Virus record (IMG/VR): IMGVR_UViG_2737471862_000003 | Span: 1-44,719 of that record | Strand: one strand, 5' to 3' | DNA length: 44,719 nucleotides | Source of the DNA: a virus | Lineage: Duplodnaviria > Heunggongvirae > Uroviricota > Caudoviricetes | Part shown: positions 1 to 44,719 of the stretch, one piece after another | Layout: each line of letters starts with the position of its first letter | How positions within the stretch are numbered: position 1 is the first letter of the stretch | The notes under the pieces: model-generated | Seen by the model: only the letters and a program-made list of their open reading frames with translations | What the model was told of the DNA's origin: nothing | Database searches by the model: none | Program-made: the position numbers and the translations under genes

Positions 1-582
1 TTACTCTGCAGGTGAAGTCGGCCACTCAATATCAGGTGCAGTTGATGTATCAACACGGTTCAGCAATACCCGATACTTCTTCCAGGCTTCCAGCAACGAG
101 GTTTCTTCCTCCGTTGCAATTTCCAGATCTGCAGCATCCTGAAGCGGCGCAATATGCTCACTGGCTACCTGCATCAGGCTTTTTTTTGTTTCTTCCGCCT
201 CCCGGATCCGGAACAGTTTTTCTGCTTCCGTATCCTTCACCCAGGCTGTGCCGTTCCACTTCTGATATTCCCCTCCCGGCGATAACCAGGTAAAATTTTC
301 CGGTAACGGACCGAGTTCAGAAATAAATAATGCATCCCCTGATGCCACGTCATAGACGGTTTTACCCCGATGGTCTTCAACGAGATGCCACGATGCCTCA
401 TCACTGTTGAAAACAGCCACGAAGCCAGCCGGAATATCTGGCGGTGCAATATCGGTACTGTTTGCTGGCAGACCTGTATGAGGTGGAATGTATGCATCAC
501 CTTCACCAATAAATTCATTGGTTCCGGCCAGCAGATTATAAATTTTTATGGTCCGTGGTAGTTCACTCATTCTGAATGCCAT
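1..582 (-). CDS. tfa: tail fibre assembly protein Tfa
   Basis: 193 aa ORF whose translation ([53 protein letters not shown]...) matches lambda Tfa as I remember it. Its start overlaps the stop of the upstream tail fibre gene, and its stop codon is at the window edge. Confidence 0.9.
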
Positions 583-2906
583 TATGCAAGCCTCACAATA
601 TAGTTAAATGCGATGTTTTTAACGGTGTTTTCCGCGTTACCCGCAGCGTCAACAGTAATGGTATGTCCGTGTGAACCAATACTGAAAGAATGGGCATGAG
701 CACCGATAACAACCGGATGCTGGTGCGCACCAATACCAACTGTATGCGCATGTGCACCGGCACTCACGGCTGTACCGGACAATGAGTGACTGTGGTTGCC
801 CTGGCTGTCCGTTTTCGATAAATAAGCAATACCCTGTGTGTTGGTTCCTTTAACTGTGGATAAACTTCCTGTAATGGTTGCTGTTCCATACTGACTCCAG
901 CCAGAACTGTTCATCCTTAAACCACTTGTGTGGGCATGAGCACCCGCGTCCCCTGTTGAACCGCTCAGACTGTGAGCATGAGCCCCCGTGTTATTCGTCG
1001 ATTTGGTGCCGTAATCGAAACTGCCTGTTGTTTTCGTCCCGTAATCAAACGACGATGTGGTTTTCGTCCCCAAATCCGTACCGGATGCACTGGCACTGTG
1101 GGTGTGCGACTTAATTCCATCCTGTTCCTGAGACAATACAGCACGACCGCTGGCGGGTTTCCCCTTGATTGTCCAGCCTCGCATATCAGGAAGCACACCC
1201 GATGGATACGCGACAGCAAGTTTTGGGTAGGCTGATTTGTCAAACGCCTGCCCCTGCATCAGGACGTAGCCAGACGGAACGATATCTGATGGCCACGGGA
1301 TCGGCGCACCTGCCGGAAAGGCCGAATTCTCTCCGGCCCCAAGGTATTCAAGAACATCTGCAACGGAATTTTTTGCCAGAATATCCCTGCCAACCTGAGT
1401 CAGTTCAGTCAGGCTGGCGGCATCATTTTCCGTAAAATACGGTAATTTATTTTTCGCCGTGGAAAGCCCTGCCAGCGCCGTCAGTGTCGCATTCTTCGGT
1501 TGTTTACCCGCAAGCGCGTTAGTCATGGTGGTAGCAAAATCTGGATCATTCCCGAGCGCTGCGGCCAGTTCATTCAGCGTATTCAGTGCGTCAGGTGACG
1601 CGTCGATAACATCTGCAATCGCGGCCAGTACAAAAGCGGTGTTCGCAATCTGGGTATTGTTTGTTCCCCTGAGCGCGGTTGGTGCTGTTGGCGTTCCGGT
1701 CAGTGCCGGACTGTCCAGTGGGGCTTTTCTGTTCGTTTCATCCATTACCACCTTAACCGCCTTTGGCGTTGCAGCAAGCGTTTCAGACGTGCTGTTGGTT
1801 GCACTGCTGAGCTGCACTATCCCCTTTCTCGTTGTGTCCGCATCCTCAAGCGCGACAGCTGAAGCTATATCTTCTGCACGTTTTGCCGAATTTTCTGCAC
1901 GTATTGCCGCCGCTTCTGCCGCACTTTTGCTCTGCGATGCTGATACCGCACTTCCCGCAGCCTCTGTCGCCTTCGTGGATGCCGTTGACGCACTCCCCGC
2001 CGCCGCTGTTTTTGCGTCTGCCGCGGCAGAAGCGCTCCGTTCCGCTGCTGTTTCAGATGACCTGGCATTCGTCTCGGACGTTTTTGCCGCCCTGGCAGAA
2101 TTTTCTGCCGCCGTTGCCGAGGAAGCTGCACGACCGGCACTTGATGATGCGTTCGTTTCTGATGATTTTGCTGCCTCTTTTGAGGCCACCGCATCTCGTG
2201 CTGAAGTGGCGGCCTCTGACGCTTTCGTGGTCGCGGTGGAGGCAGACGTGGCGGCTGATTGTTGTGACGCTGCAGCATTCGTTTCTGACGTTTTCGCCGC
2301 ACCGGCACTGGTGGCCGCCGCGTTTTTTGAGGACTCTGCGGCTGCGGCACTTTTTTCCGCTTCAGTGGCCTTTGCTGATGCCGCTTCTGCGCCGGAGGAC
2401 GCTTCCTGAGCTGACGATGCAGCCTGTCCGGCGGACGTGCTGGCGGCGCGTGCTGAGTCAGTTGCATCAGTCACAAGGGCCGCGACCTGAGCAGCTGATG
2501 CACTGGCATCGCCGGCTGATTTCTTCGCGTCTGCCGTACTCTGTGCCACCACGGACGCGTTACGCGCCACCTCTTCCACCATCAGTTCAAGACGACGCAG
2601 CACCTCCGGCCGGGCATCATCCTCCGTCATGGCACAGAGAAAATCATTCAGCGTCCCCGGTTGTGAATCTTCATACACGGTGATGGTCCCGGCGTGCGAT
2701 GGTGGAAAACCGTCAACCTGCAGGATGACACTGTACTGACCGTACTCCACATCCATGCTGTAACGCCCGGCTTCATCCGGATTCTCTGAGCCCACCGTGT
2801 TCACCACCACCGTGGTGCTGTTACGTCTGGCTTTCAGCTGAATGGTGCAGTTCTGTACCGGTTTTCCTGTGCCGTCTTTCAGGACTCCTGAAATCTTTAC
2901 TGCCAT
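582..2906 (-). CDS. stf: side tail fibre protein with Ala/Ser-rich low-complexity shaft and C-terminal Gly/His-rich repeats
   Basis: 776 aa ORF. N-terminus ([26 protein letters not shown]...) is lambda Stf-like, followed by a long Ala/Ser/Thr-rich region and repeated GAHAH and GTKTT.SFDYGTK motifs. Start placed at the internal ATG (M3). Confidence 0.9.
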
Positions 2907-2917
2907 ATTCACCCCAC

Positions 2918-2943
2918 AAAAAAGCCCACCGGTTCCGGCGGGC
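2918..2943 (-). terminator. intrinsic terminator downstream of lom
   Basis: GC-rich hairpin (GCCCGCCGG/CCGGTGGGC) followed by a T-run on the minus strand, between the lom stop and the stf start. Coordinates approximate. Confidence 0.5.
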
Positions 2944-2970
2944 TGTCATAACACTGTGTTACCTGGCTAA

Positions 2971-3591
2971 TCAGAATTTATAACCGACCCCAACGATGAA
3001 TCCGTCAGTACGCCAGTCGCCACTGCCGGAGCCTTCATAAGCAATATCAACAACGACGGACGCTGCCGGATTAATCTGTATACCTGCACTCCACGCCACT
3101 GAGGTATGCCGCATTGCTCTTTCGTCCCTGGCGGTGGTCGTCTCTTTCATATACCCGGGAGTGATTTCCGTCTTACGGTAATCCCTTGTACTGCCGGACC
3201 ACCGACTGTGAGCCACTCCGGCCATGGCGTACGCACTGACCTGCTTACTGATTTGTAAAACCGGTCCGGCCATCACGCTCACATAACGTCCACGCAGGCT
3301 CTCATAGTGAAACGTATCCTCCCCGGTCATCACTGTGCTGCTCTTTTTCGACGCGGCGAACCCCAGGGAAGCCATCACCCCCACACTGTCCGTCAGTTCA
3401 TAACGGTACTTCACGTTAATCCCTTTCAGATGACTCACACCGGTATCCCCGCCCGACAACGACGGCAATGTACCCGGTTTCACCTGAAAATAGCCCACCG
3501 TAAACGTACCATGTCCACCTTCCGCACGGGCCGGAGTGACTGTCACCGCAAGTGCGGCAAAGACAGCAACGGCAATACACACATTACGCAT
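2971..3591 (-). CDS. lom: Lom/Ail-family outer membrane beta-barrel protein
   Basis: 206 aa with an N-terminal signal peptide (MRNVCIAVAVFAALAVTVTPARA), beta-strand-rich sequence ending in an aromatic residue (GVGYKF), and the lambda position between J and stf. Confidence 0.85.
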   Translation of the reverse strand: MRNVCIAVAVFAALAVTVTPARAEGGHGTFTVGYFQVKPGTLPSLSGGDTGVSHLKGINVKYRYELTDSVGVMASLGFAASKKSSTVMTGEDTFHYESLRGRYVSVMAGPVLQISKQVSAYAMAGVAHSRWSGSTRDYRKTEITPGYMKETTTARDERAMRHTSVAWSAGIQINPAASVVVDIAYEGSGSGDWRTDGFIVGVGYKF

Positions 3592-3652
3592 CGTTCACCT
3601 CTCACTGTTTTATAATAAAACGCCCGTTCCCGGACGAACCTCTGTAACACAC

Positions 3653-6600
3653 TCAGACCACGCTGATGCCCAGCGTCTGTTTCTTAATCACCATAACCTG
3701 CACATCGCTGGCAAACGTATCCGGCGGAATATCTGCCGAATGCCGTGTGGACGTAAGCGTGAACGTCAGGATCACGTTTCCCCGACCCGCTGGCATGTCA
3801 ACAATACGGGAGAACACCTGTACCGCCTCGTTCGCCGCGCCATCATAAATCACCGCACCGTTCATCAGTACTTTCAGATAACACATCGAATACGTTGTCC
3901 TGCCGCTGACAGTACGCTTACTTCCGCGAAACGTCAGCGGAAGCACCACTATCTGGCGATCAAAAGGATGGTCATCGGTCACGGTGACAGTACGGGTACC
4001 TGACGGCCAGTCCACACTGCTTTCACGCTGGCGCGGAAAAGCCGCACTCGCCGCCTTTACAATGTCCCCGACGATTTTTTCCGCCCTCAGCGTACCGTTT
4101 ATCGTACAGTTTTCAGCTATCGTCACATTACTGAGCGTCCCGGCGTTCGCATTCACGTTACCACTGATATCGGCATTTTTCGCCGTCAGCCGGCCATCAG
4201 GTGTCAGGGAAAATGCCGGAGGATTACCGCCGCTGGTAATGGTGGGGGCCGTCAGGCGTTTCAGGAACACGTCATTCATGAATATCTGATTGCCCTGCGC
4301 CACAAACATCGGCGTTTCATTCCCGTTTGCCGGGTCAATAAACGCGATACGATTGGCGGCAACCAGAAACTGGCTCAGTTTGCCTTCCTCTGTATCCTCC
4401 ATGCTGAGGCCAAGTCCCGTGACATAATGTCTGCCGTCTCTGGTCTGCTCAATTTTGACGCCCCACATGGCATTCCATTTATCACTGGCGTCTTTCCACT
4501 CTTTCGAAAACTCATCCAGTCTGCTGGCGTTATCCTCCGTCAGGTCGACTTTTTCCAGCAACTCCTTGCCGAGATGAGATTCGGTTATCTTGCCTTTGAA
4601 AAAATCCAGGTAACCTTCCGCATCATCGCTCGCCCGACCGACAGCCTCCACGAATGCCGATTTGCCAACGGTGTTCACACTGCGAACGTAAAAATAATAA
4701 TCATGGCCCGGCCTGATATTGATACTGGCGGCTATCCAGTACAGCGCCGTACCAAGATAACGCGCGCTGGTTTCAACCTGCCTGATATCGGTAATCTGCT
4801 TTTCCGAGAACCAGAACTCAAACTGCACTGTCGGGTCATATACAGCCAGTTTCGGGACCGCCGTTATCTGAAAATAGCCCGGCGTCAGCTCAATCTGTGA
4901 CGGTGCAGCCGGTGCGGCAATCCGGAAAGAGACCGACGCCGCATCGCCCTGTTGCCCCCACGCATTTACCGCCCGGACCGTCAGCGTGTAATGCCCCAGC
5001 GCCAGTTGCCTGAAGCGGTATGTGGTTTCCGTCGTCCTGGCCGTGCTGACCAGCCGCTCACTGCCGTCATCCGCTGCCACGGTCAGGCGAAGCAGGAAGC
5101 TCACGCCCTTCACCACCTTCGGCGTGTCCCAGCGCGCCAGCACCTGATACTCCCCGCTGTCTGCGGTGACTTCGGCGGTCAGGTGCTGCACCGCTGGCGG
5201 CGTGACACCATTCACCGTGCCGCTCTGGTCGCCGTCAAAGTGCGCCCCGTTATCCACGATGGCCTCTTTTTCCGGTACATGCTGCACGGCGGTGATGGCA
5301 TACGTGCCGTCGTCGTTCTCACGGATACTCACGCAGCGGAACAGGCGCTGGCGCAACGTCGGCAGCTTCAGCCCCCATACGCTGTATTCAGCAACGCCGT
5401 CAGGAACACGGCTCACTTTCACCTTCACGCCGTCGGTGACGGACTGAACCTCCACGCTGACCGGACTCCCCTGCCCGTCAACCAGGCTTATCAGCGTGGT
5501 GCCGGAAGATGGCAGCGTGATTTCACGGTCGAGCGTCAGCGTCCGGGTCTGGCTGTTTACCGCCAGCACGCGCCCGCCGGTGCTGATACCGGCATAGTCA
5601 TCATCACAGATTTCAATGACATCGCCCGGCACATGGCGAAGCCCTTCTGCGCCCACGCTGAAGTCCACGGTCTGCGTTTCCAGCAGTTCTGTTTTAATCA
5701 GCCACAGCCCGGCGCGGTGTGCCTGCCCCCGGCTGGTACAGCCAAAAGCATCCATCTTCGTGACGTTACGACCGTAACGGGCAATGGCCTGCGTATCCTC
5801 CACAAGCTCCGTCGCCGTCTCCCAGCCGTTATCCGGGTCAATCCAGTTCACCTCCACGGCATTATGGCGGTCTTTCAGGGCGCTGAAGCTGTAACGGAAC
5901 GGCGCGCCATCATCCGGTATCACCACATTGCTGCGGTTATAGGTCCACACCTTATCCGACGGTCTGTCCTGCACGAACGTCAGCGTCTGTCCGTTCCATA
6001 CCGGCATACAGCGCATCGCCGAGCAGAAATCGCTGAGCACATCCCACGCCTTACGCTGTGATGCCAGATAAGCATTACAGGTGATACGCGGCTCCGTGCC
6101 ACCATAGCCATCCGGTACTGACTGGTCACAGTACTGACCGATAACATACAGGGTCCATTTATCCACCTCCGCTGCCCCGAGACGTTGTCCCATGCCATAA
6201 CGCGGATGGGTGAGCATGTCCCACAGGCACCAGGCCATGTTGTTACTGTATGCCGGTTTAAGTGTCCCGTCCCAGATACCGCTGTACTGCCGCGTCTGTG
6301 GATCATAGTTCGACGGTACCTGCAGAATGCGTCCACGAAGATGGTAATTACGGCCCACCTGCTGGCTGCCGAACTGCTCCGAGTCCACCTGTACACCGAC
6401 CAGTGCCGTGTTCGGGTAGCCCTGTTTCACATCGATGATTTCGGTGTATGACGACCAGAGCGTTTTGTTCTGCAGCTGGTCTGTGGTGCTGTCCGGCGTC
6501 ATTCTGCGCATCCGGATATTAAACGGGCGCGGCGGCAGGTTACCCACCACCACCGAGGCCAGATACTGCGAGGTGGTTTTGCCCTTAATGGTGATGTCTT

Positions 6601-7051
6601 TTTCCGTCACCCAGCCACCATTACGCTGTATCTGAACCAGCAGACGGACTTCCGACGGATTCCTGTCACCCTTTGAGGTGGTTTCCACCAGTGCCTGCAC
6701 ACCGAAGGTAAAGCGCAGACGGTCGATGTTTGCAGACGTGATGGTCCGGGTAATCGGCGTGTCGTACTTCACTTCCGTACCCAGCACCGTCTCGGAGCCG
6801 GAGGATTCAAATCCCTCCGGCGGTGTCTGCTCCTGCTCACCTGCCCGGAACACCACCGTGACGCCGGATATATTGGTATTCCCCTCACTGTCCAGCACCG
6901 GCGTACTGTTCAGCAGCACGCTTTTTAATCCATCCACCGGACCTTCAATCGGCCCTTCACTGATCGCATCAATCACGCTCAGTAACTGCGTGGATTTCAG
7001 GTTATCTTTCGCTTCGCGAGGAGTGTGCCCCTTGCTGCCACCTTTACCCAT
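3653..7051 (-). CDS. J: tail tip / host specificity protein J
   Basis: 1132 aa, the same length as lambda J, with a lambda J-like N-terminus ([24 protein letters not shown]...). Lies between I and lom. Confidence 0.95.
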
Positions 7052-7111
7052 TTATCTGGCTCCATTAACAACAAAACCGCCCGCAGGCGGTTTCACATAA
7101 AACGTTTTACA

Positions 7112-7759
7112 TCAGCGACCAATCACCACAACCTGACCACCATCACCCTCATCAGCAGTACTGATACTCTGTGAAATCACACGCGACCCCACACGCATCT
7201 CACCATACAGTACCGGTAACGGATTCCCCTGGGCGATCATATTATCCAGCGAGGAAAAAAAGGTGTTCTGTTTGCCGTTATCCGCGGACTCCATGGACGG
7301 CGTTTTGATGGCCGGTGTCAGCATCTGCGCTATCCCGCCGAGGATCATACTGGCCCCGGCGGCATACATCCCCGTAAGTGCTGCCGCACCCAGCCAGCCC
7401 GCGGGGTTCCACCAGGCTACCGCAACAACCACAGCACCCAGGATGGTCTGAAAAATTCCGCCATGCTTTGCACCGGCAAGCCGGGGAACAATGTGGATCA
7501 CCGCACCGTCCGGTAACGGCTCATGGAGCTGTGCCGTTACCCCGGACTCGCTGACATCCCGCCCGGCGATACGTACCTGATACCAGCCGTCACTCAGTTT
7601 CTGACGAAACGACGGAAGTTGTGTGGCCAGCGCCCGGATGGCTTCAGCCCCCGTTTTCACACGAAGGTCGATGCGGCGGCCAAATCGTTGCAAATCCCCG
7701 TAAAGGCAGAGGCGTGCCATGCCCGGTGCCGCCAGAGGGAGTGTGTGCGTCGCTGCCAT
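7112..7759 (-). CDS. I: tail assembly protein I
   Basis: 215 aa (MAATHTLPLAAPGMARLCLYGDLQRFGRRIDLRVKTG...) matching lambda I. The ORF overlaps the 3' end of K. Confidence 0.9.
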   Translation of the reverse strand: MAATHTLPLAAPGMARLCLYGDLQRFGRRIDLRVKTGAEAIRALATQLPSFRQKLSDGWYQVRIAGRDVSESGVTAQLHEPLPDGAVIHIVPRLAGAKHGGIFQTILGAVVVAVAWWNPAGWLGAAALTGMYAAGASMILGGIAQMLTPAIKTPSMESADNGKQNTFFSSLDNMIAQGNPLPVLYGEMRVGSRVISQSISTADEGDGGQVVVIGR

Positions 7760-8400
7760 TTTTCTGTATACCTCTCTCGTTTACTCAGTTGTTCAGGAAT
7801 ATGGTGCAGCAGCTCGCCGTCACCACAGTAAATGGCGGCATGATTCGGCACCGATGAACCAAAGCAGCACAGCAACACATCGCCCGGCTGCGCCGCTGAC
7901 AGGGTGACCGGGTAAAAGCCTGTATCTGCCATGTTGTCCAGGTAAAGATTCTGACCGTTACGCCACCAGTCATCCTCACGATGAAAATCCGGTATCTCAA
8001 TTCCTGCCAGATGATAAGCGTCCCGGAACAGCGTGTAACAGTCCGTCACCCCGTGATCAAAGCGCCTTCCGGTCAGATGTGGCACGCAGCGGAATTTATG
8101 GAGAGCCCCCCGACAGACCAGCCACCACGGCAAATCACTCTGTACCTGCAGCTGACGGTCGGCTTCACTCAGCCAGGGCAGACCACCGGGATGGCTGTGG
8201 ACCAGCGCCACCACCTCGCCCTGTATTTGTGCCCGCAGCCAGTCTTCCGGTACCATCCGGAAACACGCCTCCGGAGTACCGGAGATATTCACGCAGGGAA
8301 GATACCTTTCCCCCTCCGGCGTTCTCACCACGAAGCCGCACGACTCCGCTGGCGCACATCGCCGGGCGTGCGCCAGAATCACTGATTCAGTCTCTGTCAT
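7657..8400 (-). CDS. K: tail assembly protein K (JAB/MPN plus NlpC/P60-like)
   Basis: Translation from the internal ATG (MTETESVILAHARRCAPAESCGFVV...) contains the HSHPGG...SEADR metallopeptidase-like motif and is lambda K-like. The extended ORF in the track begins at a non-ATG codon upstream. Confidence 0.9.
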   Translation of the reverse strand: MTETESVILAHARRCAPAESCGFVVRTPEGERYLPCVNISGTPEACFRMVPEDWLRAQIQGEVVALVHSHPGGLPWLSEADRQLQVQSDLPWWLVCRGALHKFRCVPHLTGRRFDHGVTDCYTLFRDAYHLAGIEIPDFHREDDWWRNGQNLYLDNMADTGFYPVTLSAAQPGDVLLCCFGSSVPNHAAIYCGDGELLHHIPEQLSKRERYTEKWQRRTHSLWRHRAWHASAFTGICNDLAAASTFV

Positions 8401-8404
8401 GGAT

Positions 8405-9103
8405 TTACTGCGAAAGTTTATTGATGGAAAGGAAACCGCCAAAGTTACCGACGTTATGACGTGACTTACAGCCACTCAGGCATTTACTGCATTTATCCTT
8501 CGTGATATCAGACGTCGGCTGGTCATATTCATCCGCGACAGCCGGACCGTGATAACCGCACTCATCACCGCGATAGGTCCAGGTACAGGTGTTGGCCAGC
8601 ATGGTACGTCCCGGGAAAACCGCACCGTCTGTCTCCGCTGGCGAGGCCAGAACAAACGTTGCCGTCACCGCCGTCAGATCGCTGCACTGTTCAATACGCC
8701 AGTAACTGATCACCTCCTGTTCCGGATCGGCTTCACTGTTTCCGTTAGTAAAATTCACCGCATCCAGAAAACGGGCGTAAACCTTACGCCGGATCACCGT
8801 TCCGCCAGCCAGACTCTGTAAATCCTCCACCATCCCGGTAACCATCCCGTACAGGTTGGACACCGTCAGGGTGGGGCGGGCGCTGCTTCCCTTGCCTTTC
8901 ATTTCAAACCCTGCTCCCTGAACAGGATACACCTCATATTTCCGGCCCTGCCAGGTGACGGCCTCCCCCTTCTCGTTAGGCTCATTACTGAAAAAATAAC
9001 GCTCCCCGCCAATCTCTGTCAGATCAATTTCCCAGAGTACCAGGCTGGCAGACTGCTCCGTACGGGTACATTCATTCAGTGTTTCCTGCCGGATATCCTG
9101 CAT
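8405..9103 (-). CDS. L: minor tail protein L
   Basis: 232 aa, lambda L length, in the lambda gene-order position between M and K. Confidence 0.9.
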   Translation of the reverse strand: MQDIRQETLNECTRTEQSASLVLWEIDLTEIGGERYFFSNEPNEKGEAVTWQGRKYEVYPVQGAGFEMKGKGSSARPTLTVSNLYGMVTGMVEDLQSLAGGTVIRRKVYARFLDAVNFTNGNSEADPEQEVISYWRIEQCSDLTAVTATFVLASPAETDGAVFPGRTMLANTCTWTYRGDECGYHGPAVADEYDQPTSDITKDKCSKCLSGCKSRHNVGNFGGFLSINKLSQ

Positions 9104-9112
9104 CCGTCCTCC

Positions 9113-9442
9113 TCATACCACGACCTGTTCAAAATTTGCGGTTACCGTGACCCACAGCGCCCCCACACTGGACGACCATTTACGGCAGACCACCCGGACA
9201 GGTGTCCAGCCATAAGGCGGTGTCCACTGAAACGCCCTGACCCCACCGTGCCGGGCCAGAAACGCTTCCAGCGCCTGATGCTCCCCTTTACGGACACGGA
9301 TCGTGACACTGTACGTTGGCAACAGAGGATTCAGTCCCGCCGGACGACGCTGTTCATAACCATCACCCAGTTTAACTGTCACCACTTTGGGCTCTGAATC
9401 CACCTTCATATCCGGACGGACTTTCCAGCTAAATATCTCCAT
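9113..9442 (-). CDS. M: minor tail protein M
   Basis: About 109 aa, ending ...FEQVV as lambda M does. Its ATG overlaps the H stop (ATGA). Confidence 0.9.
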   Translation of the reverse strand: MEIFSWKVRPDMKVDSEPKVVTVKLGDGYEQRRPAGLNPLLPTYSVTIRVRKGEHQALEAFLARHGGVRAFQWTPPYGWTPVRVVCRKWSSSVGALWVTVTANFEQVVV

Positions 9443-12400
9443 CACCGGTATACTCCGCTTAACTGCCCGCCATCACGGGACTGTTGTTGCATAAAATCTT
9501 CTGCAGCCCTTTTCCCCAGGTTGTAAACCGCCTGCATGACTTCCGGCCCAATCTGTCCGTTCTGGCCATCATTATTGATCTCGATGTTGTACTGCGGCGC
9601 AAACATCACCATCCCCGAACCACAGGTCGCTGCCACAACACCCAGCTTACCGTCAGCCCCCCTGCGCAAGGGCAGGATAGCCTCAGGCCCCGCTTCACCC
9701 ATCACCCCCGCGCCTTTTGCAAAAGCAAAAAACGTCGGACGGTTAACCACCGTGCCACTGTAGCGACTCAAATCAGCAGACTGATAAACACCACCTTCTG
9801 CATTGGTTTTCACATCACCGAAATCAAACCCCATCACACTGCCAATCCCTTTGACAGCCTTCATCATGGTTGCCTGCGCCAGAATTTTTGCCATATCTGA
9901 CAGCACAGATGAGGTGAAAGATTTGAAATTGAGTTTGCCGGTGGTAACAAAAGTTGCCAGACCATTTCCCATACTACTGAAAGCAGACATAAACATCTGT
10001 TCTGCAGTCCCGGCAGCATTATCCGCGTCGGCAGTAAAATTCATGAACGCGCGTTTTGTACCGTTTCTCCACTCCCCCTGCGCAGCATCCATCTGTTGCC
10101 AGTAGCGGCGATTCTCATTCAGTTTCCGGTTCAGACTGTCTGTCAGCGTCTGTTCAGCCTTCCGGTATGCGTCAGAACCATACGAGCCTTTCTGCTTACT
10201 GTCCCGTTCAAGTTGCTCCAGCTGTTGCTGGTACTGCTGTCGTAGACGCAACTGCGACTGGTACCGCTGCCGTTGCTGATCGCCCATTCCTGCCATGGCA
10301 ACGTCCAGATCGTGTTGCTGACGCTGTGCGCACTCTTCCTCAGCCAGTTGACTGGTCAGCTGAATGGTCTTTTTCTTCAGGTCATTGAGGGCAGTCTGCT
10401 TCTGCAGCTCCTGCTGTTTTGCATCCAGCAGCGTCAGCGCCTGAATCAGCTCATCCTTGTGAGCCAGTACACTTTTTTCATCTGCTGTCAGTTTTTTACC
10501 GGCTAAATCGCTGATACGCTGCTGAAGGGCCAGAAGCTGTTTATGCGCTTCTGTCATCCTTTCAGTAGCCATGCCCGCTGACTGTCTGGCGGCGGCAATC
10601 TGTCCCTCCACCTGCGCCTGTTGCTGGCTGTACTGCAGTAATAGCCGGGTGGCCTCATCATTACGGGTGGCAGGCGTTTTTTTCTTAATGGCTTTTTCGT
10701 AACGTTCATTTTCACGCTGTATCGCTGCGTCCCTGACCGCCTGATCGGCGTACTGCATGGCATTAATACGCGCAATTTCACGCTGATGTCGTGCTGCTTC
10801 CGTTTCGTTCATCCGGTTCAGCGCGGCATTTTCAGCATTCCGGCGTTTCTGCTGCTCCTGATAATTTCGCTCAGCCTGCTCTTTTGCATCCTGCAAATCC
10901 TGCTGGCGTTTTCGCTCTTGCAGCGCATCCAGTTGTTGCTGATCGTATTCCCCCGTGGTGGACGCCTTAGTCCACGGAAATTTCTTCGCCCGCTGAATTT
11001 TTTCCTGCAGCGACGCAATCTGCGCATCAAGGGAATCTTCCCGACCAATGTTCATGGCCGCATCCCAGAACTGCTTCCACCAGTCAGACAAGGTTTGCAG
11101 CGTACTGCCCAGCGCATTGAGGTTATTATCAATATCCGACGTACGTTTACCGGTTTCCTCTGCCAGTGCAGACATGGCTATCCGGGCTGCGTCACTGGTG
11201 CGCCCCTGCTCTCCGAGCACACGGATCTGTTCAAGCTGGGTGGCTGTCAGAAAATGCAGTTCATCATCCAGCGCCTTCGCAGCACTGACCGGATCATCCT
11301 TCAGCCGTTTAAACTGACTGATGGTGTCACTGACAGACTGCCCTACCGAGCGTTCCATCTGTGCGGCAGCTTTCGCCACCATACCAATATCGTTACCGTG
11401 AAATGCACCGCTCCCCACTACCTGCGCCAGTGACCCCGCCATGGCATGTTGCGTGATGCCATTACCGGAAAGATTTTTACTGAGCGCCCACAACTGCCCG
11501 GCAGTCACACCGGCATAGTGTCCGGTGAGCTCAAGCTGCCGGTTAAAGGCTTCGCCTTCTTCCTGTCCCTCCATCCAGGCTTTACCCAGACCAATAACCG
11601 CAGCAGTGATCCCTCCGATAACTCCCCCCACCGCCAGGCCTTTCGGAGTCATTAATTTATCAATCCAGCCGGCACGGTTAGCCAGGGTGATCCCGGAGCC
11701 ACGAAGCGCACCGAAATTACCACGTGCCAGCTCACCAATCATGACCCCCAGCTCCCGACGGGCTGCCGCACTTTTCAGTCCCAGCGAATGTGTGGTGTTT
11801 CCGGCTTTCTCCATTTTACGGATGTACACCTCCGCGGCACTGCTGCACCCAAGTTGTGCCGCCTTTGCCCGAAGCAGTTCCGTCGTGGTCATTTTCTGGC
11901 GACTTGTCTGTTCTTTCAGCTGACGAATAAATGCGGTTTTCTGGCGGGTGGCCGTTTCCTCTGCCTGTGTCAGAACGCGGGTTTTCGCTGTCACCTCAGA
12001 AATCAGGGCCAGATAATCCTGCTGAGCAATCCCGCCACTGTTTCTGGCCTGTCGGATCTGCTGCTGAATACGCTGTAACTCCTGCAGCCCCGCACTGGCC
12101 TGTTGTACGCTGTCGATCTGACGATAAAATGCGGCAGCCATCTTATCCTGCGCCGCAGCCAGCGCAGCCGCCTGAACCTGCTCCTCCCGCATCTGACGAC
12201 TCAGGGCCTCCATCCGCAGGCGCGCCCTTTCCACATCTTCCGCCAGCGAAACATGCCCCTGCGCATGCTTCACCACGGCCTGAGTCTGTATCACCGTCGC
12301 GCTGGCAGCCTGTTTCTGACTTTCCTCAAACCGTTTCATACGGGCTTCGGCCCGCTCCGCCTCCCTTGCTGTACCATTCAGCAGATTTTTTACACGCGGA

Positions 12401-12465
12401 AGCTGCTCTTTAAAATCGGCGGTATCAATGCTTAAATCAATGACAAGGTCAGCAATCTGGTCCAA
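9442..12465 (-). CDS. H: tail tape measure protein H
   Basis: 1007 aa coiled-coil-rich protein with a lambda H-like N-terminus (.DQIADLVIDLSIDTADF...) and C-terminus (...GPEVMQAVYNLGKRAAEDF...DGGQLSGVYR). The apparent start is TTG with a GGGAGG ribosome-binding site upstream. Confidence 0.9.
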   Translation of the reverse strand: MDQIADLVIDLSIDTADFKEQLPRVKNLLNGTAREAERAEARMKRFEESQKQAASATVIQTQAVVKHAQGHVSLAEDVERARLRMEALSRQMREEQVQAAALAAAQDKMAAAFYRQIDSVQQASAGLQELQRIQQQIRQARNSGGIAQQDYLALISEVTAKTRVLTQAEETATRQKTAFIRQLKEQTSRQKMTTTELLRAKAAQLGCSSAAEVYIRKMEKAGNTTHSLGLKSAAARRELGVMIGELARGNFGALRGSGITLANRAGWIDKLMTPKGLAVGGVIGGITAAVIGLGKAWMEGQEEGEAFNRQLELTGHYAGVTAGQLWALSKNLSGNGITQHAMAGSLAQVVGSGAFHGNDIGMVAKAAAQMERSVGQSVSDTISQFKRLKDDPVSAAKALDDELHFLTATQLEQIRVLGEQGRTSDAARIAMSALAEETGKRTSDIDNNLNALGSTLQTLSDWWKQFWDAAMNIGREDSLDAQIASLQEKIQRAKKFPWTKASTTGEYDQQQLDALQERKRQQDLQDAKEQAERNYQEQQKRRNAENAALNRMNETEAARHQREIARINAMQYADQAVRDAAIQRENERYEKAIKKKTPATRNDEATRLLLQYSQQQAQVEGQIAAARQSAGMATERMTEAHKQLLALQQRISDLAGKKLTADEKSVLAHKDELIQALTLLDAKQQELQKQTALNDLKKKTIQLTSQLAEEECAQRQQHDLDVAMAGMGDQQRQRYQSQLRLRQQYQQQLEQLERDSKQKGSYGSDAYRKAEQTLTDSLNRKLNENRRYWQQMDAAQGEWRNGTKRAFMNFTADADNAAGTAEQMFMSAFSSMGNGLATFVTTGKLNFKSFTSSVLSDMAKILAQATMMKAVKGIGSVMGFDFGDVKTNAEGGVYQSADLSRYSGTVVNRPTFFAFAKGAGVMGEAGPEAILPLRRGADGKLGVVAATCGSGMVMFAPQYNIEINNDGQNGQIGPEVMQAVYNLGKRAAEDFMQQQSRDGGQLSGVYR

Positions 12466-12784
12466 ATCTCATTCCTCCCGATATACCTTCCCCCAGATGC
12501 ATCAGCTCTTCATCCGTGCGTTCAGGGATCACCCTGTCATCCGTAACCAGACTGAAATCATCCGCCGGAATACGTTCACCGGACACCATCTGAACCATCA
12601 GCGACTTCAGTGTGGAAATCTGTGCATCCAGCCAGATATCCCCGAAACTCTGCTTCCGGAAGAAATCCCCCCATTCGCCCAGTTCTGACGCTGACATTTC
12701 TGATAACATCCGCCGCCAGTCTGCCCGCCGGAACTCACGGGCAAGCTGCATCACAAACTGCATCTCCCGCGTCAGGACTTTTCC
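12449..12784 (-). CDS. T: T segment of the G-T tail assembly chaperone, expressed by a -1 frameshift from G
   Basis: The 104 aa ORF lies in the -1 frame relative to G and its reading frame runs continuously back across the G stop codon, the same arrangement as lambda G/G-T. Confidence 0.65.
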   Translation of the reverse strand, partial: GKVLTREMQFVMQLAREFRRADWRRMLSEMSASELGEWGDFFRKQSFGDIWLDAQISTLKSLMVQMVSGERIPADDFSLVTDDRVIPERTDEELMHLGEGISGGMRFGPDC

Positions 12785-13161
12785 GGTGTCAGAGGAACCT
12801 GTTCACCGTTCTGAACATCACCGGTGGAGACCGGCATACCACTCAGGGATAAAACCAGACTGCCCCCGTCGCCAAGCGCGTCATAAGACCAGGTGTTTTT
12901 TACATCCTCATTCAGCGCATCCACATCCTGTGACGGGTCCGTATTCCACATTGACCGGGAAACCAGCCAGGCGTTGATATCCATCCCCATACGCAGAAAT
13001 TCAATCTGACGTTCAGCCACCGGCATGGCATCATCCAGGGCGTCAAACTCAGCCGTCCGTTTCTGGACAAACGACAGATATTCCACCCGCTGCAGCCCGG
13101 ACAGTTCTGTCATAACCACAGACTGATCACCGTAATTAAATGTGTCCTGTTTCAGAAACAT
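12772..13161 (-). CDS. G: tail assembly chaperone G
   Basis: 129 aa from the internal ATG (MFLKQDTFNYGDQSVVMTELSGLQRVEYL...), lambda G-like. GGAGAAGG ribosome-binding site upstream. Confidence 0.85.
   Translation of the reverse strand: MFLKQDTFNYGDQSVVMTELSGLQRVEYLSFVQKRTAEFDALDDAMPVAERQIEFLRMGMDINAWLVSRSMWNTDPSQDVDALNEDVKNTWSYDALGDGGSLVLSLSGMPVSTGDVQNGEQVPLTPEKS
12778..12784 (-). other. candidate -1 programmed ribosomal frameshift site for G-T
   Basis: Minus-strand sequence CCG GAA AAG TCC TGA at the end of G. The heptamer G GAA AAG is a lambda-like (G GGA AAG) but non-identical slippery sequence. Confidence 0.4.
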
Positions 13162-13180
13162 AACCTTCTCCGCAAACAAC

Positions 13181-13203
13181 AAAAAAACCCCGGCATACCG
13201 GGG
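13181..13203 (-). terminator. hairpin plus T-run between V and G
   Basis: CCCCGG-CATA-CCGGGG hairpin followed by seven or more T on the minus strand. Could be a partial terminator or an RNA stability element inside the late operon. Coordinates approximate. Confidence 0.4.
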
Positions 13204-13221
13204 TACAAACAGACCGTCTGA

Positions 13222-13962
13222 TTAACCACCATTAACGGTAATACTGGCCACTGCGACCTGTGCGCCACCCGCTGTCATCCCGACAATCGAGGTGCTTCCC
13301 GCTTTCACACCTTTCACCGTGGCCACCATGCCACTCAGTGTAACCGTGGCGATCTCAGGAGAGGATGACGCCACACTCACCGTTTTATCAGATGCATCTT
13401 CCGGTACTGTGCTGAATGTCAGCGTCGTCGTTGCCCCCACCCTGACACTGGCAGATGCCGGTGCCACCGTCAGACCGGTCACGCTAACAAGCCCGGTGCC
13501 TTCCTCTGCCAGATACGGACGTCCCACACCGCTGATTTTCACAGTGCGGGTCATCACCTCTTTAGAGGTAACAGTTTTCCCCAGCGAGCTCAGCCAGCCA
13601 CGGAAAACATCAACAGTGCCGTTGGGATATTTGATACGAAACGCACAGACTTCACCAGAGTCGAACAACTGAACCAGTTTTTTCTGCCCGCTGTCACCCG
13701 GACGCCAGGCCAGCGTCGCCGAAGTATCACCGACGGATTTTTGCCCCTGGGTTGTCGTTTTCCAGTCAGCATTTTCATCATCGAGATAATCGTCATCTTC
13801 CGCATCTGCAGTCATTTCGCCCGGCTGTAAATCCTTCACCATCGCAAGACGCAGCCAGTCAGTATCTGACAACGGAGCCGCAAAGGCGTCCCCTTTGCCG
13901 GTATACATCCAGAACGTCGTCCCCGCGCCCTTCGTTTTTTCCAGTGGATTCGGTGTTGGCAT
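13222..13962 (-). CDS. V: major tail protein V with C-terminal Ig-like domain
   Basis: Translation from the internal ATG (MPTPNPLEKTKGAGTTFWMY...) is lambda V-like and AAGGAG lies 9 nt upstream. The C-terminal region is Thr/Val/Ser-rich, as in an Ig-like domain. Confidence 0.9.
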   Translation of the reverse strand: MPTPNPLEKTKGAGTTFWMYTGKGDAFAAPLSDTDWLRLAMVKDLQPGEMTADAEDDDYLDDENADWKTTTQGQKSVGDTSATLAWRPGDSGQKKLVQLFDSGEVCAFRIKYPNGTVDVFRGWLSSLGKTVTSKEVMTRTVKISGVGRPYLAEEGTGLVSVTGLTVAPASASVRVGATTTLTFSTVPEDASDKTVSVASSSPEIATVTLSGMVATVKGVKAGSTSIVGMTAGGAQVAVASITVNGG

Positions 13963-13976
13963 TACCATCTCCTTGT

Positions 13977-14378
13977 TCAATTTGTATATGTGATCTGATA
14001 CGTGATTTCCGCCATCGCCCAGGTGGCCATCTCGTTATCACGCTGATAGTTAAATCCCTGCGGGATCATGGTATCGATAAGATCTGAAAGTGCCGGAATA
14101 TCTGTCAGAGCCGGGTAAATAATGTCATCCATCCACGTATCCAGTTCTGTATCCGGTGCCTGCGCCCGGATAAAGACCGCGACATGCAGAACCGCCTGCC
14201 AGTCAGCCTCATCCACCATTTTTCCGGTGTACTGCGCATCGCTCAGCCATACCGCCACGGCGGGCAGTTCCTGCGCATCAATAAAAGCAGGAAGTCCATC
14301 GAACAGGACGGTATTCTCCCTGCACGTCGCTTTCAGGCACGACAATACGGCCTGACGAATTTGTGTGTGTCGGTTCAT
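13977..14378 (-). CDS. U: tail tube terminator protein U
   Basis: 133 aa, lambda U-like (…FDG.PAFID…PAVAVWL…IPALSDLI…ITY..). ATGA overlap with Z. Confidence 0.9.
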   Translation of the reverse strand: MNRHTQIRQAVLSCLKATCRENTVLFDGLPAFIDAQELPAVAVWLSDAQYTGKMVDEADWQAVLHVAVFIRAQAPDTELDTWMDDIIYPALTDIPALSDLIDTMIPQGFNYQRDNEMATWAMAEITYQITYTN

Positions 14379-14953
14379 CGGGTCAGATATAACCTCAGTT
14401 GTTGTTTCAGGGCATACCCCAGCTGTTTCGGCATCTCGTTATCAATGACGCTTTTACGGGCATCCTCAAATGCCAGTGTCAGCGGACCGGACAGCGGAAT
14501 TTTCACCACATCAATGGGGTAACGATTTTTGCCGTCAATACGCCGCATCACATGCCAGCGACCGTTCGCCAGTTGCTGAATAAAGGCATTCCGGAAGAGA
14601 TATTTTCCCACTTTCAGCACACTGCCACGGTAATGTAACCTGCCACCACGCCGGGTCATTCTGACCTGTGCAGCCCCCAGTTTTATGGCGGGCAGGTTGC
14701 CGCGATTTACGCGAATACGGGCATACATTTTTCCGTCCGGGCTGGCTTTAAGTACCCTGACACGCTCACGCACCAGTTTCAGGGGGATCCCCTTCACCTG
14801 GTTATCACCAGCCACAGTATTCTGCGCGACCAGCCGTGTGGCGACAGAGACAACCTTTGCCGCCACACGGTTCATCGCCCATGCGCTGGCCTGTGGCACC
14901 ATACGGGTATCAAGGATGTCCAGATTACGGATGGCGTTTTCAAGACCTTTCAT
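14375..14953 (-). CDS. Z: tail completion protein Z
   Basis: Translation from the internal ATG (MKGLENAIRNLD...NGRWHVMRRIDGKNRYPIDVVKIPLSGPL...) is lambda Z-like. Confidence 0.85.
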   Translation of the reverse strand: MKGLENAIRNLDILDTRMVPQASAWAMNRVAAKVVSVATRLVAQNTVAGDNQVKGIPLKLVRERVRVLKASPDGKMYARIRVNRGNLPAIKLGAAQVRMTRRGGRLHYRGSVLKVGKYLFRNAFIQQLANGRWHVMRRIDGKNRYPIDVVKIPLSGPLTLAFEDARKSVIDNEMPKQLGYALKQQLRLYLTR

Positions 14954-15314
14954 AATATCGCCCCGTACTGATATCACCCCGGGAACTGTCACACCGTTGC
15001 AGGCGGATATAACAGCATCCCCTGTCGTCCGGAGTAATGCGATCCACCCGAAAAAGATCCCCACCAACCTCCAGCGTATCCAGACGGCGCAGTCCCGTAA
15101 TATCTGCTGTTTTCACAAACAAAGACGGTGAAGAATCTTCAAACCGTACTCCTCCGGCAACGAACGAAATTTTTTCAGGATCATCAAAAACACCCCTGAG
15201 TGTTTTTCCTTCAAGCTGACCGGACGTAATTACCGCCGTAATCCCCATATGACAAAGAATGACCTCGTCAGCCATGGCGACGGCGGCATCAAACGGATTA
15301 TCGAAATCTGCCAC
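14940..15314 (-). CDS. FII: head-tail joining protein FII
   Basis: 124 aa (MADFDNPFDAAVAMADEVI...GVFDDPEKISF...SSPSLFVKT) matching lambda FII. Confidence 0.9.
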   Translation of the reverse strand: MADFDNPFDAAVAMADEVILCHMGITAVITSGQLEGKTLRGVFDDPEKISFVAGGVRFEDSSPSLFVKTADITGLRRLDTLEVGGDLFRVDRITPDDRGCCYIRLQRCDSSRGDISTGRYYERS

Positions 15315-15327
15315 CTTTCCCCCACAT

Positions 15328-15708
15328 TCAACACATTTTCACGAGGCCACTTTCTGCCATGCTGGCTGCCACCACAGCAGATAGACGAAACACTTCTCCC
15401 GGACGTACAAATGCCACGGGGTTATCCCGTGTGGCGTGGAGTGCATTGACATGTAACATCACCACAGCTTTGACCATGACCATATCCACAGAATTTCGGT
15501 TCTCACTCTCCCCACGTTCGGATCGTGTTTCGTTTTTTTGTTGTGGTTCTTCATCATCCTTATACAGGCCGTCTGAACCATCACTTAATTCTTCTTCCCA
15601 CTCCGCCAGACGTTGTTCAAGATCAGCTTTAGAGCCTGAAATATCGGCATCGCGCCCGAGTACTGCCGCCAGCTCCTGAAGACGCGCTGTTATTTCTTCT
15701 TTTGTCAT
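15328..15708 (-). CDS. FI: DNA packaging / head assembly protein FI
   Basis: Translation from the internal ATG (MTKEEITARLQELAAVLGRD...HATRDNPVAFVRPG.VFRLSA) is lambda FI-like. AGGAGA ribosome-binding site. Confidence 0.85.
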   Translation of the reverse strand: MTKEEITARLQELAAVLGRDADISGSKADLEQRLAEWEEELSDGSDGLYKDDEEPQQKNETRSERGESENRNSVDMVMVKAVVMLHVNALHATRDNPVAFVRPGEVFRLSAVVAASMAESGLVKMC

Positions 15709-15758
15709 CACATCTCTCCTGTGCGATAAAGAAAAAGGCGGGAATATCCCGCCTGACC

Positions 15759-16787
15759 TTATTTCACCTGAACCACCACAAATGCGTCCGGATCCGGCAA
15801 CACCATCAACGGCGCAGACTGCGTCATGGTATATTCGCACCCCGGGTCCCCCACCTCTAACCAGTGTTTCGGATAACGAATTGCAGAGGTGATCCCTTCA
15901 CTCAGCGCCTGGTTATCCTGGATTGCGCCATAACAACGGACACCCTCCACCTGAGTGTTTCCAAGAATCAGTGTGCCTTCCGGCAGATAACGCTGCTCAT
16001 CCCCGTTTTCATCAACATACGTTGTTTTCGCCACCATGATGGCCAGATCACCGTAATAACCTTTAAAAGAAACCACGGACCCCAGATCTTTCAGCGCGGT
16101 TTCCAGTTCAGATTTTGAGCCACGGCGGGTATCCAGTTTTTCACGAAACAGTTTAAAACCGTTCAGCATACGCCAGACAGTACCGTCCATAATCGCAATA
16201 TTGATGGTACCGGAAGCAAAATCGCAGTACGCATCCAGATCATGCGTCGGATCAAAGGTGTCAGTATTCTGTTTTGACCATTCGCGTCCCCCTGCCTGCG
16301 TAATGTTATTGGCGGCAGAACGTCCAAAATCCACTTCCACCGTCTCAAACTGTTCACCGCTCATGGTGTACTTACCCTGCAGAACAGCGCTGACCGCCTG
16401 CATTTCTTCCACCTGCACAATCGCCTGTTCTTCCTGTTTCAGGTTGTCAGTCAGAATACGCAGGCGACGGTAGGCCGGGTCATTAAGACGGGCCGGATCT
16501 TCCCCCGGAAGACGCTCCACCGCCTGCTGATAATCCAGCCGGTGTTTTGGTTTAACATAGCCGGGGCGTAACACGCGGGTTTCACCACCACGACTGCGCA
16601 GTACCTTACCTGACACAACCGGAGACACATATGCCGCAACCGGTGTTTTTCCGGTGATTTTATCCAGCATCACTTCCTGAGTATGGAAAGTGACCGTACG
16701 ACGAAAAAACAGCTCCAGAAACAGCGCACGGAATTTCACTTTCTGCTCGGTGTAGCCGAGCAACTGACGCGTGGTAAATAACCCCAT
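15759..16787 (-). CDS. E: major capsid protein E
   Basis: Translation from the internal ATG (MGLFTTRQLLGYTEQKVKF...) is lambda E-like through the C-terminus (SAPLMVLPDPDAFVVVQV). Confidence 0.95.
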   Translation of the reverse strand: MGLFTTRQLLGYTEQKVKFRALFLELFFRRTVTFHTQEVMLDKITGKTPVAAYVSPVVSGKVLRSRGGETRVLRPGYVKPKHRLDYQQAVERLPGEDPARLNDPAYRRLRILTDNLKQEEQAIVQVEEMQAVSAVLQGKYTMSGEQFETVEVDFGRSAANNITQAGGREWSKQNTDTFDPTHDLDAYCDFASGTINIAIMDGTVWRMLNGFKLFREKLDTRRGSKSELETALKDLGSVVSFKGYYGDLAIMVAKTTYVDENGDEQRYLPEGTLILGNTQVEGVRCYGAIQDNQALSEGITSAIRYPKHWLEVGDPGCEYTMTQSAPLMVLPDPDAFVVVQVK

Positions 16788-16856
16788 AATTGACTTTCCT
16801 TTAAAAACACAAACGGGCCGCATCACGACCCGTTTTTTCAGTTAATCACTTCACCA

Positions 16857-17192
16857 TCAGGCGTGGCTGATGGCACTTCCCACAAACGCGTTGGCTTTTT
16901 TCACCGCATCCACCGAATCCGGCCAGACCAGCGATTCGGTGGCAAACGTACCGCTTTTGTAGTACGTCAGTGTGGGCTCGGTCCCGGCCAGCGCCAGTAC
17001 CAGCACCCCCACAGCCGTTCCGGCTTTCTGACCATCCCATGCCACCAGTTTTCCGCTGGCGTCATCCAGCATCAGTGGCGTCAGTGAAGGCGTGGCAACA
17101 CTGATACCACTGGTACCTGTTGCGGTATATACCGGATCGCTTCCGGCAAAAATGCGCCCGTCCGCGCGCTTTTCTGTGGTGGTTTTAATCAT
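16857..17192 (-). CDS. D: head decoration protein D
   Basis: About 111 aa from the internal ATG, with lambda D-like motifs (TPLMLD...KLVAWDG...YKSGTF). Confidence 0.9.
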   Translation of the reverse strand: MIKTTTEKRADGRIFAGSDPVYTATGTSGISVATPSLTPLMLDDASGKLVAWDGQKAGTAVGVLVLALAGTEPTLTYYKSGTFATESLVWPDSVDAVKKANAFVGSAISHA

Positions 17193-17232
17193 TTTCTCAG
17201 TCTCCTGATTTATCTGAATCACGGATCCCCGC

Positions 17233-18849
17233 TTACGGCATACTCATCAGCAGTTCTTCTTCCCCGTTCCCGGCAGTTCCGCCACCGGAAACGGCACTGG
17301 CGGCATGCTGTGCCATGAAGCGCTCAAAAAGTGTTACCTGTGACGGTTGCGATACTGATGGCGCAGCTGCCAGCAGCGTTTTCGCCTGCTCCACTGTCAT
17401 TCCAGGTTGTTCAGCCAGCGCCTGTGCCAGTTTTTCGCGTCCTTTTGCTTCCGGCAACGCAATAATTTGATCGCCGGTACTTGCCGTACCGGTTGCCGGT
17501 GCCGCTGCCAGTAGCATTTTCGCCTGTTCCACCGTCATTCCCGGCTGTTCAGCCAGCGCCTGTGCGAGTTGTTCACGCCCTTTTGCTTCCGGAAGTGCCA
17601 TAATCTGCTCGCCGGTACTTGCCGCACCGGCAATCGGTGCCGCTGCCAGTAACGTTTTCGCCTGCTCCACCGTCATTCCCGGCTGTTCAGCCAGCGTCCG
17701 TGCCAGTTGTTCACGTCCTTTTGCTTCCGGAAGTGCCACAATCTGATCGCCTGTGCTGTCAGTACCGGCAACCGGTGCTGCCGCCAGTAATGTTTTTGCC
17801 TGCTCAACTGACATTCCCTGCTGACCTGCCAGCATCTGCGCCAGTTTTTCGCGTCCTTTCGCCTCCTGACAATTCAGGATCCCCATCACGCGCTGATTTT
17901 CCTGGGACACCGCTTCAGCAACGGTGAGATTTTTTGTTGTCATCGTATTCTCCTGTGTAACAGAGTCGTTCAGAGCAGAAACCATTACATCAACGGCATC
18001 TGCAGCATTAATCAGTTGATCAGCCAGGCCTGTATCAATGCCTGCCTGACCGTCATAAACGGCAGCCTCAGTATTCATCACCACCGCTGAACTCAGCCCC
18101 GTATAAAGTGCCACCTTGTCGACAAACATCCGGCGGGCCTCATCAATACGGCGCTGAAAATCCGCACGCACACCTGTCGGCAACGCCTGAATACTGTTGC
18201 CGTCAACCTTGTGCTGCCCGGAGTAAATCAGCGTGATATCCACGCCTTCCTGTGCCAGTTGTTTCTCGTAACTGGTGTGCGCCATCATCACACCAATCGA
18301 ACCAATTTTTGCCGTCTGCGTGACCAGCCGACGCGTACAGGCCGCCGCCAGCAACATGGCGGCTGAACAGGCCATGTCATTACACAGCGCCCACACGGGC
18401 TTCTGTTCCCGCAGACGGTAAATCATGTCAGCACAGTCAAACGCCCCGGCAGCCTGACCGCCCGGGCTGTCGATATCCAGTAAAATGCCGCGTACATCCG
18501 GGTCGTTCACCGCTGACTTAAGACGGGCAGTCAGACCGTCATAACCGGTCATACCGGAATATGGCCGCAGGGTACCCATTTTATGTACCAGCGTGCCGCT
18601 CACCGGCAGAATGGCAATACCATTTTTCACCTGGTAACTCTTTACCGGACGCGGACCACCAGTCATATAATCGGTAACCGCCAGCTGCATACCATCGGCA
18701 TCAAGCTGAACGGCCTGCTGCGGAACGGCAAGGCTGCCCGCCCCCATCTCCTTACCCAGTGCGCAAAAGAAAACCCGCGCATAGGCGGGTTCCAGTAAAA
18801 GCGGCTCATTAAATGCCATCGCGGCAATATGTGATAAATTACAGCGCAT
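17233..18849 (-). CDS. C: head maturation protease C (S49/ClpP-like) with nested scaffold (Nu3-like) C-terminal region
   Basis: 538 aa. The N-terminal two-thirds is lambda C-like (HIAAMAFNEPLLLEPAYARVFF...SYQV.NGIA.LPVSGTLV...). The C-terminal third carries the Nu3-like motif (NCQEA.GRE...PGMTV.QAK.LLAAAP) amplified in tandem. Confidence 0.9.
   Translation of the reverse strand: MRCNLSHIAAMAFNEPLLLEPAYARVFFCALGKEMGAGSLAVPQQAVQLDADGMQLAVTDYMTGGPRPVKSYQVKNGIAILPVSGTLVHKMGTLRPYSGMTGYDGLTARLKSAVNDPDVRGILLDIDSPGGQAAGAFDCADMIYRLREQKPVWALCNDMACSAAMLLAAACTRRLVTQTAKIGSIGVMMAHTSYEKQLAQEGVDITLIYSGQHKVDGNSIQALPTGVRADFQRRIDEARRMFVDKVALYTGLSSAVVMNTEAAVYDGQAGIDTGLADQLINAADAVDVMVSALNDSVTQENTMTTKNLTVAEAVSQENQRVMGILNCQEAKGREKLAQMLAGQQGMSVEQAKTLLAAAPVAGTDSTGDQIVALPEAKGREQLARTLAEQPGMTVEQAKTLLAAAPIAGAASTGEQIMALPEAKGREQLAQALAEQPGMTVEQAKMLLAAAPATGTASTGDQIIALPEAKGREKLAQALAEQPGMTVEQAKTLLAAAPSVSQPSQVTLFERFMAQHAASAVSGGGTAGNGEEELLMSMP
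17350..17865 (-). repeat. in-frame tandem repeat of about 138 bp (about 3.7 copies) inside C/Nu3
   Basis: The DNA repeats visibly, and the protein shows repeats of the 46 aa unit EAKGRE.LAQ.LAEQPGMTVEQAKTLLAAAP..G..STGDQI.ALP. Coordinates approximate. Confidence 0.8.
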
Positions 18850-20410
18850 CGCCTTTTTCTCCCGTTGTCTGTCGGATCTGCTGTTGAAACGCGTCCTTTA
18901 TCCAGACCGGACGCGGAAGACCGGCAGCCTGTCGCTCCTGAGTTTCCCGTAGCTGCTGGCGGAAAATCTCCTGATAGTCATCCCCCATCAGGGCCAGCTC
19001 TTTCTCGTATGTACTCAGGCCGCCTTCAATGCGCATCACCGCTTCCTGCACTTCCTTAAGGCCATCAATCGCCATACGACCGGCACCAATCCACTCGGCA
19101 CGGCACCACCCGGAACGGGCCTCCCAGAATGAGAAACGGGATTTCGGCGGACGGATCACGCCACGAATAAGGGCTTCCTCCAGCCAGCAGGCAAACATCT
19201 GTGACGCCAGGCGACTGGCCACAAATTTTCGTTTTCCCATAAAATACCGCCACGACTCATTGGCGGATGCCCTGGCACTGGAATAACTGACCTGTGAATA
19301 ATCCCGGGAAAGCTGCTCATACGACACACCCAGTCCGGCAGCAATGTAACGTAACAGCGCCTTTTCCAGTTCAGAAAAACCATTATCCGCATTCTGGGCT
19401 GTCTGCAGATTCAGTGAATCTCCCGGGTAAAGATGCGGAATACGGACCCCGCCCAGTTTTACCGTATTGGTGGCGTAATAACGCGCGTAGCCTTTCATGA
19501 TGGTGTTCAGGGGATTTTTACCTCCATCTCCCACCCCGGCGATATATTCAAACGCTTTTTCCGAATCCAGTGTGGATTCAATCGTGGCGGCATACATGGC
19601 GCGAACCACCGCCGACTGCAGTTGCGTGGCCTGCAGTGTGTCGAGCATCTTGAGACGCTCCATTACAGAATAAAACTGGTTGGCCCCGCGGGTCTGCCCG
19701 TCTTCCTGTGGCTGAAACACATGGATCATTCCCGGTCGTCCGGAAGGCAGTGTTGCCGTAATTCGTGTCCATTTACTGACACCGTAGCCGGGCCAGTCAT
19801 CATCCTGAACATGGTAGGCCAGCGCTTTTCCGTGTCGGTTTATTTCCACCCCGGCACGCATAAAACGATCGCCGGTACCATAACCGGGTGTACTGACACG
19901 CTTCGGGCTGATGGTTTTGAATTTCGTCCGGAATAATGACGTGGATTCCGCATCCCATACGGGCTGGACAAAAATTTCACCGTTAAACGTATGGACCCCC
20001 ACCCCTTCACGAATGAATTCGGTAAACGAACGACGCCCTTCCACATCCATCGTACCAAACACCGGATCGCAGTATTCCATCCACGCCGCCTCAACATCTT
20101 CAATAAAAGCATGTGAATCTGCTTCCGACATCCCCAGCCAGCGCCAGTTGGGACGGTAACTCAGACGAAACATGTGCCCGACAATATGATCCTTATGAAT
20201 TTCCACTGCATTCGATGCAATACCGTTGTTACGGACCAGATCATCCGCGCGGGCGTTACCCAGATGAATGGAAGGTAAGAGCGCCACGTCGGCACTTTCC
20301 GGTGCAGGCAGCCATTCTGCCATTTGCCCACCGAACCCGGAACCACCACCAGAATATCCCATGCTTTGCCGTAAAGGCTGCCCATGAATATCCACCAGTT
20401 CCCCGTTCAC
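18839..20410 (-). CDS. B: portal protein B
   Basis: 523 aa, lambda B-like length and position between W and C. Overlaps the C start. Confidence 0.9.
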   Translation of the reverse strand: MNGELVDIHGQPLRQSMGYSGGGSGFGGQMAEWLPAPESADVALLPSIHLGNARADDLVRNNGIASNAVEIHKDHIVGHMFRLSYRPNWRWLGMSEADSHAFIEDVEAAWMEYCDPVFGTMDVEGRRSFTEFIREGVGVHTFNGEIFVQPVWDAESTSLFRTKFKTISPKRVSTPGYGTGDRFMRAGVEINRHGKALAYHVQDDDWPGYGVSKWTRITATLPSGRPGMIHVFQPQEDGQTRGANQFYSVMERLKMLDTLQATQLQSAVVRAMYAATIESTLDSEKAFEYIAGVGDGGKNPLNTIMKGYARYYATNTVKLGGVRIPHLYPGDSLNLQTAQNADNGFSELEKALLRYIAAGLGVSYEQLSRDYSQVSYSSARASANESWRYFMGKRKFVASRLASQMFACWLEEALIRGVIRPPKSRFSFWEARSGWCRAEWIGAGRMAIDGLKEVQEAVMRIEGGLSTYEKELALMGDDYQEIFRQQLRETQERQAAGLPRPVWIKDAFQQQIRQTTGEKGDAL

Positions 20411-20616
20411 AGCCCCACTCCTGCCGGGCCACGACGCCGTCCGGATACACCCAGCGCACTTTCCAGCTCTTCAATATACTGACGCAGTTCACCAATTGTC
20501 GCCCGCGAATACTGAACCTGACGCCCGTCCTTGCTGACGGAAACCACAGCACGTCCGATCATCAGTTCATGTAACGCCCGGCGGGCATCGCATAGCATTT
20601 CATGCGTATAAATCAT
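20407..20616 (-). CDS. W: head-tail connector protein W
   Basis: About 69 aa (…ARRALHELMIGRAVV.V.KDGR.V...RRRGPAG) matching lambda W. Confidence 0.85.
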   Translation of the reverse strand: MIYTHEMLCDARRALHELMIGRAVVSVSKDGRQVQYSRATIGELRQYIEELESALGVSGRRRGPAGVGL

Positions 20617-20619
20617 CAC

Positions 20620-22539
20620 TTATCCTCCACTCAGAGCAGCCGCGATTTCTTCAATAGTCATTTCATCGTCGTCCTGTTCATCTCTTCTGGCGCGGGCCAG
20701 TGCATCCAGATCCAGTTGCCACCGCTGAACGGAAATGCGCAGCGCTGCATAGGCATACACCAGACAGTCCAGAGCTTCATTACGCCGTTTTCTGGCATCC
20801 CACTGGAGTTTCACCCGCCCGTTCACAACTTTTTCAACCAGCTCTTCTGCCACGAGTTGTTTAGCTTCAACATCAGAAAAAATGTCCGGGTTATCCGGAA
20901 AACGGAAGGTATACGGTGCGACTTCACTGGCAGATACCACCGGCAGGGCAAAACGCGCATACAGCATTTCCTTGACGGTATCGGAACCCACCTCACACAA
21001 AAACACCCCACGCTGGTTTCGCTTTTTTGGCATGGTGATCACCGGCTTGCCGTACACCGACGCCCCTTTGATGGGGAGCACAAAAAAAGTGCCGTGTTTT
21101 CTGGATCGCTGATACACAATGTCCTGGTCAATACCACCGGTATCCCAGCAGACGCGGGAAATAGAAATTTCAGTGCCATCTGCATGACGGTATTTTTTCC
21201 GGATCACGGCATCAACGCGTTTAAGGGTGTCCTCATCTTCCGGTCTCCCCATGATGATCTGCTTGTCAATCAGAAAAGCTTCTTCGCCAGGAGCCCAGCC
21301 CCAGACATAAATCTCATAACGGTTTTTCTGAGAGTCAATCCCTGCGGTCAGGTAAACCACCCGCAGGGGAACCTGCGCATCATAGTGGCAGACTTTTTCC
21401 AGCAACAACTCAAAGCTCAGTTTTTCTGCCACAGCCTCTTCATAAGGCTCCCCCAGCGTGGTGTTAATGAACGTCTTGACGCCATTCGGATCCTTCAGTG
21501 CATCAAGCCAGTCATAAACAATCTGTACCCAGGTGGTGAACGGGCTGTATGCCGTCCAGATGTGGTACGAGATTGAGCGCGGTGGCGGGATTTCCTCATC
21601 ACCGGCGCTGTAAAATGTCAGACCGTCACGCGTCCACATCCCGGTATTGTCACAAATCCACCGCCCGTCGGTCTGGTCAAGTTCCGACTGACGGATCACG
21701 CAGCCATTATGTTCACACAGGTAATACACCGTCTCCGGCTTGCCCTTCTCCCATTTCAGGCCAAAGGTTGTCGCATCATCGCCAAACTTCAGATACTGGG
21801 CTTCACCACAATGAGGGCATGGCACATAAAACCGCATAAAATGTGCAGATTCGTTCGCGGCTTTTTCAATCTGGCAAAAACCTTTAATTTTGGGCGTTGA
21901 GCCGCGTATGGATTTAGGCCATACCGAACCTTCGATACGCTTATCGCCAAGCAGAGTTGGTGAACCTTCTTTTTCCACATCCGGTTCAAACGAGGAGAGT
22001 TCGTCATAGCAGACCACATCCACAGATTTTTCACGGTAGTTTTTGGCAGCAGCTCCGCCCAGACACCAGAATCCCACACCGGAGGAGAAACGTTTCAGGG
22101 TAAGCGTGTTGTCCCGATGTTTTCTGCCAAACCACGGAGCCAGCTCCAGTAATACAGGAACGTCTCTTATCGTTGGTTCGACATGGGATTTCATAAAATC
22201 TTCTGCCGCAGAATCTGTCGGCTGAAAAAGCAGGCTGTTACGGGATTTGTGTTCAATAAAATAAGCCTCCACCCCCAACAGCATTTTGGTGTAACCAACA
22301 CGCGCCGATTTAATCAGATTAACGGTGCGGATCCGGTCATTCCCCATGCTGTTCATGATGGCAACCTGAAACGGCAGTGTTTCCCATTGCCCGGGAGTAT
22401 ATGAAGACTCTTTTGGCAGATAATAATGCTGATCAGCCCACTGAACTGTCGTCAGTGGTACCGGAATATTGAGAGATACAAGCCCTGTTGCTATCGCACC
22501 GGCTGCATTAGCTGCCTTCTGTGCGTCTGAAATCATCAA
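20620..22539 (-). CDS. A: terminase large subunit A
   Basis: 639 aa with lambda gpA-like sequence throughout ([12 protein letters not shown]...HVEPTIRD...DELSSFEPD...[11 protein letters not shown]). Confidence 0.95.
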
Positions 22540-23056
22540 TCCACCCGCCTACGTTCTCACCAGCTTTAGCTGCAACGTTGGAGGCTTTTGCGATTTCAGT
22601 TTTCACCACATCAAGGTGTGACGGTGAAATATCCGGATATTTACGCTGTAATGTCAGCGGCACACGTACAAGTATCCCCGAAATCTCCTGTGCCACACGT
22701 TGCAGAATGAAGGTAAACAATTCCGTTTCCAGTACCAGCCCTTCTTCGCGGGCATTTTTCAGTTCCTGTGCATCAGCCTGTGCTTTTGTGAGTCGGTAGC
22801 GCTCATAGTCAATGGTGCCGGGTTGTAAATCTGATTCCGCAGCCGCACGCAAATCCTCGGTCTCTTTGCGGAGTTTTTCGTTTTCAATATCGGCTTCGCG
22901 CTGCGCATACCACTGAATTGCCATGGCGGTATCAAATACAGATTCAACCCCCTTACTACCACCAGAGACACAAGAGAGCCCTTGAGACTGCCAGCGTTCA
23001 ATCGTTCGTGGATCCACGTTGAAAATTTCCGCGAGCTTCTTTTTATTAACCTTCAT
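22508..23056 (-). CDS. nu1: terminase small subunit Nu1
   Basis: Translation from the internal ATG ([27 protein letters not shown]...) is lambda Nu1-like, with a winged-helix N-terminus. Overlaps the A start. Confidence 0.9.
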
Positions 23057-23260
23057 AAAACATTTCCATATCAAATGCAGGGTCCGACATGGAAGTGCTC
23101 AAAAACGTCTTTTTCGGGCACTTTCATGTCGGACCTTTTACGGATGTGATTGATGAAAAAACAATGAGTTATACACGAGAAGTACCGACACGCTTTTTCC
23201 CGAAAAATTTTCATAAATAGCGAAAATCCGCGCCGCTGCCGCCCCGTGGCAGGCCACCCC
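23057..23260. other. cos site (cosB-cosN-cosQ region)
   Basis: The minus strand reads ACGGGGCGGCAGCGGCGCGGATTTTCGCTATTTATGAAAATTTTCGGG, closely resembling the lambda cos region (ACGGGGCGGCGACCTCGCGGGTTTTCGCTATTTATGAAAATTTTCCGG) immediately upstream of Nu1. The inferred cosN core is at about 23233-23244. Confidence 0.75.
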
Positions 23261-23781
23261 ACCGGAAGGACCCACACAAATGAGAGCATTTATCATTAAC
23301 ATTTACAGATAAGATGACGTACATCATTGAAACGCCATTCAGCCATATACAGGCAGCATTCGTAGTTGCACTCCGTAACTCTGCGACTAAGGTTAAAAAC
23401 ATGGCCCTCTTTTGCCACCGGCAAATCTTCAATGGATTTCCCCTGCCGGTTTTTTATTTTCGTCGATGTATAACATTGCATTTACATCAATAGCGGCTAT
23501 TGTCATTAGTATGTTGCATCAATGCATGGGTGGTATTGGCGGTCTTCGCCAGCCGGTTCTGTGTAGCTGCTCCCTGTGACCGGTTTTTTATTTCTCACAT
23601 TATCGCAGCCCCTCTGTGTGAAGGGCTGCTGTAATGCCTGCTGTTACTCAGTAACGACCGCGCCTTCCGGTAATTTCATACCGGCAAATACCGGACAGCC
23701 AGGTTATCAGGATCAGCCTTCAGGTTATTTTCTACAAACATAGTGTTCTCCTTTTGGGTACCCAGAGACATTCTGGGTCAT

Positions 23782-24006
23782 TCATGAAACAGGCAACAAC
23801 GTGGCTGTTACAATCTCCGCCATATTCGCGTTAAGATCACATTCAACAGAAATTTCTTCATCCGTGGCATCCACTTCATATGTCCGGGAATAACATTCCG
23901 TGCATTTACCACTGAAGATATCCTTAACCAGAACACGTCCACGCTGCAAAACCCTGAATGGAATCGTTCCGTTAAAGGGCTTTACGGTTACCAGTAATCT
24001 CTTCAT
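23782..24006 (-). CDS. hypothetical 74 aa protein immediately upstream of cos
   Basis: Internal ATG (MKRLLVTVKPFNGTIPFRVLQRG...) preceded by a strong GGAGG ribosome-binding site. No family recognised. Confidence 0.5.
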   Translation of the reverse strand: MKRLLVTVKPFNGTIPFRVLQRGRVLVKDIFSGKCTECYSRTYEVDATDEEISVECDLNANMAEIVTATLLPVS

Positions 24007-24168
24007 ATCCCCTCCGGATAAAAATGCCCCTTGCCGCCCGGGCAGTTGCTTGATTCGGCAAGATTTAGAATGAATAAGATAAAATTGGCACACGCAGCAG
24101 AATTTCATGCTTTCCGGACGCCGGCGCATCTTTCATTTTTCAGCAAAATATTCTGCTATTACAGGCGA

Positions 24169-24351
24169 TCAGTTCTGCATACACTGCCGAACACCATCAA
24201 TAAGCTGACAGACCTGAGACGCGGTATCGAAAAGCTGGCGCGCCTTATCCAGGCTGACGCATCCCACCAGGAAAAAAGGCACCAGTATCGCTACCAGTGC
24301 CCATTTCGCCGCTGTTCGCGGCGTTCTGTGTGTCCAGTGTTTTCGCTTCAT
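24169..24351 (-). CDS. small lipoprotein (60 aa; signal peptide with LVGC lipobox)
   Basis: MKRKHWTHRTPRTAAKWALVAILVPFFLVGC... The start lies 4 nt after the stop of the preceding small gene. Confidence 0.55.
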   Translation of the reverse strand: MKRKHWTHRTPRTAAKWALVAILVPFFLVGCVSLDKARQLFDTASQVCQLIDGVRQCMQN

Positions 24352-24355
24352 CTCA

Positions 24356-24490
24356 CTATCCACCAATCAATCCGGATAAGCTCAATACTCGCCAGGCGGT
24401 GGAAATGAAAATGGCAACCAACATTGCTGAAAATGAAAGACCAACAACCACACAGAGAATTCGCGCCAGTTTTATAATGCTATCTGACAT
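24356..24490 (-). CDS. small single-pass membrane peptide (44 aa)
   Basis: MSDSIIKLARILCVVVGLSFSAMLVAIFISTAWRV... with a G-rich ribosome-binding site. Tightly packed between two other small genes. Confidence 0.45.
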   Translation of the reverse strand: MSDSIIKLARILCVVVGLSFSAMLVAIFISTAWRVLSLSGLIGG

Positions 24491-24507
24491 ATTTACCCCT
24501 GCCCCAC

Positions 24508-24690
24508 TTACGATTTCACAGCAATGATCAATTTTGCCATCCCATACAGAATCGGAGACACAGCGATACCGACCGCCACCCACTTAATGGCAAAAGCCAC
24601 CGCTCTGCTGATGTCATCAGTTACAGGCGCTTTCAATTCAAGGCCGTTTTTCATAGTCAACCTCAACAGAATTCGTTTATACTTCTCCAT
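24508..24690 (-). CDS. small membrane protein (60 aa, C-terminal transmembrane segment)
   Basis: MEKYKRILLRLTMKNG...AIKWVAVGIAVSPILYGMAKLIIAV, with a GGGAG ribosome-binding site. First gene of a three-gene mini-operon. Confidence 0.5.
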   Translation of the reverse strand: MEKYKRILLRLTMKNGLELKAPVTDDISRAVAFAIKWVAVGIAVSPILYGMAKLIIAVKS

Positions 24691-24722
24691 GTTCTCCCTT
24701 GCTTACTCAAGGTCAGAAACAG

Positions 24723-24760
24723 AAAACCCCGAACTGTTCCCGCAGCCGGGGTTTTTGCTT
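24723..24760. terminator. bidirectional intrinsic terminator
   Basis: AAAACCCCG...CGGGGTTTTTGCTTTTT hairpin flanked by A-run and T-run, directly after the stop of the 93 aa gene. Coordinates approximate. Confidence 0.55.
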
Positions 24761-24761
24761 T

Positions 24762-25043
24762 TTATTTATCTGTATGGGCGCGACATCTTGCTATTTCATT
24801 CCGGGCTTCACTGTCGCCACGACAGATACAACGCGCCGTGTCACCGTTCAGTGTGATGATGTAGGCTTCATCCTCTTTTTCTACAGGAATGCACGGAATA
24901 TTCCCGTCCCGGCAATACTCAATCTTCGCTGCAAGATGAGTGTTACGCGGATAGAACTCCAGGCGGTACATATCCCCCAGGACATGCACTTCCTCAACAT
25001 GACGACCGTCTTCTGTTACCGTGATTTTCTTGAGTGCGTACAT
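24762..25043 (-). CDS. hypothetical 93 aa protein (Cys-containing, soluble)
   Basis: ATG start with a GGAGG ribosome-binding site and its own downstream terminator. No family recognised. Confidence 0.55.
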   Translation of the reverse strand: MYALKKITVTEDGRHVEEVHVLGDMYRLEFYPRNTHLAAKIEYCRDGNIPCIPVEKEDEAYIITLNGDTARCICRGDSEARNEIARCRAHTDK

Positions 25044-25074
25044 ACGTACCTCCGTTCTTTCGTTTTTGAGTAAT

Positions 25075-25098
25075 AAAAAAGGCCGCCGAAGCGACCTT
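25075..25098 (-). terminator. intrinsic terminator (UUCG tetraloop hairpin plus T-run)
   Basis: Minus strand reads GGTCGC-TTCG-GCGGCC followed by TTTTTT, downstream of the 68 aa gene. Coordinates approximate. Confidence 0.5.
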
Positions 25099-25122
25099 TG
25101 TCAGAATTATTCACACCTTATG

Positions 25123-25329
25123 TCAGGATGTATGGCAATCTCTGCAGCACCAGTAACATCCATTCACCCTCGTGTAACCCAGATTTTTTGCGGCCTTCAC
25201 TGCCGGCTCACATGAGCTAAACTCTCCAAGCTCTTTACGATTGTTTGCATCAGGAAGTCGAAAACATGTTTCTGTATGAACCTCATGATCGTTCTGATTA
25301 TCTGTAAGAGTGTGAACATAGTACTTCAT
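25123..25329 (-). CDS. hypothetical small Cys-rich protein (68 aa)
   Basis: Internal ATG with a GGAG ribosome-binding site. MKYYVHTLTDNQNDHEVHTETCF...GCYWCCRDCH suggests a possible metal-binding peptide. Confidence 0.5.
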   Translation of the reverse strand: MKYYVHTLTDNQNDHEVHTETCFRLPDANNRKELGEFSSCEPAVKAAKNLGYTRVNGCYWCCRDCHTS

Positions 25330-25418
25330 ACGTATTTCTCCTTTTGGTTGCGTACGCCCAGGAGAAATTAAACGCAAAATACACTTAACTCATTGATAAT
25401 GATCATTTTTAAATGCTA

Positions 25419-25964
25419 TCACACAGCCACGCGCTCTTTCATCCAGCCATAGACAAACGACTCATTGGCCTCGCGTTTCTCTGCCAGCTCCAGATAACGC
25501 TCGCCCTGCGTACAGTTCAGGGCTTTCACCAGTACCAGTTCACCATCCCTGCTGCGATTTTTCAGATATGCCCGTAACGCATTAAGAGTACGCGGCCCGA
25601 TGCGTCCATCAGCATCCATATCCGGATAGAGTTTCCCGCGCAGGTTGAAAACGTTCAGCCAGCGCTGAAGCATTCTGGACGCCACAGTTGGCCCCATGTT
25701 CACGCCCGTATCGCACAGTTCTGCGGCAATATCCGGCGACAGAGTTGCCACCTGGTCAAAACGTGGTCCGAACCAGTAATCCGCCTCGAGTATTTCCAGC
25801 GCCTGCCCGCGCGTCAGGTCACGCATATCGCCCTGATAACCGTGTGCACGGGCAACTTTTTCAGTGATGCCCCATTTAGTCGGACCACCTTTATCATCCG
25901 GGTGATTGACGTAACCGCCCTCTTTTCCCAGAATTTCGTCAAAAATTTCATCTTTCGACTTCAT
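25419..25964 (-). CDS. endolysin, glycoside hydrolase family 108-like N-terminal domain plus C-terminal peptidoglycan-binding domain
   Basis: The motif EGGYVNHPDDKGGPTKWGIT is characteristic of GH108-type muramidases. The gene sits directly downstream of two membrane-protein genes in the lysis position. Confidence 0.8.
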   Translation of the reverse strand: MKSKDEIFDEILGKEGGYVNHPDDKGGPTKWGITEKVARAHGYQGDMRDLTRGQALEILEADYWFGPRFDQVATLSPDIAAELCDTGVNMGPTVASRMLQRWLNVFNLRGKLYPDMDADGRIGPRTLNALRAYLKNRSRDGELVLVKALNCTQGERYLELAEKREANESFVYGWMKERVAV

Positions 25965-25965
25965 A

Positions 25966-26256
25966 TCAGCGCCTTCGTAATACAAGGATTTTTGATACGT
26001 TCCCGCGTGCTCGTATCACCAGCACGCAGAACACCAGGTTAATCAGGACGACCAGCCAGTTACCGGGTGGAAAGCGACCACACAGATAACAAAGCGGCGC
26101 AAAGGCATAAAGCAGCATCAGCAGCCAGGCCAGCCACGACATCAGCGGTTTATGTCTCGACTCACCACGACGATAAAAAAAGAGCGTCAGCACGATAACC
26201 GTGCTTAACACCACATTCAGTAATCCGGGAAGGTTACTTAACATTACCGCCTCCAC
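25966..26256 (-). CDS. hydrophobic membrane protein, holin/antiholin-like
   Basis: 96 aa, almost entirely hydrophobic with two or three predicted transmembrane segments. Overlaps the 3' end of the upstream holin-like gene and abuts the endolysin. Confidence 0.55.
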   Translation of the reverse strand: MEAVMLSNLPGLLNVVLSTVIVLTLFFYRRGESRHKPLMSWLAWLLMLLYAFAPLCYLCGRFPPGNWLVVLINLVFCVLVIRARGNVSKILVLRRR

Positions 26257-26623
26257 CCCGCAGACGGGAGAACAGCCCGGATACCAGCGATGCGATATCC
26301 TGCTGGTGGATGAATGAGAGAATCTTCACCGACACCACCGATACCAGTACCGCGCAAAGTGCGTCGAGAGATGTGCTGTGGAGATTCAGTTTTTCAACCA
26401 GGTAAGACGCCATCACATCCGCCCCCAGCACGCCAACAATGAACGACACCAGAAAATGCGCTGCCACACGCCAGACAGAAATCTTCTGTGGTATCGTGGC
26501 CACAAACAGCGCCCCTGCGAATGCACCAAACACAATCCCGAAATCCGTTCCGGTAAACAGCCCGAATACCGTCGCCCCGCCGAGCGCCGCAGCCGTGCCG
26601 GAACCGGACAAGGGTTCAGACAT
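26234..26623 (-). CDS. putative holin (multi-transmembrane, 129 aa)
   Basis: Gly/Ala-rich transmembrane segments and the first gene of the lysis cassette. Assignment is by position and composition only. Confidence 0.6.
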   Translation of the reverse strand: MSEPLSGSGTAAALGGATVFGLFTGTDFGIVFGAFAGALFVATIPQKISVWRVAAHFLVSFIVGVLGADVMASYLVEKLNLHSTSLDALCAVLVSVVSVKILSFIHQQDIASLVSGLFSRLRGGGGNVK

Positions 26624-26642
26624 ACGTTTTTCTCCTGTAAAT

Positions 26643-26664
26643 AAAAAAGGGCCTCTGTCGGCCC
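26643..26664 (-). terminator. intrinsic terminator downstream of the AraC-family gene
   Basis: GGGCC-N6-GGCCC hairpin followed by a T-run on the minus strand. Coordinates approximate. Confidence 0.55.
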
Positions 26665-26800
26665 GTAAAAAAACACCCCGTCAAAGGCACCCGCAGATAC
26701 CTTTTGTGTGGCGCTATCTGATGTGATGTGCGCCGGACGTGGCGCGGATATAAAAAAGGCCCGCCGCAGCGAGCCTGTTTTCAATGAGTGCAAAATTCAA

Positions 26801-27544
26801 TTATTCTTGAGTAACACTTAAACTCATCTCATTGAATGCAGCCATCCTGTAACCTGCCGGTGTAACACCAAAATAACTCCTGAATACGCTGATAAAATAA
26901 GATGTAAAATTATAGCCACACTGAGCAGCGATTCTGTTGATGGCGCAACGAGATTGAGTCAACAGCATTGCTGCCATTCTCATTCTCTCTGTAAGCAACA
27001 ACTCACTGAAACAGGTGCCTTCTTCTTTCAGTCTTTTTTTTAACAAACTTTCACTGATACATAACCGCGAAGACACATCTCTCAGAGTCCAGTTTGCTGC
27101 AATGTCCGTACGAAACAATGCACTAAGCCTGTCACTAATATTGCCAATACACGCGGTCAGAAACGACGAAAACATTTTCTCTGATGAGAAAAACGCCAGA
27201 CACGAAAAGGAAAGCATTTCCGCTAAATTGTCCGTATGAATCTTTTCCTCACAAAGATAATCAATCAGGATGCCCATCAATTCTGCCTTGGGAAAACTCA
27301 CGCAAAGATATCGTGGTATTTGCCGGACTAAAACTACATCCTGTTTTTCGTCTCCACACAACAGGTAACGGATAATTGTCGATTCACTGAGACTTATTCG
27401 CCGAAAACATTCCGAAAAGGGCAATAACGATCCAGCTCCCCCCCTGACAAGAAGTGCACTACCACTTTCCAGAGAGAGCTCTTTTCCTTCAAAGAGCACA
27501 ACAAACGGGGAATGAACAAAAACAACAGAACAAGCTTCATTCAT
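26801..27544 (-). CDS. AraC/XylS-family transcriptional regulator (AppY/GadX-like)
   Basis: The C-terminal double helix-turn-helix AraC signature (LRDVSSRLCISESLLKKRLKEEGT.F...IAAQCGYNFTSYFISVFRSYFGVTPAGY) is clear. Start placed at the internal ATG. The gene is AT-rich relative to its surroundings. Confidence 0.85.
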   Translation of the reverse strand: MNEACSVVFVHSPFVVLFEGKELSLESGSALLVRGGAGSLLPFSECFRRISLSESTIIRYLLCGDEKQDVVLVRQIPRYLCVSFPKAELMGILIDYLCEEKIHTDNLAEMLSFSCLAFFSSEKMFSSFLTACIGNISDRLSALFRTDIAANWTLRDVSSRLCISESLLKKRLKEEGTCFSELLLTERMRMAAMLLTQSRCAINRIAAQCGYNFTSYFISVFRSYFGVTPAGYRMAAFNEMSLSVTQE

Positions 27545-27666
27545 ATCAATTGCCCTGACATTACTGGTCACAAGATAAGTATATATCGATTTACAAAAAT
27601 ACAAGCCGAAAGACCAGTATTCGCAACCACCAGCGCGTTTAACGTCCTGTACCGTTTTTCAGGCAT

Positions 27667-27689
27667 AAAAAAACCCGCTCAGTGGCGGG
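27667..27689 (-). terminator. intrinsic terminator downstream of the ORF6N gene
   Basis: CCCGCC-ACTGA-GCGGG hairpin followed by TTTTTTT on the minus strand. Coordinates approximate. Confidence 0.55.
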
Positions 27690-27767
27690 TTTAAGCTGTT
27701 TGGCGTAGTAACCACTCTTAACAGGATATTCAACTTTTTACGATCGTAAAGCGTTCGGGGAAAATTT

Positions 27768-28256
27768 TTAAAACCGTTCCAGAGTGCATACCATCGCATC
27801 GGCGGGTAGTTTTTCCGTGAAGTCGACCTGACCGTGTTTATCGAAGTGGATCAGTAATGCGCATCCATCATTTTGGGTTGGGGTGTTTTGTGCTGCTGGT
27901 GGTTGTTTTTGGCTGAAATAACAGTCTTCCAGTTTTTCGAACACTTCCCACGCCTGATCGGTTTCCAGCATTTTGGCGTGACGGGCTGCTCCGCGTTCTG
28001 TCCAGAGGATGAGGTGCTTTGTACGCGGTGCAACTAAGTTACTTTGAGTAACCTTGTTCTTAAATTCCCGCAACTCAGCCCCTTCCAATTTGAAGTAGTG
28101 TTTCCCACAAACAAAACGCTCGGCATTGCGTGTATAGTTCACTTTGATGTTATTAGTTTCGGTGCCATAAAGTTGTGCCAAAAGCTCGGTAGTAATGACA
28201 GGGATTTGGTTATGGGTGATCGGGGAAAGAGTTTCAACTGAGATTTGAATAGCCAT
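27768..28256 (-). CDS. ORF6N/KilA-N-like phage regulatory (antirepressor-like) protein
   Basis: N-terminus (…IPVITTELLAQLYGTETNNIKVNYTRNAERFVCGKHYFKLEGAELREFK…) resembles the ORF6N DNA-binding domain. Family assignment is from memory. Confidence 0.55.
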   Translation of the reverse strand: MAIQISVETLSPITHNQIPVITTELLAQLYGTETNNIKVNYTRNAERFVCGKHYFKLEGAELREFKNKVTQSNLVAPRTKHLILWTERGAARHAKMLETDQAWEVFEKLEDCYFSQKQPPAAQNTPTQNDGCALLIHFDKHGQVDFTEKLPADAMVCTLERF

Positions 28257-28412
28257 AGGATGATCCTTTTTCTATGTGAATCATCACCACTGCTGACGCC
28301 AATCAGTATGGTGGTGAACTGTGCAGGGTTGGCGTAACCGGGAAAAAGGAACCGGCGCGGATCGCTCCGCCCCCACACAGCCCACCATTGAGATGTGACA
28401 GTGCAAACGACA

Positions 28413-28434
28413 ATAAAAAAGACGCTGGCGCGTC
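28413..28434 (-). terminator. tR'-like intrinsic terminator downstream of the late promoter
   Basis: GACGC-TGGC-GCGTC hairpin plus a T-run on the minus strand, about 60-70 nt downstream of the candidate late promoter. Coordinates approximate. Confidence 0.55.
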
Positions 28435-28495
28435 TGTTGTCGCCTTTTTCATCCGGGACGCCAATCCCGACGCCAGATTTTGCTGGCGCGTGAGG

Positions 28496-28525
28496 AATAT
28501 AGCCCCGGACAATGTGTCTGGTCAA
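28496..28525 (-). promoter_or_regulatory. candidate late promoter pR' (TTGACC-N18-TATATT) overlapping the Q stop
   Basis: The sigma70-like -35/-10 pair is read directly from the minus strand immediately 3' of Q. The position matches lambdoid pR'/qut. Confidence 0.45.
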
Positions 28526-28529
28526 GCTC

Positions 28530-28916
28530 CTACATGATTCGTTCTACGTATCTGTCCATCTCCAGTCGGATATCAAGCATCATCAACATGCCATCAATAA
28601 CCCCTTCCGCTTTCTGCAGGCGCTTGCCAATACAAGTATCCGAACACCCATGCTTTCGTGCCAACCCCATAAAAGTCATTCCACCTACGTAATAATCCAC
28701 CAACAAATCGTGCAAATCCTGATTTTTCTTGTTCAACCGGGCCATACAGCCACAAATTATCATTGCATCATCATCAGAACACTGAGGGCGTGATTTCACT
28801 TTCGGCGGGATTAATCCTTTAAAACCAGCAGCGATTGACGCCCATGACACATCTTCGTGATTGTTCGCAGCCCATGATCCCCACCGCTCCATAACCTGCT
28901 GAATATCACGCACCAT
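28530..28916 (-). CDS. late gene antiterminator Q (QuuD / phage 82 Q family)
   Basis: [35 protein letters not shown]...[16 protein letters not shown]... resembles the DLP12 QuuD-type Q antiterminator. Its start overlaps the RusA stop. Confidence 0.8.
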
Positions 28917-29283
28917 CGTTATCACCTGTAATTTCGTAAATCTTCACGCCCAACCGCCCACCAGGAACAGGCAGTCCGCGCACAATATTGATTTCATCAA
29001 ACTGCTCGTCGTCTATAAGTAGTCCGGCATGCGTCAGCGCATCCAGTGGTGCTTTCAGAATATTGTCCAGGTCACGACGGCGCTTATCCGGCGGCTCTGC
29101 AATAATTTTTATTGCCAGCCTTCCGGACAGGTTTAATTTCAGTCGCTGCTGGCGAACAATAAGCGCCACATCACGGCGATAACGCTCACCGGCTTTTGAT
29201 ACAAAATATGTGCTGCCACGACGTCGCCAGTAGGTGTTCACCGTTGGCGGGTAAGGCAAAACAAATTCTATGCGTTCAGTCAT
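28906..29283 (-). CDS. rusA: RusA Holliday junction resolvase
   Basis: 125 aa with [13 protein letters not shown]...DLDN..K...DALT motifs typical of RusA. Adjacent to Q, as in DLP12. Confidence 0.85.
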
Positions 29284-30342
29284 TTATGCTTTCCACTTCA
29301 GGACACCCGAATTTCTCGCGTGCATTAAAAAACGAATCAGCAACAACAGCTGGCTGCCGTGTTTTTCTTCAAAATCTTTTACCCCGGCGTGCAGTTCGTT
29401 ATGACATTTACGGCACAGCGGAATAACAAACAAATCGTCAGCCTTTGTTCCCATCCCTCCCAGTCCATGACCAATAATGTGATGCGGATCATCTGCCTGA
29501 TTGCCACACGTCATGCATTTCTGCGTTTTTACCCAGCGCGTGTATACGGGCATCTCTTCCCGCTGTGGTTTCTGACGCTGGAGATACTGAGCCGGAGACT
29601 CCGGATCAACGGCAATGCTGACCACCGTCTTTTCCTGTGGTGGGTTTTGTTGCTGGTGGGCGTGAGGCAACGGCGAAAAATTTTTTGTGCGCTGCTTCAG
29701 TATGCTGGTGGCTGTCTGCTCTCCCGGTATGATGTCGCTTTCGCGGTACACCGAGCGGATTTTTTCCGCACGCAACCCCAGAGAACGACGTAATACTGCC
29801 TCCGGTAGCGCGTCCGCCACCTGATTGCAGACCGCCCACCAGGATAATTCAGCCAGCGATAATTCCCGTTCCTGTGTACCGTTCATTGCATGACGTATGA
29901 CGTCAATCATCCAGGCTGTCAGATTTTGTTGAGCAAGCTGCCCGAGTGATTCGGATGTCTGGTCACGCAGCTGGTTGTCGCAGTGCCAGCACAACACCAT
30001 TGCGCCGGTACCGTAACGATGTATGACGATTTCACTGTGATGATAGTCACCATGAGGCCACTGGCAGGATTTGACATGACGCAACAGCCAGTCAGACAGT
30101 GCCCCAGCGCCGCCAGCAGCACGAATCACCCGCTCATCGCTGAAAAATGGCAGTAATGATTTATCCTCCGCCAGCGGCTGGCGAACGGCAGGGACGACTC
30201 CGGATGGCAGGCCGCACATGCTTTTCGGTTCCGGCTCCACCAGCACTCGAGGATTGTGAAATACCTGCATGGATTCACGACCTGGCTTAAGGACCACCAG
30301 CCCGAGTTCCGGTACCAGAACAGGTCGAAGTAATACCCGCAC
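29284..30342 (-). CDS. DUF968-like protein with C-terminal Cys/His HNH-like zinc-finger motif
   Basis: 352 aa. C-terminus reads CMTCGN...DPHHI...CRKCHNELH. The apparent start is GTG with a GGAGG ribosome-binding site. Family assignment is from memory (YdfU-like). Confidence 0.5.
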   Translation of the reverse strand: MRVLLRPVLVPELGLVVLKPGRESMQVFHNPRVLVEPEPKSMCGLPSGVVPAVRQPLAEDKSLLPFFSDERVIRAAGGAGALSDWLLRHVKSCQWPHGDYHHSEIVIHRYGTGAMVLCWHCDNQLRDQTSESLGQLAQQNLTAWMIDVIRHAMNGTQERELSLAELSWWAVCNQVADALPEAVLRRSLGLRAEKIRSVYRESDIIPGEQTATSILKQRTKNFSPLPHAHQQQNPPQEKTVVSIAVDPESPAQYLQRQKPQREEMPVYTRWVKTQKCMTCGNQADDPHHIIGHGLGGMGTKADDLFVIPLCRKCHNELHAGVKDFEEKHGSQLLLLIRFLMHARNSGVLKWKA

Positions 30343-30343
30343 G

Positions 30344-30616
30344 TTACCTCCAGATCCGTTGCTGGAATGTGCGGGACGGACGCGGTGGGCGTTCGGAGTA
30401 AGGAAGCCTGACGTAGATTATCCAGTGACGATAATCGAGGGTGAGGGCTTTCCTAAACTCATACCCGCGTCTGCGGTAGTTCTGAATCAGCCATTCGGCC
30501 TGTTCTTCAGTGCAGGGGTCATGCTGATACCAGTCATATTTGAATGTGTGAGAACGCCGCCCGTATCTGCTGGCAGGGGCGGCATCAGAATTGTTAATTT
30601 TCTTGTAATGCACCAC
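30344..30616 (-). CDS. hypothetical 90 aa basic protein (nin-region)
   Basis: ORF only, tightly packed upstream of the DUF968-like gene. Confidence 0.4.
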   Translation of the reverse strand: MVHYKKINNSDAAPASRYGRRSHTFKYDWYQHDPCTEEQAEWLIQNYRRRGYEFRKALTLDYRHWIIYVRLPYSERPPRPSRTFQQRIWR

Positions 30617-30682
30617 TACTATCCTCGTAATGGTGCGACAGACGCCAGTTGTTCAGGCTGGCTTTAACTACAACATTATAAT

Positions 30683-30877
30683 CTAGTCTTTCTTAATGCT
30701 GAAGTGACTGACCGAATCCGCATGCGATTCTTTGGTGATCAGAATAACATCGGATGGCAATGGCATTACGATAAACTCACCATTCTCAAGAACTATTACT
30801 TCATAATTACCTGGTATAGAAAGCGCAGCAATTAATTCCTTATCGTTCATAACCAAAATCCCGTGAACTTTAAACAC
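30683..30877 (-). CDS. hypothetical small protein
   Basis: ORF only. The start is uncertain and the ribosome-binding site is weak. Confidence 0.25.
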   Translation of the reverse strand: MFKVHGILVMNDKELIAALSIPGNYEVIVLENGEFIVMPLPSDVILITKESHADSVSHFSIKKD

Positions 30878-31011
30878 CTCCCCTTAAGGGGACCATCCTT
30901 CTTCTCCCTGCGCGCCAATCAAGTAATGAGATTCTATTTCCCCCGTAATTAGCCTCAAGAACAACAAATCACAAAAACACAAAAAGCCTGTTTGATTAAA
31001 AATAATCGTAA

Positions 31012-31032
31012 CAAAAAACCCGCCGAAGCGGG
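31012..31032 (-). terminator. intrinsic terminator at the 3' end of the hok mRNA
   Basis: CCCGC-TTCG-GCGGG hairpin followed by TTTTTTGT on the minus strand, about 70 nt downstream of the hok stop. Coordinates approximate. Confidence 0.55.
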
Positions 31033-31102
31033 TTAAGTGCGGGTGCGTTGAGGATGCCTGACACATCAGAGGTGGCGAGGGATTTCTCCCCCGCCAGGTC
31101 TC

Positions 31103-31258
31103 TTACTCCTCAGATTCGTAAGCTGTGAAGACAGCGACCTCCGTCTGGCCGGTTCGGATTCGTACCTCGCAGAGGTCTTTCCTCGTTACCAGTGCCGTCA
31201 CTATGACGGTTAAACAGATGACGATCAGGGCGATTAACATCGCCTTTTGCTGCTTCAT
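31103..31258 (-). CDS. hok: Hok/Gef-family type I toxin
   Basis: MKQQKAMLIALIVICLTVIVTALVTRKDLCEVRIRTGQTEVAVFTAYESEE is essentially the HokD/RelF sequence. AAGGAG ribosome-binding site. Confidence 0.9.
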   Translation of the reverse strand: MKQQKAMLIALIVICLTVIVTALVTRKDLCEVRIRTGQTEVAVFTAYESEE

Positions 31259-31315
31259 AGCCTGCTTCTCCTTGCCTTTCGGCACGTAAGAGGCTAACCT
31301 AGATTTGCCGTTCAT
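31103..31315 (-). CDS. mok: Mok (modulator of killing) overlapping reading frame
   Basis: An in-frame N-terminal extension of 19 codons begins at an upstream ATG, as in hok/mok/sok loci. Confidence 0.6.
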   Translation of the reverse strand: MNGKSRLASYVPKGKEKQAMKQQKAMLIALIVICLTVIVTALVTRKDLCEVRIRTGQTEVAVFTAYESEE

Positions 31316-31360
31316 AGATTGAGCCTCAGATTAATGTTAAGCGTCTTGCCGGACGCGTAA
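31285..31360 (+). ncRNA. sok: predicted Sok-like antisense RNA (position inferred, not located)
   Basis: In hok/sok systems the antitoxin RNA is encoded antisense to the mok translation-initiation region. Here the position is inferred from that architecture only; no promoter or terminator was located. Confidence 0.25.
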
Positions 31361-31595
31361 TGTTAACTGGGGCTTTTCTCTGTCTGCCTTACAGTGGCAT
31401 GCCCGAGGCAGACAGCCTCAAGCACCCGCAACAATCTTACCGACACCGATAAGAAAACGCTATTTTTATTGCCAGAACCTTCTGCCCAGGCTAATGTATC
31501 CGCGTCAGAACGGCGCAATGCGCTCGCCTGAGATACGTTTACTTGTCATTGGTGGCAACAGATAACGGCAATTGTTGTTTCTGTTTGTTTCCTTC

Positions 31596-31632
31596 AAAAA
31601 CCCCGGACCGTCAATCCGGGGTTTTTGTTTGT
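31596..31632. terminator. bidirectional intrinsic terminator
   Basis: AAAAA-CCCCGGA-N7-TCCGGGG-TTTTTGTTTG. Coordinates approximate. Confidence 0.5.
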
Positions 31633-31711
31633 TATCCCCAGCGGCAAATCGAATACACCACCAGCGCCACCGCCATCGCAATTCCTGTCGTTGTGAATGC
31701 TTCAGGCCTGG

Positions 31712-32056
31712 TCATCGTAAAACATCCTCCACGCTTGTCAGTCCGTTTCGCTCCAGGTAGTCCATCGCCTTATCCGGCAGTTTGCAGTCCGGCTTCGCTT
31801 TCCTCAGTTGCCAGGCTAACTGCTTTACCTGCATAGTTAACTCGTCGACCAGACGCTGATACCCCACTGGTTTGTATTCATGCAATTTACCGGCTGGCTC
31901 TGCTGCCAGCGATACCAGTGCGATTTCCAGAACAGCAATATCCATCTTATATGTGCGGATGATGTCATTGTCGATTGTGCCCGGTATGCACAATCTCTGT
32001 GCTTCAATAGTCTCCTCTGCGTGAGCTATTAACTGCTCTCTGGTAAAAGTCGTCAT
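31712..32056 (-). CDS. hypothetical 114 aa protein, paralogous N-terminus with the 135 aa protein at 32640-33047
   Basis: The N-terminus ([14 protein letters not shown]...[16 protein letters not shown]) parallels the N-terminus of the other protein (TKEQLIEEAKLKIA...FKIALASLESEP). Confidence 0.5.
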
Positions 32057-32418
32057 GCCGTAGCCCCTTCTTGATATTTTTCAAACCAGAACACAACTGG
32101 GTCAGATTTCATTTCAACCAATCCCATACGAACCAGCGCTTTGCCTTTCCCGGACGCAAGGAATTCACGACGACCATCACTGATAATTCGCCGATAATCT
32201 TCCAGACTACTGCAATGCTTGTGCAGATTGCATGGGTGGCATGCCGGAACCATGTTGGATATATCGTCACGTTCCTGGTGAAGCATATTTCCATCAAAAC
32301 GGATGACCGGTTTTACATGGTCTGCATGCCACTTTTCGCCAAGTTCGCAGCCGCAATAAGCGCAGCGACCACCGAACTTCATGCGCAGTTCTGCACGTTG
32401 TTTTTTCGTCAGTGCCAT
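32053..32418 (-). CDS. HNH endonuclease
   Basis: From the internal ATG: [26 protein letters not shown]...WHADHVKPV...[11 protein letters not shown], a classic HNH motif with two Cys pairs. AT-rich gene with an AAGGA ribosome-binding site. Confidence 0.85.
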
Positions 32419-32419
32419 A

Positions 32420-32659
32420 TCAGCTTTCCTTATACGGATTAATTTTATTGTGCAGTGTGTTGAACGACGCCCACACCACGTCGTTATACAATTCAATAAC
32501 TGGCTCAATTATTTTCCCGATTGCCCAGACAAAAATTAGCGGGGATATCGGTATCATCAATACGATAAACAGAATGAGAAACAAAAATTCTGTCGCTCTA
32601 CTTTTTCGCGGATATTCTTTTCTGAATAATGTAGGCACATCACTCTCCTTTGTTGCCAA
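32420..32659 (-). CDS. possible small membrane protein (79 aa)
   Basis: Hydrophobic core FLFLILFIVLMIPISPLIFVWAIG. The apparent start is non-ATG, so this is uncertain. Confidence 0.3.
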   Translation of the reverse strand: MATKESDVPTLFRKEYPRKSRATEFLFLILFIVLMIPISPLIFVWAIGKIIEPVIELYNDVVWASFNTLHNKINPYKES

Positions 32660-33047
32660 TGTTTACAGCCTGGCAGGCCTCCTTGAGTACCCAGTCAACA
32701 GCGTCTTTCCATGCTCCGGTTTCAGCTGGCGGATTCTCACACTTTACCTGTTCATAAAAGCGTACCGCTTTAACAAGCCCTTCAGGCACTACCGGCGATG
32801 GCGGGGCGGTGTAAAGGTCGTGGCTTCCATCAGGCAGTGAGTGACCTACATACTCACCGAATCCATCAACACACATGCCCCCATCTTCAATAATGCATGA
32901 CTCCACCGGCTCTGATTCCAGCGATGCCAGTGCAATTTTGAATAACTCACCCTCTATCCGTGCCATCCCTGAATGGGGGTGACATTTCGTAATCGCTATT
33001 TTTAATTTGGCCTCTTCGATTAATTGTTCTTTGGTTAATTCAGCCAT
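32640..33047 (-). CDS. hypothetical 135 aa protein (paralogue of the 31712-32056 product at the N-terminus)
   Basis: ATG start. A small hairpin lies just upstream. Confidence 0.5.
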   Translation of the reverse strand: MAELTKEQLIEEAKLKIAITKCHPHSGMARIEGELFKIALASLESEPVESCIIEDGGMCVDGFGEYVGHSLPDGSHDLYTAPPSPVVPEGLVKAVRFYEQVKCENPPAETGAWKDAVDWVLKEACQAVNIGNKGE

Positions 33048-33142
33048 TTTTCATTACCGCCCTTTCGGGCGGCCTCCTGATGTTCTGAGGGTGCAGAAAT
33101 CCCTCCGGTTAAGGATTAAATTTTTAACAGTGCTAAATTTAA

Positions 33143-33532
33143 TTATTCAGTTCTGGATTTTGTCGCTCTGCGTATCCGCGCTTTTGCGTTACGCTCAATC
33201 TGAATTAGCTTTTCTATATTTTTCCGCCTTTCCCGTTCCTCCTGACGCAATAGCCTTACATCATCTGCCAGTCTGGTTTCTCTTTTCGCCACAGAGAGCA
33301 TCCAGTCAAACGGCTCCACAACTGCACCGCAGATTTTACAGCGGACCTGACGCTCTTTTTCATCAACCCTGACAGAAGCGTGATGGCAATATGGTCTTTC
33401 CGATGGCTCATAAAGAAAATTAACCTGATTACGTGGGTCATCTTCTTTTACCGGAAATAAAACAATATTACTTAACTCATCTTCTGGTTTTATTTCCACG
33501 TCACTCTCCTTTGATGCGAATGCCAGCAACAC
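33143..33532 (-). CDS. hypothetical 129 aa protein with possible Cys/His zinc-binding motif and basic C-terminus
   Basis: ORF plus a CHH...C..C pattern. No family recognised. Confidence 0.4.
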   Translation of the reverse strand: MLLAFASKESDVEIKPEDELSNIVLFPVKEDDPRNQVNFLYEPSERPYCHHASVRVDEKERQVRCKICGAVVEPFDWMLSVAKRETRLADDVRLLRQEERERRKNIEKLIQIERNAKARIRRATKSRTE

Positions 33533-33812
33533 GTAGTGCGCGCTCTAAATCAGCCAGATAAATCCAGCTGCCATTTTCCTTAGGTATCATGACATGGCGC
33601 TCATCAGCATTTATCGGGTGTCCATATCGAAGTTCATAGCCAGCCGGTAGCTGGACTTCCCTTGCCTCCAGTTCTGCAATGCGCTTGTCTTTGGCTTCCA
33701 GTTCATCAAGAACCTTTTTTATGGCTGGTGAATGTGTCGTATAACTCGCAGCCGGACCGGCAAGCATTATCCTGAGCTGCGTTTTCGCTTTTTCCGTGTT
33801 CATTTGGTTCAT
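33501..33812 (-). CDS. hypothetical 103 aa protein
   Basis: ORF in operon context. Confidence 0.4.
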   Translation of the reverse strand: MNQMNTEKAKTQLRIMLAGPAASYTTHSPAIKKVLDELEAKDKRIAELEAREVQLPAGYELRYGHPINADERHVMIPKENGSWIYLADLERALRVAGIRIKGE

Positions 33813-33827
33813 TACCTTATTTAGTGG

Positions 33828-34247
33828 CTATATTCCCCAATAGAACGTTAGTATACGCTGCATAACTTCGCTTTCCCGGCACTCACGGCAAATCATGTTC
33901 TGAGGCCTGTCGTAGCGGCGTATTTCTCCGTCTGGTAATGACCAGATAAGGTCCGGAGCAACCACAACCGGTTTCTTCGCCTTTGCCCTCGATAGTTTTT
34001 TGCGGGCGTTTTGCCAGTCCTTACGAGCCTGTTCAGACGGAAATAACCCGTAGCCAGAATTGTATACATCGCCACTGGCAACCAGCTCTCTGGCGAGAAC
34101 ACTCATCAGATATCTTGTCGCACCTGTTTTCGCTTCCAGTTGCCGTAACGTCTCGCGCCAACTCTGGCGTACGAGATCAACGATCTGCCCTTTAATTTTT
34201 TCCCGCTCTTCCTGTGTAAATACTTTTGCCATAAGCGCCTCCGGCAA
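33828..34247 (-). CDS. hypothetical 139 aa protein
   Basis: ORF in operon context, immediately following the stop of the 264 aa gene. Confidence 0.4.
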   Translation of the reverse strand: MPEALMAKVFTQEEREKIKGQIVDLVRQSWRETLRQLEAKTGATRYLMSVLARELVASGDVYNSGYGLFPSEQARKDWQNARKKLSRAKAKKPVVVAPDLIWSLPDGEIRRYDRPQNMICRECRESEVMQRILTFYWGI

Positions 34248-35042
34248 TCACTTTTCCGATACAACACGGCGGGAAGAATCAGTAATCTGTCGAACAATAT
34301 CCCGGTGCTTGTTCAGCTCCCGCAGCGCGGCGCAGACTCGCTCCCACTTCTGGACATGATTTTTCGCCCGACGCAGTTCACGGTTTGCCATATGCAGCGA
34401 TGGTAAAATCAGGTTATCCGCTTGCGTTTCAGTAAACGATGGCAACGACTGCACAATGTCCCCCACAGTATCTGTTTTAATTTCTTCCTGTGTTGCCGCT
34501 TCCTGTCCTGGTAACGCAACACCGGCTGGCTGAGAAAAGGCTTTACCAGGTGTTTTCGCTACCGATACAACTTTCGGCTCTGCTGGTAAATTTTCCCCGG
34601 TTTCTTTTACCAGCATCCACTTACACCCCTTCCCCTGTCCCAGCTTAATCGCCATGCCATCGCGGCAAAGCTTTTCCATCGCAGAAACCAGCGACCTGAC
34701 GCAATCAGCACGCCCCACAGCAATTGCAATCTCAGCGGTGGTCATTGCCCCACCATGAACAAGTGTGGACAGGATGTCGCAGCGTTTCAGTGGCTCACGC
34801 TCTTTTCTGCTGACCACCGGATGGGATTTTCTTTCCACTTTACACACCGTTACTTTTTTTTCTTTCACGCCCGTTTGTCGTTCTGAAACAGACCAGTAAC
34901 CATTAACCGACACAACTTCTCCCTGCTCTTCGTACTCCCGCAACATTTTAATCGCCTCAGCCGGTGCAATGCCCAAACTGGTAGCAAGCTCAGTGCACGT
35001 CACCTTTTGCATCGCTTTTAACGTATCAATCAACGTTTCCAT
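34248..35042 (-). CDS. hypothetical 264 aa protein with N-terminal winged-helix-like region (replication-module position)
   Basis: N-terminus METLIDTLKAMQKVTCTELATSLGIAPAEAIKMLREYEEQGEV looks like a helix-turn-helix. No ATPase motifs were seen. Confidence 0.45.
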   Translation of the reverse strand: METLIDTLKAMQKVTCTELATSLGIAPAEAIKMLREYEEQGEVVSVNGYWSVSERQTGVKEKKVTVCKVERKSHPVVSRKEREPLKRCDILSTLVHGGAMTTAEIAIAVGRADCVRSLVSAMEKLCRDGMAIKLGQGKGCKWMLVKETGENLPAEPKVVSVAKTPGKAFSQPAGVALPGQEAATQEEIKTDTVGDIVQSLPSFTETQADNLILPSLHMANRELRRAKNHVQKWERVCAALRELNKHRDIVRQITDSSRRVVSEK

Positions 35043-35087
35043 TAAAATTTCTCCCGTTAAAAATTATTTACCAATCTCAAACAAAAC

Positions 35088-36308
35088 TTATCCCCTGAAC
35101 CCTGGTGGAATTTCGGTGTCCGGTTCAGAAATGTGATTCACACAACGCTGGTTGTTCGTGCCGCTTACCGGGAGCAACCAGGGGTTTTCAAAATTCCGGT
35201 CCGGTCCAAAAAACGTCGTCGCTCGCTGAACAAATTCCGTTCCCGCTTTCCCGGTCGCCGCCATGTATCTCGCGTAACGCCTCACACCATCCAGCATGGT
35301 CTCTGGTGACACCCCCTCGCGCAATCTGGCCTTCCAGGCACTGAATGCGGATTTCTTCGGGTTTGCCCCGGCACGCAACGGGTATTCCCGCCAGACCTGT
35401 TCGAACACATCCGGATAATCCACTCGTCCCACAGGCCGCCCGGTGTTTTCCGGGACTACCCGATCGGCTTCCCGCTGAATGGCGGAATCGGCTTCAGGCT
35501 GCTGCAGTTGGTGTGATTGCTCCGACCCTGCGGTCATCGCCTGCTGCACAGCGCCCGAATCGGCTTTCAGCGCATACGCCGAATCGGCTTCCGGTGTCGT
35601 GCCTGCTGGCTGACCAGAATTTACGGTCTGAACATCCCCTGCCTGGTTCATGGTGTTTTTTTCGCCATGAACCATAGTGTTTTTGTCCTGTTCCTGTTCT
35701 TTCTCCTGCTCCTGTTCTTGGCTTCGAAGCCCCTTAAAAGCCCCTTCGAAGCCCCTTACCGAATTTCGGCTATTATTCCGCCTCACATCCAGATGGAAAT
35801 CCGTTTTATATCTGTCGTAAAACGCTGACAGAAAAGCGTTTTCAGGTAATGATGCATACTCATTCCTGACACCTGCACAACGGTTATCGCCGGGCTTCAA
35901 CGTTTCCCCAACCTGCCAGGCTGCCATTTCATGGACCCAGACCATCTCTGCATCATGGTCATAGCTACAAAAACCAGCTTCAACAGCCCTTTTAAGCCCC
36001 TTTGAAGCCCCTTCCAGACCAAGCCCGGTTTCATGAGCAAGGTATAAAACTGGCAGGTAATACAAACCCAGCATATTTGCGTGAGGGGATGTCATCAGGT
36101 AAAAAGCAACAACTTGCGCTTCTGCACCCGCCTTTCTAAGTTCTCTCCCCGTTTCTCCCAGCCAGAATCGCGGAGAAACTTTTGCGTAATCACGCATGGC
36201 TACCTCATCTGGTGCCGAACCTTCCTCCGGATATAATCTGTGGTTCCCAATCGACAGAACCAGAGGAGGTTCGACATGTATTTTTTGAAAAGCCTTTATC
36301 AGGCTCAT
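35088..36308 (-). CDS. hypothetical 406 aa protein, candidate replication initiator (contains phased DNA direct repeats)
   Basis: Large ORF downstream of the cro/cII-like genes with an internal Glu/Gln-rich linker (SQEQEQEKEQEQDK). The DNA inside it carries iteron-like repeats. Confidence 0.5.
   Translation of the reverse strand: MSLIKAFQKIHVEPPLVLSIGNHRLYPEEGSAPDEVAMRDYAKVSPRFWLGETGRELRKAGAEAQVVAFYLMTSPHANMLGLYYLPVLYLAHETGLGLEGASKGLKRAVEAGFCSYDHDAEMVWVHEMAAWQVGETLKPGDNRCAGVRNEYASLPENAFLSAFYDRYKTDFHLDVRRNNSRNSVRGFEGAFKGLRSQEQEQEKEQEQDKNTMVHGEKNTMNQAGDVQTVNSGQPAGTTPEADSAYALKADSGAVQQAMTAGSEQSHQLQQPEADSAIQREADRVVPENTGRPVGRVDYPDVFEQVWREYPLRAGANPKKSAFSAWKARLREGVSPETMLDGVRRYARYMAATGKAGTEFVQRATTFFGPDRNFENPWLLPVSGTNNQRCVNHISEPDTEIPPGFRG
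35727..36013. repeat. five copies of AAGCCCCTT in two clusters with 11 bp phasing (iteron-like)
   Basis: Plus-strand copies at about 35727, 35738, 35749, 35994 and 36005. The copies fall in different reading frames, so the repeat is at DNA level rather than protein level. Confidence 0.6.
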
Positions 36309-36414
36309 GTATTAAATGTTGCAGCAACAAACCGCTGGTGTAACAGCCCCGAAATGCTCCCGGATTACAGAGCCTGGCTGCGCGCCGAAACATACCTTCG
36401 TCTCGACATATTGA

Positions 36415-36924
36415 TTAGCGAACTTCAAAAAGAGACTGCATCCATTCATAACCTTCAGGGTATCGACGCTGTTCGCATTCTGGTATCGCGCCATAGTGCT
36501 CTCTCAATAATTGAAGTGCGTCATCTCTCTTTTTCTGAACTGATTTTCTTGCTTCAACCAGCTCTGGAATCAGCGAATATCCCACCGGAAGTGATCCAAT
36601 ACCCACCTCATGTTGACGAGCAGTTACAAGATGTGCCATACAACCAGCGTGCTGGATTGACTCCCTGCTCAGAGGCTGAATGGGATCACTCTCTGCTGAA
36701 GAAATACCAAGATTTGTATAATCCTCAATAAGCCCGGCACACGCTTCTGCATCAGCCAGCTTTATTCTGGTTTCCTTGCGCTGTTCTCTGTCTGACAAAC
36801 GCCAGAGCAGCGCATTAGCTTTATGTATCAACCACTCTGCCAGCTCCACATCAGATAAACCGCCACGCCAGATGTGCGGACTGTTTTCGTAAACGCTCAG
36901 TGTCAATTTTTTGTCATTACTCAT
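36415..36924 (-). CDS. hypothetical 169 aa protein
   Basis: Start at the internal ATG (MSNDKKLTLSVYENSPHIWRGG...). No family recognised. Confidence 0.45.
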   Translation of the reverse strand: MSNDKKLTLSVYENSPHIWRGGLSDVELAEWLIHKANALLWRLSDREQRKETRIKLADAEACAGLIEDYTNLGISSAESDPIQPLSRESIQHAGCMAHLVTARQHEVGIGSLPVGYSLIPELVEARKSVQKKRDDALQLLREHYGAIPECEQRRYPEGYEWMQSLFEVR

Positions 36925-36937
36925 ATTTATTACCCAA

Positions 36938-37363
36938 TTAATGCACAGCCAGAGTGTTTCCTGCCGGGCCACCACGATTCATCTGGTTGAAACCAGCAAT
37001 CGCCACTGCGACAAAATCATCAGCGTCTCTCACCAGTCGTTCCCGCGTCTCCACCAGTTCCCGAAACCAGGCTGAACAGTGGCTGCGCATTCGGGCCACC
37101 AGCAGAGGTGGCATTGCTTTTTCGATCGCTGGTAACAACGCCTGAATTTTTTTAACCGCATCAGGGGTGTCTTTATCCAGCCAACGGAAAATTTTCTGGG
37201 TATTACGAGCCAGCGCTTCCGGATGCCTGTCGTCATATAGCTCCGGGAACGTCATACCCAGCTCAAAATAAGCCTGGGTTATTTCAGCTGCCGGAACTTT
37301 TTCACCGTCCGGATGCGCCCAGGCATTCATCGCCATACGGATGTGTTCATGCTTGATTTTCAT
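36938..37363 (-). CDS. YdaT-like protein (CII-analogue of Rac-type prophages)
   Basis: MKIKHEHIRMAMNAWAHPDGEKVPAAEITQAYFELGMTFPELYDD... resembles Rac YdaT as I remember it. Immediately downstream of the Cro-like gene. Confidence 0.6.
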   Translation of the reverse strand: MKIKHEHIRMAMNAWAHPDGEKVPAAEITQAYFELGMTFPELYDDRHPEALARNTQKIFRWLDKDTPDAVKKIQALLPAIEKAMPPLLVARMRSHCSAWFRELVETRERLVRDADDFVAVAIAGFNQMNRGGPAGNTLAVH

Positions 37364-37622
37364 GAATCAACTCCGGTGTATTTGGTGTGTTAGCCTTATC
37401 TCCAGCAGGCAACCCGTCAGTTGGATTCGGGTATAAATCTGGTCGCAATTCATGAGGAGTAACCCCAGTTGCAATATAAATTTGACGAACCCGTTCCCCC
37501 GTCGGAACTCGACCATTGTATTCATTTGCCCATTTGTGTATTTGAGATGGCCAAGCCCCTATTGCACGCCCTAGAGGACGAATACCACCAGCAATCTTTA
37601 TTGCTTTGTCCAATGCTGTCAT
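37347..37622 (-). CDS. Cro-like / YdaS-family helix-turn-helix regulator
   Basis: 91 aa (MTALDKAIKIAGGIRPLGRAIGAWPSQIHKW...TGVTPHELRPDLY), divergently transcribed from the repressor gene. Confidence 0.75.
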   Translation of the reverse strand: MTALDKAIKIAGGIRPLGRAIGAWPSQIHKWANEYNGRVPTGERVRQIYIATGVTPHELRPDLYPNPTDGLPAGDKANTPNTPELIHENQA

Positions 37623-37652
37623 ACAACCTCCAGTTCAACTAACCACAACAAT

Positions 37653-37711
37653 TGTTCACTTAAAACGAACATAAGTCAACACCTCGAGGAATTGTTAGTG
37701 TTCACTGAACG
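37653..37711. promoter_or_regulatory. OR-like operator region: TGTTC-N9-GAACA inverted repeat plus a second TGTTCACT-containing site between divergent promoters
   Basis: TGTTCACTTAAAACGAACA at about 37653-37671 and TGTTCACTGAAC at about 37699-37710. TTGACT lies on the minus strand for the cro-like gene. Confidence 0.55.
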
Positions 37712-37719
37712 GTTATAAT
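37692..37719 (+). promoter_or_regulatory. pRM-like promoter (TTGTTA-N16-TATAAT) giving a near-leaderless repressor mRNA
   Basis: TATAAT ends 7 nt before the repressor ATG. Lambda cI is also leaderless from pRM. Confidence 0.5.
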
Positions 37720-37725
37720 TGCTAA

Positions 37726-38115
37726 ATGGACATGAGAAAAAAGCAATACGACACCCCGCTAGCAGAAAGGTTAGATGCGATCTCTCAACAGCATCATTTA
37801 AGTGGTTCAGATTTAGCGCGTATCGCTGGTGTAGGTCGTTCATCAGTCAACGCATGGAAAAAAAGAGGAACAATCAGTAAAGATTCCGCAGCCAAAATTG
37901 CAGAAGCCACAAACGTTTCCCTTTCTTGGCTACTGACAGGGAAAGAAGAGACAAATAGAGAAGCGCTTGATGATGACGAGAAGGCCCTGCTTGATGTTTA
38001 CAGAAACCTGCCACCTGTAGAACGTAGAAATATGCTGGCAGCTTTTCAAATGCGACTTCAAAAACTGACCGAATTTTACTCAGAATACGTCGACCCAATA
38101 ACACGACAAAAATAA
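37726..38115 (+). CDS. prophage repressor (CI-like, XRE helix-turn-helix, no peptidase domain)
   Basis: 129 aa with helix-turn-helix LSGSDLARIAGVGRSSVNAWKKRG, divergent from the cro-like gene and followed by a strong terminator. Confidence 0.8.
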   Translation: MDMRKKQYDTPLAERLDAISQQHHLSGSDLARIAGVGRSSVNAWKKRGTISKDSAAKIAEATNVSLSWLLTGKEETNREALDDDEKALLDVYRNLPPVERRNMLAAFQMRLQKLTEFYSEYVDPITRQK

Positions 38116-38137
38116 TTCTTTATTTTACAGAATCATA

Positions 38138-38159
38138 CCGCCGCAAGGCGGTTTTTTTT
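38138..38159 (+). terminator. strong intrinsic terminator after the repressor gene
   Basis: CCGCC-GCAA-GGCGG hairpin with a GNRA loop followed by eight T. Confidence 0.8.
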
Positions 38160-38180
38160 ACCTTTTACGTATTCATTATG

Positions 38181-38209
38181 TTGACTTTTGTTCACCTAGA
38201 GAGAACAAT
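38181..38209 (+). promoter_or_regulatory. pL-like promoter with overlapping operator (TTGACT ... TGTTC-N9-GAACA)
   Basis: TTGACTTTTGTTCACCTAGAGAGAACAAT has the same architecture as the minus-strand cro promoter (TTGACTTATGTTCGTTTTAAGTGAACAAT). Confidence 0.55.
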
Positions 38210-38283
38210 GTATTCCATCAAAGCACAACGGTGCGACAGGTCTTAGTTCCGCCACCCCGGCGTTAAGGGGAAATGAGGTCAGC

Positions 38284-38436
38284 ATGGATACTATCGATCT
38301 TGGCAACAACGAATCTCTGGTATACAGCGTGTTTCCCAACCAGGACGGCACATTCACCGCGATGACGTATACCAAAAGCAAAACGTTTAAAACCGAAACT
38401 GGCGCACGTCGCTGGTTAGCCAGAAATACTGACTGA
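38284..38436 (+). CDS. hypothetical 50 aa protein, first gene of the early-left operon
   Basis: ATG with a GAGG ribosome-binding site (MDTIDLGNNESLVYSVFPNQDGTFTAMTYTKSKTFKTETGARRWLARNTD). Not in the ORF track because it is under 60 aa. Its stop overlaps the next ORF. Confidence 0.55.
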   Translation: MDTIDLGNNESLVYSVFPNQDGTFTAMTYTKSKTFKTETGARRWLARNTD

Positions 38437-38444
38437 TGAGGTTA

Positions 38445-39080
38445 ATGATGGAATTTAAAGATTTACCGCTATCAATCCAGGAGATTGCAGCACACACACT
38501 ACGTCAACGTCTGAACGAAGCTATGGCTGAATCTGCAACGAAAGAAACCATTGATAACATGGCTCGTAATGTACACGATGCGTTTACCGGATTGTATTTC
38601 TGTGCGTCTGTAAATAAACACGACCCAGAGAGTGTGGCAAAGAAAATTGCAGAAACGACAGTGCAAAACATCAATACGAAACCAACCGAAGACGAAATTG
38701 ACCAGCCTGCCAGTGAACAAAAAAAAGAAAAATCGCCATATGCGGGAAACATGTTTGTTTATGACAAACTTATCCGAATTCGTGGCGAAATTCCGACTGA
38801 ATACCTGGCAAGAATTCACCAGACATTACTTAAAAATCTGGAAACGGAAGTATTTGATGGCAACACCAACGGTTCCTTCGTGGTATCAGCTCTCACAAAG
38901 GAGTGGGATAAAGATAATCGCTGGAATGTTGCTACATGGTTATTCAGCAACAAAGCTTCTGCCCTGGAAGCTGCGGCGTGTATTTGCGACCTGCTAAGGA
39001 CAGACCGCAAATACAACCTGGATGTGTATAGCTATATTTATGCTGAACACTATCCGCTATGGATTAACTTTAACTGGTAA
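38445..39080 (+). CDS. hypothetical 211 aa protein (AT-rich cargo in the early-left operon)
   Basis: ORF with a GAGG ribosome-binding site. GC content is lower than in the flanking phage genes. No family recognised. Confidence 0.6.
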   Translation: MMEFKDLPLSIQEIAAHTLRQRLNEAMAESATKETIDNMARNVHDAFTGLYFCASVNKHDPESVAKKIAETTVQNINTKPTEDEIDQPASEQKKEKSPYAGNMFVYDKLIRIRGEIPTEYLARIHQTLLKNLETEVFDGNTNGSFVVSALTKEWDKDNRWNVATWLFSNKASALEAAACICDLLRTDRKYNLDVYSYIYAEHYPLWINFNW

Positions 39081-39290
39081 TTACAAAGCTGTACCTGCAG
39101 GGCCACGACGACCAGCACCACGATTGTAATCAATGATGCCATTATAAAGCGCATTATTTAATTTATCGTCGAATGCCGATTCTGTGAGCCCTGGCTCTGA
39201 ATGAGTTTTTAATAACCCTGATTGCCTGAGTTGATTAACCAGGCATTCAATCTGTTTTTCAATAAGCGGATGTATTGGCTTGTTTGGCAT
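39081..39290 (-). CDS. hypothetical 69 aa protein, convergent with the 211 aa gene
   Basis: Internal ATG with a GGAGGA ribosome-binding site (MPNKPIHPLIEKQIECLVNQLRQSGLL...). No gap between the two convergent stop codons. Confidence 0.5.
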   Translation of the reverse strand: MPNKPIHPLIEKQIECLVNQLRQSGLLKTHSEPGLTESAFDDKLNNALYNGIIDYNRGAGRRGPAGTAL

Positions 39291-39684
39291 TTTATCCTCC
39301 ATTGAGGTTACTGGTTGAGAATGGAGACCACACGTGACAGCGTGTTGTCGTGCGCCGGACACGGATAAGAATCCGGCACTGATAGTTTATGAAAGGATAT
39401 ATCCCTGAAAAGTCAGGGCATAACACGGAAGCGCACGGCGGAGGTGTCTTTTCCTTAGAAGGCTTGTCGTTAGATTTCTTCGACCGTGCGCTTCCGGTTG
39501 TGGCACTCCGCGAAATGGCGCGGCGGTAAGTATGGCGGGGTTATTCCTTACCCCCATTGGTGGCACCGGGTTGTCAGGTTGACCATACGCCTGAGTGACA
39601 ACCCCGCTACAACACTCCATGTTGATTTGTACCTTTGGCGGCATCAGTTTCATTGCTGGCTGATGTCCGCCCTTTTTAAAGTGA

Positions 39685-39834
39685 ATTTTGTGATGCGGTG
39701 AATGCGGCTAAGCGCACGCGGAACAGTTAAAAGCGTATTAAAGCATCTGTGTTATGGGTGGATTCTCTGTATCCGGCGTTAATTGTTAACTGGTTAACGT
39801 CACCTGGAGGCACCAGGCACCGCATCACAAAATT
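39685..39834. repeat. 16 bp perfect inverted repeat (ATTTTGTGATGCGGTG / CACCGCATCACAAAAT) flanking about 118 bp
   Basis: Read directly from the sequence. Lies in a 560 bp region with no convincing ORF that also holds a 13 bp inverted repeat (CGGAAGCGCACGG / CCGTGCGCTTCCG, about 39426-39496). Confidence 0.7.
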
Positions 39835-39853
39835 CATTGTTGAGGACGCGATA

Positions 39854-40042
39854 ATGGAAACATTATTACCAAACGTTAATACGTCTGAAGGTTGTTTTGA
39901 AATTGGTGTCAGTATCAGTAACCCTGCATTTACTGAAGATGCCATTAATAAGAGAAAACACGAACGGGAGTTATTAAATCAAATATGCATTGTTTCAATG
40001 CTGGCCCGTTTACGTCTGATGCAAAAAGGATACTGGCAATGA
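39854..40042 (+). CDS. hypothetical 62 aa protein
   Basis: ATG with a GAGGA ribosome-binding site. Translationally coupled (ATGA) to the next gene. Confidence 0.5.
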   Translation: METLLPNVNTSEGCFEIGVSISNPAFTEDAINKRKHERELLNQICIVSMLARLRLMQKGYWQ

Positions 40043-40230
40043 ATACAGCATTCGCACTCGTTCTGACAGTTTTTCTTAATACAGGCGAACCACTTGACCT
40101 TATTGTTGATATACGTGACTCAATGGAAGAATGCATGGCTGCCGCAGATGAACAGAAAATTCCCGGTAACTGTTATCCGGTCGATAAAGTTATTCGCATG
40201 AATAATAACGAAGTCCCGGCAGGGCTTTAA
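40039..40230 (+). CDS. hypothetical 63 aa protein with N-terminal hydrophobic (signal/transmembrane-like) segment
   Basis: MNTAFALVLTVFLNTGEPLDL..., with an AAGGA ribosome-binding site. Confidence 0.5.
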   Translation: MNTAFALVLTVFLNTGEPLDLIVDIRDSMEECMAAADEQKIPGNCYPVDKVIRMNNNEVPAGL

Positions 40231-40321
40231 ACCAGCACAGTAATAAATATCCGGTTTCATTTTTATATGCCAGCAATGGGCAGGGATTTGTTCACCCTAA
40301 AAATGGTTATGAGGTTTATCA

Positions 40322-42757
40322 ATGAGCACTGATAAAGAAGAAATTGCACTATATTACGAAGCCAAAAATGACAAAGTCAGAAAACGTCTTGGGATTAAAG
40401 GCGGTTTTTACTGGCGCACAGCAAAAAAATTATCGGTTGCAATATCACGCGGTGTTGTCGCAATGGACGATGCCGGATTTGACGAAGAGGATTTTAAAAA
40501 ACCTGTTCGCGTCCATTTACCCGTTGTGAATGACCTTCCTCCGGAAGGCGTGTTTGATATCGAATTCTGCAACCGATACGAAAAAGGCGGGGAAGATGGT
40601 ATCACAATGGTACTTATCGCGCCCTCGCCCTCTGTTCAGGATAAACCAGCCAGCACTGACAATACCAACGTCAACGGCGAAGACATGGCTGAGATTGAGG
40701 AGAACATGCTCCTGCCGGTTTCAGGTCAGATTCTGCCTGTTCGATGGCTGGCACAGCACGGCAGCGAAAAACCGATCACACACGTTTCGCGGGACGAACT
40801 GCGCGCATTACATAACGCACAGGATGAAAAACTTCCCGCCGTTACCGCGCTGGCTATCTCAAATAAAGCAGCGCAACTCGAACCGCTGGAGATTCGCGAT
40901 CTCCACAAACTGGTGCGAGACACTGACAAAGTTTTCCCCGCCCCCGTAAATTCGGACCTGGGACTGATAACCTCTTTTATCGAAGCATACCTGGACGCCG
41001 ACTACACCGATCGCGGTCTGCTGACAAAAGAGTGGATGAAAGGAAATCGTGTTTCGCGTATCACCCGTACGGCTTCCGGTGCAAATGCCGGTGGCGGGAA
41101 CAAAACCGATCGCAATCCGAATTTAGTACACACCTTCGATACGCTGGATGTGGAGATTGCAGCAGCCACACTTCCGATGGATTTTAATATTTATGAAATT
41201 CCGGGCAGCGTTTATCGTCGCGCAAAAGAAATCGTCCTGAAAAGAGAAAGTCCGTTCAAAGAATGGTCCGCAGCACTTCGCGCAACCCCGGGTATTCTGG
41301 ATTATTCCCGCGCCGCTATTTTTGCACTTATCCGGAGCGCTCACCCTGAGTTTTATCACTACCCGGGACGCCTTCAGGGGTATATCAACGCCCACTTAAC
41401 GGAGACTGATCACGAGAACCCCAGCAAGGAAACTCTCACTGCTGCACGACATACACCGGAAAAAGACATCCTGGAAGAAGTTAACCGCGAACTGGCTGCT
41501 GAACGCGAAACAGAAGAAGAAAAAAATAATGAGGAAAAATCACAACCGTCTGACGCAATGGCAGATGAACAGGCAACGACTGAAGCAATGGGACAGGATA
41601 CAACTGAATATCGCCAGGACACACAATCGCTGGATACTCAGGCACAGATAAATCCGGTTAATCAGGTAAAAGTTACCGCTGACGAAGTAAACAAAATTAT
41701 GCAGGCAGCCAATATCAACCAGCCTGATGCCGACAAAATACTGGCAGTCCATCGCGGTGAATTCGTTGACGGAATTAGCGACCCGAATGATCCGAAATGG
41801 GTTAAGGGGATTGAAACCCGCAATTCTGTGAACCAGAACCAGCCCGAATCGGAACAAAACAGCCAAAATGCGTTACAAAACGAGCCAGAAACGAAACAGC
41901 CTGAACCAGAAGAGCAACAAGAACCGGAAAAAGTCTGCACCGCCTGCGGTCAGACCGGCGGCGACAACTGTCCTGACTGTGGCGCGGTGATGGGCGACGC
42001 AACATACCAGGAAACATTCGATGAAAAAAATCAGGCTGAAGTTCAGGAAGATGATCCGGAGGAAATGGAAGGCGCTGAACATCCACACAAGGAGAACACT
42101 GGCGGCAATCAGCATCACAATAGCGATAATGAAACTGGCGAGACGGCAGATCACTCAATTAAGGTGAACGGTCATCACGAAATCACATCCACCAGCAGGA
42201 CGTGTGACCATCTAATGATCGACCTTGAAACCATGGGAAAAAATCCTGATGCCCCGATCATCTCAATAGGTGCAATATTTTTCGATCCGCAAACCGGAGA
42301 TATGGGACCGGAATTTAGTAAGACTATCGATCTGGAAACTGCTGGCGGAGTCATTGATCGGGACACCATTAAATGGTGGCTTAAGCAATCACGCGAAGCG
42401 CAATCTGCCATTATGACCGATGAAATCCCGTTAGATGATGCACTACTGCAATTGCGGGAATTTATCGACGAAAACTCCGGTGAATTTTTTGTTCAGGTCT
42501 GGGGTAATGGGGCCAACTTCGACAACGTGATTTTACGCCGTTCATACGAACGACAGGGTATCCCCTGCCCGTGGCGCTACTGCAACGATCGCGATGTACG
42601 CACAATCGTTGAGCTGGGGAAAGCCATAGACTTCGATGCCAGAACTGCTATCCCATTCGAAGGTGAGCGCCATAATGCACTTGATGACGCTCGTTACCAG
42701 GCAAAATACGTTTCAGCTATCTGGCAAAAACTGATCCCGAGTCAGGCTGATTTTTAA
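40322..42757 (+). CDS. large early protein with C-terminal DEDDh (DnaQ-like) 3'-5' exonuclease domain
   Basis: 811 aa. The C-terminal 184 aa contain DLET (Exo I), WGNGANFD (Exo II) and H-x4-D (HNALDDARY, Exo III) motifs. Upstream are an acidic Glu/Gln/Asn-rich linker and a C-x2-C-x9-C-x2-C zinc ribbon. It occupies the recE position next to xis/int. Confidence 0.75.
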   Translation: MSTDKEEIALYYEAKNDKVRKRLGIKGGFYWRTAKKLSVAISRGVVAMDDAGFDEEDFKKPVRVHLPVVNDLPPEGVFDIEFCNRYEKGGEDGITMVLIAPSPSVQDKPASTDNTNVNGEDMAEIEENMLLPVSGQILPVRWLAQHGSEKPITHVSRDELRALHNAQDEKLPAVTALAISNKAAQLEPLEIRDLHKLVRDTDKVFPAPVNSDLGLITSFIEAYLDADYTDRGLLTKEWMKGNRVSRITRTASGANAGGGNKTDRNPNLVHTFDTLDVEIAAATLPMDFNIYEIPGSVYRRAKEIVLKRESPFKEWSAALRATPGILDYSRAAIFALIRSAHPEFYHYPGRLQGYINAHLTETDHENPSKETLTAARHTPEKDILEEVNRELAAERETEEEKNNEEKSQPSDAMADEQATTEAMGQDTTEYRQDTQSLDTQAQINPVNQVKVTADEVNKIMQAANINQPDADKILAVHRGEFVDGISDPNDPKWVKGIETRNSVNQNQPESEQNSQNALQNEPETKQPEPEEQQEPEKVCTACGQTGGDNCPDCGAVMGDATYQETFDEKNQAEVQEDDPEEMEGAEHPHKENTGGNQHHNSDNETGETADHSIKVNGHHEITSTSRTCDHLMIDLETMGKNPDAPIISIGAIFFDPQTGDMGPEFSKTIDLETAGGVIDRDTIKWWLKQSREAQSAIMTDEIPLDDALLQLREFIDENSGEFFVQVWGNGANFDNVILRRSYERQGIPCPWRYCNDRDVRTIVELGKAIDFDARTAIPFEGERHNALDDARYQAKYVSAIWQKLIPSQADF

Positions 42758-42818
42758 TGTTCAACCGTCGCCAGTTGTCGTTGGTATTCTGCAACTGGCG
42801 CGTTCCGGAGTGATAGCC

Positions 42819-43088
42819 ATGAGCGAACAGTACCTGATAACGCTCGATGAGTGGAAGCCAAAACGGTTCAGTCTCCCAATAACAAACACTACCCTGGTGA
42901 AATACGGAAAACTAGGATACATCGTTCCAAGACCACAAAAAATTCGTGGGCGTTGGCTGATAGATCGCCGAGCAGTATTTGTTGGACCTGGTGAAACAGG
43001 AATTGCGCCGGAAATTCATACTGGCGATGATGATGCACTGAAGGAGATTTTAACTCATGTCACCGAGGCCACGAAAAAACAGCACTGA
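42819..43088 (+). CDS. xis: excisionase-like protein
   Basis: Small basic protein immediately upstream of and overlapping int (MSEQYLITLDEWKPKRFSLPITNTTLVKYGKLGYIVPRPQKIRGRWLIDRRAVFV). Called by position and composition. Confidence 0.6.
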   Translation: MSEQYLITLDEWKPKRFSLPITNTTLVKYGKLGYIVPRPQKIRGRWLIDRRAVFVGPGETGIAPEIHTGDDDALKEILTHVTEATKKQH

Positions 43089-44175
43089 CGTAGCCGGACT
43101 TTACGAAAAATTTGATCGCAGAACTGGCAGAGTTTACTACCAGTATAAAAACCCTGTGACTGGAAAATTTCACGGGCTCGGAACAGACAAAGGTAAGGCA
43201 GAAAAAATCGCTTCCACAGCCAATCAGCGAATAGCTGCAGCAGAGGCTGAATATTTCATGCGCAAAATTGATGAAAGTCCGTCAGCAACAAAGCGTCGGG
43301 GTATCAGATTAAAGGCATGGGTTGATCGATATCTGAAAATACAGGACACGCGACTGAAAAATGGAGATATTGCAGCTACAACTCACAAAGAAAAAGCCCG
43401 AATGGCTGCATACCTGGTTTCCCGTCTGGGAAACCACCCATTGAAAGAACTGGAAGTAAGAGACTTTGCATTAATACTGGATGAGTGGCTGGATAAAGAC
43501 ATGGTCAGCACAGCGAGAGTAAATCGTGGATTATGGGTTGATATTTATAAAGAAGCACAGCATGCAGGGGAAGTTCCTCCTGGATGGAATCCTCCGGAGG
43601 CTACCCGTAAACCGATCCCTAAAGTAACTAGAGCCAGGCTCACCCTGGAAGACTGGCAAAAAATTTACAACGCAACGCCTGAAAAACACTTTATCCGTAA
43701 CGCAATGCTTCTTGCGATTGTTACTGGTCAGCGCCGTGATGACATTTGCCACATGCGTTTTTCAGATGTGTGGAACGAACACTTGCATATCACCCAGGGA
43801 AAAACCGGAATGCGTCTGGCGTTACCGCTTACACTACGCTGTGATGCCATTGGGATAACGTTAAAAGAAGTTATTGATGGGTGCCGAGACAGAATATTAA
43901 GTCCATATCTAATCCATAGTCGGCACCAGAAACAACCAAAGCCGATGAGTAAAGACAACCTGAGCGACTACTTTGCCAAAGCACGGGATCTGGCTGGGAT
44001 AACTCCACCAGCAGGAAAAACTCCGCCAACATTTCATGAACAACGCTCCCTGTCAGAACGATTGTACCGCGCGCAGGGTATTGATACAAAAACATTACTG
44101 GGACATAAAGTCCAGGCAACCACCGATCGTTATAACGATACTCGTGGTCAGGAATGGGTTAAATTGGTTGTTTGA
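43057..44175 (+). CDS. int: tyrosine-type site-specific integrase (lambda Int family)
   Basis: 372 aa. The C-terminal catalytic region (…AIVTGQRRDDICHMRFSDV...HITQGKTGMRLALPL...PPTFHEQRSLSERLY...LLGHK...TDRYNDTRG.EW) parallels lambda Int. AAGGAG ribosome-binding site. Confidence 0.9.
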   Translation: MSPRPRKNSTDVAGLYEKFDRRTGRVYYQYKNPVTGKFHGLGTDKGKAEKIASTANQRIAAAEAEYFMRKIDESPSATKRRGIRLKAWVDRYLKIQDTRLKNGDIAATTHKEKARMAAYLVSRLGNHPLKELEVRDFALILDEWLDKDMVSTARVNRGLWVDIYKEAQHAGEVPPGWNPPEATRKPIPKVTRARLTLEDWQKIYNATPEKHFIRNAMLLAIVTGQRRDDICHMRFSDVWNEHLHITQGKTGMRLALPLTLRCDAIGITLKEVIDGCRDRILSPYLIHSRHQKQPKPMSKDNLSDYFAKARDLAGITPPAGKTPPTFHEQRSLSERLYRAQGIDTKTLLGHKVQATTDRYNDTRGQEWVKLVV

Positions 44176-44220
44176 CGAAATAAATACAGCTGAAAAATGT
44201 TGATATTGCTTTGCTAGTGT

Positions 44221-44243
44221 AAAAACCCCGGCATCAACCGGGG
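44221..44243 (-). terminator. intrinsic terminator of the flanking gene
   Basis: CCCCGG-N6-CCGGGG hairpin followed by TTTTT on the minus strand, just after the stop of the 155 aa gene. Coordinates approximate. Confidence 0.5.
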
Positions 44244-44251
44244 TTCGGAGA

Positions 44252-44719
44252 CTAATCTTGATCAGGTTCCTGCTTAGAATAATGTTTTCCAACAATAAAT
44301 GCCGTAACCAATGCAACAAGATCTATTGAAACGAGAGTTCCGGCAAGAACTGTCTCCCCCATGACGCCAAAGACAGTGGCAGCTAAGATGATCAATATTG
44401 CCAACCAAAAAGCCTTTGTTTGACCATCTCTGGCAATATCAATGCTATCAGCCACTGTTTTATGGCGATGAGCCTGCTCTTTTTCGGTCAACTCAACAAG
44501 TCGATTTGCAAGCCCAGGCACCAGTTGATCATACTTTTTAAGCATTGAAGGTGGCGGAACAGGCCCCTGAAAATGCTGGCAAACAATAGCCCGCACCTGC
44601 GGACTATCCAAAACCCTGTTTAAGACCTCTGGATTTTCGATTACTCGAGAAACCAGTTCATTATCCTTTTGTTCTTCACAAGTGAGTTTGGTGTTCTCAC
44701 TTTCTTTTTGATCTGGCAT
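44252..44719 (-). CDS. membrane protein with C-terminal transmembrane helices (possibly the flanking host gene or a prophage-end gene)
   Basis: 155 aa ORF whose ATG sits exactly at the window edge, so it may be N-terminally truncated. C-terminus is hydrophobic (AFWLAILIILAATVFGVMGETVLAGTLVSIDLVALVTAFIVG). Confidence 0.5.
   Translation of the reverse strand: MPDQKESENTKLTCEEQKDNELVSRVIENPEVLNRVLDSPQVRAIVCQHFQGPVPPPSMLKKYDQLVPGLANRLVELTEKEQAHRHKTVADSIDIARDGQTKAFWLAILIILAATVFGVMGETVLAGTLVSIDLVALVTAFIVGKHYSKQEPDQD

Follow-up and report, generated by a model that had tools for sequence, protein, structure and literature searches.

A partnerless lipoprotein in the spanin position of an Escherichia coli prophage: a candidate solitary agent of outer-membrane disruption beside a putative mobile two-gene module

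Current models of phage lysis in Gram-negative hosts require either membrane-linking spanins or a cationic peptide (disruptin). The locus described here raises the question of which gene product serves the outer-membrane step in a phage without a recognizable Rz/Rz1 pair. The window, i.e. the whole stretch of DNA analyzed, comprises 44,719 nucleotides and originates from an E. coli prophage. A first-pass annotation had reported a holin-like gene, a second membrane protein, and a GH108-type endolysin in its lysis region, all of which are borne out by domain matches, and had proposed that three tightly packed small genes (here A, B, and C) may substitute for the spanins. The region contains the following features:

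28530-28925, minus strand: late-gene antiterminator Q
26234-26623, minus strand: holin of the Phage_holin_8 family (domain search)
25966-26256, minus strand: 3-TM holin family protein, Phage_holin_3_7 (domain search)
25419-25964, minus strand: endolysin with GH108 and PG_binding_3 domains (domain search)
25329-25123 (68 aa), 25043-24762 (93 aa), and 24006-23782 (74 aa): further small ORFs of the endolysin-cos interval
24712-24760, both strands: hairpin AAAACCCCG...CGGGGTTTT with T-runs on each side, a bidirectional intrinsic terminator (z = -3.4)
24690-24508, minus strand: gene A, 60 aa, with a basic N-terminal stretch of 30 residues and a C-terminal transmembrane domain (TMD); phrog_1115; first gene of the A-B module
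24654-24683, plus strand: promoter-like site TAGTCA-18 nt-TATACT, antisense to codons 3-13 of A
24490-24356, minus strand: gene B, 44 aa, with a single TMD; phrog_4906; second gene of the A-B module
24351-24169, minus strand: gene C, a 60-aa prolipoprotein, last gene of the P27-type lysis cassette
24134-24155, minus strand: 22-nt junction element CAGAATATTTTGCTGAAAAATG, directly after the C stop codon

The trio of small minus-strand reading frames was recovered exactly where it had been reported. The accompanying claim that three small genes lie between the endolysin and cos holds for the trio itself, not for the total, as six small ORFs are present. Each gene indeed has a ribosome-binding site of its own, namely AAGGGAGAAC directly 5' of the ATG of A, AGGGG 6 nt 5' of that of B, and GGTGGA 7 nt 5' of that of C, and the intergenic gaps are short (17 nt between A and B, 4 nt between B and C). 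The C-terminal half of A is hydrophobic, B shows one strong TMD (residues 11-29), and C carries the lipobox L-V-G-C with Cys31 as the residue to be lipidated. All three match PHROG families of unknown function (E = 1e-19 to 1e-41), and searches of Pfam, NCBIfam, PADLOC, and PDB sequences returned no significant match for any of them. Across phage copies, pN/pS amounts to 0.29 for A, 0.11 for B, and 0.28 for C, indicating purifying selection on each; A, B, and C are genuine genes.

The reported lack of a canonical Rz/Rz1 pair was confirmed. Two six-frame heuristic scans of the window brought up neither a further credible lipobox ORF nor an Rz-like type II membrane protein nor a unimolecular spanin, a hidden i-spanin was not found in alternative frames, and the PGAP annotation of a prophage with a 98.6% identical lysis region lists no spanin. 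The window thus harbors no Rz/Rz1 or unimolecular spanin elsewhere. Likewise, the trio sits in the lysis cassette without a promoter of its own, as had been proposed: the terminator hairpin with its T-run ends about 20 nt before the ATG of A, which leaves no room for one. The conserved sequence following C, tested as a structured RNA, folds no better than shuffled sequence (z = -0.8) and is therefore treated as a recombination junction.

The reading that best accounts for these genes, to which we assign a probability of about 0.55, is that the trio comprises two separate things: C, a partnerless lipoprotein that occupies the spanin slot and does the spanin job, and A-B, a mobile accessory module. 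The distribution of A-B is at variance with the proposal that the whole trio acts as a joint spanin substitute. The module was detected in 1754 of 5426 complete E. coli genomes (about a third), always inside lysis cassettes. Among 79 sampled phage loci bearing A, it is located between lysozyme R and canonical Rz/Rz1 in 59, while C is found at the same position in 17; in O157:H7, the genes run S, YdfR, lysozyme, A, B, Rz. Since A-B mostly coexists with intact Rz/Rz1, it does not replace a spanin. On the other hand, both A and B are missing from 36 of 77 C loci, with B present in 24 and A or its variant in 41. The terminator hairpin accompanies A in both cassette types, its inner stem differing between lineages. 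A, B, and this hairpin appear to constitute a mobile unit encoding two small inner-membrane proteins. It would insert after the endolysin gene and ahead of the last lysis gene, in cassettes of two unrelated types. The module is regarded as an accessory, most likely a putative inner-membrane lysis modulator. A function as holin or antiholin finds no backing, as neither protein matches a Pfam or NCBIfam holin family and both occur with unrelated holins; the search for relatives of A yielded only entries annotated as 'hypothetical protein'. A precedent for A and B is Lcc6 of the Shewanella phage LambdaSo, a 65-aa protein with a single TMD that lysis requires at the holin step besides holin, endolysin, and spanin (bioRxiv 10.1101/2024.01.23.576932). 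Homology to Lcc6 is not expected, however; its gene lies at a distance from the lysis genes, and its TMD is followed by a cytoplasmic tail, the reverse of the layout of A.

A different function of A-B is suggested by the plus-strand promoter-like site. The module could be an antisense-controlled cassette for small membrane toxins, similar to type I toxin-antitoxin systems, rather than a lysis modulator: initiation within A and termination at the bidirectional hairpin would yield a cis-antisense RNA of about 75 nt. Such a transcript might conceivably cover the ribosome-binding site of A. Of 60 unique variants, 56 have TATACT and 4 have TATAAT as the -10 element, the -35 element occurs as TAGTCA, TGGACA, TGGTCA, or TTGTCA, and the pair with its 18-nt spacer is kept even in the divergent A2 form (50% protein identity). 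In addition, the T-run of the hairpin is better on the antisense strand, the hairpin persists despite its lineage-specific inner stem, and A and B are small hydrophobic peptides of a mobile module. These points are opposed by the promoter scan, which overall gave fewer matches than expected by chance, by the lack of compensatory pair changes in the hairpin, and by Rfam, where the start region of A obtained only sub-threshold matches. The putative toxin would moreover have no sense promoter. As the antisense promoter lies within coding sequence, its conservation may simply reflect the conserved K-Y-K and L-T-M codons. This interpretation is thus regarded as doubtful. For C, which had also been considered as a toxin or exclusion factor, such alternatives are less likely than for A-B.

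The other part of the preferred reading, C as a lysis lipoprotein, is based on its position, its predicted protein features, and its relation to Rz/Rz1. C was identified in 381 of 5426 complete E. coli genomes, and the pair of Phage_holin_8 and 3-TM holin genes in 384. In 33 of 77 IMG/VR loci, C directly follows the endolysin gene; in compact loci with an M15 endolysin, the two are separated by a 14-nt gap containing AGGTG, and in one locus the start of C overlaps the stop of the GH108 endolysin as ATGA. Neither a promoter nor a terminator was found between endolysin and C in the compact loci, nor was a promoter belonging to C itself. Whether the endolysin ahead of it is of the M15 or of the unrelated GH108 family, the gene occupies the same slot; it occurs with three holin arrangements and is distributed over phages of Escherichia, Salmonella, Citrobacter, and Lelliottia, whereas the packaging and virion modules downstream differ among the loci. 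A scan of GTDB species representatives added three loci only, all agreeing with this synteny. Like an o-spanin gene, C is thus part of the lysis cassette, downstream of the endolysin and probably on the late transcript (a Q gene is present).

The protein is laid out as a lipoprotein precursor with a 17-residue basic n-region, an h-region, and the lipobox LVGC, with Val at position +2. Throughout the family this position is taken by V, A, T, S, or G and never by Asp; lipobox cysteine and +2 residue are those expected of an o-spanin and predict sorting to the outer membrane. The signal peptide is unusually long and as conserved as the mature part. The latter consists of 29 residues after the lipidated cysteine, is predicted to be helical, and contains the conserved Cys48 and Cys57. 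Lipobox Gly30 and Cys48 are invariant in the family, while Cys31 and Cys57 are each retained by at least 90% of the sequences. AlphaFold models C as one long helix (pLDDT 69), the mature part being helical with modest confidence; the amphipathic moment of the helix is about 0.55. Mature C of the window has a net charge of 0, with values between -4 and +3 in the family as a whole, which argues against a cationic membrane-active peptide. No hydrophobic segment follows Cys31, in contrast to unimolecular spanins, which combine a lipobox with a C-terminal TMD. Pfam and NCBIfam searches assigned C to no family at E up to 1, and no homology to spanins, disruptins, or colicin lysis proteins was detected. 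An exhaustive HMMER search of 1.84 billion representatives produced 23 matches at E <=0.001, most of them clearly C-type lipoproteins or fragments, none linked to a known lysis-protein family. Both this and the word-indexed search recovered a narrow enterobacterial family as the only relatives of C and no bridge to spanin families.

C and Rz/Rz1 are mutually exclusive, and intact C was never seen together with Rz/Rz1. Within 6 kb of C, none of 80 C-bearing loci encodes Rz/Rz1 or another recurrent same-strand lipoprotein ORF. A C-like sequence beside Rz/Rz1 was examined in three places (phage GER2, L162, and an O157:H16 genome), where it is disrupted by a frameshift and three in-frame stops; these three places, on which the pseudogene argument rests, probably share one ancestor. 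A survey of Stx phages is consistent with this pattern, since Rz was present in 277 of 279 and both exceptions belong to the Stx2e (P27) cluster (PMC8136144).

C shares single properties with several known agents of outer-membrane disruption. Like Rz1 of lambda and other o-spanins, it is predicted to be an outer-membrane lipoprotein, and its gene closes the cassette; the mature domain is small (40 aa in Rz1) and contains conserved periplasmic cysteines. Its sequence, however, shows no similarity to Rz1 (Pfam including the Rz1 model, E up to 1), and by sequence C belongs to no described o-spanin family. Rz1 contains ten prolines and is unstructured, whereas C has none and is predicted to be helical; unlike Rz1, C is neither embedded in an i-spanin gene nor overlapping or adjoining one. 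As proposed for C, gp11 of T1 accomplishes the outer-membrane step with a single gene, and it also has an N-terminal lipoprotein signal, but gp11 possesses a periplasm-spanning domain and a C-terminal inner-membrane TMD, while C ends 29 residues past its anchor without a second membrane segment. The disruptin gp28 of phiKT is likewise a small amphipathic helical peptide that replaces spanins on its own, again as proposed for C. It is cationic, lacks a signal sequence, and resembles LL-37 (bioRxiv 10.1101/515445). C, by contrast, is predicted to be lipidated, has a lipoprotein signal and a charge between -4 and +3, and falls below LL-37 in amphipathic moment (0.55 versus 0.89), and it is accordingly not placed among the disruptins. 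Colicin lysis proteins (BRP) are very small lipoproteins, too, with about 27-35 mature residues, and permeabilize the envelope alone, as is proposed for C; their signal peptide is itself functionally important. They differ in that C lacks a Pfam match to Lysis_col, has two extra cysteines, and is encoded in a phage late operon instead of an SOS-controlled colicin operon.

Cargo genes accumulate between endolysin and cos, and in this hot spot C might be a lipoprotein without any function in lysis that alters the cell surface, either by receptor masking or superinfection exclusion, like Llp of T5 or Cor of phi80 and N15, or by conferring serum resistance, like Bor. Llp and Cor are small outer-membrane lipoproteins as well. 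The interval carries LT-II toxin genes in addition to the 68-, 93-, and 74-aa ORFs, and Bor is encoded on the other strand in 8 loci. Rac-SA53 has the same holins and endolysin, lacks C, and harbors LT-IIa toxin genes in this interval, so that C could be cargo or dispensable. Several observations nevertheless make a cargo function unlikely. C is co-oriented with the endolysin gene and tightly or translationally coupled to it, its genome count matches that of the holin pair (381 versus 384), it decays where Rz/Rz1 is present, and PADLOC gave no matches. Furthermore, C follows the lysis cassette and not a variable tail or packaging module; linkage across varied modules is thus to lysis genes and not, as for Llp and Cor, to a receptor-binding tail module.

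Less probable still is that C serves as an accessory lysis factor at another point, e.g. in lysis timing or at the Lpp/murein linkage, and that these phages manage without an outer-membrane disruptor. About 13% of the phages of Gram-negative hosts in a spanin census (91 of 677) lack an identifiable spanin (Kongari et al., 2018; PMC6139136), and small extra lysis factors such as Lcc6 are known. Against this stands the predicted location of C in the outer membrane, the sole envelope layer that the cassette otherwise leaves untouched. The independence of C from both holin family and endolysin family also argues against a specific regulator of either.

A homologue of C is already known: in the same census, its counterpart in phiP27 is catalogued as the o-spanin of a 'separated two-component spanin' and listed as a singleton family (Kongari et al., 2018, BMC Bioinformatics 19:326; PMC6139136), which lends credit to the earlier suggestion that the lipoprotein may stand in for the outer-membrane step. 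The census places the o-spanin at 20706-20861 and the i-spanin at 20348-20542 of AJ298298 (PMC6139136). The o-spanin is a direct homologue of C (88% identical) in the same post-endolysin slot, with the same processed length and predicted helicity. Its entry uses a 51-aa start, which is unavailable in C of the window because Thr replaces Met10; C is represented there by the conserved 60-aa form with the long basic n-region. The entry is a computational call. The i-spanin candidate paired with the lipoprotein there is an ORF that begins with TTG and runs antisense to a conserved phrog_36812 gene; the ORF is present in 3 of 77 loci, absent from the window and the 74 other related loci, and without a PHROG match. 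A cognate i-spanin gene is thus lacking, as none was recognized in the window and endolysin and C adjoin directly in the 33 compact loci. The inner-membrane subunit of a non-canonical separated spanin might alternatively come from the trio, with B or A as partner of C, and B, which ends 4 nt before the start of C, indeed has one TMD of likely N-in/C-out orientation. Such a pair is very improbable: in addition to the irregular association of A and B with C and their usual company of intact Rz/Rz1, no more than 13 residues of B extend past its TMD, and A is tail-anchored, its N-terminus predicted inside and almost nothing outside, so that neither could reach the outer membrane, and the predicted 29 residues of C plus 13 of B stay below the smallest combined periplasmic length in the census (range 62-300 residues), a minimum set by phiP27 itself, a member of the same family as C (PMC6139136).

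We therefore return to C as a partnerless lipoprotein, for which the following course of events is proposed. C would be the fourth and final gene of a 'P27-type' cassette composed of holin(s), endolysin, and small lipoprotein, and its position, orientation, and missing promoter suggest that it is read from the Q-dependent late transcript. The product would be exported, lipidated at Cys31, and, as its lipobox and non-Asp +2 residue predict, sorted by the Lol system to the inner leaflet of the outer membrane, on which it probably acts. At this site the protein would expose an amphipathic helix of 29 residues that contains the two conserved cysteines; it would probably form disulfide-linked oligomers and would be harmless as long as the murein is intact. 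After destruction of the wall by holin and endolysin, C may destabilize the outer membrane or fuse it with the turgor-pressed inner membrane. Since no dedicated inner-membrane partner is present, C would be neither a normal two-component nor a unimolecular spanin, and as a tether of 29 residues cannot span the intact periplasm, its mechanism must differ from that of known spanins. It is tentatively suggested, at somewhat less than even odds, that C represents a third phage route through the outer membrane, in which a solitary lipid-anchored helical peptide of 29 residues replaces Rz/Rz1 alone. A literature search for experiments on P27-type lysis, solitary o-spanins, or an sRNA between R and Rz retrieved nothing relevant.

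If this proposal is true, a lipopeptide of 29 residues whose sole anchor is in the outer membrane would suffice, which would make C smaller than any outer-membrane disruptor known and an easy genetic handle on outer-membrane failure after loss of the wall; the phiP27 entry in the reference census of spanins would have to be corrected. The phage group carrying C is found in about 7% of complete E. coli genomes and includes Stx2e- and Stx2k-converting phages, so that the finding concerns toxin-converting phages of pathogenic E. coli.

The lysis region of the window encodes two holins and an endolysin, preceded by a Q antiterminator gene and followed by three small genes, A, B, and C, the last coding for a lipoprotein:

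28925-28530, minus strand: Q antiterminator gene, upstream of the lysis cassette
26623-26234, minus strand: Phage_holin_8 holin (family match)
26256-25966, minus strand: 3-TM holin (family match)
25964-25419, minus strand: endolysin, GH108/PG_binding_3 (domain match)
25123-25329, minus strand: extra small ORF, 68 aa, conserved, Cys-rich (CYWCCRDC)
24762-25043, minus strand: extra small ORF, 93 aa, conserved
24690-24508, minus strand: gene A, 60 aa, N-terminal half basic, C-terminal half hydrophobic
24490-24356, minus strand: gene B, 44 aa, single strong TMD
24351-24169, minus strand: gene C, 60 aa, lipobox LVGC with Cys31
23782-24006, minus strand: extra small ORF, 74 aa, conserved

A Shine-Dalgarno-like sequence precedes each gene of this tightly packed trio downstream of the lysis cassette, as the first-pass annotation had observed. 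Each product matches a PHROG family of unknown function (E = 1e-19 to 1e-41), and pN/pS values among unique copies from phage contigs amount to 0.29 (A), 0.11 (B), and 0.28 (C), the latter alike in n-region, h-region, and mature part. On sequence grounds, A, B, and C are real genes. Since a hairpin with a T-run ends ~20 nt 5′ of the A start codon and the Q gene lies upstream, the late transcript is the sole visible expression route for the trio, in agreement with the earlier proposal. The three small genes noted between endolysin and cos are not the only ones there: the interval contains three more ORFs (68, 93, and 74 aa), whose presence varies across related loci in the fashion of cargo genes. 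A strong terminator (25099-25078) follows the Cys-rich one. An AraC-family regulator gene (26801-27604, minus strand), bordered on both sides by terminator-like hairpins, is located between Q and the holin, a cargo position that in related phages harbors stx2e/stx2k or pertussis-like toxin genes.

Reference proteins were mapped onto IMG/VR loci, 80 with C and 79 with A; C-locus counts refer to the 77 in which the endolysin is also visible. C lies directly 3′ of the endolysin in 33/77 loci, and A or its divergent form A2 is found between the two in 41; B is present in 24 and a phiP27-specific insert in three. The gap between M15 peptidase and C measures 14 nt and contains AGGTG, and in one locus the C start overlaps the GH108 stop as ATGA. 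Most A loci (59/79) belong to cassettes of the lambda type (S, R, A, B, and Rz in order, Rz1 being embedded), 17 are P27-type cassettes (holin(s), endolysin) with C as end gene, and three are truncated; O157:H7 prophages show S, YdfR, lysozyme, A, B, and Rz in order. A-B matches 1754 of 5426 complete E. coli genomes, C 381, and the pair of Phage_holin_8 and 3-TM holins 384. Because of these locus orders and genome counts, A-B is regarded as a mobile element inserted after the endolysin, ahead of whichever gene ends the lysis cassette, and C as an alternative to Rz/Rz1 at the last lysis-gene position. The suggestion that the trio substitutes for Rz/Rz1 is therefore narrowed to lipoprotein C as the sole candidate, as A-B accompanies Rz/Rz1 in the 59 lambda-type loci.

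Several observations link C to lysis and put it on a par with spanins. C occurs 3′ of endolysins from two unrelated families (M15 and GH108) and with three holin arrangements, i.e. the above pair and two single holins of ~115-118 aa. Its placement after the endolysin recurs in a divergent subfamily (CVSLEKARNWFGVAADVCDTVKKIKDRCNDRK) and in Salmonella, Citrobacter, and Lelliottia representatives, and the packaging modules downstream vary (lambda Nu1/A type versus HNH type). Two divergent-subfamily loci (L165/L166, 4458-5222) encode, just upstream of the holin in the toxin-cargo position, a 254-aa protein that has a single TMD and a long tail of coiled-coil-like character.

Within 6 kb of C, neither Rz/Rz1 (0/80 C loci) nor another recurrent same-strand lipoprotein ORF was found in the 80 loci; the only other real lipoprotein nearby, Bor, is encoded on the opposite strand (8/80 loci). 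C-like sequences beside Rz/Rz1 (phage GER2, IMG/VR locus L162, and an O157:H16 chromosome; ~77% DNA identity, unannotated) harbor a frameshift near the start and three stop codons. The following unannotated, frameshifted, stop-interrupted C remnants were located:

L237 (phage GER2, MG710528), 4309-4476
L238, 2501-2684
L162, 6555-6716

They stem from Stx-type phages, where they are found ~0.75 kb past Rz, beyond a reverse-strand Ais-like phosphatase gene. C-like matches at 60-80% identity are present in 66 E. coli records, the single one checked being a pseudogene. Rz was reported in 277/279 Stx phages, the two exceptions belonging to the Stx2e/P27 cluster with a metallopeptidase as endolysin (Pinto et al., PMC8136144).

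Two heuristic six-frame scans covered the 44.7-kb window, which extends from the tail-fibre assembly gene to the integrase. They yielded no second credible lipoprotein ORF besides C, no protein with lipobox and C-terminal TMD, and, as type II membrane proteins with a periplasmic tail, only antisense artefacts and Lom. The PGAP annotation of E. coli RM11911 likewise contains no spanin; the prophage of this strain (integration site adjoining ompW) has a lysis region 98.6% identical to that of the window. The initial impression that a recognisable Rz/Rz1 pair is missing was thus borne out. What is directly observed for C is where it lies, that it is coupled to the endolysin and conserved, that it and Rz/Rz1 exclude each other, and that no partner gene is present.

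In a spanin census, phiP27 is listed with a ‘separated’ two-component spanin, both subunits being singleton families and their combined periplasmic length of 62 residues the census minimum (Kongari et al., 2018; PMC6139136). The outer-membrane subunit (o-spanin, 20706-20861) is the C homologue read from an internal Met, and the inner-membrane subunit (i-spanin) is a 64-aa TTG ORF (20348-20542 of AJ298298; L003 3287-3481). As this ORF is antisense to a 90-aa ORF with a full-length phrog_36812 match, has no PHROG match itself, and occurs in only 3/77 C loci and not in the window, the i-spanin call appears unsafe, the published pair is probably a mis-call, and C is considered effectively partnerless. 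In the C of the window, Thr stands in place of the internal Met. Constraint on residues 2-17 equals that on the remainder, and the product is thus the 60-aa protein, including a basic n-region of 17 residues.

The C family is small and isolated, with 145 clusters in a word-indexed search (none below 68% identity, all Enterobacterales) and 23 matches at E-value ≤0.001 in an exhaustive HMMER search of 1.84 billion representatives. Lipobox Gly30 and Cys48 are invariant, Cys31 and Cys57 are kept in at least 90% of sequences, and Asp at +2 occurs in none of the family. In most members Cys31 is followed by 29 residues, without proline. AlphaFold predicts a helix over residues 12-59 (pLDDT ~61-69 in the mature part), and a Jpred prediction for phiP27 gave 83% helix (PMC6139136). 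The mature part is moderately amphipathic (moment 0.46-0.62), with a net charge of -4 to +3 across the family. C is unlike the proline-rich Rz1 and the cationic disruptin gp28 (bioRxiv 10.1101/515445); it also differs from the glycine/serine-rich colicin lysis proteins, which it resembles in size and lipidation.

We favor C as an outer-membrane lysis factor with A-B as an unrelated accessory, at a rough probability of 0.55. C would be lipidated and sorted to the outer membrane, may oligomerize through its cysteines, and would act on the outer membrane once the murein is broken down. A 29-residue tether is too short to cross the intact periplasm, and any fusion-like action would depend on the inner membrane being pressed onto the outer one after wall loss; alternatively, the helix may disturb the outer membrane directly or act via a host factor, e.g. 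phospholipase A. It is rather unlikely that C is surface-modifying cargo, a reading favored by the endolysin-cos interval being a hot spot: the LT-II enterotoxin prophage Rac-SA53 (L236, KU052037), which shares the holin pair and the GH108 endolysin but has neither C nor Rz, carries LT-IIa A and B genes at the place of A-B-C (4798-5938).

A and B are conserved, without an assigned name anywhere; the conserved core of A is its C-terminal TMD, and variants with other N-termini exist. A hairpin (AAAACCCCG...CGGGGTTTT) lies ahead of A in every A-B module, with inner stems varying by lineage and the better T-run on the antisense strand.

24654-24760, plus strand: bidirectional terminator, and a conserved promoter-like site antisense to the A start

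The promoter-like pair is situated on the opposite strand within A codons 3-13 (spacer 18 nt), with TAGTCA, TGGACA, TGGTCA, or TTGTCA as -35 and TATACT or TATAAT as -10 in 60/60 unique variants, divergent A2 included. Together with the hairpin, it could produce a ~75-nt cis-antisense RNA over the A ribosome-binding site. Such a layout would resemble type I toxin-antitoxin systems, a lead weakened by the promoter-like site falling in coding sequence, by the lack of covariation, and by nothing scoring above the Rfam threshold. That a small protein with one TMD can serve as a true additional lysis factor is shown by LambdaSo Lcc6 (bioRxiv 10.1101/2024.01.23.576932).

A repeated sequence adjoins the modules:

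24134-24155, minus strand (L001 3389-3410): 22-nt element CAGAATATTTTGCTGAAAAATG

It is found in P27-type cassettes at most 20 nt past the C stop (126 places) and in lambda-type cassettes after the lysozyme R stop (62 places). Its predicted RNA fold is no better than that of shuffled sequence, and it looks like a recombination junction common to the modules. Just downstream of Q and upstream of an ORF6N-domain ORF (27768-28256), Rfam matches above gathering score comprise the isrK Hfq-binding RNA (28415-28489, minus strand, 79 bits) and C4 antisense RNA (28307-28392, minus strand, 74 bits), with a near-threshold match to c4 target a1b1 in the same stretch (28307-28500, minus strand). The arrangement suggests an antisense-controlled locus of Gifsy-1/P1 type, for an antirepressor or for late control.

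A homologue of C was already on record as an o-spanin, though the partner assigned to it fails scrutiny; the new, testable point is that the spanin slot is taken by a lipoprotein with no partner.

What the first reader, a model, noticed from the sequence alone, without database searches (positions are those of the whole stretch)
26643..28256. AraC-family regulator and ORF6N-like protein occupy the slot where Stx phages carry stx, each with its own terminator
Between the late promoter and terminator downstream of Q and the holin gene there are two independently terminated cargo genes. The AraC-family regulator is AT-rich. Such a regulator could be expressed from the lysogen and rewire host transcription; prophage-encoded AraC-like regulators affecting acid resistance or secretion are known in pathogenic E. 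coli. Induction of the late operon would raise its dose sharply.
Basis: partly seen in the sequence, partly recalled or inferred. Interest (0 to 1): 0.55.

Follow-up and report, generated by a model that had tools for sequence, protein, structure and literature searches.

The report
Prophage AraC regulator in stx slot
A Shiga-toxin-less lambdoid E. coli prophage carries an uncharacterised relative of the known prophage acid-resistance and virulence regulators PatE and PsrA just after its late promoter and terminator, where related phages carry tRNA and toxin genes; the neighbouring ORF6N gene is not cargo but a slightly truncated antirepressor controlled by small RNAs.

Summary
All lie on the minus strand, between a Q21-type Q gene and the holin genes.

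- **The signal right after Q is not the late promoter.** It is the gene for the sRNA IsrK. IsrK is followed by a C4-type antisense RNA whose loops pair with the ribosome-binding site of the ORF6N gene. This is a Gifsy-1 AnrP / phage P1 immI-type antirepressor module. A 72-bp in-frame deletion has removed its conserved last 24 codons.
- **The true late promoter, qut site and tR' lie at 27750..27669, downstream of ORF6N.** They align with the annotated PR' region of VT2-Sakai and phi24B.
- **Only the AraC gene sits between tR' and the holin.** Its downstream terminator is the one found immediately 5' of stx2A in Stx2 phages. The toxin site itself is empty.

The regulator (247 aa, GC 42%) is intact, with dN/dS of 0.32-0.39. 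It is 37-43% identical over its full length to PatE, PsrA, YdeO and GadW. It travels as a terminator-bounded cassette behind at least six kinds of upstream neighbour. PsrA occupies the same slot in O157 Sakai.

Verdict: a new member of a known kind. Its regulatory targets and its expression in the lysogen are inferred, not shown.

The parts
28530..28925 (-). Q antiterminator, Q21/QuuD type
   Evidence: Pfam Phage_antitermQ at 5.6e-52. 80% identical to DLP12 QuuD. Matches the Q21 structures 6P18 and 6JNX at E=7e-7.
28496..28525 (-). Promoter of the isrK module (TTGACC-N18-TATATT); not the Q-specific late promoter
   Evidence: Promoter scan scores 10 of 12. The same TTGAC...TATATT promoter precedes isrK in Gifsy-1, which has an unrelated Q, and in the nin region of phi24B and phiSTEC1589, where no Q is adjacent.
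28415..28489 (-). isrK sRNA with its own terminator (28435..28420). It contains the C4 targets b1 (28464..28458) and a1 (28450..28443).
   Evidence: Rfam RF01394 at 79.4 bits (gathering threshold 50). c4-a1b1 (RF03163) at 52.2 bits (threshold 46.7). Complementarity to C4 shown.
28307..28392 (-). C4-type antisense RNA; loop a' is nt 43-51 and loop b' is nt 58-64
   Evidence: Rfam RF01695 at 74 bits (gathering threshold 45). Fold energy -43.5 kcal/mol, z = -4.4, with both loops unpaired.
28264..28302 (-). Downstream C4 targets b2 (28302..28296) and a2 (28272..28264). Target a2 covers the Shine-Dalgarno sequence of ORF6N.
   Evidence: Exact 7-nt and 9-nt complements to the C4 loops. Loops and targets co-vary across five modules.
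27768..28256 (-). ORF6N-domain antirepressor of the AnrP/Ant type, 162 aa, lacking the conserved last 24 residues (deletion junction around 27775..27768)
   Evidence: Pfam ORF6N. 96% identical to the 186-aa proteins P0016 and P0017 over residues 1-162. L028 is identical except for 72 extra nucleotides. RefSeq marks the gene as a pseudogene. 60% identical to Gifsy-1 AnrP.
27723..27750 (-). Late promoter PR' (-35 TTTACG at 27750..27745; -10 TATCCT at 27728..27723), followed by the qut/pause region around 27722..27700
   Evidence: Aligns base for base with the annotated 'putative late promoter' and 'putative Q-utilization' features of VT2-Sakai and phi24B. The same segment lies upstream of essD in DLP12, in Sakai Sp4 and in a Stx2g prophage, all of which have QuuD-type Q.
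27671..27692 (-). tR', the late-operon terminator hairpin. It is also the 5' boundary of the AraC cassette.
   Evidence: Terminator scan. Aligns with the annotated tR' of VT2-Sakai and phi24B. Homology between AraC-carrying prophages begins here.
27545..27670 (-). AraC leader, 126 nt, GC 0.40. Contains a conserved core with a TATACT -10-like hexamer (27583..27578).
   Evidence: Conserved together with the gene in alleles that are 82-86% identical. No site reaches 9 of 12 in the sigma-70 scan.
26801..27544 (-). AraC/XylS-family regulator, 247 aa, of the PatE/Psr/YdeO/GadW clade
   Evidence: Family assignment. dN/dS 0.32-0.39. Present in 65 of 5426 complete E. coli genomes and in 46 IMG/VR contigs.
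26718..26777 (-). Terminator after AraC (hairpin 26776..26757) plus about 40 nt that are homologous to the sequence immediately 5' of stx2A
   Evidence: 80% identical to phi24B (annotated 'terminator upstream of the Stx-genes'), a Stx2k phage and a Stx2g prophage. Fold z = -4.3.
26649..26717 (-). Empty toxin site plus the holin-proximal terminator (26664..26649)
   Evidence: The terminator and holin start align with the pre-holin region of the Stx2k phage. Upstream of that point the homology stops.
26234..26623 (-). First holin (Phage_holin_8), the first lysis gene of the late operon
   Evidence: Pfam match at 3.7e-22.

Best explanation
The stretch between Q and the holin is a mosaic of two separate units.

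**Unit 1 (28525..27768): an antirepressor module inserted between the Q gene and its late promoter.**
- The module's own promoter makes the 75-nt sRNA IsrK.
- Read-through past the IsrK terminator yields a C4-type antisense RNA and the ORF6N (AnrP/Ant-like) mRNA.
- The two C4 loops pair with one target pair inside IsrK and with a second pair just before ORF6N, covering its ribosome-binding site. ORF6N translation is therefore RNA-gated, as in phage P1 immI and in the Gifsy-1 isrK-anrP locus.
- In this window the protein has lost its conserved last 24 residues through a 72-bp in-frame deletion, so it is probably weakened or dead.

**Unit 2 (27692..26757): a terminator-bounded moron.** It comprises the tR' hairpin, a 126-nt AT-rich leader, a 247-aa AraC-family regulator and a second terminator. 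It sits directly downstream of the true late promoter PR' (27750..27723).

**How the regulator is expressed and what it does (inferred).**
- In the lysogen, PR' fires constitutively and stops at tR'. The regulator is then made only at a low level, either through tR' leakage or from a weak, non-consensus promoter in its leader.
- It acts like its relatives PatE, PsrA and PsrB. That is, it binds AT-rich host promoters through its two helix-turn-helix motifs and most likely feeds into the GadE/HdeA acid-resistance circuit.
- After induction, Q-modified RNA polymerase reads through tR', the AraC gene and both downstream terminators into the lysis genes. This gives a burst of regulator mRNA.

**Shown:** the sequence anatomy, the homologies and the co-variation. 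**Inferred:** expression in the lysogen, the targets, and the activity of the truncated ORF6N protein.
For: **isrK / C4 module**
- isrK, C4 and the a1b1 targets all score above the Rfam gathering thresholds.
- The C4 loops match four target sites in the order expected for antiparallel pairing. The 9-nt a2 site lies on the ORF6N Shine-Dalgarno sequence.
- Loops and both target pairs change together in five independent modules.
- The module promoter is conserved next to unrelated Q genes and where no Q is adjacent.
- The Gifsy-1 locus has the same order, and its IsrK-to-AnrP-to-AntQ control has been shown experimentally (PMC4825925).

**ORF6N truncation**
- Supported.

**PR' / qut / tR'**
- The window segment aligns with annotated features of VT2-Sakai and phi24B.
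- The same segment co-occurs with QuuD-type Q in DLP12, Sakai Sp4 and a Stx2g prophage. In each case a different insertion separates it from Q.

**AraC gene**
- Pfam and NCBIfam matches, with YdeO the best full-length model.
- 40% identical to PatE, 37% to PsrA, 37% to YdeO and 40% to GadW over about 230 residues. The SESLLKK and SYFISVF recognition helices are shared.
- dN/dS is 0.32-0.39.
- The cassette lies behind at least six different upstream contexts.
- PsrA lies between Q and the tRNA genes in Sp4, and a PsrB-like gene lies upstream of tRNAs and stx2k.
- Published functions of PatE, PsrA and PsrB are summarised in PMC10877973.
Against: - No near-consensus sigma-70 promoter lies between tR' and the AraC start codon. 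Divergence in the leader (Jukes-Cantor distance 0.16-0.26) is about equal to synonymous divergence (0.16-0.26). Conservation therefore does not prove a promoter.
- Identity to every characterised regulator is only 31-43%, and the gene is roughly equidistant from all of them. Target specificity cannot be read from homology.
- The N-terminal domain could not be modelled with confidence (pLDDT below 55).
- No expression data exist for this window.
- The PR' -10 element in the window is TATCCT, and its -35 is weak. Its activity is inferred from homology alone.
- Whether the 162-aa ORF6N protein keeps any activity is unknown. The deleted form persists in 12 complete genomes and about 14 viral contigs, so it is at least tolerated.
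Confidence: 0.62

Rival explanations
1. The promoter and terminator directly after Q are PR' and tR', and both ORF6N and AraC are cargo genes inside the late operon. IsrK would then be the equivalent of the lambda 6S RNA.
For: The promoter lies 5 nt after the Q stop codon and is the best sigma-70 match in the region. Gifsy-1 also has isrK directly after its Q gene.
Against: The same promoter, isrK and C4 leader occur next to an unrelated Q82-type Q and also in nin regions with no Q adjacent. Q proteins load only at their own binding element, so this promoter is not Q-specific. In contrast, a segment aligning with the annotated PR'/qut/tR' of Stx phages lies downstream of ORF6N. That segment accompanies QuuD-type Q in four other prophages.
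Confidence: 0.08
2. The AraC gene is silent in the lysogen, through H-NS silencing and the block at tR'. It matters only as part of the late transcript, or it is a neutral passenger. In that case it acts, if at all, during lytic growth.
For: No consensus promoter is present. The gene is AT-rich (GC 0.42), as is typical of H-NS-silenced DNA. It is always oriented with, and embedded in, the late transcription unit.
Against: The reading frame is intact and under purifying selection (dN/dS 0.32-0.39) in many phage backgrounds. The homologues PsrA, PsrB and PatE, in comparable prophage positions, have deletion phenotypes in lysogens (PMC10877973; PMC13502914).
Confidence: 0.25
3. The AraC gene is a decaying pseudogene.
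For: Shortened or fragmentary copies exist in the protein database (P0006-P0011). One IMG/VR locus matches only residues 1-139.
Against: The window copy is full length. It aligns end to end with PatE and YdeO with few gaps and is 99% identical to a 241-member protein cluster. dN/dS is well below 1.
Confidence: 0.04

Closest known systems
PsrA (ECs1087/Z1789) and PsrB of E. coli O157:H7 prophages
   Same: AraC/XylS regulators of about 245 aa, encoded on lambdoid prophages between Q and the lysis genes and on the late-operon strand. A PsrB-like copy lies upstream of tRNAs and stx2k. They share the HTH recognition-helix motifs.
   Different: Only 37% identical. PsrA is followed by the ileZ-argN-argO tRNA genes, whereas here the tRNA genes are absent. 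The function of PsrA is known (it activates gadE and represses type III secretion; PMC10877973), whereas the function here is untested.
PatE (Z0321/ECs0287), Sp1/CP-933H
   Same: Same length (247 aa) and 39-40% identical end to end. Also prophage-borne.
   Different: PatE lies at the right end of a prophage remnant, after the tail-fibre genes, not in the Q-to-holin slot.
YdeO, GadW and GadX, chromosomal acid-resistance regulators of E. coli
   Same: YdeO is the best full-length profile match (147 bits, residues 2-230). Identity is 37-40%. The GadX DNA-binding domain is the best match among solved structures (3MKL, E=8e-23).
   Different: The score is far below the curated equivalog cut-offs (348 for YdeO, 500 for GadX), so this is a paralogue and not an orthologue. 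It is phage-borne.
Gifsy-1 isrK-orf45-anrP locus (Hershko-Shalev et al. 2016, PMC4825925)
   Same: Same gene order: Q, then isrK, then a C4-like RNA, then an ORF6N-domain antirepressor. All RNA elements score above the Rfam thresholds in both loci. The proteins are 60% identical.
   Different: The Q proteins are unrelated. No isrJ follows in the window. The window protein lacks the conserved C-terminal 24 residues. The stop codon of the small upstream ORF lies about 28 nt before the ORF6N start codon instead of overlapping it.
Phage P1/P7 immI (c4-icd-ant)
   Same: An antisense RNA with two loops pairs with one target pair upstream (a1/b1) and one downstream (a2/b2). The downstream pair covers a ribosome-binding site ahead of an antirepressor gene.
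   Different: Here the downstream gene is an ORF6N-domain protein and the module sits in a lambdoid phage next to Q. RNA processing and Rho-dependent polarity were not examined.
PR'-qut-tR' cassette and stx site of 933W, VT2-Sakai and phi24B
   Same: PR'/qut/tR' is 81-82% identical and collinear. The terminator immediately 5' of stx2A is present (80% identical). The short PR' transcript corresponds to the StxS sRNA region (PMC7547250).
   Different: No tRNA genes and no stx genes are present. An AraC gene fills the interval, and Q is separated from PR' by the antirepressor module.

Membership tests
AraC/XylS family | C-terminal domain of about 100 aa with two helix-turn-helix motifs | tested here: met
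   Pfam HTH_18 at 53 bits (cut-off 33.6) and HTH_AraC at 49 bits (cut-off 26.6), covering residues 158-233. AlphaFold pLDDT is 74-95 over residues 140-240.
YdeO (NCBIfam NF007407 equivalog) | Score at or above the curated cut-off of 348 bits | tested here: not met
   147 bits, although the match covers the full length. The gene is a paralogue.
GadX (NCBIfam NF007432 equivalog) | Score at or above the curated cut-off of 500 bits | tested here: not met
   98.9 bits, covering the DNA-binding domain only.
PatE/PsrA/PsrB group of prophage-encoded regulators of the acid-resistance (GAD) and type III secretion (LEE) circuits | Prophage-borne protein of about 245 aa with full-length homology to the group | tested here: met
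   37-40% identical over about 230 residues with the same architecture. Lies on a lambdoid prophage.
PatE/PsrA/PsrB group of prophage-encoded regulators of the acid-resistance (GAD) and type III secretion (LEE) circuits | Activates gadE/hdeA and/or represses type III secretion | not testable with these tools
   Requires transcriptomics, reporter assays or EMSA.
Moron (a terminator-bounded extra gene in a phage operon) | Present or absent among otherwise related phages; base composition differs from the flanks; has its own terminator | tested here: met
   The slot is empty in DLP12 and holds other cargo in Sp4 and Stx2g. GC is 0.42 against 0.51. Terminator at 26776..26757. The cassette occurs behind at least six upstream contexts.
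Moron (a terminator-bounded extra gene in a phage operon) | Own promoter active in the lysogen | tested here: inconclusive
   No site scores 9 of 12 or better in the sigma-70 scan. There is only a conserved TATACT with a poor -35.
isrK (Rfam RF01394) | Covariance-model score at or above the gathering threshold, with a promoter and a terminator | tested here: met
   79.4 bits (threshold 50). Promoter at 28525..28496 and terminator at 28435..28420.
C4 antisense RNA system (Rfam RF01695 and RF03163) | C4 fold, plus a1/b1 targets upstream and a2/b2 targets downstream that cover a ribosome-binding site | tested here: met
   74 and 52.2 bits. Target sites. Compensatory changes in five modules.
AnrP/Ant-type ORF6N antirepressors | N-terminal ORF6N domain | tested here: met
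   Pfam match at 1.2e-21. Residues 1-116 are nearly invariant against Ant and AnrP, with dN/dS 0.05-0.14.
AnrP/Ant-type ORF6N antirepressors | Complete C-terminal region (the conserved tail of the 186-aa forms, or P22_AR_C in the 225-aa forms) | tested here: not met
   24 codons are deleted. No P22_AR_C match.
Q21-type Q with its cognate PR'/qut/tR' | Q homologous to Q21/QuuD, and a homologous late promoter and terminator ahead of the lysis genes | tested here: met
   for Q. for PR'/tR'. Q-dependent antitermination itself was not testable.

The most novel reading that the evidence does not exclude
This AraC lineage is a fourth, uncharacterised branch of the prophage PatE/Psr regulators. It has no promoter of its own and is expressed through leakage of tR' from the constitutive late promoter. 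Its dose would then report the PR'/Q state of the prophage to host acid-resistance or colonisation circuits, in E. coli mostly from cattle and farm sources. In parallel, the retained isrK/C4 pair could act in trans on the antirepressors of co-resident or incoming Stx phages, because its leader is 96% identical to that of many Stx-phage ant genes. That would be RNA-level cross-immunity between a stx-less prophage and Stx phages.
Probability: 0.15. Interest if true: 0.55.

Novelty: new member of a known kind. Interest (0 to 1): 0.33.

Why it matters
Prophage AraC-like regulators (PatE, PsrA, PsrB, AppY) are known to rewire acid resistance and type III secretion in E. coli. This window adds an untested lineage:

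- It occurs in about 1% of complete E. coli genomes.
- It always rides in the late-operon leader, next to sequences that flank stx in toxin phages.
- Recombination across those shared flanks could move it into or out of Stx phages.

The corrected anatomy also matters for annotation. An sRNA-gated antirepressor module can sit between Q and its late promoter. The first promoter and terminator after Q should therefore not be assumed to be PR' and tR'.

Tried and rejected
1. **The isrK promoter as PR'.** This was my first working assumption. I rejected it after finding the same promoter and leader next to an unrelated Q and in nin regions, and a PR'/tR' homologue downstream of ORF6N.
2. **ORF6N truncated by a recombination joint with PR'** (suggested). 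Rejected when L028 showed the identical arrangement with 72 extra nucleotides. The change is an in-frame deletion between TTTAAA microhomologies.
3. **AlphaFold model of the AraC protein from a 9-sequence alignment.** The DNA-binding domain is confident, but the N-terminal 130 residues have pLDDT of 33-57. I ran no fold search because the matches would be meaningless.
4. **Scan of one genome per species with the AraC protein.** No confirmed relative was found. The family was seen only in E. coli sources.
5. **Sigma-70 scan of the AraC leader.** Nothing scored 9 of 12 or better. Leader conservation is no greater than synonymous-site conservation.
6. **Weak Rfam hits** (Trp_leader, rsmX, STnc100 at E = 0.03-0.5). 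These overlap the terminators and I treated them as chance.
7. **The Q21 structural preprint.** The held text gives no PR'21 sequence, so the Q-binding element could not be located by motif.
8. **Bender et al. 2012, the PatE paper.** Not held in the library.
9. **Pfam scan of the small ORFs between the endolysin and the terminase.** No hits.
Full report
**What is there.** The window is a lambdoid E. coli prophage. The block 26600-28530 is 99.3-99.5% identical in 12 of 5426 complete E. coli genomes, and the sources listed for them are mostly cattle or farm. All relevant genes are on the minus strand. In order they are:
- DUF968, RusA and Q (28925..28530);
- the ORF6N gene (28256..27768);
- the AraC-family gene (27544..26801);
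- two holins and a GH108 endolysin.

Strong terminator hairpins with T-runs lie at 28435..28420, 27692..27671, 26776..26757 and 26664..26649. The scan found 8 terminator-like sites where shuffles give 2.7 +/- 1.7. The AraC gene has GC 0.418, against 0.511 for the window.

**The ORF6N gene is part of an RNA-gated antirepressor module.** Between Q and ORF6N, Rfam finds three elements above their gathering scores:
- isrK (28489..28415; 79 bits, threshold 50);
- the a1/b1 targets of C4 (52 bits, threshold 46.7);
- a C4 antisense RNA (28392..28307; 74 bits, threshold 45).

A promoter, TTGACC-N18-TATATT (28525..28496), ends 7 nt before isrK. The two unpaired loops of the predicted C4 fold are nt 43-51 and nt 58-64 (z = -4.4). 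They are exactly complementary to two site pairs:
- TTGGCGT and GAAAAAGG inside isrK;
- TTGGCGT (28302..28296) and GAAAAAGGA (28272..28264) downstream of C4.

The last site covers the Shine-Dalgarno sequence of ORF6N.

In five independent modules the loop sequences differ, and both target pairs change in step with them. The modules are the window, phi24B, Gifsy-1, phiSTEC1589 and L019. This is the architecture of phage P1/P7 immI (from established knowledge). It is also the architecture of the Gifsy-1 isrK-orf45-anrP locus. There, IsrK activates translation of the antirepressor AnrP, which in turn raises expression of the Q gene antQ (PMC4825925).

The window protein is 60% identical to AnrP. 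Over residues 1-116 it is nearly invariant against the Ant proteins of Stx phages, with dN/dS of 0.05-0.14.

**ORF6N is truncated.** A large family of ORF6N proteins of about 184-195 aa (most often about 186) ends in a conserved tail...ERFKFYLEQHGWIVARKEQLVERLMRF. The window protein is 96% identical to them over residues 1-162 and then stops. An IMG/VR contig (L028) is identical to the window from ORF6N through AraC, except that it has 72 extra nucleotides flanked by TTTAAA microhomology. The window allele is therefore an in-frame deletion of the last 24 codons. RefSeq marks it as a pseudogene. Whether it keeps any activity is unknown.

**Where the late promoter really is.** The module's promoter and leader are conserved in several settings:
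- after an unrelated Q82-type Q in Gifsy-1;
- in the nin regions of phi24B and phiSTEC1589;
- at a prophage end in L019.

So it is the module's own promoter and not the Q-specific late promoter. The window's Q is of the Q21/QuuD type: 80% identical to DLP12 QuuD, and a match to the Q21 structures at E=7e-7.

The segment 27750..27669 aligns base for base with the annotated 'putative late promoter', 'putative Q-utilization' site and tR' terminator of VT2-Sakai and phi24B (81-82% identical). The same segment lies upstream of essD in DLP12, in Sakai Sp4 and in a Stx2g prophage. All of these have QuuD-family Q, separated from the segment by a different insertion in each case:
- nmpC in DLP12;
- a CAAX protease gene in Sp4;
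- three reverse-strand genes in the Stx2g prophage.

Here the insertion is the isrK/C4/ORF6N module.

**The AraC cassette and the stx slot.** Homology among AraC-carrying prophages starts at the tR' hairpin. It runs through a 126-nt leader, the gene and the next terminator.

That terminator (26776..26757) and about 40 nt after it are 80% identical to the sequence immediately 5' of stx2A in phi24B, a Stx2k phage and a Stx2g prophage. In phi24B it is annotated as 'terminator upstream of the Stx-genes'. The last terminator and the holin start match the pre-holin region of the Stx2k phage. So the toxin site itself (about 26717..26665) is empty. The AraC gene occupies the position that tRNA genes and PsrA-type genes hold in relatives.

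This is directly comparable to known cases. PsrA (ECs1087) lies between Q and ileZ-argN-argO in Sakai Sp4. A gene 89% identical to PsrA lies upstream of the tRNA genes and stx2k.

Among 46 IMG/VR contigs with this AraC gene, about 14 share the window's arrangement. In the rest, the same cassette lies behind other kinds of Q gene, including lambda-type and Gifsy-1-like, or behind a porin gene.

**What the regulator is.**
- It is a 247-aa AraC/XylS protein.
- Its best full-length profile match is YdeO (147 bits), far below the equivalog cut-off of 348.
- It is 40% identical to PatE, 37% to PsrA, 37% to YdeO, 40% to GadW and 31% to AppY.
- Within the DNA-binding domain identity is 43-54% to all of these relatives except YbcM, with shared recognition-helix motifs.
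- The GadX DNA-binding domain and Rns are its nearest solved relatives.
- It is intact, with dN/dS of 0.32-0.39 against alleles that are 82-86% identical.
- It is present, at 80% coverage or more, in 65 of 5426 complete E. coli genomes.

It is thus a distinct, uncharacterised lineage of the clade that includes the prophage regulators PatE, PsrA and PsrB. Those regulators activate gadE/hdeA and repress type III secretion (PMC10877973).

**Mechanism: shown versus inferred.**
- Shown: the gene order, the RNA families, the loop-target co-variation, the PR'/tR' and stx-flank homologies, the deletion, the purifying selection and the mobility of the cassette.
- Inferred: that PR' is constitutive and stops at tR' in the lysogen, by analogy with Stx phages (PMC7547250).
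- Inferred: that Q-modified polymerase must transcribe AraC on its way to the holin, which follows from the architecture and would give a burst of regulator mRNA on induction.
- Inferred: that lysogenic expression comes from tR' leakage or from a weak promoter. No consensus promoter was found. There is only a conserved TATACT at 27583..27578, and leader conservation is no greater than synonymous divergence.
- Inferred: that the targets are acid-resistance promoters, by homology only.

**Verdict.** The finding is real. The ORF6N part is misread. This is a new member of a known kind and of moderate interest.

Noticed in passing
window 27716..27665 (minus strand): The short PR'-to-tR' transcript predicted here is the homologue (81-82% DNA identity) of the region that produces the Hfq-binding sRNA StxS in Stx phages. 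StxS activates RpoS. I did not check whether the rpoS-pairing seed is conserved.
   Followed up: partly
window 28257..28512; compare Stx phages PA28, P27 and others: The isrK/C4 leader is 96% identical to the leader of the ant gene in many Stx1 and Stx2 phages. C4 loop and target sequences fall into distinct co-varying specificity classes. Prophages that share a class could therefore cross-regulate each other's antirepressors in trans.
   Followed up: partly
L001:18943-19130 and 19595-19783: A related prophage (strain E21845/O/A) shares this Q-ORF6N-AraC block. It carries two further isrK-C4 pairs in its early region, by the Rha-family and ash-family genes. The window itself has only one pair.
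   Followed up: no
window 31253..31427 (minus strand): Rfam matches the sok antitoxin RNA (110 bits). The matching RefSeq prophage annotates a hokD toxin gene at the corresponding place.
   Followed up: no
window 41..239 (minus strand): Rfam match to IS009 (224 bits, gathering threshold 117) at the very start of the window.
   Followed up: no
window 23075..25418: The 2.3 kb between the endolysin and the small terminase subunit holds only small ORFs with no Pfam match. No spanin (Rz/Rz1) gene was recognised. The closest RefSeq relative has Bor, a DUF1398 gene and an IS3 element in this interval.
   Followed up: partly
L050:4558-4733; L018:9746-9936; L008:9363-9568: The sRNA STnc100 follows the AraC gene in one class of carrier prophages. 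It also follows the tRNA genes in Sakai Sp4 and follows stx2 in phi24B. It is a further conserved landmark of the stx slot, and it is absent from the window.
   Followed up: no
hits H1-H12: Most of the 12 complete genomes with the whole block come from cattle, farm slurry, soil or farm environments; one comes from a human.
   Followed up: no

Follow-up and report, generated by a model that had tools for sequence, protein, structure and literature searches.

The window analysed here, a 44,719-nucleotide stretch of Caudoviricetes DNA (IMG/VR record IMGVR_UViG_2737471862_000003), very probably carries a complete hok/mok/sok type I toxin-antitoxin module of the hokD/hokW lineage, which is probably functional and belongs to a lambdoid prophage of Escherichia coli. 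The whole locus is located on the minus strand, with the Sok gene alone on the plus strand. As read from the letters, all structural features tested for in a hok/mok/sok type I locus are present: a Hok/Gef toxin, an overlapping mok frame with a Shine-Dalgarno sequence, an antisense Sok gene with promoter and terminator hairpin, a 5'-3' fold-back of the mRNA and a 3' terminator. The match goes beyond chance, because the Rfam family RF01794 is hit with 110 bits (E = 2e-24) and the fold of the mRNA has a z-score of -7.2, with 0 of 100 shuffles as low. This kind of module is already known, and the window holds an ordinary copy of a locus type that is common to most E. coli genomes. No second hok copy was found in the window.

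Two sets of related loci were used for comparison. A pattern scan of viral contigs delivered 120 further loci, which together with the window and six fetched loci make 127 copies of the hairpin region; 104 of the 127 have flanks sufficient for full-length analysis, and 96 of these are unique. A protein-guided scan with one genome per species delivered 53 loci from Escherichia, Shigella, Kluyvera, Citrobacter, Pseudocitrobacter, Photorhabdus, Pantoea, Erwinia and other genera, and 37 homologues, ranging from Escherichia to Photorhabdus, were aligned with MAFFT for the study of covariation.

The hok toxin gene comprises 51 codons (31103..31258, minus strand) and was recognized by the Pfam family HOK_GEF, by its identity to HokD and by the hokD annotation of an identical RefSeq region. 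Its product, MKQQKAMLIALIVICLTVIVTALVTRKDLCEVRIRTGQTEVAVFTAYESEE, corresponds to the last 51 codons of a 70-aa open reading frame in the ORF listing and matches HOK_GEF (PF01848) with 82.9 bits (E = 1.2e-23, cut-off 22). It is identical to K-12 HokD in 50 of 51 residues, with Ser49 versus Pro49 as the sole difference, in agreement with the sequence-only reading of a 51-aa product essentially identical to HokD/RelF. The motif AAGGAG at 31273-31268 precedes hok on the minus strand. Toxicity of this Hok may be expected from the published toxicity of HokD and HokW. The mok reading frame, known from the ORF listing and from homology to MokW, has 70 codons (31103..31315, minus strand) and runs in frame with hok; the Shine-Dalgarno sequence GAGG (31327-31324) lies 8 nt upstream of the mok AUG. 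The product, which includes the mok-like N-terminal extension noticed earlier, shares 63 of 70 residues with the annotated MokW of phage 933W, and no disruption of the mok/hok arrangement, which was to speak for decay, is seen in the reading frames. Among the prophage copies mok has 70 aa in 85 of 104 and hok has 51 aa in 98 of 99, and the exact K-12 HokD sequence is the commonest product of copies with a full leader (58 of 99).

The predicted full-length hok/mok mRNA has a length of about 416 nt (31012..31427, minus strand). We infer a start near 31427, where both the match to RF01794 and the homology to related loci begin, and the 3' end is given by the terminator. A putative -10 box TAAGAT (31434..31439, minus strand), read from the sequence, precedes the predicted 5' end by 6 nt. 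The homology with the 933W and Rac-type loci begins approximately at this box; no convincing -35 box was seen for the hok mRNA promoter. Most of the 104 prophage copies have TAGAAT as the -10 box, and the TAAGAT of the window is rare (4/104). The terminator scan located an intrinsic terminator, AACCCGC-UUCG-GCGGGUU followed by UUUUUGUU, at 31010..31034 (minus strand). Hairpin (31034..31017) and T-run thus confirm the 3' terminator noticed before; it is shared by K-12 hokD and the Rac-type locus and is missing from 933W. The interval originally assigned to the locus, 31012-31400, does hold a real locus, but omits nt 1-27 of the mRNA (31427-31401) with the tac box, as well as the -10 box at 31439-31434.

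The antisense RNA, which the sequence-only reading had assumed without locating it, could be placed inside this interval by homology to sokW. The predicted Sok RNA of about 71 nt (~31307-31377, plus strand) was mapped from the sokW misc_RNA annotated in phages 933W and VT2-Sakai, which is 71 nt long with its 5' end 9 nt inside mokW. Predicted Sok and annotated SokW are identical in 65 of 71 positions, and all six differences occur within the first 10 nt. In the predicted fold (-31.1 kcal/mol) a 9-nt 5' tail, GCCGUUCAU, is single-stranded and is followed by a long hairpin and by the 3' end GGGGCUUUU, a U-tract. SokW RNA has been detected and shown to be antitoxic (PMC8621323); a literature search for 'sokD' delivered nothing microbial. 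The predicted Sok promoter (31272..31300, plus strand) consists of a -35 box TTGCCT (31272-31277), a 17-nt spacer and a -10 box TAACCT (31295-31300), and the predicted start, G31307, is 7 nt past the -10 box. A consensus promoter scan of 30850-31650 reported neither the Sok nor the hok promoter; the Sok promoter falls below the threshold of such a scan because its -10 box fits the consensus at only 3 of 6 positions. Both promoters, with hexamers too weak for the scan, were instead assigned from homology with the sokW annotation and from their conservation among the 104 copies. The -10 box is TAACCT in 90 of these and TAATCT in 14, the -35 box is TTGCCT with the 17-nt spacer in 86 and TTGACC in 15. 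An antisense promoter, whose absence had been named as a sign of decay, is therefore predicted and is conserved among the 104 prophage copies.

The RNA from 31427 to 31010 (418 nt) folds with a minimum free energy (MFE) of -176.5 kcal/mol, compared to a shuffle mean of -134.1 kcal/mol (z = -7.18; none of 100 shuffles was as low). The tac box, GGGUGCUUGAGG, forms the 5' end of the mRNA (nt 1-12; 31416..31427, minus strand), and its 3' partner, the fbi box CCUCAACGCACCC (nt 375-387; 31041..31053, minus strand), was recognized from the folds and from conservation. The ucb box, AAGCCCC (nt 53-59; 31369..31375, minus strand), is derived from folds, pair lists and conservation, and the predicted Sok-target hairpin (nt 101-138; 31290..31327, minus strand) holds both the mok Shine-Dalgarno sequence GAGG and the mok AUG. 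In the full-length fold nt 1-12 pair with nt 375-387 in the MFE as well as in the centroid structure, and nt 54-57 of ucb pair with the region of the mok Shine-Dalgarno sequence. When the RNA is cut in silico at nt 372 or 360, nt 1-8 of tac pair instead with nt 53-59 of ucb, and the target hairpin forms only in such 3'-truncated folds. The loop of this hairpin, AACGGC, is perfectly complementary to Sok nt 1-6. The 3'-trimmed RNA is thus predicted to adopt the textbook active fold, with tac paired to ucb and the target hairpin formed. The logic of tac, fbi, ucb and target hairpin is that of plasmid R1. A YUNR U-turn motif was not seen when the target loop of the window, AACGGCAAA, was inspected unsystematically by eye.

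Fold-back complementarity, which had been left to be checked, is present in the MFE fold as the tac-fbi helix, and this helix is 91% paired in the 37 homologues. The homology across genera starts at query positions 51-54, the predicted 5' end being position 54, and usually ends at about 440, which is the end of fbi; the conserved unit is therefore the transcript. For the full-length structure 85.8% of the pair cells are paired in the 37 homologues, compared to 39-46% when the partners are slid. Changes on both sides of a pair occur in 168 cells versus 73.6 in shuffles, and 0 of 500 shuffles reached the observed covariation score. Within the tac-fbi helix both-side changes occur in 3 of 12 pairs; columns 4/404, for example, are U-A in 28 sequences and C-G in 7, and compensatory changes in fbi are found in the copies of Photorhabdus, Kluyvera and Citrobacter. 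The value of 91% is a slight underestimate, as the UUGAGG half of the Photorhabdus fbi is shifted by one MAFFT column because those copies are without the bulged C. The tac-fbi lock of the full-length mRNA is thus supported by covariation. The tac-ucb pairs (98.8% paired) and the base of the target hairpin (GAGGC/GCCUC) are invariant in the 37 sequences; since they never vary, covariation speaks neither for nor against the active conformation. Higher up in the target hairpin, only 56-69% pairing is seen across the genera, in a region that aligns poorly.

The Rfam search proposed with the first reading of the locus yielded RF01794 ('sok') at 31427..31253 on the minus strand, with 110.4 bits (gathering score 59, E = 2e-24) over the full model 1-157. 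The match covers the leader and lies on the hok-sense strand. The same holds for 933W, where RF01794 matches 1509-1683 on the strand of mokW and hokW, and sokW is annotated on the opposite strand at 1559-1629. Because the model runs along the hok-sense strand, its match speaks for the hok leader, and the Sok gene lies antisense to the core of the model. Automated annotation should take note that the Rfam 'sok' model gives the wrong strand for the antitoxin. In the identical RefSeq region only the hokD CDS is annotated (PGAP), and Sok and mok are unannotated; a gene labelled 'hokD' by a pipeline is here a full module with an antisense RNA, unlike the truncated copy of K-12.

Among described systems, mokW/hokW/sokW of the Stx2 phages 933W and VT2-Sakai (Sp5) is a close relative, with 92.4% DNA identity to the window over 405 nt. 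The 933W locus shares 63 of 70 residues in Mok, 48 of 51 in Hok and 65 of 71 positions in Sok with the window, together with the layout of the Sok promoter and the Rfam match of the leader, and both loci are borne by lambdoid prophages. The surroundings differ: hokW of 933W has ead/Ea22-like genes on one side and a YgiW-like gene, next to a very large late protein, on the other, whereas the window copy lies between early genes and Q. After fbi the 933W sequence diverges from the window, and a homologous terminator hairpin is absent there. The two loci also differ in the 5'-terminal 10 nt of Sok, at six positions, and with them in the target loop: GCCGUUCAUA in the window, GUUCAGCAUG in 933W. 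Because both the neighbours and the 5' tail of Sok differ, the window copy is a close paralogue or allele of hokW-sokW at a different locus. A Rac-type locus (MN652886, 'Escherichia phage Rac') is 92.3% identical to the window over 426 nt and shares the terminator and the position upstream of rem and the Q antiterminator, but it has another target-loop allele, CUUUGCAUACG. A 1-nt insertion before the hok Shine-Dalgarno sequence puts its annotated mok in another frame than that of the window. With hok/mok/sok of plasmid R1, the prototype of the family, the window shares the list of parts, a toxin of the Hok/Gef family, the predicted switch between tac-fbi and tac-ucb with its predicted target hairpin, and a Sok with a single-stranded 5' tail. 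The two Hok proteins are about 46% identical, an approximate value. In contrast to R1, where mok and hok are read in different frames, the window has mok in frame with hok, as in mokW. The R1 module is plasmid-borne and the window copy resides in a prophage.

A query of 451 nt around the locus found a 100% identical region in E. coli OkiPb01716 (NZ_AP042701.1, 1367788-1368238), with neighbours as expected for a Qin/Rac-like lambdoid prophage. At some distance upstream of hok are dicB, DUF1482 and a repressor/Cro-like pair, followed nearer to hok by DUF977, DUF4014 and an HNH endonuclease; downstream are two small ORFs, DUF968, RusA and the antiterminator Q, then holins and terminase. All these neighbours are co-oriented with hok. 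The placement of the locus in a region equivalent to nin is borne out by this annotated identical region, with hok located between early genes of the HNH/DUF4014 type and DUF968-RusA-Q. Of 5426 complete E. coli genomes, 3890 have a near-full-length copy, defined as a match over at least 80% of the query. Roughly 10,765 places were counted in the 5426 genomes, with a median of 2 and a maximum of 9 per genome having the locus.

The Qin prophage of K-12 shares with the window the downstream order hokD, rem, a hypothetical gene, ydfU/DUF968 and a Q-like antiterminator, in addition to the toxin (50/51) and to DNA that is 98.8% identical over a stretch beginning 16 nt before the ATG and including fbi and the terminator. 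In blastn the match to the K-12-type copy is restricted to query positions 209-467, at 98.8% identity. Immediately upstream of K-12 hokD are relB-relE, and everything before the shared stretch is relE flank. Missing in K-12 are tac, ucb, the mok start, the Sok target and the Sok gene, all of which are present in the window. For RelB and RelE the best tblastn matches in the window are at chance level (E = 1.6 and 4.5, respectively), and relBE is absent within 9 kb on each side in the annotation of the identical RefSeq region; the earlier observation that the toxin is not accompanied by relBE, unlike in Qin, stands. The window hok is an orthologue of hokD, but its arrangement is not the relBE-hokD arrangement of Qin with relB-relE upstream and the leader missing. 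Given a product almost identical to K-12 HokD, whose locus is without a leader, one might suspect a decayed remnant of the same kind that has lost its RNA control. The sequence already contradicts this reading, which is scarcely credible here: similarity to the K-12 copy does not reach further upstream than 16 nt before the hok ATG, and the window has a complete leader. With full leader, mok, Sok promoter, fbi and terminator all intact, a remnant like K-12 hokD was ruled out. The relBE-hokD arrangement of K-12 itself seems to have arisen by truncation of a prophage module that is very common, because full-length copies are the common state (3890/5426 genomes); the direction of the change is suggested by this distribution. 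As the K-12 HokD sequence is the commonest one among copies with a full leader (58/99), the window represents the intact form and K-12 looks like a truncated derivative.

From these parts the following mechanism can be proposed. The weak promoter with the -10 box TAAGAT would produce a stable mRNA of about 416 nt. In the full-length RNA tac would be paired with fbi and ucb would cover the mok Shine-Dalgarno sequence, as indicated by the predicted fold and by the covariation of tac-fbi, and owing to this pairing and cover the RNA would be neither translated nor bound by Sok. Slow trimming of the 3' end would strip fbi, as in R1, whereupon, according to the folds, tac would move to ucb and the hairpin loop would expose the mok start region. 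A short, unstable Sok from the conserved antisense promoter inside mok would bind the loop with its 5' tail, and the full duplex of Sok and mRNA would block translation of mok and be degraded. When the supply of Sok stops, mok and then Hok would be translated, and Hok, a small inner-membrane peptide, would depolarise and kill the cell.

The most likely role of the module, by analogy with hokW-sokW of Sp5, is to aid cell lysis and phage release on prophage induction. For that locus it was shown that HokW is toxic and counteracted by SokW, with RNase III and Hfq contributing partly to the antitoxin effect, that mitomycin C leads to the loss of SokW and a RecA-dependent rise of HokW, and that deletion of hokW-sokW halves phage release (PMC8621323). 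A GC-rich palindromic hairpin flanked by A5/T5 (31595-31627) precedes the mRNA start by 168 nt and may insulate the locus in the lysogen. Read-through is conceivable because hok is co-oriented with the early-right genes and lies 168 nt downstream of this terminator hairpin; on a speculative view, antiterminated early transcription after induction might pass the hairpin into the locus and disturb the convergent Sok promoter. The transfer of the role to the window copy may be uncertain, as hokW sits elsewhere in its phage. Within the prophage of this strain the module may be regarded as a candidate for modulating the timing of lysis or the stability of the prophage.

Prophage stabilisation is possible as a second role. 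That prophage addiction should be the main job, with cells that lose the prophage losing the unstable Sok and being killed by Hok from the stable mRNA, appears rather unlikely, although it is the classic function of plasmid hok/sok, the records of 933W and VT2-Sakai annotate the locus as 'prophage maintenance', and hok genes are about four-fold enriched in prophages according to a survey (bioRxiv 10.1101/2025.08.07.668861). The same survey reports that expression of HokD is toxic. Addiction by a prophage copy is not known from experiments, and the only study of a close relative found a role in favour of lysis (PMC8621323). Many genomes moreover hold several near-identical copies (median 2, maximum 9), whose Soks share about 60 identical nt and might cross-protect. 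It is unlikely, to a slightly greater degree, that the module, though intact, is physiologically silent: a passenger of the prophage, selfish or neutral, which stays repressed and plays no measurable part either in the lysogen or on induction. Both promoters are weak by consensus, and such a state has been proposed for other chromosomal hok loci; hokA, hokB and hokC were unable to mediate post-segregational killing, according to Pedersen & Gerdes 1999 as cited in bioRxiv 10.1101/2025.08.07.668861. Against silence stand the intact regulatory elements in thousands of genomes and across genera, with compensatory changes, the constant lengths of mok (70 aa in 85/104) and hok (51 aa in 98/99) in prophage copies, and the measurable phenotype of the close relative hokW-sokW.

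Abortive infection or exclusion as the main function, in which an infecting phage would stop host transcription, deplete Sok and so release Hok, is improbable. Hok/sok of R1 on a high-copy plasmid reduced the plating of T4 by 42%, as cited in PMC8621323, and prophages often carry defence genes, but hok loci are not enriched beside defence systems (both bioRxiv 10.1101/2025.08.07.668861). The preferred reading remains a contribution to lysis and phage release on induction.

The most variable part of the transcript is located at 31305-31324, between the mok Shine-Dalgarno sequence and the Sok start, with an entropy of 0.54-0.88 bits compared to about 0-0.4 bits elsewhere in the transcript. In the 96 unique prophage copies pi is 0.365 in the loop core versus 0.069 at third-codon positions of hok; elsewhere in the transcript it ranges from 0.04 to 0.12, with 0.104 in another leader loop and 0.118 in the 3' UTR. 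The 127 copies comprise 22 loop/stem alleles, all of which fold into a hairpin of similar stability (-11.5 to -15.5 kcal/mol), and the allele of the window is the fifth commonest (14/127). The variable patch is both the recognition loop and the 5' tail of Sok. Tentatively, the patch at 31302-31324 might be under diversifying selection, so that the hok/sok modules of co-resident prophages avoid cross-neutralisation, much as changes in a loop give rise to new incompatibility groups among plasmids under antisense control. Relaxed constraint on the loop and the N-terminus of Mok, or mosaic recombination, would explain the variation equally well. Loop alleles from the same genome were different in 9 pairs and identical in 1, compared to about 11% identical expected from a rough estimate based on allele counts, a comparison that comprises 10 pairs only.

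The sequence UUACGAA (31115..31121, minus strand) around the Tyr47 codon of hok (UAC, 31120-31118) matches the motif for A-to-I editing by TadA, and UACGAA is invariant in 37 of 37 aligned homologues. In K-12, TadA-dependent editing was reported to turn this very Tyr codon into Cys in hokC, hokD and hokE (PMC5630033), and by analogy the Tyr47 codon of the window hok is a candidate editing site.

In the hok/mok/sok locus, a short patch at positions 31302-31324 (minus strand) of the window covers mok codons 1-5, the loop of the target hairpin and the 5' tail of the predicted antisense RNA Sok. Comparison of the prophage copies shows this patch to be hypervariable, whereas the rest of the locus is well conserved, with about 87-96% identity in matches to phage records. 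Nucleotide diversity (pi) among the prophage copies reaches 0.365 in the loop core, versus 0.069 at the third codon positions of hok. The patch occurs as 22 alleles in the 127 prophage copies, and all of them retain a similar hairpin stability. The specificity of Sok may be set by this patch, or the patch may simply be free of constraint.

A hairpin allele shorter by 2 nt places mok out of frame in 11 of 104 prophage copies (e.g. the prophage loci L060, L140 and L147), leaving an open reading frame of 19 codons. As this length equals the distance between the mok and hok AUG codons, the shortened frame is estimated to end approximately at the hok start. The mok of the window is in frame and comprises 70 codons, so that copies with the 19-codon frame would have a different coupling geometry.

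Matches to RF01794, which Rfam calls 'sok antitoxin', lie on the hok-sense strand, i.e. the mRNA leader, at positions 31253-31427 of the window and 1509-1683 of the phage 933W locus (L003). The sokW of phage 933W is annotated within the latter match on the opposite strand. Automated annotation from RF01794 would put the antitoxin on the wrong strand.

Within hok, the Tyr47 codon lies in a UUACGAA motif (positions 31115-31121, minus strand), of which the UACGAA part is invariant in 37 homologues from several genera. It corresponds to the TadA editing motif, which in hokC, hokD and hokE of strain K-12 is reported to recode the same tyrosine to Cys (PMC5630033).

A GC-rich palindromic hairpin with A5 and T5 flanks (CAAAAACCCCGG...CCGGGGTTTTTG, -23 kcal/mol) is located at positions 31595-31627, 168 nt upstream of the predicted hok mRNA start, and looks like a bidirectional terminator between hok and the upstream early genes. 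The hok terminator is closely followed by a promoter-like site (TTGAGG, 16 nt, TAGAAT; positions 30931-30958, minus strand), which is probably a promoter or leader for the next small gene. Its TAGAAT and the subsequent 'GCGCGCAGGGA.AAGA.GGATGGTCCC' are kept in K-12, upstream of rem.

DNA of the hokD type was also found in tiny contigs of Acinetobacter idrijaensis (L020, 275 nt) and Xanthomonas pisi (L026, 431 nt) with 91-93% nucleotide identity, and in 'Actinobacillus phage vB_Apl-pPE4' (hit H31) with 95% identity. These matches probably reflect E. coli contamination or mis-assigned hosts.

Further Rfam matches on the minus strand are isrK (28415-28489), C4 antisense RNA (28307-28392) and the a1/b1 targets of C4 antisense RNA (28450-28502). 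Mapped onto the identical RefSeq region (NZ_AP042701.1), they fall within the 3' part of the CDS for 'antitermination protein Q'. Positions 28307-28502 look like a P1 c4/Gifsy-1 isrK-type element, and the Q CDS may be over-called there. A full-length Rfam match to IS009 RNA (223.7 bits) occupies positions 41-239, likewise on the minus strand.

Follow-up and report, generated by a model that had tools for sequence, protein, structure and literature searches.

Lambdoid phages carry mosaic accessory arrays of the 'ea' and nin type, which exchange at short conserved boundaries, as set out in the modular theory and in comparisons of HK97, HK620 and P22. Phages are also known to carry free-standing HNH homing endonucleases, such as the T4 Mob proteins and the I-HmuI-type enzymes. 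A search for literature on DUF4014, one of the genes of the locus described here, and on HNH genes in Ea22/EaA arrays returned nothing.

The locus occupies positions 31712-33047 of a 44.7-kb stretch of DNA (the window) and is best read as part of the early operon of a lambdoid prophage of E. coli, where it makes up the downstream end of a hypervariable array of accessory genes. Like lambdoid mosaic arrays generally, it consists of tightly packed small early genes with breakpoints at gene boundaries or short conserved stretches, and the same cassettes recur in different prophage regions and orders. It differs from these arrays in that the recombining sequences can be specified (an SD-stop-start junction and a 30-45-bp hinge within a protein family) and in that a same-backbone allele pair differs by exactly 1,012 repeat-flanked bp. 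The locus is a well-resolved example of how cassettes with SD-stop-start junctions and hinge shuffling rebuild the accessory region of a lambdoid prophage.

With the T4 Mob and I-HmuI-type enzymes, the window HNH shares its character as a small intergenic HNH ORF that is sporadic over genomes and phage types, as well as its ORF-precise presence or absence. Unlike them, it has no DNA-binding extension, its HNH-less alleles are scars or collapses, it is under strong purifying selection, and it has long been linked to a single family of neighbouring genes. The pattern at the locus is that of the ordinary shuffling of prophage genes at short conserved stretches, and we put at about 0.6 the probability that the region is a mosaic array of accessory genes that includes a nuclease cassette, rebuilt by crossovers at junction and hinge sequences, in which the HNH gene was moved passively. 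The locus is a warning that a small HNH ORF in a phage need not be a homing endonuclease.

Genes of the array and the HNH nuclease

An earlier note on the window had described an HNH gene and a possible small membrane ORF between two genes with a common N-terminus, and this observation holds. All four ORFs (Table 1) are genuine, lie on the minus strand and are annotated by RefSeq in the chromosome of E. coli strain OkiPb01716, which is 99.9% identical. The operon runs from repressor/Cro through replication genes, DUF977, the array and a terminator to hok/sok, DUF968, RusA and Q. The leader of the array (window positions 33049-33080/33150) precedes the 135-aa gene in the window but DUF4014 in the prophages ArgO145, L003 and L168, and the stop codon of the HNH ORF overlaps the start of the 114-aa gene (ATGA). 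The suspected membrane ORF is DUF4014 (88.2 bits against a gathering cutoff of 23.2 for PF13198, E=4.7e-25), with one strongly hydrophobic stretch at approximately residues 17-44. The HNH gene had also been called AT-rich; at 48.4% GC it resembles its two flanking genes (49%) and the window (51.1%), and the AT-rich piece is instead DUF4014 (38.4%). AT-richness of the HNH gene as a sign of foreign origin was rejected on this ground.

Table 1. Features of the accessory-gene array, in window coordinates
Feature	Position	Strand	Basis or remark
135-aa gene: N-terminal module (residues 1 to ~48) and variable C-part	32640..33047	-	phrog_660/5117; N-module resembles P22 EaA
114-aa gene: N-terminal module (residues 1-55) and conserved C-module (ELTMxVKQL..)	31712..32056	-	PHROG, relatives
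DUF4014, a small membrane protein of 72 aa starting at GTG	32420..32638	-	PF13198, phrog_1832
121-aa stand-alone HNH (beta-beta-alpha-metal) nuclease, two CxxC pairs	32053..32418	-	Pfam, PHROG, conservation, AF2, Foldseek
3' tail of HNH gene, persisting as scar in HNH-less alleles	32053..32111	-	blastn breakpoints; 55-aa chimera L003_55
Hinge repeat, copy 1	32908..32938	-	encodes ..KIALASLESEP, N-module end of 135-aa gene
Hinge repeat, copy 2	31896..31926	-	encodes N-module end of 114-aa gene
1,012-bp segment absent from same-backbone L171-L174	31927..32938	-	blastn; three-way alignment
GC-rich hairpin followed by SD, in intergenic leader 5' of first cassette	33056..33074	-	sequence reading; conserved
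Terminator-like hairpin closing array	31595..31627	.	scored on + strand; palindromic stem

The HNH protein belongs to the Pfam HNH family PF01844 (28.2 bits against a gathering cutoff of 21.4, E=2.2e-6), with a catalytic His (HADH), structural and metal-binding Asn residues, two CxxC zinc-binding pairs and the beta-beta-alpha fold, and it matches phrog_2118, 'HNH endonuclease', at E=8.8e-57. Residues C19, C22, H31, D33, H34, N55, C60 and C63 are invariant across 75 homologues down to ~48% identity, and N64 is conserved in at least 90% of them. The AF2 model (pLDDT 92.8) has strands at residues 31-59 followed by a helix at 61-67. Foldseek matched this model to Cas9 HNH domains, to the Geobacter Gme HNH nicking endonuclease (4H9D) and to McrA; in a sequence search of the PDB, 4H9D was the sole match (E=0.003). 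The core that these proteins have in common with the window HNH is the beta-beta-alpha-metal core with CxxC...CxxC, and similarity is low (~20-28% identity, TM ~0.4-0.5) and limited to this catalytic core, the C-terminal helices and conserved tail being specific to the window HNH family. The median dN/dS of the gene is ~0.045. The HNH family is ancient and widely distributed, with strong purifying selection acting on it; the window gene is itself intact and selectively maintained, and its product is predicted, from sequence and modelled fold, to be a stand-alone nuclease.

Several more specific identities were considered and rejected. A terminase-associated HNH of the HK97 gp74 type was ruled out since the gene lies in the early operon between replication genes and hok/Q; large ORFs at ~17-22.5 kb, ~10 kb from the HNH gene, were taken as packaging genes by size and position alone. 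Lambda NinG/Rap (PF05766) scored 18.2 bits against a cutoff of 25.4 with only the HNH-motif region matched. For the HNH components of anti-phage defence systems (Septu PtuB, retron HNH and IscB), there were weak, motif-level matches only: PtuB at E=3e-8 over 70 residues, TIGR02646 with 21.8 bits against a threshold of 52 and IscB with 23.8 bits against 175. PADLOC defence-system and NCBIfam assignments were likewise below threshold with matches at motif level only, and no partner genes of anti-phage defence systems were found near the HNH gene.

The N-terminal module of the flanking genes and its hinge

The similarity between the N-termini of the two flanking proteins, which the earlier note had proposed to check by alignment, was borne out. 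Their BLASTP match is weak (E=0.001, 31% identity over 54 aa), but both N-termini match the same PHROG families (phrog_660, 5117, 60 and 3323), and they are the only ORFs of the window to match a profile of the N-module (E=1e-17 and 2e-22), both window proteins being among the seeds of that profile. The best direct repeat in the region is formed by the N-module ends themselves, with two imperfect copies of 31 nt that are 87% identical and 1,012 bp apart; shuffled sequence gave 0 matches. The two proteins have in common an N-terminal module of ~50 aa, which is closed by a conserved hinge (..IALASLEAEPVA) and followed by interchangeable C-terminal parts. The 114-aa C-module is joined to at least six different N-modules, and at least five different C-parts occur behind a single N-module type that follows HNH. 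The flanking genes are not a duplication made or targeted by an insertion, as had been suggested, but two members of a large mosaic family.

Neither flanking protein matched a Pfam or NCBIfam family at E<=0.01, the Ead/Ea22-like model included, and the PHROG families in which they fall have no assigned function. P0215, a relative by the C-module alone, does carry PF13935, and a PDB sequence search with the flanking proteins returned coiled-coil-like noise only. The N-module of the two proteins also occurs in DUF551 proteins and in 933W L0065, which is annotated 'similar to EaA protein of bacteriophage P22', and neighbouring relatives are labelled 'ead/Ea22-like' by RefSeq. The N-terminus of lambda Ea22 (MSEINYQALREAAE type) is a different module, seen only in other loci. 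Ea22 has a prolysogenic role (PMC7093339, PMC10834534); these papers deal with a different module than that of the window proteins, and the role is not transferable to them.

It could also be asked whether the 135-aa and 114-aa genes are the two halves of one ancestral gene of phrog_660 type, interrupted when DUF4014 and HNH were inserted, since positions 3-143 of phrog_660 are matched by the 135-aa protein and positions 145-193 by the C-terminal end of the 114-aa protein, and a 166-aa protein (P0191) combines a 135-type N-module and middle with a 114-type C-module. This idea is largely refuted, and we consider it hardly credible. No sampled ORF holds both the 135-aa and the 114-aa C-part; P0191 departs from the 135-aa protein after ..VVPEGLVKA and continues into an unrelated segment, which makes it a different mosaic. 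The 114-aa gene has a complete N-module of its own and is independent of the 135-aa gene in nearly all of its occurrences, and the PHROG profile merely merges mosaic relatives.

Cassette boundaries and alleles in other prophages

Comparison with other prophages by blastn showed that every array gene behaves as a cassette in its own right, with breakpoints exactly at gene boundaries. Read directly, the junctions carry either the SD of the next gene within the last codons of the preceding one (...AAGGA(A/G)nnTGAnATG) or an ATGA overlap, and the alleles differ by breakpoints at short conserved sequences, namely this junction and the hinge. ArgO145, a different prophage context in which the HNH gene is found at 96% identity, shares only window positions 31632-32637 (DUF4014-HNH-114, 96%) and then jumps to the leader at 33049, the 135-aa gene being missing. 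In L005, the 135-aa gene directly adjoins HNH and DUF4014 is precisely missing. The 135-aa gene is thus itself an independent cassette, which runs against the proposal of an insertion into or beside a duplicated gene. Further orders are DUF4014-87aa-55aa-114aa (L003, L004 and L002), DUF4014 followed directly by an N-module gene (L168 and L167) and DUF4014-HNH-another N-module gene (L170), and HNH is present or absent exactly from ATG to ATG between DUF4014 and an N-module gene. L168 and L170 were rejected as a clean minus/plus HNH pair, their flanks being only 85-91% identical and their N-modules different.

The 55-aa ORF of L003 (L003_55) represents an HNH-less scar allele in which 58 bp from the 3' end of HNH survive, joined to a different N-module; homologue alignment showed this tail to be native to the HNH family. 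A 27-bp likeness of the HNH 5' end to the 87-aa gene of L003 was rejected as an HNH remnant because L158, an 88-aa diverged homologue of the 87-aa protein, natively has the N-terminus MxxLTKKE. The firm HNH scar is the 3' tail only.

The earlier note had looked to an HNH-less relative to define the boundaries, and the same-backbone prophages L171-L174 place them exactly in the repeated N-module hinge. The segment that these prophages lack takes in the C-part of the 135-aa gene, DUF4014, HNH and the 114-aa N-module, and is bounded by the imperfect direct repeat, for which the repeat search gave independent confirmation; the site is occupied by a single 107-aa gene with the N-module of the 135-aa gene and the C-part of the 114-aa gene. 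Their flanks match the window at 97.6% and 92.9% identity, with a 29-bp overlap at the hinge, and in a three-way alignment the crossover falls inside ATCGCTGG. Judged from these alignments, the L171-L174 allele would most simply be a recombinant or deletion rather than a pre-insertion target, and a deletion or a single crossover explain the difference equally well. Among 5,426 complete E. coli genomes, the full four-gene arrangement was found in 4 and the collapsed (107-aa) allele in 8; both are rare, and allele frequency was rejected as a guide to insertion versus deletion. Parallel collapsed chimeras exist in P0151 and P0161, where N-modules of other upstream array genes are joined to the 114-aa C-part.

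Under the passive reading, crossovers between collinear lambdoid genomes at junction or hinge sequences would have produced the gene order of the window, with the 135-aa cassette joining an older DUF4014-HNH-114aa block on its upstream side. Two copies of the hinge would thereby have come to form a direct repeat that leaves the intervening segment, including HNH, prone to loss, and the single-gene allele of L171-L174 may be such a hinge recombinant. HNH itself would have been carried along by recombination as a cassette usually translationally coupled to the downstream N-module gene. All neighbouring genes are equally cassette-like, and nuclease-driven mobility is therefore not needed to account for the pattern.

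Adjacency of HNH to N-module genes

In the same 5,426 genomes, the HNH core was found in 385 and the 114-aa gene in 563, nearly all of the latter without the 135-aa gene. The HNH 3' tail lies directly upstream of the 114-aa gene in 518 of these 563 genomes, as part of an intact HNH or of a 55-aa scar ORF, so that this gene does not present the clean empty-site alleles, free of HNH remnants, that are looked for with a homing endonuclease. A probe spanning the 114-aa start and the HNH tail matched 746 genomes, ~360 of them without the HNH core (746 minus 385).

In Enterobacterales, the gene directly 3' of HNH is usually an N-module gene. Across 160 HNH loci, which are not phylogenetically independent and in which the longest ORF was called, 48 of the 65 N-module ORFs were immediately downstream of HNH, as was the case in 31 of the 44 loci with HNH at least 90% identical; this placement 5' of an N-module gene is far more frequent than random placement gives. 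It holds for HNH homologues of ~50% identity in Huaxiibacter, Silvania and Edwardsiella. The HNH family is scattered over unrelated phages (lambdoid, RB49-like T4-type, Acinetobacter, Vibrio and Caulobacter), and some homologues carry a homing endonuclease annotation. The adjacency tells against purely passive carriage in that it hints at a specific link, homing-like or functional, which that model does not require; the scatter over unrelated phage types, typical of mobile nuclease genes, does so as well.

Such a link could be explained if HNH were a free-standing homing-like endonuclease that cuts HNH-less relatives within or close to the conserved start or hinge of their N-module genes. When the break is repaired from an HNH-bearing genome, HNH would be copied together with the adjoining N-module, and the pair would therefore travel as a unit while C-terminal parts are swapped at the hinge. 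The sporadic distribution of HNH, its 96% identity in two different prophage regions, its exact ATG-to-ATG presence or absence and the same-backbone allele with boundaries in the repeated hinge are all consistent with this explanation, as are the lasting adjacency even at ~50% identity, the scatter over phage types and the annotations of some homologues. We nevertheless regard it as unlikely. The HNH has no identifiable target, and neither a cleavage site nor a co-conversion gradient nor a DNA-recognition domain was found at the locus, the AF2 model and Foldseek indicating a 121-aa single domain without an extra DNA-recognition module. Hinge crossovers also occur in arrays without an intact HNH (P0151 and P0161), neighbouring non-nuclease cassettes are just as mobile, and N-module genes adjoining HNH can carry the consensus hinge, which means that there is no obvious self-protection. 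Of the homing-like insertion put forward in the earlier note, the sporadic occurrence of HNH (385/5,426) and the existence of a same-backbone HNH-free allele stand, whereas the HNH-free alleles, being scars or collapses rather than clean empty sites, look like products of loss or recombination.

A more specific and quite doubtful version is that HNH and the following N-module form a self-propagating cassette, the nuclease cutting competing prophages at the conserved hinge or start of their N-module genes. In the form seen in the window, the cassette would have its own N-module at the 3' end and a C-part at the 5' end, and insertion at the hinge would split the target yet regenerate two intact mosaic genes. 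If true, this would be a non-disruptive homing strategy that also drives domain shuffling in the N-module family. If the linkage does reflect nuclease-stimulated recombination, it would account, by a mechanism that can be tested, for the hotspot mosaicism of E. coli prophages, Stx-type ones among them, and would be a new, non-disruptive form of homing.

The adjacency could alternatively be functional, with the downstream N-module protein binding, inhibiting or targeting the nuclease in the manner of an immunity protein or adaptor, and with the variable C-terminal parts supplying different specificities. The HNH stop overlaps the start of the N-module gene (ATGA) in most enterobacterial loci, and the partners of near-identical HNH proteins conserve the first few and last ~15 residues of the module. 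These are the only module residues so conserved: where the HNH proteins are at least 98% identical, their partners share almost nothing in the module body, and a co-evolved interface is therefore disfavoured. N-module genes are also common without HNH, as shown by the 563 genomes with the 114-aa gene, the ~360 tail-probe genomes without the core and further such genes in L167, L168 and 933W, and in L005, as with every distant homologue, HNH lies beside genes without the module. The ATGA overlap, for its part, is a common feature of these operons, and we consider a functional pair very improbable.

The array and the N-module of its flanking genes

The window represents a lambdoid prophage of E. 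coli. Its bases 31500-33200 were found to be 99.9% identical to the chromosome of E. coli OkiPb01716, and the same genes are annotated there by RefSeq, so the coordinates and gene calls of the earlier note are correct. The early operon, on the minus strand, starts with DNA-binding and replication genes, runs through the array and, after a terminator-like hairpin, continues with sok/hokD, DUF968, RusA and Q.

Features of the early operon in the window, in operon order
Feature	Position	Strand	Remark
DUF1627	34248-35042	-	
DUF977	33828-34247	-	after DUF1627
103-aa ORF	33501-33812	-	between DUF977 and 129-aa ORF
129-aa zinc-ribbon ORF	33143-33532	-	
Leader	33049-33150	-	between 129-aa ORF and 135-aa gene
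Conserved leader hairpin	33056-33074	-	GC-rich (GGCCGCCCGAAAGGGCGGT), directly before SD of first cassette
135-aa gene	32640-33047	-	
DUF4014	32420-32638	-	
HNH	32053-32418	-	
114-aa gene	31712-32056	-	
Terminator-like hairpin	31595-31627		after 114-aa gene
hok/sok locus	31103-31427	-	type I toxin-antitoxin, complete
sok RNA	31253-31427		RF01794, 110 bits
70-aa mok-type ORF			reaches 31315
hokD	31103-31258		
DUF968	29284-30342	-	352 aa, HNHc_6 domain; then RusA, Q

The proteins flanking DUF4014 and HNH, of 135 and 114 aa, show a weak pairwise BLASTP match (E=0.001, 31% identity over 54 residues). Both match phrog_660, 5117, 60 and 3323 through residues 1 to ~50-100, and a profile of this N-terminal module (N-module; consensus MTTFTKEQLI...ELAEIALASLEAEPVA), built from five seed sequences including both window proteins and iterated on ORFs of related loci, matched only these two ORFs, both among the seeds, in the 44.7-kb window. 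The common PHROG families and the profile match bear out the earlier claim of a similar N-terminal segment. The DNA of the hinge, where the N-module ends and variable C-terminal parts join, is the strongest direct repeat of the region (31 nt, 87% identical, copies 1,012 bp apart); shuffles gave no matches.

Proteins of the N-module family resemble beads on a string, in which the N-module precedes several short segments; these are set apart by recurring linkers, (P)LY(A/T)APPxPVVP(D/E), and recombine independently between proteins (e.g., loci L007 4363-5028, L113 4363-4728 and L170 1492-2022, among others). The CI(I/V)EDGGMC(V/I)DGFGEYVGHSLPDG segment of the 135-aa protein is also present downstream of HNH in other genomes.

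Exchange of cassettes between related prophages

Comparison of the region with related loci, by blastn and through the annotations of those loci, showed each gene of the array to behave as a separate cassette.

Gene order of the array in the window and in related prophage loci
Allele	Order
Window	leader, 135aa, DUF4014, HNH, 114aa
ArgO145	leader, DUF4014, HNH, 114aa
L005	135aa, HNH, other gene
L003/L004/L002	DUF4014, 87aa, 55aa, 114aa
L168/L167	DUF4014, N-module gene
L170	DUF4014, HNH, DUF551-type N-module gene
L171-L174	single 107-aa chimera

The Stx-type phage ArgO145 has in common with the window only 31632-32637 (DUF4014, HNH and 114-aa gene; 96%), and homology resumes only at the leader (33049), so that the window has the 135-aa gene as an exact addition. 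In ArgO145 this block lies in a different part of the phage, near a toxin-antitoxin pair and an anti-repressor. L005 is without DUF4014 and carries a different gene downstream of HNH, and L168 and L167 match the window in prophage context. The full four-gene arrangement occurs rarely, in 4 of 5,426 complete genomes (HNH core in 385, 114-aa gene in 563).

As read from the sequence, array genes have a common junction design, in which the SD of the next gene lies in the last codons and is followed by TGA, one base and ATG (...AAGGAAAnCTGAnATG, ...AAAGGAGAnTGAnnTG), the alternative being a stop/start overlap, ATGA. The HNH gene fills an exact ATG-to-ATG slot. The fusion or read-through variants P0002 (Shigella sonnei, 194 aa), P0121 (167 aa) and P0141 (121 aa) join DUF4014 to HNH, the 55-aa scar to the 114-aa protein, or the N-terminal part of DUF4014 to the 114-aa protein; they result incidentally from the tight packing of the SD-stop-start junctions, or from additional short-homology deletions.

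The leader hairpin is kept across alleles whichever gene comes next (the 135-aa gene in the window; DUF4014 in ArgO145, L003 and L168); it may serve RNA stability, act as a processing site or mark a recombination boundary. The hok/sok locus, just downstream of the array terminator, is the conserved right flank in every allele compared. The 103-aa ORF, with the C-terminus ..RVAGIRIKGE, has a match in the C-terminal part of 'ead/Ea22-like' proteins (phrog_250; a 153-aa protein of L004), and RefSeq lists a portion of this ORF in a near-identical genome as a pseudogene fragment without N-terminus; it is another mosaic remnant of the same array.

Alleles without HNH

The comparison with HNH-lacking prophages proposed in the earlier note yielded an HNH-free allele on the same backbone, with its bounds in the paralogous N-termini. 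In L171-L174 the order is repressor, Cro, YdaT, replication, DUF977, 100-aa and 129-aa genes, 107-aa gene, hok, DUF968, RusA and Q. The 107-aa protein encoded there (P0164), like P0162 and P0168 a homologue of the 114-aa protein, consists of the N-module of the 135-aa protein and the C-terminal part of the 114-aa protein, joined at the hinge. Window positions 34235-32910 align to L174 2813-4138 (97.6%) and 31926-31632 to L174 4110-4404 (92.9%); the alignments overlap in L174 by 29 bp, which represent the hinge, and a three-way alignment placed the crossover within the common ATCGCTGG. The window therefore carries 1,012 bp extra, comprising the 135-aa C-terminal part, DUF4014, HNH and the 114-aa N-module, with a direct repeat at both bounds. 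The collapsed allele, present in 8 of 5,426 genomes, could have arisen in one step, by deletion between the direct repeats or by a single hinge crossover of two collinear phages. Insertion as the origin of the difference would require that the window arrangement already existed in a donor; the direction cannot be proven. The 114-aa C-terminal part is also joined to the N-module of the 55-aa gene (P0151) and to that of another upstream array gene (P0161), indicating that hinge-to-hinge recombination of tandem or allelic N-module genes is recurrent, also in arrays without intact HNH.

In L002-L004, blastn homology to the window covers the 114-aa gene and 58 bp of the HNH 3' end, up to 32111. The 55-aa ORF of these loci is a chimera of an N-module (...IALASLEAEP) and an HNH tail of 14 residues; since homologue alignment shows this tail to be conserved and native to the HNH family, these alleles derive, by replacement, from an array that had HNH. 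A probe consisting of the 114-aa start and the HNH tail was covered to at least 80% in 518 genomes, compared to 563 with the 114-aa gene, and ~360 genomes (746 with a match to the probe region minus 385 with the HNH core) have the probe region without the HNH core. The 114-aa gene is therefore almost never present without HNH or an HNH remnant. Similarity between the HNH 5' end and the 87-aa gene was rejected as a scar because the N-terminus of the 87-aa protein recurs in a diverged homologue.

The earlier note had proposed a homing-endonuclease-like insertion of HNH into or beside a duplicated phage gene. The observation behind it is confirmed, and the interpretation is supported in part. There is an HNH-free allele whose bounds lie in the paralogous N-termini. 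The two genes on either side, however, belong independently to a mosaic family and do not represent a duplicated target; every array gene is separately exchangeable, and the alleles lacking HNH represent scars or collapsed forms. Ordinary lambdoid mosaicism, acting at defined short sequences and including a constrained stand-alone HNH nuclease among its cassettes, is the account with the best support (confidence roughly 0.6).

The HNH protein and its linkage to the N-module

A homing-like role of HNH is a live, if rather unlikely, rival, on which linkage bears. Among 160 loci with HNH homologues, which are related by descent and were covered by flanks limited to 4 kb and longest-ORF calls, the gene starting at the HNH stop codon has the N-module in 31/44 loci with HNH identity of at least 90%, 11/33 at 60-90% and 4/68 below 60%; the loci contain 65 N-module ORFs, 48 of them immediately downstream of HNH. 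Judged by eye, several further downstream proteins outside the profile are built alike (start MTT..., hinge ...EPV...). Next to HNH genes at least 98% identical, downstream modules differ almost completely except in the first 5-8 and last ~15 residues, and at least 5 different C-terminal parts occur with one module type. DUF4014 is the upstream neighbour of HNH in 25/44 close loci and in none of the more distant ones. This linkage fits an old HNH-N-module adjacency, kept because crossovers fall in the conserved module ends; it also fits a homing-like or functional link between the two.

The HNH protein scores above the Pfam HNH threshold and, in profile searches, below threshold for NinG, every NCBIfam model and every defence-system family. 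A search found ~700 homologues (115-140 aa), in Enterobacterales, Acinetobacter, Comamonas and other groups. Alignment of 75 homologues (down to ~48% identity) showed two CxxC pairs, H31-A-D33-H34 and N55 to be invariant, and N64, the N-terminal Q7/R8/L11 and P107, F110, F112 and E113 of the C-terminal tail to be at least 90% conserved. A median dN/dS of 0.045 (29 distinct 121-codon copies) indicates that the gene is intact and under constraint. A confident AlphaFold model (pLDDT 92.8) shows one beta-beta-alpha-metal domain with helices after it; among solved structures, Cas9 HNH domains, the Geobacter Gme HNH nickase and McrA come nearest, all with low similarity. The gene had been described as AT-rich, but its GC content (48.4%) is close to that of its neighbours (49%), and the AT-rich piece is DUF4014 (38.4%).

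Full-length homologues with ~42-50% identity are found in very different phages (RB49-like T4-type, Acinetobacter, Vibrio, Caulobacter and Salmonella P22-like). Homologues with ~42-49% identity are present in RB49-like T4-type phages and, near a genome end, in ~48-kb virulent coliphages (e.g., Escherichia phage Phi1, EF437941, 123685-124089; phage HC6, OL362274, 46601-47008), so that lambdoid early operons are not the only setting of the family. DUF968 (phrog_96, 'HNH endonuclease') represents a second HNH-type nuclease gene in the same operon.

Follow-up and report, generated by a model that had tools for sequence, protein, structure and literature searches.

Two arrays of 11-bp repeats inside a prophage replication gene as a probable lambda-O-style origin

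The replication region of the prophage studied here raises a simple question: why is a short sequence repeated, at intervals of one helical turn, inside a gene which codes for a protein? We call window the whole stretch of DNA analysed, which has a length of 44.7 kb. The sequence AAGCCCCTT has five exact copies on its plus strand. Three of them (starts at 35727, 35738 and 35749) form array A, the other two (starts at 35994 and 36005) form array B, about 250 bp apart; no other copy is found on either strand of the window. The number expected by chance is 0.36 and none of 100 dinucleotide-preserving shuffles reached five copies. The spacing from copy to copy is exactly 11 bp in both arrays, thus the two 11-bp-spaced clusters of the original prediction are confirmed. 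Tandem Repeats Finder (TRF) independently gives two arrays of period 11, in positions 35727–35758 (2.9 copies) and 35987–36013 (2.5 copies). The unit had been taken as a 9-mer; it is actually the 11-mer GAAGGGGCTTC, which reads GAAG-GGG-CTTC on the coding (minus) strand, and array B also has a degenerate third copy. The copies of AAGCCCCTT start at positions 2, 1, 3, 2 and 1 of codons 62, 66, 147, 151 and 155: all three codon phases are used; that the reading frames differ had been stated in the original prediction. The features of the locus are collected in Table 1.

Table 1 Features of the locus of the putative initiator gene, with positions in the window
Feature	Position	Strand	Basis or remarks
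Putative replication-initiator ('replisome organizer'-type) gene, 369 aa	35088..36197	-	Homologues, PHROG, PGAP
5' extension of the longest ORF, 37 codons	36198..36308	-	Not in any homologue nor in the PGAP call
Codons 60–73, helix H3 (predicted recognition helix)	35979..36020	-	Array B wholly inside H3
Putative iteron array B (distal)	35983..36013	-	Exact copies 36005–36013 and 35994–36002, degenerate third copy near 35983
Putative iteron array A (proximal)	35727..35757	-	3 exact copies, 11 bp apart
(CAR-GAR)n tract, codes for QEQEQEKEQEQ	35678..35720	-	TRF period 6/18; candidate flank or unwinding element
T/A-rich segment, CATgGTGTTTTT twice (repeat D9)	35649..35705		Candidate DNA-unwinding element, low duplex stability
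Least stable duplex segment between arrays A and B	35783..35864		Alternative candidate unwinding element
Four GAATCGGCTTC-like repeats (EADS peptides) in the linker	35463..35594	-	Repeat family D2; 96-nt in-frame duplication
C-terminal tail RCVNHISEPDTEIPPGFRG	35091..35162	-	Close to the C-terminus of DnaT, a primosomal protein of the host

The gene which contains the arrays had been given a length of 406 aa, which is only a product of the longest-ORF rule. The start is more likely at Met38 of this reading frame, which gives a protein of 369 aa, because the homologues, the PHROG matches (from residue 38) and the PGAP annotation all begin there. An identical locus appears in the PGAP annotation as a 1110-nt 'DNA-binding protein', and a GAGG precedes the ATG at 36197 by 9 nt. 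The 5' extension is probably untranslated. The protein has an N-terminal winged-helix domain (about aa 1–145), a low-complexity linker (about aa 146–258) and a C-terminal domain, the tail of which is DnaT-like. Array B codes for E62-G-A-S-K-G-L68 within the N-domain. Array A codes for (V)RGFEGAFKGL at the boundary of N-domain and linker, where it directly adjoins the Gln/Glu-rich sequence RSQEQEQEKEQEQ (QE tract), purine-rich on the coding strand; the vicinity of such a linker had also been noted originally.

The suggestion that this gene may code for a replication initiator is favoured by several observations. Its product matches PHROG 1701, 'DnaD-like helicase loader', at 4.9e-145, and also PHROGs 3729 and 270, 'replication initiation protein'. 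The locus contains, in this order, a CI-like HTH repressor (37726–38115, plus strand), a YdaS/Cro-like gene (37347–37622, minus strand), YdaT in the position of cII (36938–37363, minus strand) and then the putative initiator gene, which has the place of O in lambda, downstream of cI, cro-like and cII-like (YdaS/YdaT) genes. Immediately downstream of the homologues we find IstB/DnaC-like AAA+ loaders, a DnaB helicase or a Toprim-helicase (primase-helicase). In the window there is no DnaC- or P-like loader beside the gene, as it had been noticed, though many homologues have one. Since no loader is encoded nearby, the replication competence of the prophage would depend on a putative route through host proteins; the prophage could be defective.

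The N-domain is confidently modelled with the winged-helix topology H1-S1-H2-H3-S2-wing-S3. Its viral fold neighbours in BFVD are replisome organizers and replication initiators, including proteins named Phage_rep_org_N; one of them is a 'Replisome organizer' (E 3.4e-4, TM 0.63). A Foldseek search of the PDB with this domain gave nothing significant: the best E is 0.1, all matches are generic wHTH and the closest solved folds belong to transcription factors (CRP/Vfr, MarR and ArsR families). Pfam and NCBIfam have no family for the N-domain, and Pfam, Phage_rep_O included, has no match to the protein even at E values up to 10. A profile of the N-domain finds about 5,700 cluster representatives in Proteobacteria and metagenomes. 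In true plasmids it is essentially absent, and the single small 'plasmid' match is a linear chromosomal prophage fragment, so that plasmids lend no independent support to autonomous replication.

We have studied the conservation of the arrays in 79 homologues with less than 85% nucleotide identity and a GC3 of 0.28–0.85. In array B the codons are conserved as GAA (100%), GGG (96%), GCT (85%), AAG (97%), GGG (86%) and CTT (92%). At other codons for conserved residues synonymous variation is near saturation, and so it is at the lone non-motif site of array B, the third base of the Ser codon. The Ser codon which follows array A is AGC in 99% of the homologues. The peptide EGASKGL is invariant in the family. 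At the position of array A there are 2–4 repeat copies in either orientation: in many homologues it is found on the opposite strand (GAAGCCCCTTC), and the peptide encoded there is EAPSEPL or EAPSKPL in place of EGAFKGL. The most frequent layout has B as '>>' and A as '<<'; the direct arrangement of the window is a minority form, shared by several Klebsiella-type lineages. In 297 kb of homologous loci the motif matches concentrate at gene nt 100–200 (141 matches) and nt 400–500 (165 matches), with a spacing of 11 bp in 153 out of 174 cases within arrays. The QE tract is kept beside array A family-wide, even when the C-terminal domains differ; its synonymous sites vary, with a purine fraction of about 0.8.

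Distant relatives (23–30% aa identity) have other short repeats, placed at the two sites equivalent to A and B. In a distant subfamily of 69 genes with less than 80% aa identity, the most-repeated 8-mer is mostly GAAGCCTTC, with a spacing of 12 bp; AAGGGTTT, GAACCGTT, TTCGAAAG, AAGCCTAC and others are also found. The two sites contain each at least two copies of the most-repeated 8-mer in 48 of 54 genes of this subfamily. The exact 9-mers shared by site B and site A are 7.1 on average within the same gene, 2.6 between different genes and 0.19 with a control region of the same gene; the observed mean was not reached by any of 2000 permuted pairings. Sites A and B co-vary. Absence of the repeats from homologues had been named in advance as a refutation; both close homologues and very distant ones have them. 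The constraint acts on the DNA and not on the protein, as demonstrated by the near-fixed synonymous sites, the flips of orientation which change the peptide and the concerted change of both arrays. Selection at the DNA level, proposed in the original prediction, is thus upheld.

The Tritos-type phages have in common with the gene studied here the C-half alone, with 94–95% nucleotide identity. Megablast identity to their genes stops at query position 596 (35683 in the window), shortly beyond array A and the QE tract. This mosaic breakpoint lies inside the T/A-rich segment of Table 1 and separates an exchangeable N-module from the common C-half. The Tritos N-domain is undetectably related to that of the window (hhalign probability 0.2) and has a weak match with PF09681; it has its own two CGTGAC arrays, 260 bp apart, beside a repetitive acidic linker. 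Phages exchange the N-domain as one module together with both arrays and the QE tract, as expected of an initiator-origin specificity unit. We have set aside the GAATCGGCTTC (EADS) repeats as additional iterons: they form a 96-nt in-frame duplication, which is also present in Tritos-type genes with a different N-domain. Probably they are outside the N-domain-specific origin.

We consider it probable that the two arrays are the iterons of the prophage replication origin, placed inside the gene of the initiator which binds them. It might be asked if they are only a by-product of a repeated peptide EGAxKGL, or of chance. Both EGASKGL and EGAFKGL are present in the protein and the former does not vary in the family, but the copies are in the three reading phases, GGG and CTT, which are rare codons, remain fixed over the whole range of host GC3, a flip of the motif at site A brings in a wholly different peptide, which is tolerated, and less than one copy is expected by chance. 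The codon, flip and shuffle data effectively refute this explanation. It is quite improbable that the nucleotides are conserved for a nucleic-acid structure, either a long-range mRNA stem related to translation or stability, or a single-stranded DNA hairpin such as a primosome-assembly signal. Arrays B and A are mutually complementary in most members of the family, as the commonest architecture is inverted, and in the predicted MFE fold of the homologue from Stx phages A pairs with B over about 21 bp, a stem which encloses about 230 nt (z = -4.0). However in the window, where the arrays are direct, the predicted fold shows no pairing between them, and yet they are equally conserved, and the direct Klebsiella-type lineages speak in the same sense. 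Furthermore protein-binding arrays typically have a strict tandem phasing, here of 11–12 bp, and a copy number that varies, which a stem does not require, and no Rfam family is matched.

The DNA at the domain boundary could also be a 'linker' kept for homologous recombination between modules (domain shuffling), with no binding role. Array A and the QE tract are indeed at the junction of one N-domain with different C-terminal domains, where the mosaic breakpoint is located. This explanation is hardly credible: the synonymous sites of the QE tract vary freely, and it does not account for array B in the N-domain, the 11-bp phasing, the orientation flips nor the concerted change in distant relatives. 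A regulatory role has more points to be weighed. The arrays may bind the initiator or another phage protein as an autoregulatory operator or roadblock, in copy control by handcuffing or in exclusion, the true origin being elsewhere. An autoregulatory operator fits the same data, since the winged-helix fold is generic and its best PDB neighbours are transcription factors; besides, there is no clear AT-rich unwinding element and two arrays about 250 bp apart suit equally well a looping of the repressor style. We find this rather unlikely, as the named viral fold neighbours and the PHROG matches are replication proteins, the relatives have helicase-loader or helicase genes directly downstream and the arrays travel with the N-domain module, like ori-lambda with the N-terminal half of O. 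There is no alternative origin with these sites in the window, given that the exact motif is found nowhere else in it.

As to DNA unwinding, the T/A-rich segment has a duplex dG of -49.9 kcal/mol per 40 nt, to be compared with a mean of -56.7; the segment between the arrays has values of -48.7 and -50.0 kcal/mol per 40 nt and a GC content of 0.35–0.38. Near the arrays the moderately unstable DNA corresponds to positions 35666–35705 and 35783–35864, with GC 0.35–0.40. Family-wide there is a GC dip of -0.12 at 80–100 nt upstream of the anchor codon that follows array A, whereas the GC of the QE tract is only about 0.07 below that of the locus. A strongly AT-rich element is not present, as the least stable 40-mers have 35–40% GC, and neither nearest-neighbour stability nor the family GC profiles single out one unwinding site. 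A scan of the origin region for DnaA boxes and IHF sites gave nothing convincing.

From the binding of the N-domain to the repeats and the start of replication at this place, both of which we infer, with indirect support from the co-variation of the two sites and the exchange of the module, a mechanism may be proposed. Upon derepression the early operon, with its cro-like, cII-like and initiator genes in the order found here, would produce the 369-aa initiator. Its winged-helix N-domain would bind the GAAGGGGCTTC units and, due to the one-turn phasing, 2–3 protomers would lie on one face of the DNA in each array. The proteins bound at both arrays may interact over about 250 bp, looping or wrapping the DNA in between, and a nearby segment of low stability would be destabilised: either the linker DNA by array A, which is rich in A/T and in purines, or the stretch richer in AT which separates A from B. 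The C-terminal domain would then recruit the helicase; many relatives have a DnaC-like loader, DnaB or a primase-helicase directly downstream. In this loader-less prophage the DnaT-like tail would presumably allow recruitment by way of DnaB-DnaC or of primosome proteins from the host.

Array B occupies codons of the predicted recognition helix (E62–L68, in H3). Tentatively, one set of nucleotides may specify both the DNA-reading surface of the initiator and its DNA target, a possibility to which we give somewhat less than even weight. If true, any change in the iterons would alter the reading head and the second array would follow by concerted change, so that initiator and origin specificity would be physically coupled. 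It could also explain how this very large family of about 5,700 cluster representatives has split up into many private pairs of initiator and origin (with GAAGGGGCTTC, GAAGCCTTC, AAGGGTTT, GAACCGTT and others). It would be an unusually clean natural case of dual coding, with a putative protein-binding array and a putative recognition helix on shared bases. Since the co-variation of the arrays is measurable, the family could become a model for the evolution of initiator-origin specificity.

The original prediction had compared the locus with lambda. In lambda and in lambda-type Stx phages the iterons and an AT-rich tract are found in the middle of gene O (PMC7466680). The comparison is apt as regards organisation, with the origin inside O. 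No homology of the protein to lambda O (Phage_rep_O) can be detected, however, and it has no Pfam match; for this reason the gene has not been filed as an O homologue, though some GenBank records say 'DNA replication protein O'. As in lambda O/ori-lambda, and also in Stx phages 933W and P27, the initiator gene is in the early-right operon after cro and cII (PMC7466680). The repeats are in its own coding sequence beside a stretch which codes for a low-complexity linker, and the N-terminal half with the origin forms an exchangeable specificity module, while the C-terminal half, in our gene presumably, is for helicase recruitment. On the other hand the window has head-to-tail 11-bp units at one helical turn in two separate arrays, one of them in codons of the predicted recognition helix; lambda has four to six iterons of 18–19 bp in one block, in the linker. 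The window also differs by the lack of a pronounced AT-rich tract and of a P-type loader; in its place the relatives have genes for a DnaC-like protein, DnaB or a primase-helicase, none of which is encoded in this prophage. A lambda-O-style origin inside the initiator gene, in a family without a Pfam model or a described origin, is the best reading of the locus. In the literature we found no binding or origin-firing experiment for any member of the family, and that on lambdoid/Stx replication origins and 'Eru' typing describes no origin for this type of initiator gene; a search for the repeat motif gave only unrelated primers and siRNAs.

Bacillus phage SPP1 has an origin, oriL, inside gene 38, which is bound by its own product gp38 (G38P) (PMC6316719). 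The likeness is that this origin-binding protein binds direct repeats in its own gene (PMC6316719), as the initiator of the window presumably does. Related Phage_rep_org_N proteins are those of lactococcal and streptococcal phages. Among the fold neighbours of the N-domain in BFVD there are proteins named replisome organizer and Phage_rep_org_N, and the NCBI name for relatives of the C-half is 'phage replisome organizer'. The differences are that Pfam PF09681 does not match the N-domain of the window, so the neighbours are such only at the level of fold, that SPP1 has a second origin, oriR, elsewhere, whereas the motif of the window is confined to the gene, and that the hosts of the family are Proteobacteria. 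RepA_N-family plasmid initiators of Gram-positive bacteria (RepA of pSK41 and pTZ2162; PDB 4pta) are also among the closest known systems.

The tail of the protein has a different resemblance. Its last 24 residues or so (…SEPDTEIPPGFRG) nearly match the C-terminus of E. coli DnaT (…SEPDNHIPPGFRG), due to which some records name the homologues 'primosomal protein I'. A phmmer search of PDB sequences matches DnaT chains 6aep, 2ru8 and 9zbt with the last 22–25 residues (E 0.013–0.055). The NCBIfam DnaT model (PRK02854) gives E 0.002 and 17.8 bits versus a cut-off of 201, only for residues 383–406 of the 406-aa ORF. The likeness is thus of the tail only (E about 0.01) and the remaining protein is unrelated to DnaT. 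The C-terminal domain of DnaT docks onto PriA and forms filaments on single-stranded DNA (PMC13377028); in the preprimosome paper the extreme C-terminus of DnaT is not resolved.

A predicted origin with a predicted initiator-binding motif, both concrete and testable, is now at hand for a common and unstudied replication module. Knowing the origin would allow one to predict which prophages are still able to replicate, with a bearing on replication-dependent Stx production, and to build ori-plasmids or incompatibility tools. Stx-converting phages such as Shigella phage 75/02, which is the representative of the 'Eru4' type (PMC8951638), have a related form as their replication gene. Of the 5,426 complete genomes of E. 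coli, 2,164 contain at least a part of the gene and 530 contain the whole of it. For the C-terminal domain, most of the homologues which we have retrieved are fragments from E. coli, either truncated or frameshifted.

In the 44,719-bp window an exact motif search finds AAGCCCCTT five times, always on the + strand; dinucleotide-preserving shuffles have a mean of 0.36 copies, and none out of 100 gets to five. The copies form a proximal array (array A) and a distal one (array B), about 250 bp apart. Tandem Repeats Finder independently detects period-11 arrays at 35727-35758 and 35987-36013. Both methods agree with the original prediction, which described five copies in two clusters with 11-bp spacing within a coding sequence. 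On the coding (minus) strand the motif is AAGGGGCTT; in codons 62, 66, 147, 151 and 155 it begins at codon positions 2, 1, 3, 2 and 1, respectively. The peptides are EGA, KGL, (V)RGF, EGA and KGL, so that the motif is read in all three phases; the use of different reading frames had been noticed before, as had the vicinity of a Glu/Gln-rich linker: array A abuts the RSQEQEQEKEQEQ linker. The unit, given earlier as a 9-mer, has to be corrected to the 11-mer GAAG-GGG-CTTC, whose arms are palindromic around an asymmetric G/C core.

Coordinates of repeats, protein tail and neighbouring genes in the window
Feature	Position	Strand	Remarks
Array A, copies of AAGCCCCTT	35727, 35738, 35749	+	11-bp spacing
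Array B, copies of AAGCCCCTT	35994, 36005	+	11-bp spacing
GAATCGGCTTC-like repeats, four	35463-35594		EADS peptides in disordered linker; 96-nt in-frame duplication
C-terminal 24 residues, SEPDTEIPPGFRG	35091-35162		near match to host DnaT tail SEPDNHIPPGFRG
DUF1627 (264 aa)	34248-35042
DUF977	33828-34247		PHROG 'Ren-like exclusion protein'
ECs1072 family phage-associated protein	36276-36731	+	PGAP
186-aa ORF	36415-36975	minus	phrog_8304, 3.6e-119
HNH endonuclease ORF	32053-32508		early region

The gene which contains the arrays was first taken as 406 aa. Sequence comparison indicates that it is almost certainly 369 aa long (35088-36197, minus strand): Met38 of the 406-aa ORF is where the homologues, the PHROG matches and the gene annotated by PGAP at an identical E. 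coli locus begin. No Pfam model matches the protein, which also tested negative for membership in Phage_rep_O, Phage_rep_org_N and DnaT. In PHROGs it matches phrog_1701 'DnaD-like helicase loader' (4.9e-145) and also phrogs 3729 and 270, 'replication initiation protein'. These matches split it into an N-domain (aa 38-224) and a C-domain (aa 250-406), both in the numbering of the 406-aa ORF. An AlphaFold2 model of the N-domain from 70 sequences has a mean pLDDT of 84.7, with residues 10-140 above 90; its predicted topology is that of a classic winged helix (H25-36, E45-47, H50-57, H60-73, E77-80, E85-88). A Foldseek search of this model in the PDB gave nothing significant. Among predicted viral structures one named neighbour is 'Replisome organizer' (E 3.4e-4, TM 0.63); the others are 'Replication initiator protein', 'Lin1244/Lin1753-like N-terminal', 'Phage replisome organiser N-terminal' and 'DnaD domain'. 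An N-domain profile search yields 5,728 cluster representatives at E<=1e-3 and 1,747 at E<=1e-30; the weaker matches may partly stem from low-complexity columns of the Gln/Glu-rich (QE) tract. The DnaT-like tail of the protein looks like a portable peptide which mimics a host primosome protein. It also terminates the Salmonella homologues P0030 and P0034, whose middle region differs. Relatives of the C-terminal half (P0133, P0149, P0150, P0155 and P0157) are among many frameshifted or truncated database versions, which suggests that the gene decays often in E. coli prophages.

N-domain homologues were gathered from protein and contig collections, and a codon alignment was built with 79 genes, less than 85% identical to each other in nucleotides, with 38-74% identity to the window and GC3 0.28-0.85. 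Codons 62-68 are almost fixed in these genes (GAA 100%, GGG 96%, GCT 85%, AAG 97%, GGG 86%, CTT 92%), and the Ser codon which follows array A is AGC in 99% of them. Elsewhere in the N-domain the codons of conserved residues show near-saturated synonymous variation. The third base of Ser65, the sole position within array B outside the 9-mers, is free (A 9, C 14, G 46, T 10), so the sequences have diverged enough for a meaningful synonymous-site test. At the proximal site many lineages have the 11-mer on the opposite strand, including the Stx phages PhiR5_2, 75/02 and phiSTEC1589 and prophages of Caldimonas, Stenotrophomonas and Methyloversatilis. The flipped array A codes for EAPSEPL or EAPSKPL in place of EGAFKGL, so that change is tolerated in the peptide but not in the DNA. 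Selection at the DNA level, as originally proposed, is thus borne out by near-fixed synonymous sites and by strand flips that alter the peptide. In 297 kb of homologous loci the motif matches cluster at gene nt 100-200 (141) and 400-500 (165), and the interval within arrays is 11 bp in 153 of 174 cases. Most often B is '>>' and A is '<<' or '<<<'; the window, with all copies direct, belongs to a minority. The repeats are found in homologues, where a search for them had been suggested as a check, and the absence named as a refutation was not seen. We consider it practically certain that they are functional DNA elements.

The distant homologues L011-L015 (23-30% amino acid identity) lack GAAGGGGCTTC; other short tandem repeats occupy the same two places. 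This subfamily was widened to 69 genes with less than 80% amino acid identity, and the most repeated 8-mer was called de novo in each gene after masking of the QE tract. In most genes it resembles GAAGCCTTC and recurs every 12 bp; variants such as AAGGGTTT, GAACCGTT, TTCGAAAG, CGAAACCG, AAGCCTAC and AAGACTTT are each found at both sites. The top 8-mer is present at least twice in the helix-coding window and at least twice in the 130 nt that lead up to the QE tract in 48 of the 54 genes with such a tract, and these windows hold 418 of the 466 top-8-mer sites. The median is 8.5 sites, against 5 (maximum 7) in a codon-permuted control. Site-B and site-A windows of the same gene have a mean of 7.1 exact 9-mers in common; site B shares 2.6 with the site-A windows of other genes and 0.19 with a control window of the same gene, and none of 2000 permuted pairings matches the observed mean. 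Such co-variation is in keeping with joint divergence of a sequence-specific protein and its sites.

Phages such as Tritos, Evi and vB_EcoM-606R7 have only the C-terminal half of the gene in common with the window (94-95% nucleotide identity); identity ends at 35683, just past array A and the QE tract. No homology was detected between the N-domains of Tritos and the window (hhalign probability 0.2), yet the two-array layout recurs in Tritos with a different repeat: in locus L003 (feature 3602-3943) CGTGAC is found four times at 3645-3683 and four times at 3905-3943, 260 bp apart. Its proximal array adjoins a repetitive acidic linker, with three copies of TCTTTATCTGTA encoding TDKD repeats. The N-domain, the two arrays and the linker thus behave like one unit that confers specificity, a role which in lambdoid phages falls to the N-terminal half of O together with ori. 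The reverse complement of GAATCGGCTTC, GAAGCCGATTC, agrees with the iteron at all but 2 of 11 positions. As the EADS repeats are common to Tritos-type genes with another N-domain, this resemblance may be fortuitous, or the repeats may be weak secondary sites.

The whole of array B (35983-36013) falls within codons 60-73 (35979-36020), which form helix H3 of the AlphaFold2 model. H3 is predicted to be the recognition helix, and from its topology the N-domain may read the repeats through it. In that case the same bases would encode the DNA-reading part of the protein as well as one of its targets, which would be unusual. In lambda the iterons are found in the linker-coding part of O, whereas array B is found in the H3 codons.

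The gene occupies the position of lambda O, after a CI-like repressor, a YdaS/Cro-like gene and a YdaT gene in the cII position. The next gene downstream codes for an IstB/DnaC-like AAA+ protein in relatives from E. coli Stx phages, Klebsiella and Acinetobacter, and for a DnaB helicase (Stenotrophomonas) or a Toprim-helicase in others. The order in Stx phages is initiator, DnaC-like, YdaW/DUF1627, DUF977. Our prophage has no loader gene, in accordance with the original prediction; the initiator gene is followed by DUF1627 and DUF977. DUF1627 is found where relatives have the DnaC-like loader, and so it seems that this prophage has lost the loader or never gained it.

The repeats are probably the binding sites of the initiator and the origin of replication; an initiator gene with an intragenic origin, as first suggested, is supported at the comparative-genomic level. 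The initiator would bind two or three phased 11-mers at each of the two arrays, loop or wrap the DNA, open a nearby stretch of low stability and recruit the helicase by way of its C-terminal part. Two segments with GC 0.35-0.40 are candidates for unwinding: the linker DNA at 35649-35720, rich in A/T and in purines, and the inter-array region 35783-35864. The C-terminal domain of DnaT docks on PriA and filaments on ssDNA (PMC13377028); the DnaT-like tail suggests that the host primosome or DnaB-DnaC may be recruited.

It is unlikely that the arrays are a regulatory operator instead of an origin, since context, fold neighbours and module behaviour all indicate replication. They might also act as an RNA or ssDNA structure: in Escherichia phage PhiR5_2 (L001, 3600-3925) and other Stx-type homologues arrays B and A are mutually inverted, and a long-range stem of about 21 bp between them is predicted in mRNA or ssDNA (z = -4.0). 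However the arrays of the window are direct, have no predicted pairing and are equally conserved, and an Rfam search gave no family match, which makes a structural role quite improbable. There is very little probability that the conserved DNA is a recombination linker, which would leave array B, the phasing and the co-variation unexplained. Derivation from a peptide repeat or by chance has a negligible probability: it is excluded by codon fixation, by motif clustering and phasing and by the shuffle test.

An origin within the initiator gene is already a familiar principle, and RepA_N plasmids also match this organisation. Lambda O/ori-lambda (PMC7466680) and SPP1 gp38/oriL (PMC6316719) are organised in the same way. 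The novelty lies in the family itself, in the iteron (an 11-mer phased by one turn), in its arrangement as two arrays and in the fact that one of these overlaps the predicted recognition helix. In the literature we found no description of an origin for this initiator family; the Eru-typing papers, in which Shigella phage 75/02 represents Eru4, do not discuss origins or repeats.

The identical E. coli locus has hokD and dicB nearby, an indication of a Qin/Rac-like lambdoid prophage. In 36240-36975 two long ORFs overlap on opposite strands, each with a family match; it is likely that at most one is real, barring a genuine antisense pair. A 32-kb Klebsiella 'plasmid' record (NZ_CP069825.1, our locus L361) is linear and contains chromosomal genes together with a prophage that has this replication module (integrase, RecE/RecT, Cro, YdaT, N-domain protein, ATP-binding protein and DUF977). 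It is probably a misassigned chromosomal contig.

Follow-up and report, generated by a model that had tools for sequence, protein, structure and literature searches.

A probable lambda-like immunity switch with TGTTC-N9-GAACA operators in a lambdoid Escherichia coli prophage

Analysis of a viral DNA of 44,719 nucleotides (IMG/VR record IMGVR_UViG_2737471862_000003, positions 1 to 44,719; hereafter the window) revealed a region that is very probably the lysis/lysogeny immunity switch of a lambdoid E. coli prophage, for which we propose a mechanism built on a short repressor, its operators and the activator YdaT. The lambda-like organisation, in which the repressor and Cro-like genes diverge, an inverted-repeat operator is common to the Cro-side and pL-like promoters and a CII analogue is encoded, is supported by the conservation of the sites, the co-variation of operators with recognition helices, a blind motif scan, and the homology of YdaT and its box to those of the prophages CP-933P and Rac. 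The layout as such (short repressor, Cro-like protein, CII-like YdaT) is already known; what appears to be new is the operator specificity, within an ordinary kind of switch, and the understanding of how such switches operate is left unchanged by this module. No paper giving the exact operator strings was found in the literature searched, which, as coverage was incomplete, is weak evidence of novelty. Of 5,426 complete E. coli genomes, 82–91 carry this immunity type, with many O157:H7 strains among them. The features of the region are as follows, with positions numbered along the window.

36938–37363, minus strand: ydaT, the CII-equivalent activator (PDB 8bt1, CP-933P YdaT, 4e-78; 3c4r, 4e-87).
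37347–37622, minus strand: Cro-like gene (YdaS family), 91 aa, with a GGAGG Shine-Dalgarno sequence upstream.
37353–37370, unstranded: YdaT-box TTGATTTTCATGAATCAA, a perfect TTGATT-N6-AATCAA spanning the ydaT start codon.
37632–37650, unstranded: candidate extra weak site AGTTCAACTAACCACAACA, within the 5' mRNA leader of the Cro-like gene and abutting the main operator, with two mismatches.
37651–37679, minus strand: pR-like promoter TTGACT/17/AACAAT, from which the Cro-like gene and ydaT are read; its −35 is invariant in variants.
37653–37671, unstranded: main right operator TGTTCACTTAAAACGAACA, filling both spacer and −10 in the Cro-side promoter.
37692–37719, plus strand: pRM-like promoter TTGTTA/16/TATAAT, directed toward the repressor, with its predicted start at the A of ATG 37726.
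37699–37717, unstranded: weak third site TGTTCACTGAACGGTTATA, with a perfect left half-site and a right half formed by the repressor-promoter −10.
37726–38115, plus strand: immunity repressor gene, 129 aa, encoding an N-terminal Cro/CI-type helix-turn-helix and a two-helix C-terminal domain.
38137–38160, plus strand: intrinsic terminator after the repressor gene, with stem and T-run kept in all variants.
38181–38209, plus strand: pL-like promoter TTGACT/17/AACAAT, driving the ydfA (DUF1391)...dicF-like...dicB...exonuclease...xis-int operon.
38189–38207, unstranded: left operator TGTTCACCTAGAGAGAACA (repeat I1), lying on the pL-like promoter in the register that the main right operator has on pR.

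Perfect copies of TGTTC-N9-GAACA occur only twice in the 44.7 kb window, as the right and left operators, against 0.07 expected, and none of 100 shuffles reached two copies. A promoter scan of positions 37300–38400 returned exactly three promoter-like sites, with one promoter per strand in the 103 bp that separate the repressor and Cro-like start codons, and the two perfect repeats fall inside the first and third of them. At both the Cro-side and the pL-like promoter the distal half of the operator is itself the −10 (AACAAT), and the registers, TTGACT-TA-TGTTC-N9-GAACAAT for pR and TTGACT-TT-TGTTC-N9-GAACAAT for pL, recur at pRM as TTGTTA-G-TGTTC-N9-TTATAAT. The initial annotation had proposed that three promoters share the operator; this holds for the Cro-side and pL-like promoters, which lie under perfect copies 536 bp apart, but not for the repressor promoter, where there is only a half-site followed by that promoter's own −10. 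The strong operators therefore number two, not three. One strong site was seen per control region rather than a three-operator array, and no second or third operator was seen at pL.

That these repeats are the operators is favoured by the comparative data. Modules of Lelliottia, Salmonella and Klebsiella whose repressors are 76–81% identical to this one have the repeats at equivalent positions within diverged flanks; across the four genera the right operator lies at −73 from the ATG and the left operator 74–77 nt past the repressor stop codon. Among 16 distinct sequences of the right operator the half-sites are invariant and the centre is variable, and 13 distinct left-operator sequences conserve GTTCA and AGAACAAT around a variable centre. 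Paralogous modules with other recognition helices carry the half-sites TGTTAGC..GCTAACA, TGTTG..CAACA and TTGAGCC..AGCTAA at equivalent positions, and the helix-turn-helix of the Cro-like protein changes in step with the operator type, as does the recognition helix of the repressor. In the repressor of this prophage, the residue next to the conserved Trp of that helix is K45, the first K of WKKRG. A blind scan for the promoter-operator motif, covering 2.9 million viral contigs, returned 31 loci; this repressor is encoded beside the motif in 25, and two divergent motif copies about 530 bp apart flank the repressor in 20.

The likeness of the Cro-side and pL-like promoters could also be read as mere promoter duplication, its inverted symmetry being incidental and recognised by no protein. 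The extent of the similarity fits such a reading, as its 31 nt (repeat I1) take in the −35 and the −10 hexamer, whose conservation serves polymerase binding. We consider it extremely improbable, however, given that the conserved spacer bases GTTCA are not needed by the polymerase while the central spacer bases vary, that the symmetry is retained in four genera, and that the half-sites become other symmetric sequences as the recognition helices change. A second alternative concerns the reader of the repeats. Since repressor and Cro-like protein co-vary with them jointly, the comparison cannot say which of the two, or whether both, make contact, and the repeats might be operators of the Cro-like protein only, with the repressor reading some other sequence. 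Co-variation of the Cro helix-turn-helix agrees with this, but that of the repressor recognition helix is equally strong; no other repeat common to the right and left regions was found, lysogenic repression needs an operator at pL, and repressor and Cro have operators in common in every characterised lambdoid switch, namely lambda, CP-933P and Qin (PMC8630535, PMC10448788). We thus regard an exclusive role of the Cro-like protein as highly unlikely and retain the repeats as candidate operators of the repressor.

At the repressor promoter, conservation across genera is limited to the left half-site GTGTTCAC adjoining TATAAT: the half-site GTGTTCACTG (37698–37707), followed by GGTTATAAT, is kept in E. 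coli as well as in Lelliottia, Salmonella and Klebsiella. Within E. coli the pRM-like region does not vary, and the evidence for a third site therefore comes from the three other genera. A different register for a third operator, 37693–37711 (TGTTAGTGTTCACTGAACG), was rejected. It departs from TGTTC-N9-GAACA by two mismatches, a degree of match that is common in the window (37 occurrences versus 23 expected), and Lelliottia, Salmonella and Klebsiella have lost it while retaining the TGTTCAC half-site and TATAAT. For the 37632–37650 site, GTTCAC is present in Lelliottia and Klebsiella, but the site varies within E. coli and is missing from Salmonella, which weakly suggests a possible additional site. 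A search for further TGTTCAC, recommended in the initial annotation, yielded 15 copies in the window versus 7.7 expected, lone copies thus being common; the half-site highlighted there near 40289 is such a lone TTGTTCAC, without a partner half, and was dismissed as an extra operator.

These weak sites may be non-functional, as DicA of the Qin prophage bound only one of three operators predicted from sequence (PMC3441716). In a switch of this kind only the two perfect repeats would function, the half-site and 37632–37650 would be unbound, no lambda-style cooperative array of three sites would exist, and repressor on the main operator would repress the Cro-side promoter and at the same time aid its own. 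We hold this to be quite possible without favouring it. It agrees with the single strong site in each of the right and left regions, with the stretch between the two −35 elements of the right region, which contains no repeat and drifts freely, with the lack of conservation of the 37632–37650 site, and with the in vivo binding of DicA to Oc and to neither Om nor Oa, Oc-bound DicA activating dicA (PMC3441716). It is at odds with the retention of GTGTTCACTG in the repressor-promoter spacer across four genera, although spacers normally drift, and with the paralogous modules, in which this position is taken by half-sites of their own (GATTAGC, AATTAGC or TGTTGC). In our preferred reading the half-site is used: it would most likely be occupied weakly and serve negative autoregulation at high repressor levels, or else be a preferred target of Cro, the choice being uncertain.

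The repressor matches only helix-turn-helix families in Pfam (PF07022, 1.6e-12, and PF01381) and, at 129 aa, contains no S24 peptidase domain, unlike lambda CI and LexA-like cleavable repressors. Its AlphaFold model consists of five plus two helices with SinR as the best PDB match, and the two-helix C-terminal domain is accordingly modelled as SinR-like. BLASTP identified DicA as the best named relative (25% identity over 110 aa, E = 3e-6), and the alignment to the NCBIfam DicA model (NF007257) spans residues 12–123 of 129 at 37.2 bits, below the cut-off of 101. PaaR2 showed no similarity (BLASTP, E = 10) and RacR aligned only over a 28-residue helix-turn-helix stretch, so that homology to either was rejected; identity with Gifsy GfoR/GtgR was likewise discarded, as the termini encoded by published cloning primers do not match, and a tblastn search against phage records returned no Gifsy record. 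The protein is a distant DicA-like short repressor without a cleavage domain.

As noted initially, the repressor ATG closely follows a TATAAT: the hexamer ends at 37719 and the A of the ATG at 37726 is the seventh nucleotide after it. No Shine-Dalgarno sequence precedes this codon, and the spacing between −10 and ATG is 6 nt in nine of ten related loci and 7 nt in one. The identical geometry (−10, 6 nt, ATG) is found at paaR2 of CP-933P, whose leaderless transcript was demonstrated by 5'RACE and N-terminal sequencing (PMC8630535); lambda cI mRNA from pRM is leaderless as well (as cited in PMC8630535). Leaderless expression, the original suggestion, is on this geometric match probable, and transcription of the repressor gene most likely begins at A37726, the mRNA being translated, on this reading, without a leader. 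In the near-identical RefSeq record (PGAP) the repressor begins at the second ATG, 37732, with MRKK instead of MDMRKK. The leader downstream of pL showed no fold stability above that of shuffles.

On the other strand, the Cro-like gene is followed by the gene of the CII analogue, as had been described, and the latter is ydaT. The Cro-like protein belongs to the YdaS family (Pfam PF15943, 7e-10, 39 bits with a cut-off of 30; phrog_35, 5.8e-25), and its PDB match is Cro of a Xylella prophage (1.4e-3). YdaT matches phrog_163, 'CII-like transcriptional activator', and Pfam PF06254 (42 bits, cut-off 21); judged by sequence identity, about 85% to CP-933P YdaT and 33% to Rac YdaT, it is CP-933P-type rather than Rac-type. 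CP-933P carries the identical YdaT-box at the equivalent place, and the box has been footprinted in CP-933P and Rac (PMC9986795, PMC11879457; these systems are also treated in PMC8630535). By analogy, it is the probable binding site for a PRE-like promoter directed toward the repressor. A second YdaT-box at 38119–38136 (two mismatches) was rejected, since its right half is not constant across the E. coli variants and it probably arose by chance.

The operon under the pL-like promoter is a Qin-type ydfA...dicF-like...dicB operon. DUF1391 (ydfA, 38284–38436) is the next gene after the repressor terminator, and it is followed by a DicF-like RNA at 39624–39672, scoring 38.7 bits against a gathering score of 48, and by dicB at 39855–40043. 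The paaA2-parE2 toxin-antitoxin genes are absent after the repressor, the terminator standing there instead. No similarity to a Rem-type antirepressor was found at the place that rem occupies in Qin, no LexA box with both CTGT and ACAG cores occurs in the window, and no cognate antirepressor was identified in the window, which may not hold the whole prophage. As a separate observation, an ORF6N/Ant-like ORF with C4-type antisense RNAs lies at 27768–28502, with the ORF6N protein encoded at 27768–28256; the near-identical record annotates the ORF as truncated.

We propose that the repressor, presumably as a dimer, binds a 19–21 bp inverted repeat of the form (A/T)TTGTTCA-N5-7-GAACA(A/T)(T/A). 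Because the strong operator copies overlap both spacer and −10 in the pR-like promoter and in the pL-like promoter, bound repressor would exclude RNA polymerase from both early operons, as suggested by geometry, conservation and co-variation. Binding to the repressor's repeats is also predicted for the Cro-like protein of the YdaS family, since its helix-turn-helix co-varies with them, and YdaT on the box over its own start codon would activate a PRE-like promoter toward the repressor, as expected by homology from the CP-933P and Rac experiments. A candidate −10 for this plus-strand promoter, shortly past 37370, is TAGCCT at 37391–37396. Occupancy of all sites in this module is a prediction. 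Without self-cleavage of the repressor, induction should depend on an antirepressor or on spontaneous switching, in the manner of DicA/Rem and the Gifsy repressors; precedents exist for short repressors governed by antirepressors (PMC3121763, PMC10448788). The switch would presumably be bistable, and bistable repressor versus Cro expression has been demonstrated for CP-933P and Qin (PMC8630535, PMC10448788).

Comparison with known systems places the module between several prophages. With CP-933P (PaaR2/YdaS/YdaT; PMC8630535, PMC9986795) it has in common a short repressor divergent from a Cro-like gene followed by ydaT, promoters of the pR, pRM, pL and PRE types, the repressor start 6 nt past the −10, the close YdaT relative and its box. 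[quoted passage not shown] Qin (DicA/DicC; PMC3441716, PMC10448788) offers a repressor alignable over its full length, including the C-terminal LLxxFxxLPxxE region, a left operon with DUF1391/ydfA, a DicF-like RNA, dicB and DUF1482, one strong inverted repeat over the Cro-side promoter (DicA Oc, TTGTTAGTCATAACTAACAA, shares the initial TTGTT), and a non-cleavable repressor that is relieved by the antirepressor Rem. It differs in that the repressor here falls below the DicA-model cut-off, the Cro-like protein has no relationship to DicC, one extra base and other inner half-site bases set the operator apart, Qin lacks the intact ydaT-type CII gene found here, and the position corresponding to rem in this prophage yielded no Rem homologue. 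Rac (RacR/YdaS/YdaT; PMC5700373, PMC11879457) resembles the module in YdaS (30% identity to the Cro-like protein), in YdaT and in a YdaT-box over the ydaT start that drives a reverse PRE-like promoter, but shares with the repressor only the helix-turn-helix stretch of RacR and differs in operators and left operon. The initial 'Rac-type' label thus fits the YdaS and YdaT families, whereas the repressor is distantly DicA-like, YdaT is CP-933P-type and the left operon is Qin-like.

Gene order, promoter logic and operators common to the right and left control regions recall lambda CI/Cro/CII, although the repressor here has no S24 self-cleavage domain, three-site arrays are not evident, and Cro and CII are replaced by the unrelated YdaS and YdaT folds (PMC9986795). 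The repressor belongs with Gifsy GfoR/GfhR/GtgR, which have LexA-controlled antirepressors, to the class of short non-cleavable prophage repressors, in which DicA and RacR have also been placed (PMC3121763); the N- and C-termini encoded by the gfoR/gftR primers are unlike those of our repressor, and an antirepressor or LexA box was not identified here.

The form TTGTTCA-N5-7-GAACA(A/T)(T/A) provides a testable operator definition for this immunity type, with relatives in Salmonella, Klebsiella and Lelliottia, and knowledge of the operators helps to predict homo- versus heteroimmunity among co-resident prophages. Because the repressor lies upstream of the dicB/DicF-like operon, the operators also help to predict when these cell-division inhibitors are made. 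The paralogous modules with matched helix and half-site changes form a ready series for studying the evolution of repressor specificity and could yield orthogonal repressor/operator pairs. It is conceivable, if rather doubtful, that the module is one of at least four or five heteroimmune versions of a minimal switch, in which each promoter has a single dimer operator that also serves as its −10, a few recognition-helix residues in repressor and Cro reset the specificity, and the conserved C-terminal domain is a shared handle for a common antirepressor. If such a handle exists, joint induction of heteroimmune prophages within the family could follow, as has been demonstrated for Gifsy-1 and Gifsy-3. 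Across specificities, the two-helix C-terminal domain of the repressor has a mean pairwise identity of 72%, compared with 66% for the DNA-binding domain.

The region comprises the rightward repressor gene, the intergenic stretch that separates it from a divergent leftward gene, and the beginning of the next operon, and its initial annotation as an immunity switch proved correct in essentials. Scanning 37300-38400 for promoters yielded three promoter-like sites in all and a single good terminator, which are given below together with the genes obtained from gene calling and domain search.

36938-37363, minus strand: ydaT gene, 141 aa, its start overlapped over 17 nt by the Cro-like gene
37347-37622, minus strand: YdaS-family helix-turn-helix protein, 91 aa (Cro-like)
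37679-37651, minus strand: pR-like promoter, TTGACT/17/AACAAT
37692-37719, plus strand: repressor promoter, TTGTTA/16/TATAAT
37726-38115, plus strand: repressor, 129 aa, Cro/CI-type helix-turn-helix (PF07022 and PF01381)
38137-38152, followed by a T-run: terminator
38181-38209, plus strand: pL-like promoter, TTGACT/17/AACAAT

Within the 44.7 kb, TGTTC-N9-GAACA is found as a perfect repeat at two places only, 37653-37671 and 38189-38207, compared with 0.07 copies expected, and none of 100 shuffled sequences contained two. As copies with up to two mismatches numbered 37 against 23 expected in the window, imperfect matches alone carry little weight. At both perfect sites the distal half of the repeat doubles as the -10 hexamer, as is apparent from the layout of the three promoters.

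pR-like promoter: -35 TTGACT, gap TA, left half TGTTC, centre GTTTTAAGT, right half/-10 GAACAAT
pL-like promoter: -35 TTGACT, gap TT, left half TGTTC, centre ACCTAGAGA, right half/-10 GAACAAT
repressor promoter: -35 TTGTTA, gap G, left half TGTTC, centre ACTGAACGG, right half/-10 TTATAAT

Of 5,426 complete E. coli genomes, 82-91 carry the immunity core at 89-100% identity, many O157:H7 strains among them. Across seven aligned variants and, pooling genomes and viral contigs, 16 distinct right and 13 distinct left regions, ATTGTTCAC and GAAC were invariant in the right operator and GTTCA and AGAACAAT in the left one, while the central five to seven bases and the flanks varied freely. In Lelliottia, Salmonella and Klebsiella, whose repressors are 76-81% identical to that of the window, the repeat again occurs at position -73 relative to the start codon and, past the stop codon, at +74 to +77; divergence is seen in the Cro leader and in the sequence separating the two -35 elements. 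When 2.9 million viral contigs were scanned blindly with TTGAC-N3-TGTTC-N9-GAACAAT, 31 loci were retrieved, 25 of which encode this repressor (80-100% identical) immediately adjoining the motif; all 20 two-copy loci carry divergent copies approximately 530 bp apart on either side of the repressor gene. Same-family repressors with other recognition helices are accompanied by different symmetric half-sites at unchanged positions: TGTTAGC..GCTAACA is found where W[Y/F]KRG replaces W[K/R]KRG, TGTTG..CAACA with SRSAAHRW and TTGAGCC..AGCTAA with SPTSVTNW, and the helix-turn-helix of the Cro-like protein varies in parallel with operator type and repressor helix. Indirectly but strongly, these comparisons favour the repeats as the operators of the repressor and the Cro-like protein, although they do not identify the binding partner or rank the affinities.

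A shared operator had been proposed at three promoters, which holds for the two perfect repeats but not for the third. The repressor promoter contains only the proximal half-site and a consensus -10, TATAAT. The natural pick from E. coli alone, TGTTA-N9-GAACG at 37693-37711, is not kept in Lelliottia, Salmonella and Klebsiella; conserved instead is GTGTTCACTG followed by GGTTATAAT, and paralogous modules likewise place their own half-site within the repressor-promoter spacer. On the best reading of these alignments, the third site is a weak candidate at 37699-37717, composed of a perfect left half plus the -10. A two-mismatch site (37632-37650) abuts the main right operator, and its GTTCAC is present in Lelliottia and Klebsiella; as the site varies within E. 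coli and is missing from Salmonella, an additional operator here appears doubtful. Because DicA in Qin bound only one of three sequence-predicted operators (PMC3441716), a design with one strong operator instead of a lambda-style array has to be regarded as a serious alternative.

The TATAAT ends at 37719 and the repressor ATG starts at 37726, without a Shine-Dalgarno sequence. This distance is 6 nt in nine of ten related loci and 7 nt in the remaining one, also where the proteins lack the MDM prefix, and lambda cI transcribed from pRM has the same spacing. CP-933P paaR2 shares the geometry (GATAAT-taccac-ATG), and its transcript was found to be leaderless by 5'RACE, N-terminal sequencing and mass spectrometry (PMC8630535). 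The predicted leaderless repressor mRNA is well supported by analogy; in a near-identical RefSeq record, PGAP places the start at the second ATG (37732).

Protein comparison detected no similarity of the repressor to PaaR2, and that to RacR is confined to a 28-residue helix-turn-helix stretch. The best named relative is DicA (25% identical across 110 residues, a stretch that takes in the C-terminal LLxx[FY]xxLPxxE region), but with 37 bits against a cut-off of 101 the protein is not a DicA by the NCBIfam criterion. In its AlphaFold model (mean pLDDT 81), five helices are followed by a C-terminal pair, and the best PDB match is SinR from the SinR-SinI complex. In the repressor-family alignment, the C-terminal two-helix region (residues 85-129, PPxERRNMLAAFQMRLQxLxxFY..DPxTRQK) has a mean pairwise identity across specificity groups of 72%, compared with 66% for the DNA-binding domain. 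The domain search found nothing beyond the helix-turn-helix and, as the S24 peptidase domain is absent, RecA-stimulated self-cleavage is not expected. Short repressors of this kind form a known class relieved by antirepressors, such as Gifsy GfoR/GtgR with GfoA/GftA and DicA with Rem (PMC3121763, PMC10448788). No antirepressor was identified by looking for a Rem homologue at the rem position or for a LexA box in the window. Immediately past the Q antiterminator gene come C4-type antisense RNA features and then an ORF6N/Ant-like ORF.

27768-28256, minus strand: ORF6N/Ant-like ORF, called truncated in the near-identical RefSeq record
28307-28392, minus strand: C4 antisense RNA
28415-28489, minus strand: isrK
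28450-28502, minus strand: c4-a1b1 targets

This segment (27768-28502) resembles a P1 immI-type antirepressor module and might represent the induction route for the non-cleavable repressor.

The YdaT protein matches CP-933P YdaT (PDB 8bt1, 4e-78) and PDB 3c4r (4e-87). At 37353-37370, TTGATTTTCATGAATCAA reproduces the footprinted YdaT operator perfectly; it is identical to the box of CP-933P and, like that of Rac, lies across the ydaT start codon (PMC9986795, PMC11879457). In both systems repressor expression is boosted from a reverse PRE-like promoter activated through the box (PMC9986795, PMC11879457), and by extension YdaT would act here on a putative PRE-like promoter to raise repressor levels. 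Immediately 3' of the repressor stop codon, a box-like TTTATTTTACAGAATCAT with two mismatches (38119-38136) is probably due to chance, as E. coli variants differ in its right half. A YdaT tetramer can accommodate a pair of DNA duplexes (PMC9986795).

Switches of this kind have already been described experimentally in CP-933P, Rac and Qin. The novelty lies in the specificity: a literature search of incomplete coverage returned no published description of this repressor family or its TGTTC-N9-GAACA operator. The leads with most promise are the family-wide series of co-varying helices and half-sites and the conservation of the C-terminal domain. A Salmonella enterica comparison locus (L030, 1393-2090) combines TGTTAGC..GCTAACA-type repeats in the right region with a different repeat, TATTCGCCAATGACAAATA, in the pL region; its immunity region may be of hybrid origin or have decayed.

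The window runs collinear with an almost complete lambdoid prophage from strain VG35A2 (tail, head, terminase, lysis, Q, replication, immunity, dicB region, exonuclease, xis, int). The repressor-operator-Cro block is combined across loci with a YdaT that is 79-99% identical, about 30% identical (Rac-type) or absent, and phage records match the flanks of the immunity core but not the core itself. Judged from these comparisons, the region is an exchangeable immunity module of the classical lambdoid pattern, so that its earlier designation as "Rac-type" is imprecise. The pL-like promoter drives a Qin-type operon (DUF1391/ydfA, DicF-like RNA, dicB, DUF1482), in which the RNA upstream of dicB (39624-39672, plus strand) falls short of the Rfam gathering score of 48 with 38.7 bits (E = 9e-7, local search) and appears to be a diverged DicF orthologue. 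The 5' leader of this operon (38216-38283) is conserved in heteroimmune modules of six genera and in K-12 Qin. Its first hairpin has an invariant stem (GCAC-loop-GTGC) and the second, CCCC-GGCGTTAA-GGGG, shows compensatory stem changes (GCCC/GGGC, GCCA/TGGC, CCG/CGG); the leader as a whole folds no better than shuffled sequences and could be a nut-like or processing element. Further features include two long ORFs overlapping on opposite strands (36276-36975), each with family support.

36276-36731, plus strand: ORF, NCBIfam ECs1072 family, 2e-30
36415-36975, minus strand: ORF, phrog_8304, 3.6e-119
31103-31427: hokD/sok toxin-antitoxin locus (Rfam sok, 110 bits)
about 22844-24006: IS3-family insertion between the terminase and lysis regions
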